From: a bacterium
GTDB taxonomy: Bacteria > Babelota > Babeliae > Babelales > RVW-14
DNA: 41,043 bases
NCBI GenBank assembly: GCA_023249935.1
Contig: JAHFBQ010000003.1
Location: 1-41,043 of the forward strand
Direction of reading: 5' to 3'
Shown here: positions 1-41,043 of the stretch, one piece after another
Layout of the letters: each line of letters begins with the position of its first letter
Position numbering within the stretch: the stretch's first letter is position 1
Program-made: the position numbers and the translations under genes
The notes under the pieces: generated by a model
What the model saw: the letters and a program-made list of their open reading frames with translations, nothing else
What the model was told of the DNA's origin: nothing
The model's database searches: none

Positions 1-29591: not shown

Positions 29592-32081
29592 TCAGCCATG
29601 CGCTGCAATTTTATCCGCAGCCCCATCATGCTTTTCTACTGCTTTGGTATTCGTAGACTGTTTGTTCTTCTGCTCTTTTTTATCGCGAGGTTTTTTTCCG
29701 TCAGCATTTTTTCCAGGCCCTTTACCGCGACCTGCCGCCTTAGAATCTTGTTTCTTTTTATCGCCTAGTTTATCAGCAGAATCCTTTTTCTTTTCGTCTT
29801 TGTCTTTATCTTTATCCGCTCCTGCGCGTTTCTTGCCTTTTTTGCCACCTTTCTTATGACCTCGGCGCTTAGCATTTTTCTCGCGATGTTCACCTTTTTT
29901 ATCAGCAGCTTCAAAGCCCTTAGATGGATTTGGCTGTACAGCAGGCGTATCACCCGGCCAGGTAATGCCATACAACGATTTGCCATCTTGGCTTATCACA
30001 TAAGTGGTACCATCGCAGCCAACAGCAGCACCAGCAGCCTTGATTGCCACACCCTTGGCATCAACAAGATTTACTCGTTGCCACGGATTTGAAGGATCGG
30101 CACTAGGCAATAACTGGCCCAATGTACCATCATCAAGAACAACAACAGCAAAGTCATCAAAAGATACGACTTTTCTCTTAGTCCCGCGATTATCAACCGC
30201 TACTTCAACTTCACGATCTTGTAACCCAATTGCTATGCTCTTTGGTTTTCCAGGCATAGTGATAAAACCGATCGGAAGATCAAGCTTGTGCATAAGTTCG
30301 GCCGCAATAAGAGCTGCCTTATCTGCATCAGCTTTTGCCTTTGCTTCTGCTTCACTTACCTTCTTTTTGGCATCTTCTTCTGCTTGTTTTTTAGCTTCGA
30401 CAAGAGCTTTATTTGCCGCTTCTAGCGCTTGAGAAGCTTTTTCTTGCTCAGCTTTAATAGCCGCGGCTTTCTCACCGTCTGCTTTTGCAGCCAACGCTGT
30501 CAAAGCCTCAATTCTTTTCTTTTCAGCCTCTTCAGCATCCAGCCTTTGTTTCTCTAGAAGCTTTGCCAACTCCTCATTTTTCTTCGCCACTTCCGCTAGT
30601 CGAGCCTGAGTCTCTTTTGCCTTAACTTCACCAATAATTTTTTCAATTTCCCTATTTACGAATTCCAAGTCTCTTCTGGCTCCATCATTAGACACAGTAG
30701 TTGGCAATACAGAAGAAAAACGATATTCTCCCCAAAATATTCGTCGCTCCGTACCATACTGATTCCTACCCCACTTATCTTCATCACCCTTGTCAGCAAG
30801 AATTTCCCAATACTGAGGCCCCCAGCGATTTGTACCATGTGTCCAGATGTAAGCACCTGTTTTAACGTTTCTAATACGTACAAGATCCATACTAGAAATG
30901 GCACCAGATTGACCTGCAATAACAGGTTCTAGAACAAATATTGCGCCATCATCTTGTGTTTGTCCATGCTCTGGTCTGGTAATTACTATTTCCCGATGCG
31001 GAGCTCCAAAGCGAGACTGTTCCAGCATCCACAGATATCTAAATGGTAGAAGTAATCCCTTCTTATCCTCTTCACCACCACCACCAAAGACAGACATTAT
31101 TTTAATACGATCACCAAACTGAATAGGTCCTGTTTTAAACTTATCATCTGCATTATGCATAGCAAAAAATGATGGACCTTGTTGAGTTCTCTGATCACCC
31201 CAAGGACCAAGAATAAGTTCTAGATGGTCATGTGGCGGAGGATTATTGCCCCCATCATGCCGACTACCACCATGCGTCCAAACTCTACGCTCGGCATGCT
31301 TTTCATCACATCTATCAGCCTCTGCATCCCAAAATAATGGGGTCCAATACGATAGCTGTGTAGAACGAGTCTTATCATAAATTGGTTTTATTTTTTCATT
31401 TTTGTCAGGTTGAACAGCTAATTCAATAACCCACCAGTCATTGTCATCGCGCCCAGCATATGTAGTAACCTCTTGCTTACCAGGCTTCCAATCTATGCCA
31501 TGGGAATGTAACGTTCTATTGGAATTAGCATGTCTAAACTTAACTTTATAGCCATCAGCAAGATATTCGAACCCACTTCCAGCATCATTTGCATCAACAA
31601 CAAAGTTATCGTTAGTATCACCCATACCGTTATCACCGAAGGCTGTCACCTCACCTTGACCTGTTTTTGGTGATCGTGCACCATGGCTGTGCAACTCTCG
31701 CCCTGTTGCAACGTTCTCAAAACGTAAAATCTGACCTCTTCGTACAGGCCAGCCAATCATTGAACGAAAATTAGTATCCCAGTTCAAAGCAAAGTTCCAA
31801 CGATCACCAGAATGACACCCCTTAATAATCCACAGAGCCTTGTCAGTCTTGTTATCGGCACCAGCATACACAGCAATTTGCCCTGACGTTCCAGGATGAT
31901 CATAGCGATCATCATCTACTGTCAGATATTTCCCTGTCAGCCCGTGCTTAAGACGTACTGTACAACCAAAGGTAACTAGATCCCGATCATATTTCGGTAC
32001 TGCTTGTGGCTCTGCAACGAGAGCACTTGTCACAAGACTTATAGCTCCCCAAAGCAGTAAAGACATTCTCTTATTCTTCAT
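29592..32081 (-). CDS. Gene B': secreted protein with SDF2-like MIR trefoil, second beta-trefoil, coiled-coil stalk, propeller repeats 1-2 and Lys-rich tail
   Basis: VTFGCTVRLKHGLTGKYL, RFENVATGRELHSH..SPKTGQGEVTAFG..G.GDTNDNF, KFRH...RTLHSH (MIR motifs); paralog of 35648..38005; likely start MKNKR at 32081 (track 32090). Confidence 0.85.
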   Translation of the reverse strand: MKNKRMSLLLWGAISLVTSALVAEPQAVPKYDRDLVTFGCTVRLKHGLTGKYLTVDDDRYDHPGTSGQIAVYAGADNKTDKALWIIKGCHSGDRWNFALNWDTNFRSMIGWPVRRGQILRFENVATGRELHSHGARSPKTGQGEVTAFGDNGMGDTNDNFVVDANDAGSGFEYLADGYKVKFRHANSNRTLHSHGIDWKPGKQEVTTYAGRDDNDWWVIELAVQPDKNEKIKPIYDKTRSTQLSYWTPLFWDAEADRCDEKHAERRVWTHGGSRHDGGNNPPPHDHLELILGPWGDQRTQQGPSFFAMHNADDKFKTGPIQFGDRIKIMSVFGGGGEEDKKGLLLPFRYLWMLEQSRFGAPHREIVITRPEHGQTQDDGAIFVLEPVIAGQSGAISSMDLVRIRNVKTGAYIWTHGTNRWGPQYWEILADKGDEDKWGRNQYGTERRIFWGEYRFSSVLPTTVSNDGARRDLEFVNREIEKIIGEVKAKETQARLAEVAKKNEELAKLLEKQRLDAEEAEKKRIEALTALAAKADGEKAAAIKAEQEKASQALEAANKALVEAKKQAEEDAKKKVSEAEAKAKADADKAALIAAELMHKLDLPIGFITMPGKPKSIAIGLQDREVEVAVDNRGTKRKVVSFDDFAVVVLDDGTLGQLLPSADPSNPWQRVNLVDAKGVAIKAAGAAVGCDGTTYVISQDGKSLYGITWPGDTPAVQPNPSKGFEAADKKGEHREKNAKRRGHKKGGKKGKKRAGADKDKDKDEKKKDSADKLGDKKKQDSKAAGRGKGPGKNADGKKPRDKKEQKNKQSTNTKAVEKHDGAADKIAAHG

Positions 32082-32141
32082 TACATACATCCCTTTCTAT
32101 TAGCCATACCGTTACTTTTCCCTTTTTTTATTTTCTTTGTT

Positions 32142-34469
32142 TCAGCGCACCTTGTTGGCAGGTTTTTTTAATTTTTTTCCTCCCTTGGCGTGCTCCTGAA
32201 TTTTTTTATCTCCTTTTCCTGACAGCTTTTTCTTACTAGGCTTTGTATCTTTCTCTAAGGGTTTTTCAGTCATTGGCAACACGGGTACACCCATCTTAAT
32301 AGTATCATCCAGCTGCACGTCAGGTTCTCCCTTTCTGTATACATAGCCCCGATCACCCTCAAGCACTATGCTAAACCGCTGCTTAGTTGGTAAAGCAATA
32401 ATATCTTTCAAACCAACTGCATCACTACCATCAGCAGTTTGCATCGGTTCCCATGCACCTTTCACAAAAGCATACGTTTTATGTTTCTTCCCATCCACAA
32501 CAATGCCATAAAGTTCTTCTCTGGTTACCGCGCTGATCATACTAAAAGCAAGCCCAGTTTCCATACGCTTCCAAGCACTTTCTTTTTTGTCTGCTGAAGT
32601 CTCCCATGAAAACAACTCATGCTTTGTATTGAGTGCATACAACGAACCATCATAGCCGGCCGCAATATCCAAGCCTTCACCTTCAGAAAGCAATAACCAA
32701 GCATCCCCTTGCAAAACATAAATATTTTTCTCTTTTTTGTCCAAGCCCATGACAGTACCAGCATTACCAATCGCAATACGATCAATAGTAACCGCTTTCC
32801 TTTTGTTAGATCCCTTCCCAGAAATTAATTTATTTGAGGCAACCGCCCAATGACCTTGTTTAGTGAAAAAATAGACCCGTCGCTTCGCACTCACAACAGC
32901 CACTGTACCATCAGCACCAGCGGCAACATCGACAACACTTGCAATCTTTGCACCCATAGCATCTTTTAGTTCAACAGGGTTCCATGGATCTTGCTTTAAA
33001 GAACCTGTATCCCATACATAGAGTTGATTCTTGTTGTTAATACCATATAAAAACACTTTTCCCTCAAGCATACTCAGCGCTACCGCACTCATTGACCCTG
33101 GAATTTGTACAAAATCAGCGGGAACTTTAGCTCCCTGCTCATTACCACTTTGCGCTATATTTTCACACTCAATACTTGAATCCCACCCACCAATACCAAC
33201 GTACTGAACAAACCTTAGTGACTGTTCATCAGTCCAGCTCATTTTTATATTTTCGCCAACCTTAGAACCCTTGCCAGCAGTAATCACCGCCTTACCATCA
33301 TCGTGTTGCTCAATATTTACCCATAACTCATCAAATTCTGTACCCTTGCCTATAATAAGCGCCGATGGATCACCACCTTTAGTAACATCAACTTCCATCA
33401 TAACTTGAGTACCCTTGCGAATCTGAGATCGGGTATTTTTATATGCACCAAAAAAGACCGCGTAGGTCCCTGCTGCATCCATCCACTTTGGTTGCGTAGA
33501 GATATAGACAATCACATCAGATTTTGCACGTGCCTTAAATTTTACCCAAAACGTTCCCGGTTTATCACTTTTCCACTGTTCGCTATAAACCGATCCGCCC
33601 TTACCAAATATAGCCGGCTCATAAGTAAAATTACGGCCACCAGAAGCATATTTGCCACCAGGTTTTGCTTTTCCTTCAGTAACCACACGAGCAAGATCCT
33701 GCCATCCCAAATCATTGAGTAGCTGTGTATCGATATTGCTTATCGTAAACTTACCCGCCTCAATTCTACGATCACCACCCAACTCACTCTTTGGATCTCG
33801 CCCCCATGGGTCATCAGAACTGATAAGCACGGGCAATACACCTTTTTGATCAAGATTAAGTACCCACATCATACGATTATTGGCAGCACCAGGAGCACGG
33901 CTTACAATATTCACCACCGCTCCCTGCTCAATAGTACCCGTTTTACCAGTAGGGCTGGTGATAGTAAATTTTACCGCATCAGTTTTGAGCGCAGGTTCCG
34001 TATCATCGCTCACACGCGGCTCAAAATGTACGGCATCCTTATCCTTTGCTTCATTCCACTTGGACCCAGAAAAGGTCCAAACTAACCGGCGCTTGACAAG
34101 AAAACCAACTTTATCAGCCCATGCCCCAGTACCAGCTTTTACTGCCTCGATGGTACAAATTTCATTGAACTGAATTGGACCTGTTTTTTCTGGCGTTGCA
34201 GCAGACTTAAAAACAACTAATGCCGATCCATCTTTAGCTAAATCATGATCATCAGCAACAGCAACCATCTCAAATGGAGCAGCGGAATCTGTCGATTTGA
34301 GACCGGCAAATTCAGCTCGCACAGCCAACATTCGATTAAATTGTTGAGACCGGATACACACCGGCGTGTTGTACTCCAAAGGTATTGCCGTTACCTGCGA
34401 TAAAGAACCAATTCCTACAATCCCCAACAAAACACTACCAACACGAAGCGCCTTCAATAAACCCTTCAT
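32142..34469 (-). CDS. Gene A': secreted protein with beta-trefoil, FAMeT-like domain, six-repeat tectonin-like propeller and short Lys-rich tail
   Basis: Signal peptide; FKARAKSD...YAVFFGAYKNTRSQIRK...ELWV...ITAGKG...MSWTD...QYVGIGGWD (Methyltransf_FA-like); DVAAGADGTV and DIAAGYDGSLYALN repeats; ATG 34469 after AAGGAG (track start GTG 34475). Confidence 0.82.
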   Translation of the reverse strand: MKGLLKALRVGSVLLGIVGIGSLSQVTAIPLEYNTPVCIRSQQFNRMLAVRAEFAGLKSTDSAAPFEMVAVADDHDLAKDGSALVVFKSAATPEKTGPIQFNEICTIEAVKAGTGAWADKVGFLVKRRLVWTFSGSKWNEAKDKDAVHFEPRVSDDTEPALKTDAVKFTITSPTGKTGTIEQGAVVNIVSRAPGAANNRMMWVLNLDQKGVLPVLISSDDPWGRDPKSELGGDRRIEAGKFTISNIDTQLLNDLGWQDLARVVTEGKAKPGGKYASGGRNFTYEPAIFGKGGSVYSEQWKSDKPGTFWVKFKARAKSDVIVYISTQPKWMDAAGTYAVFFGAYKNTRSQIRKGTQVMMEVDVTKGGDPSALIIGKGTEFDELWVNIEQHDDGKAVITAGKGSKVGENIKMSWTDEQSLRFVQYVGIGGWDSSIECENIAQSGNEQGAKVPADFVQIPGSMSAVALSMLEGKVFLYGINNKNQLYVWDTGSLKQDPWNPVELKDAMGAKIASVVDVAAGADGTVAVVSAKRRVYFFTKQGHWAVASNKLISGKGSNKRKAVTIDRIAIGNAGTVMGLDKKEKNIYVLQGDAWLLLSEGEGLDIAAGYDGSLYALNTKHELFSWETSADKKESAWKRMETGLAFSMISAVTREELYGIVVDGKKHKTYAFVKGAWEPMQTADGSDAVGLKDIIALPTKQRFSIVLEGDRGYVYRKGEPDVQLDDTIKMGVPVLPMTEKPLEKDTKPSKKKLSGKGDKKIQEHAKGGKKLKKPANKVR

Positions 34470-34502
34470 CCTCACTCTCCTTTTTTAATGAACTTGTCAA
34501 CG

Positions 34503-34532
34503 AGCATAACACTAAAAAATTACACCACGCAA
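34503..34532 (-). promoter_or_regulatory. Candidate promoter for A'-B'-C'
   Basis: TTGCGT-N18-TATGCT with extended -10 (TGn), immediately after the terminator of gene C. Confidence 0.5.
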
Positions 34533-34580
34533 AAAGAAAAGTACCCCGGGATACTTTCCAGTGTCCCGGGGTACTTTTCT
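34531..34580 (-). terminator. Rho-independent terminator after gene C, separating the two modules
   Basis: + strand AGAAAAGTACCCCGGGATAC-TTTCCA-GTGTCCCGGGGTACTTTTCT; T run follows on the minus strand. Confidence 0.85.
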
Positions 34581-34592
34581 AGACTTTAGTAC

Positions 34593-35582
34593 TTATTCAG
34601 CCTGCTTAGCTTTCTTTTTCTTCTTAGCTTTCTTACCCTCTTTATGATCTTGCTCCTCGGCATCGGGTTTACCATCGCCGTCAGCATCGATCATGGCAGC
34701 ATCAGCCTTTTTATCTTTTTTGCCTTTGCCTTTTTTATCTTTCTTAGCTTTCTTACCTTTTTTATGATCTTGCTCTTCGGCATCGGGTTTACCATCGCCG
34801 TCAGCATCAATCATGGCAGCATCAGCCTTTTTATCTTTTTTGCCTTTGCCTTTTTTATCTTTCTTAGCTTTCTTACCTTCTTTCTTATCTTTTTCAATAA
34901 CAGCTTTTACTTTTTCATGCATCTGAACTCTGGTTACATCGCGCTTTAAAAGCTCACCATCATCGGTCAACGCTAATATGGCTTCTTCTTCATTGGCAGA
35001 AAAATCAATTATACCCTTAGCATCTAACCCTTGAAGATTTTTCACAGGTAGCCATTGATTCTCTTCATCATCATACATGTAACTAGCAAAAGCCCCCTTC
35101 CCCGTCTCAAGCAATCCCCAACCAACCTTATGATTTGGTCTTGAAACACGGCTGAGCTTAAGCCCTTCAATTTTTTTCCAGTCGTCACCAGTTCCACCTT
35201 CAAGCTCAAAGACTTCTTGCTTATCATTAATCGCAGTAACAATCTCCTTACCAGCAGCAACAAAAACTCCATCAAACTTTTTGACTAAGCCCCTTGAAGT
35301 TAGCTGATACACAGCATCTTTTGAACCATCATTCGCCACACACCACACATTATTTTGATCAGAAGCACTAGCCATTTTAACCATTAACTTATCATTGCCA
35401 GCACCTTTATCCATGAGCACAGCGCTGGCAGCTTTGGCATCTTTGGCAGGCTCTACAAGGCGCCACTCTGGCGCAGCGGTCGGTTTCATTGCTGTAAGGG
35501 CAGCTTGTTCTTCTGCTGCGTATAATCCACTCACACTCAGCATAAAGCCGTATGCAAGTGCTTTGGTATATTTCATGTTCAT
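34593..35582 (-). CDS. Gene C: secreted protein with four tectonin-like propeller repeats (3-6) and Lys-rich tail with two DADGDGKPDAEE motifs
   Basis: Signal peptide (..LSVSGLYA); repeats ending in W (GTGDDW, ENQW); paralog of C'. Confidence 0.82.
   Translation of the reverse strand: MNMKYTKALAYGFMLSVSGLYAAEEQAALTAMKPTAAPEWRLVEPAKDAKAASAVLMDKGAGNDKLMVKMASASDQNNVWCVANDGSKDAVYQLTSRGLVKKFDGVFVAAGKEIVTAINDKQEVFELEGGTGDDWKKIEGLKLSRVSRPNHKVGWGLLETGKGAFASYMYDDEENQWLPVKNLQGLDAKGIIDFSANEEEAILALTDDGELLKRDVTRVQMHEKVKAVIEKDKKEGKKAKKDKKGKGKKDKKADAAMIDADGDGKPDAEEQDHKKGKKAKKDKKGKGKKDKKADAAMIDADGDGKPDAEEQDHKEGKKAKKKKKAKQAE
34621..34880 (-). repeat. 120-bp in-frame tandem repeat (2 copies plus a partial) encoding KKAKKDKKGKGKKDKKADAAMIDADGDGKPDAEEQDHK
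   Basis: 34621-34740 and 34741-34860 differ at 4 positions by manual comparison. Confidence 0.92.
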
Positions 35583-35603
35583 CTGTTTTTATCCTTTCAC
35601 TAG

Positions 35604-35632
35604 ACGCGGGTACGCGTAATACGTACCCGCGT
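35604..35632 (-). promoter_or_regulatory. Intergenic stem-loop at the B|C junction, without a U tract
   Basis: ACGCGGGTACG-CGTAATA-CGTACCCGCGT, an 11-bp perfect stem, 5 nt upstream of the GAAAGG SD of gene C. Confidence 0.75.
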
Positions 35633-35647
35633 ACTTTCTAAAGTTGC

Positions 35648-37996
35648 TTAGTTGTTTACCGTTGCATCGATAGCAGCAGCCTTAGCTTTCTTGCCTTTAG
35701 CTTTCTTGCCTTTTTTATGATCACGCTCTTCAGCATCGGGTTTACCATCACCGTCAACATCAATCATAGCGGCATCAGCCTTTTTACCTTTTTTACCCTT
35801 AGCTTTTTTGCCTTCTTTTTTACCTTTTTTACCCTTAGCTTTTTTAGCATCCTTAGCTTCTTTTTGCTCTTTACGTTGCTTGGCTTTTTTATCAGCAGCT
35901 TCAAAGCCTTTAGATGCTTGCGGCATTGCAGCAGGTGTATCATCTGGCCAGCTTATGCCATAGAGTTTACCGTCTTCACTCACAACATAGGTTGTTCCAT
36001 CGGTAGCAACAGTAGCTGCAACAGCTTTAATTGCGGCTCCACTAGCATCAGCAAGAGGTACTTGCTGCCATGGGTTTGCAGGATCGACACTAAGCTTATA
36101 TTGACCAAGAGAACCATCTTCAAGAATAATTACACCAAAGTCATCAAAGATAAGTTGCTTTTCTTTTGTTCCCTTATTATCAATAGTTTTTTCAATTTCA
36201 TGATCTTGCAAACCAAACGCTATACTCTTAACTTTTTTTCCTGGTATGCGAGCAAAGCCAATTGGAAGATCCAACTGATCCTGAAGCTCTTCAGCCATAC
36301 GAGCAACCTTATCTGCTTCAGCTTTTGTCTTTGCCTCTTCTGCACTTAATTTTGTAGCAGCATCCCTAGCTGCTTGTTCAGCGGCATCTTCAGCAGTTTT
36401 TTTAGCTGCCTCTAAAGCCTTTAGAGCTCGAGATTTTTCCTCACTGTCCGCTAACGCAGCAAGCCTTGCTCGCTCTTTTGCATCAGCATCATCTTTTGCA
36501 GCCTGCAGAGCAATCGCTTGCTCTGCTAACTGTGCTTGAGCGGCAGCAACCAAGGCCTTTTGCTTAGCAGCTTCTGCAGGACCAAACATTTCTTCGATCT
36601 CTTTATTCACTGCCACTAAGTGATCACGCGCCGTATTATTCGCTACAGTGGTAGGCAAAACAAGAGAGAACCGATATTTTTCAAATAATACATGACGTCC
36701 AACACCAAGGTTGCTCTTGCCCCAAGGATCCTCAGCAAGAAGCTCATGATAGGTTCCACCCCAACGACTATCAGGATGAGTCCAGCAATAAGACCCAAAA
36801 TTGATATTCTTAACACGAACAAGATCCATACTAGAAATTGGTCCCTCTTGTCCGACAATAATAGGCTCTAAAGTAAAAACCGCTTGATTATTTGCGGTAG
36901 AAGAATGCTCTGGTCTGCTTATAACAATTTCGCGATATCCAGCACCATGACGAGAATCAGGATGCATCCATAGATATCTAAATGGTAACAATAATCCAGC
37001 CTTATCGCCCTCGCCAGGACCGCCATGCACCGCCATTATTTTAATCTTGTCACCAAAATTAATTGGTCCGGTCTTGAATTTATCATCCGCATTATGGATA
37101 ACAAAAAATGACGGACCTTCTTTAACACGAGGATCATTCCATGGCCCTGCAAGTAGTTCTAGATGATCATGCGGTGGATAGTTATTACCTCCATCATATC
37201 GACTACCACCATGCGCCCATACTCGACGATCTGCGTAGGTAGCACTACACGCCCCAGTTTCAGCATCCCAAAACACCGGGGTCCAATATGAAAGCTTGGT
37301 AGATCTACTTTCATCATACTTAGCTTTTATTGCCGTATTTTTATCTGGTTGAGCAACAATCTCAATAATCCACCAGTCATTGTCATCGCGCCCAGCATAC
37401 GTAGTTATCTCATTCTTACCTTGCTTCCAATCAGCCATAAGTGAGTGTAAAACCCGACCAGTGTTTTCATGCTTTAGCTTTACTGCATAGCCATCTGTAA
37501 CGTACCCAGCGCCAACCTCACGGGCTATCTCTGCAACAACCCAATTATCATTTGTATCACCATTACCATTGCTGCCATATACTGTTGTTTCTGACTGTCT
37601 AGTAATTGGAGATATTGCATTATGGCTATGCAGATTGCGACCTGTCTTGACATTTTCTAATCGAAATACCTGATTGAAACGCATAGGCCAACCAATCGCT
37701 GAGCGAGCAGTATCTTGGGCATTAAAGTCAAAATTCCATCGATCACCAGAATGCTTACCTTTCACAATCCAATGAGCACCAGAAGCACTTGCATCAGTTC
37801 CTCCATATACAGCAACCTGTCCAGAAGTTCCATCGTGAGTGTAATTCTCCTCAGCATCGGTCAGATACTTACCGGTTGCACTATGCTTAAGCCGTATCGA
37901 ACAGCCATAAGTGACAGGATCTCTCTCATAGGCCAAAACAGCACTTGCCATGAGGGTAAACACCCCGCAAAGCAATAAATACATTCTCTTCTTCAT
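35648..37996 (-). CDS. Gene B: secreted protein with SDF2-like MIR trefoil, second beta-trefoil, coiled-coil stalk, propeller repeats 1-2 and Lys-rich tail with one DVDGDGKPDAEE
   Basis: VTYGCSIRLKHSATGKYL, RLENVKTGRNLHSH..SPIT.Q.ET..YG..G.GDTNDNWVV, KLKHENTGRVLHS; likely start MKKRM at 37996 (track 38005). Confidence 0.85.
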   Translation of the reverse strand: MKKRMYLLLCGVFTLMASAVLAYERDPVTYGCSIRLKHSATGKYLTDAEENYTHDGTSGQVAVYGGTDASASGAHWIVKGKHSGDRWNFDFNAQDTARSAIGWPMRFNQVFRLENVKTGRNLHSHNAISPITRQSETTVYGSNGNGDTNDNWVVAEIAREVGAGYVTDGYAVKLKHENTGRVLHSLMADWKQGKNEITTYAGRDDNDWWIIEIVAQPDKNTAIKAKYDESRSTKLSYWTPVFWDAETGACSATYADRRVWAHGGSRYDGGNNYPPHDHLELLAGPWNDPRVKEGPSFFVIHNADDKFKTGPINFGDKIKIMAVHGGPGEGDKAGLLLPFRYLWMHPDSRHGAGYREIVISRPEHSSTANNQAVFTLEPIIVGQEGPISSMDLVRVKNINFGSYCWTHPDSRWGGTYHELLAEDPWGKSNLGVGRHVLFEKYRFSLVLPTTVANNTARDHLVAVNKEIEEMFGPAEAAKQKALVAAAQAQLAEQAIALQAAKDDADAKERARLAALADSEEKSRALKALEAAKKTAEDAAEQAARDAATKLSAEEAKTKAEADKVARMAEELQDQLDLPIGFARIPGKKVKSIAFGLQDHEIEKTIDNKGTKEKQLIFDDFGVIILEDGSLGQYKLSVDPANPWQQVPLADASGAAIKAVAATVATDGTTYVVSEDGKLYGISWPDDTPAAMPQASKGFEAADKKAKQRKEQKEAKDAKKAKGKKGKKEGKKAKGKKGKKADAAMIDVDGDGKPDAEERDHKKGKKAKGKKAKAAAIDATVNN

Positions 37997-38094
37997 TACA
38001 TACATCCCTTTCTATTAACCATACAGTTACCTACTCATCAAGCACTATGATAAATTGCAAAGCGAAAGGTAAAGTAAAAAAACTTTTAATTCCA

Positions 38095-38158
38095 TAAGCT
38101 GTAAAACAAAGTCCCCGGCATACAGAGATGTATGCCGGGGACTTTGTTTTACAGCTTA
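38095..38158. terminator. 30-bp perfect inverted repeat with a 4-nt loop directly after gene A; terminator or processing hairpin
   Basis: TAAGCTGTAAAACAAAGTCCCCGGCATACA-GAGA-TGTATGCCGGGGACTTTGTTTTACAGCTTA. Confidence 0.85.
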
Positions 38159-38162
38159 GAAC

Positions 38163-40919
38163 TTAAGCAGCAGCTGACTCTACAGCTTTAGTTTTATGCC
38201 TTTTCTTTTCTCTAGCACCAGGCTTCCCGTCATGGTCAGCATCAACTACATCTTGCTTGCCATCACCATCAGCATCTGTAACCCTTTTTCGCTTTTTATC
38301 TTTGCCTTTCTTTTCTCCTTTATGACCACTCGCTACAGCATCTGGTTTGCCATCGCCGTCAGCATCGATCATTGCACCATCGGCATGCTTATCTTTTTTG
38401 CCTTTGCCTTTCTTGCCTTTGCCTTTCTTGTCTTTCTTGCCTTTTTTATGATCGCGCTCTTCAGCATCAGATTTTCCATCGCCATCAGCATCAATCATGG
38501 CGCCATCGGCATGCTTATCTTTTTTGCCTTTGCCTTTTTTATCTTTCTTAGCTTTCTTACCTTCTTTATGATCTTGCTTTTCAGCATCAGGTTTTCCATC
38601 ACCATCAGCATCAATCATTTTTGCTACGCCTTTTTTTAGCTTCTTTTTATCTTTCTTCTTTTCCTTTTTGTCCTTCTTAACTTTCTTATCTTTCACATGC
38701 TTTGCTTGGTCTTTAGCCTTATCTGCAGCTTCTTTTGCTGCTTTTGCAGCAGTTTCTGCTTCGGTTTTTGACGCAGCATCTTTTGCTTCCTCTGCGGCCT
38801 TAGCTGCTTTTACTGCTGCCTCAGCTGCTTCTTTTGCTGCCTTATCAGCGGCTGCAGCTGCCGCCGCTTCTGCTGCTGCTTTTGCCGCTGCCTCAGCAGG
38901 ACCTCTAACAGGAATATCCAATGTTCCTTTTTTCAAGACCTCTCCCCTGATATTCATCAGGAGTAACGCACCGCCTTGATTTGCAACAGCTTCTTTGATT
39001 CCTTCAACAGGTTTGCCAGCAGCATCCATCACCGGAGCCCAAGCACCCTTGTCAAACTTATGAAGGTAATAGCGACCATCCTGTTCCTTGGTACCATACA
39101 TAGTATCTTTATCGATGATGGCAAAGCGGCCTATTTTGTTTGGATTGTCAAATTCTACCCATTCACCGTCTTCTAGTTGGTAACAATCGAGATTTTTGTT
39201 AACCGCTAACAATGTATGTGGATAACCGGCAGCAATCGACATTGCTTGACCATGCGCAATGCGCTTCCATGCTCCATTAGAGTAAATGAAAACATCCGAA
39301 GACTCTTTATCAAGAATCGCGATCAAATCTTTACTTGCAATAGCCACACGATCCATGTCGATTGGTCTATCATCAGCCCCTTTTGGCGCTCCAAGGTTTT
39401 TCCAAGTATCTCCGCCATCATAAGAAACGAACAAACTTCCATCATCAGCAAGTACGCCAGCAGTACCATCAGCCGCAACCGCAACATCCTCAAATTTTGC
39501 AGGCGCTACTGAGCCATCTTTGACCTCAACAGCTTCCCAACCACCCATCGTAGCACCACTCATTTTGCTGAGCTTACGATCAGCAGAATCAATCATCATT
39601 GCAAGATATTTACCTTTAGTGGTTGCACCAAGAGCAATGCGATGCGCAACCCCCTCAATTTTTTCAATACCAGCAATATCTGAAATGGTCTGTTCCTCAA
39701 TAGTTGCTTCTGGATCGATTTGAATATCTTTAAATTCAACATCAAGATACCAACCCCCAAGTCCAAGATATCCTAACCCATCAACAACAGAATTTGCATG
39801 AGTAACTCGTTGATGCTCATTTTTTCCAAGAATCGTACCTTTACCCCAGGCAATAGTAACCTTACCGTCGGCTACTTCATAGGTTGCCCAATAATCTTCC
39901 CACGCAGTACCTTGATAGCTTCCAGTTTTTTCAAAATCACGGTCACTATCTTTTATTCTCCAGGCATGAAGCTTATCTCCATCAAATCCCCATCCACCGG
40001 TCAACATATCACCTTGATCACCACCTTTTTTGGCAGGATCATTTTCATACAACCAACGACGATCAATTTCGGTCCCACCATTATGAATGATACTGCGCGT
40101 GTTAGCATGGGCACCGATTGCTATCCAATACGCTTGATTATTAGCAAAATTTGCGGCGGGACTAAAAACAATATACGCATCCAGCGGCGCTTTAATTTTA
40201 AGCTTCACGGCACCACTTTTTGCCGACTTAAACGTCCATTTATCAGAGAAAGCAAAACCGTTTGCATCACGCATTGCACGTCTGAATGTAAACGCTGAAC
40301 CTCCGGCACGATCTTCATCGCCAACTGGATCGATGATTTCGATTTTTAGCCTTTCCCAAGTTCCATCACCAGAGGGACGATTCAGCGCATAGTTACCAGC
40401 AACTCGCCCATCAAAAAGATTGCCAGGAACTACTGACAAAAAGGTTTCTGTTGCTCTATTTTTTAATCGAACACCATCAAGATCATTCGCATCAGCAGTA
40501 ATCAAAGCCCATTGCTCCCAAGCACCAAAATTCCAATTTTCAAAACGACATACACGCATTGATGGATCAGAAACATTGCACTGTAAATTCTTACCACGAT
40601 TTTGTAGTGTTTTGATAGCAAGCCAGTTAGGATCATTGCTCATACGAACTATTTGAAACTGACAACGAGGATCAGTTTTATCTGTACCAGTTGCTTTAAG
40701 ATATTTATACTCATTTGGGTTTCCTGTGTCCGCAGAAGTCTTTTCAAGACACAAATATTTATTTCGTTCCTTAGAATAAATAGCCACTACAGTTCCGGCC
40801 TTTAACTGCTGTAACTGAGGTGAATCTTCAGCCGCACTTGCAGGAAGTTCGGCCAACAGCCTACCATCGATTATGGCAACCGCCAACAGGCCAGCTAATA
40901 AATATCGACATTGTTTCAT
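38163..40919 (-). CDS. Gene A: secreted protein with fascin/ricin-like beta-trefoil, FAMeT-like domain, six-repeat tectonin-like propeller, Ala-rich coil and Lys-rich tail with five DxDxDG motifs
   Basis: ATG 40919 (MKQCRYLLAGLLAVA) with AAAGGAG SD (track start 40961); GAWEQW and GTWERL trefoil motifs; KIKAPLDA...YWIAIGAHANTRSII...YWA...IAWGKG...GYLGLGGWY; DVAVAADGT, SIAAGY. Confidence 0.82.
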   Translation of the reverse strand: MKQCRYLLAGLLAVAIIDGRLLAELPASAAEDSPQLQQLKAGTVVAIYSKERNKYLCLEKTSADTGNPNEYKYLKATGTDKTDPRCQFQIVRMSNDPNWLAIKTLQNRGKNLQCNVSDPSMRVCRFENWNFGAWEQWALITADANDLDGVRLKNRATETFLSVVPGNLFDGRVAGNYALNRPSGDGTWERLKIEIIDPVGDEDRAGGSAFTFRRAMRDANGFAFSDKWTFKSAKSGAVKLKIKAPLDAYIVFSPAANFANNQAYWIAIGAHANTRSIIHNGGTEIDRRWLYENDPAKKGGDQGDMLTGGWGFDGDKLHAWRIKDSDRDFEKTGSYQGTAWEDYWATYEVADGKVTIAWGKGTILGKNEHQRVTHANSVVDGLGYLGLGGWYLDVEFKDIQIDPEATIEEQTISDIAGIEKIEGVAHRIALGATTKGKYLAMMIDSADRKLSKMSGATMGGWEAVEVKDGSVAPAKFEDVAVAADGTAGVLADDGSLFVSYDGGDTWKNLGAPKGADDRPIDMDRVAIASKDLIAILDKESSDVFIYSNGAWKRIAHGQAMSIAAGYPHTLLAVNKNLDCYQLEDGEWVEFDNPNKIGRFAIIDKDTMYGTKEQDGRYYLHKFDKGAWAPVMDAAGKPVEGIKEAVANQGGALLLMNIRGEVLKKGTLDIPVRGPAEAAAKAAAEAAAAAAADKAAKEAAEAAVKAAKAAEEAKDAASKTEAETAAKAAKEAADKAKDQAKHVKDKKVKKDKKEKKKDKKKLKKGVAKMIDADGDGKPDAEKQDHKEGKKAKKDKKGKGKKDKHADGAMIDADGDGKSDAEERDHKKGKKDKKGKGKKGKGKKDKHADGAMIDADGDGKPDAVASGHKGEKKGKDKKRKRVTDADGDGKQDVVDADHDGKPGAREKKRHKTKAVESAAA
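38215..38620 (-). repeat. Imperfect 120-126-bp coding repeats (Lys-rich plus IDADGDGKPD) in the tail of gene A
   Basis: Three MIDADGDGK units plus two degenerate ones; 38515-38578 matches 34711-34774 at 63 of 64 nt. Confidence 0.88.
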
Positions 40920-40967
40920 AAACTCTCCTTTAGTTGAAACAAACCAAAACTCTTTCACCAAGAAAAG

Positions 40968-40997
40968 ATCCTAACCCGTTTTCACATGTATTTGCAA
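40968..40997 (-). promoter_or_regulatory. Candidate promoter for gene A
   Basis: TTGCAA-N18-TAGGAT on the minus strand. Confidence 0.4.
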
Positions 40998-41004
40998 GGT
41001 CGAT

Positions 41005-41042
41005 AAAAAAGAAGCCTGGTTTTTACGTAAACCTGGCTTCTT
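41005..41042 (-). terminator. Terminator of an upstream minus-strand gene outside the window
   Basis: Minus strand AAGAAGCC-A-GGTTT-N6-AAACC-A-GGCTTCTT followed by a T run. Confidence 0.7.
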
Positions 41043-41043
41043 C

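Follow-up and report, generated by a model that had tools for sequence, protein, structure and literature searches.

In a tiny-genome TM6 (Dependentiae) bacterium a predicted six-bladed tectonin-type beta-propeller is divided between two putatively secreted proteins, with blades 1-2 encoded at the end of gene B and blades 3-6 in the next gene, C, and the two parts most likely close together into a single ring, a natural design rarely seen for this fold. The window analysed, a stretch of 41,043 nucleotides (contig JAHFBQ010000003.1), also carries a duplicated copy of the pair (B' and C') and two genes, A and A', with complete six-bladed propellers. The original prediction had proposed from the sequence alone that B and C form a heterodimer by blade complementation and that the split is retained rather than a product of gene decay, and our computational analysis supports both of these inferences. 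Its further suggestion that the joint links different lectin heads is only partly right, as C consists of a signal peptide, four blades and a tail with no head and only C' has an extra N-terminal domain, for which we found only weak DnaJ-like_C11_C leads.

All six genes lie on the minus strand where originally placed, and the propeller segments of the original prediction translate to B residues 580-686, C 40-215, B' 605-711, C' 204-380, A 431-679 and A' 454-716. By BLASTP B 580-682 aligns with A' 451-535 (E 1e-5) and with A 415-511 (E 4e-4), C 99-214 aligns with A' 595-717 (E 1e-7) and C 108-214 aligns with A 576-678 (E 3e-5). We built a 250-position profile from 34 complete propellers only, such that no B- or C-type segment could enter. 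This profile places A at positions 3-249, A' at 1-250, B at 1-105, C at 93-248, B' at 1-87 and C' at 95-248, showing that the parts are complementary, colinear and barely overlap.

Table 1 Features of the split propeller genes and their paralogs (all on the minus strand)
Feature	Coordinates	Residues	Description
Gene A	38163..40961	932 aa as listed	Head, complete six-bladed propeller, helical and basic tail; the ATG at residue 15 is a likelier start
A propeller	38925-39674	430-679	Complete, six blades
Gene B	35648..38005	785 aa	Signal peptide, two beta-trefoils, helical stalk, propeller blades 1-2, basic tail
B head	36641..37930	about 26-455	Two tandem MIR-type beta-trefoil domains (predicted)
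B stalk	36275..36640	about 456-577	Helical, Ala/Glu/Lys-rich
B blades 1-2	35945..36274	578-687	First part of the split propeller
B tail	35651..35944		Lysine-rich, C-terminal, with a DxDGDGKPD motif; tail motifs shared with A
B stop codon	35648-35650		TAA
Intercistronic hairpin	35604..35632		12 bp, G+C-rich, between the B stop and the C ribosome-binding site, no U tract after it
Shine-Dalgarno-like motif	35592..35596		AAGGA, 9 nt before the ATG of C
Gene C	34593..35582	329 aa	Signal peptide, short N-terminal extension, propeller blades 3-6, basic repeat tail
C extension and blades 3-6	34935..35465	40-53 (extension), 54-216 (blades)	Second part of the split propeller
Terminator-like hairpin	34536..34559		With a U tract, just after the C stop
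Gene A'	32142..34475	777 aa	Head, complete six-bladed propeller, tail
A' propeller	32325-33125	451-717	Complete, six blades
Gene B'	29592..32090	832 aa	Paralogue of B
B' blades 1-2	29955-30284	603-712
Gene C'	28044..29510	488 aa	Signal peptide, extra N-terminal domain (about residues 40-200), blades 3-6, basic tail
C' blades 3-6	28371-28859	218-380

The fold of the complete propeller was examined by AlphaFold2 modelling of A', which gave a model of 25 strands (pLDDT 93.4, pTM 0.91) with Tectonin 2 (5fsc) as its best fold match (E 8.9e-13, TMt 0.82, 24% identity). Pfam Tectonin (PF19193) scores are below the gathering cut-off (A 22.8, C 18.6 and C' 24.1 against 30 bits), however a profile of 32 family propellers hits Tectonin 2 (5fsb) at E 8.9e-35 over profile positions 13-252, covering all six repeats. 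Pfam MIR (PF02815) scores 49.4 bits in B and 63.5 bits in B' against a cut-off of 25.6, while A scores 31.4 bits for Methyltransf_FA. Modelling of B 25-475 using an alignment of 22 rows gave a double trefoil (pLDDT 91.2, pTM 0.89), with a helix starting at model residue 433 (B 457) at the end of the head. A Foldseek search of this model matched the SDF2-like MIR domain 3mal with TMt 0.87 for one trefoil and IP3R/RyR N-terminal double trefoils at up to E 1e-16, and phmmer found 3mal (E 1.4e-10) and PMT2/3 MIR domains.

The division of one domain over two reading frames raises the question as to whether the split is simply decay, a once-fused gene broken by a nonsense or frameshift mutation, or an assembly error. 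We consider this very unlikely. B continues for about 98 residues after blade 2 before its stop codon, and C has its own ribosome-binding motif, linker and hydrophobic N-terminus, the signal peptide being read from the sequence. Unitig-level contigs from two runs of one study, one of which may be the source sample, cross the B stop and C start with 0 differences. The same break point, at profile positions of about 86-96, recurs in 12 adjacent same-strand pairs of a 2-blade gene followed by a 4-blade gene, found in 10 related genomes of 7 genera, with gaps of 6-84 nt in 10 of the 12 pairs. Two of these pairs do look damaged, with the 4-blade gene of the second pair in genome G007 lying in two overlapping frames and the upstream gene in genome G155 cut short and holding unknown bases. 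All 12 four-blade-only genes with a visible upstream gene follow a two-blade gene, and 3 more are cut by contig ends.

The split form is also a diversified family. In a set of 5.8 billion proteins 18 of 18 B-type proteins hit only the first 82-136 profile positions, and 38 of the 159 proteins returned by further searches are four-blade-only, of which 35 have a hydrophobic N-terminal window. Homologous A-type heads occur both fused and split, carrying six blades in the genome studied here (G000) and in G012 but two blades plus a downstream 4-blade gene in G021 and G007. For example, A 46-426 aligns with the 1152-aa G021 protein at 602-961 (E 1.9e-27). A single origin of the split is not rejected, as the tree that holds all 12 split 4-blade rows together is 5.66 log-likelihood units better than the free quick tree (p-AU 0.663). 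The layout of the genes is operon-like, with no U-tract terminator between B and C but terminator-like hairpins following A, C and C'. The hairpin between B and C has a fold energy of -25.5 kcal/mol (z -5.1, 0 of 200 shuffles fold as well), a similar hairpin between B' and C' is weaker (z -1.76, 11 of 200 shuffles as good) and that following C has a fold energy of -37.6 kcal/mol (z -6.75). No RNA data were found.

In order to address whether the two parts could join we modelled the complex of the B and C propeller segments. The ipSAE scores were 0.88, 0.90 and 0.89 (median 0.89) against 0.00 for the best of 3 controls, a mark reached by 58 of 80 solved complexes and by 2 of 110 mismatched pairs, although these counts hold only roughly here as we used our own alignments. 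The runs agree in at least 86% of contacts and the pLDDT of the partner is at least 84. Interface residues are 4-25 and 88-113 of the modelled B segment and 14-58 and 155-191 of the modelled C segment, and contacts fall at both ring junctions, B R586/I587 with C L211/L212 and B L681-G683 with C A54-M57. The pLDDT of C drops to 69 without B and that of B to 53-54 without C. This result is however weak as independent evidence, since halves of one domain tend to pass by likeness to solved propellers and our alignments contained the matching halves of fused propellers in the same row order.

Taken with the mapping, the conserved pairing and the existence of fused forms, the model leads us to the reading that B and C are probably two subunits of one tectonin-type propeller. 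In the proposed assembly each chain is exported by its own Sec-type signal peptide and the ring is then closed by reciprocal strand exchange, in which the first strand of B (the FARIPG stretch) becomes the outer strand of the last blade of C and the first strand of C (AVLM, residues 54-57) pairs with the last strand of blade 2 of B. The result would join the double beta-trefoil head and long helical stalk of B to C, giving a propeller that carries two basic tails, most likely a secreted or surface lectin or adhesin of an obligate protist-associated bacterium. Binding itself, strand exchange in the real proteins, sugar binding and the place of assembly are inferred. The evidence is entirely in silico.

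Adjacency is not invariant from the side of B. The genome of the same genus (G001) has three intact B-type two-blade genes whose downstream genes are not C-type, and only one C gene for four B-type genes, so that one C may serve several B proteins or B may self-assemble. In the latter case the two-blade end of B would close as a homotrimer, as RSL-type lectins probably do, perhaps driven by its stalk of about 120 helical residues, which could be an oligomerising coiled coil, with C working separately as an open or self-associating four-blade lectin and the gene neighbourhood reflecting only a shared function. This is a realistic alternative given that engineered propeller fragments formed only homo-oligomers and never hetero-oligomers (PMC6805158), but we tentatively regard it as unlikely. 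Two-blade ends also occur without any helical stalk, directly after A-type heads in G021, G007, G008 and G017 and in a headless 239-aa protein in G157, and a 4-blade gene follows in every one of these cases. In addition the blades of B match blades 1-2 specifically and those of C match blades 3-6 in order, and four blades of six-fold geometry are inferred to be unable to close a ring alone.

It is also possible, though again unlikely, that B and C bind but not as a closed 1:1 ring, for example as a larger stalk-mediated (B:C)n bundle or with C shared in turn among several B paralogues. The excess of B-type genes in G001 and the helical stalk are compatible with this, while the 1:1 model closes the ring with high confidence and G000 itself has two B and two C genes. 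A further possibility, less likely than not, is that the four-blade C proteins are common sockets and the two-blade ends interchangeable plugs carried by many different head proteins (B paralogues, A-type heads and headless forms), allowing a cell to mix and match heads on one propeller core after separate Sec export, a non-covalent, combinatorial way to build surface lectins in a genome of about 1.3 Mb. Hints in this direction are the gene numbers in G001, the high conservation of the plug strands of its three orphan B-type genes, the sharing of the same break point by at least three head classes and the single origin of all split 4-blade proteins in the best tree found.

Beta-propellers are almost always encoded in one chain and laboratory attempts to make hetero-oligomeric propellers from fragments have failed (PMC6805158). 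Within the open-access literature searched we found no paper containing both 'Dependentiae' and 'tectonin' and none using 'split propeller', 'split beta-propeller', 'heterodimeric propeller', 'intermolecular propeller' or 'hetero-oligomeric propeller'. If binding is confirmed, a natural, conserved 2+4 heteromeric propeller would be a worked example of domain fission with retained assembly, a possible scaffold for split-lectin or split-tag engineering and a first handle on how Dependentiae, known mostly from metagenomes, build their secreted or surface proteins.

Among known systems the MIR-domain beta-trefoils (SDF2-like 3mal, PMT2/3 MIR and the IP3R/RyR N-terminal double trefoil) resemble the head of B only and do not bear on the split itself. 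The tectonin-family lectins (Tectonin 2 of Laccaria bicolor, PDB 5fsb/5fsc, and carp fish-egg lectin 4ruq) share the predicted fold and, although the Pfam Tectonin scores are below the cut-off, detectable sequence kinship, and in Tectonin 2 sugar site 6 uses Trp3 together with Ser200, Asn216 and Tyr222 and so spans the N/C closure (PMC6359319). The known tectonins are single chains however, whereas here the ring is divided 2+4 between two gene products and attached to beta-trefoil heads, a helical stalk and basic tails. Homo-oligomeric propeller lectins (RSL/BambL, likely trimers of two blades) and engineered tachylectin-2, Pizza and WRAP fragments (PMC6805158) likewise build a ring on lectin scaffolds from chains that each hold fewer blades than the ring, but from identical chains, while here two different chains with non-equivalent blades are predicted to pair. 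In Sec13-type propellers completed in trans (Sec13 with Sec31, Nup145C or Sec16) an open propeller is closed by blade material from another chain, with a velcro strand donated across chains (PMC2922654), as our complex model predicts for B and C. Those are eukaryotic, cytosolic WD40 propellers in a 6+1 arrangement in which the partner donates a single blade attached to an ACE1 helical domain, whereas here the split is bacterial, between secreted proteins, of tectonin type and 2+4, the partner donating two blades and carrying beta-trefoil heads, and both parts come from fission of one domain encoded by adjacent genes.

Six genes lie head to tail in a region belonging to a 1.27-Mb assembly of 94 contigs that is 80% complete, and their neighbours are housekeeping genes, namely ClpB, PriA, MnmE, CysS, YidC and an LptD-like protein. 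Each of the six encodes a hydrophobic N-terminal stretch, with a maximum 10-residue hydropathy of 1.76-2.96, and a lysine-rich C-terminal tail. The listed ORF of A starts at a TTG, however an ATG 14 codons downstream, directly before the hydrophobic stretch, is a likelier start. Pfam searches found MIR in B (49.4 bits) and B' (63.5 bits) and Methyltransf_FA in A and A', with only sub-threshold Tectonin matches in A, C and C' (22.8, 18.6 and 24.1 bits against a cut-off of 30). The tails of C and A contain tandem DNA repeats of 120-126 bp encoding lysine-rich units with a DADGDGKPD-like acidic loop, for which Pfam gives only weak EF-hand and FG-GAP hints. The C and A tail units are 88% identical as protein, far more alike than the propellers, which suggests concerted evolution. 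Elsewhere in the window two sizeable ORFs of 824 and 402 aa match no NCBIfam family at E 1e-5.

Coordinates of the genes and features discussed in the text, with the positions matched in the 250-position profile of complete propellers
Feature	Coordinates	Strand	Profile positions
A	38163-40961	-	3-249
B	35648-38005	-	1-105
C	34593-35582	-	93-248
A'	32142-34475	-	1-250
B'	29592-32090	-	1-87
C'	28044-29510	-	95-248
Listed (TTG) start region of A	40919-40961		
Tail repeats of C and A	34621-34891 and 38301-38683		
G+C-rich hairpins between B and C and between B' and C'	35604-35632 and 29511-29594		
B head	36641-37930		
N-terminal domain of A' and second trefoil of B, homologous modules	33675-34235 and 36626-37123		
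Extra N-terminal domain of C' (residues about 38-200)	28911-29396		
ORFs without an NCBIfam match (824 and 402 aa)	6339-8813 and 19090-20298	+	
B-type genes without a downstream C-type gene (genome G001)	L075 6977-8017, L076 2870-4630, L077 6647-7168		
Second, B-type pair (genome G007)	L069 8206-12308		

The original prediction held that a propeller is divided between B, with repeats 1-2, and C, with repeats 3-6, and its coordinates match the residues it quoted. By BLASTP, B 580-682 aligns with A' 451-535 (E 1e-5), C 99-214 with A' 595-717 (E 1e-7) and C 108-214 with A 576-678 (E 3e-5). As a profile of one blade found only 1-4 of the blades per protein, we utilized a whole-propeller profile and, in order to avoid circularity, built it only from complete propellers. 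The 34 members were drawn from ORFs of the window and of 25 loci from related genomes, and each had to cover at least 85% of the model so that no two-blade or four-blade protein could enter. B's matches beyond about position 92 run into its low-complexity tail, and the parts are therefore complementary, colinear and essentially non-overlapping, as originally predicted.

With a view to establishing the fold we modelled the A' propeller (280 residues, alignment of 32 rows), which gave 25 strands with a pLDDT of 93.4 and a pTM of 0.91. Its best solved match is Tectonin 2 of Laccaria bicolor (5fsc; E 8.9e-13, TMt 0.82, 24% identity), followed by carp fish-egg lectin, and the family profile hits the Tectonin 2 sequence at E 8.9e-35 across all six repeats. 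The head of B (residues 25-475, alignment of 22 rows) is modelled with a pLDDT of 91.2 as two tandem beta-trefoils, one of which is matched by the SDF2-like MIR domain 3mal at TMt 0.87. The top whole-model hits are the double-trefoil N-termini of IP3 and ryanodine receptors, although their rmsd is high, which we read as different domain orientation. Beyond the Dependentiae B-type proteins, the nearest relatives of B's MIR region are eukaryotic transcriptome proteins carrying MIR with Ins145_P3_rec, EF-hand and PI-PLC-X domains (two such proteins, P0026 and P0027, at E 3e-28 and 2e-26 over about 42% of the query), raising the possibility of a host-derived domain. B 295-460 also aligns with A' 81-267 (E 8e-8), and the second trefoil of B and the N-terminal domain of A' are therefore homologous modules shuffled between head types. 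The head of B is followed by an Ala/Glu/Lys-rich helical stretch of about 120 residues, then the two blades and then the tail. C' has an extra N-terminal domain that C lacks, with similar units opening the two-blade proteins of two related genomes (G017 and G155), however only weak leads to DnaJ-like_C11_C, PF11875 (scores 0.77-0.84, TM up to 0.46) were obtained and we name no family.

The propeller family is expanded in the bacterial family to which the window belongs, with matches in 29 of 34 other genomes, whereas in the order 44 of 261 genomes have a match. In the genomic contexts retrieved the profile sorts the proteins into complete, two-blade-ending and four-blade-only classes. We identified twelve pairs in which a two-blade gene is immediately followed, on the same strand, by a four-blade gene, two in the window's own genome (G000), two in G007 and one each in G001 (the same-genus genome) and the related genomes G012, G019, G021, G008, G017, G155 and G157, representing 10 genomes and 7 genus codes. 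The gaps are 6-84 nt in 10 of the 12 pairs, the other two being 449 nt (G007, where the start codon is uncertain) and 525 nt (G155). Two pairs look damaged: in the second, B-type pair of G007 the four-blade gene is in two overlapping frames of 157 and 176 aa, which is either a frameshifted pseudogene or a sequencing error, and in G155 the upstream gene holds unknown bases and stops at profile position 55.

All 12 four-blade-only genes with a visible upstream gene have a two-blade gene there, with three more cut by contig ends. Of 15 two-blade-ending genes with a visible downstream gene 12 are followed by a four-blade gene, with four more cut by contig ends. The three exceptions are all B-type genes in G001, lying at contig ends and followed by unrelated genes, and G001 has only one C-type gene. 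All three are cut at their 5' ends by contig ends, probably because the paralogues break the assembly, however their two-blade segments are intact and closely similar to the paired B of G001, including the first strand and the last strand. These orphans suggest either that C is shared among several B proteins or that B can self-assemble.

The heads differ between pairs. MIR-type B heads are found in G000, G001, G012, G019 and the second G007 pair, A-type heads (ricin-like plus Methyltransf_FA-like) in G021 and the first G007 pair and a variant A-type head in G008, G017 and G155, while in G157 there is no head at all and the two-blade protein is only 239 aa. A-type heads thus occur both fused to six blades (A, A', G012) and split 2+4, which is the classic fused-versus-split argument for interaction. 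In the large protein collections all 18 B-type proteins, two of which are the window's own, match only the first 82-136 profile positions. Of the 159 proteins returned by the C-type searches, 38 are four-blade-only, 26 are single complete propellers and 95 are other or multi-domain. A hydrophobic N-terminal window is present in 35 of the 38 four-blade-only proteins, and 24 of those 38 have a W-x-P element shortly before blade 3, against 7 of 32 fused propellers at the equivalent place, a modest hint of a split-specific junction element.

In order to address whether the split arose once or several times we examined a quick maximum-likelihood tree of blades 3-6 (44 rows), in which the 12 split rows need three changes although the well-supported branches force only one. 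The tree that holds the 12 together is 5.66 log-likelihood units better than the free tree, with a p-AU of 0.663. A single old fission followed by head exchange is therefore the best tree found, although it is not proven.

We next modelled B 575-708 (alignment of 42 rows) together with C 26-222 (alignment of 44 rows), the one combination submitted. Three runs gave ipSAE scores of 0.88, 0.90 and 0.89, while the best of 3 controls gave 0.00. The mark was reached by 58 of 80 solved complexes and by 2 of 110 mismatched pairs, counts that hold only roughly here as we used our own alignments. The runs agree in at least 86% of contacts, and the pLDDT of C, 84-87 in the complex, drops to 69 in the control without B, while that of B, 74-78 in the complex, drops to 53-54 alone. 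The confident contacts form two zones. In the first, B segment residues 4-25 meet C segment residues 155-191, with B R586/I587 in the first strand lying against C L211/L212 in the last strand. In the second, B segment residues 88-113 meet C segment residues 14-58, with B L681-G683 against C A54-M57 and B V675 against C V68-A71. This is what a closed ring with strand exchange at both junctions would give. However, halves of a split domain tend to pass this test by likeness to solved propellers, and our alignments also contained the matching halves of fused propellers in the same row order. The result therefore shows that the two can be modelled as one propeller and is not independent proof of binding.

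Terminator-like hairpins with U tracts follow A (-54.8 kcal/mol), C (-37.6) and C' (-39.7). Between B and C there is instead a 12-bp G+C-rich hairpin (-25.5 kcal/mol, z -5.1) with no U tract, followed by AAGGA and the ATG of C, and this hairpin might tune the B:C ratio or mRNA stability. A related hairpin lies between B' and C' (z -1.76), while nothing folds between A' and B'. From this we infer the transcription units A, B-C and A'-B'-C'. Contigs from two DNA runs of one study cross the B stop and C start with 0 differences, although parts of C (34935-35504) had no cover in one of the runs. We also considered a programmed frameshift or readthrough joining B and C, however B's tail of about 98 residues, the 65-nt gap with a hairpin and C's own signal peptide, inferred from its N-terminus, make a single fused product implausible.

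Most likely, both chains are exported unfolded by Sec, as inferred from their N-termini, and, neither, by inference, being able to close a six-fold ring alone, dock as blades 1-2 plus blades 3-6 with reciprocal strand donation, although a B homotrimer, which was not modelled, remains a rival. The product would be a tectonin-type ring bearing B's double-trefoil head on a long stalk and two basic tails. In Tectonin 2 one sugar site is built across the N/C closure (PMC6359319), and by analogy up to two sites here may be composite B:C sites. For a Dependentiae bacterium a role as a secreted or surface lectin or adhesin toward its protist host is plausible.

The fold and sequence place the domain with the tectonins, while in a partial survey of the literature, which did not extend to supplementary files, we found nothing on this system. 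The proposed assembly principle is closest to that of Sec13, whose open six-bladed ring is closed in trans by one blade of Sec31, Nup145C or Sec16 (PMC2922654), and is also close to homo-oligomeric propeller lectins and engineered fragments (PMC6805158). It differs from both in that here there are two different bacterial chains, inferred to be secreted, a 2+4 division produced by fission of one domain, adjacent genes and a diversified family.
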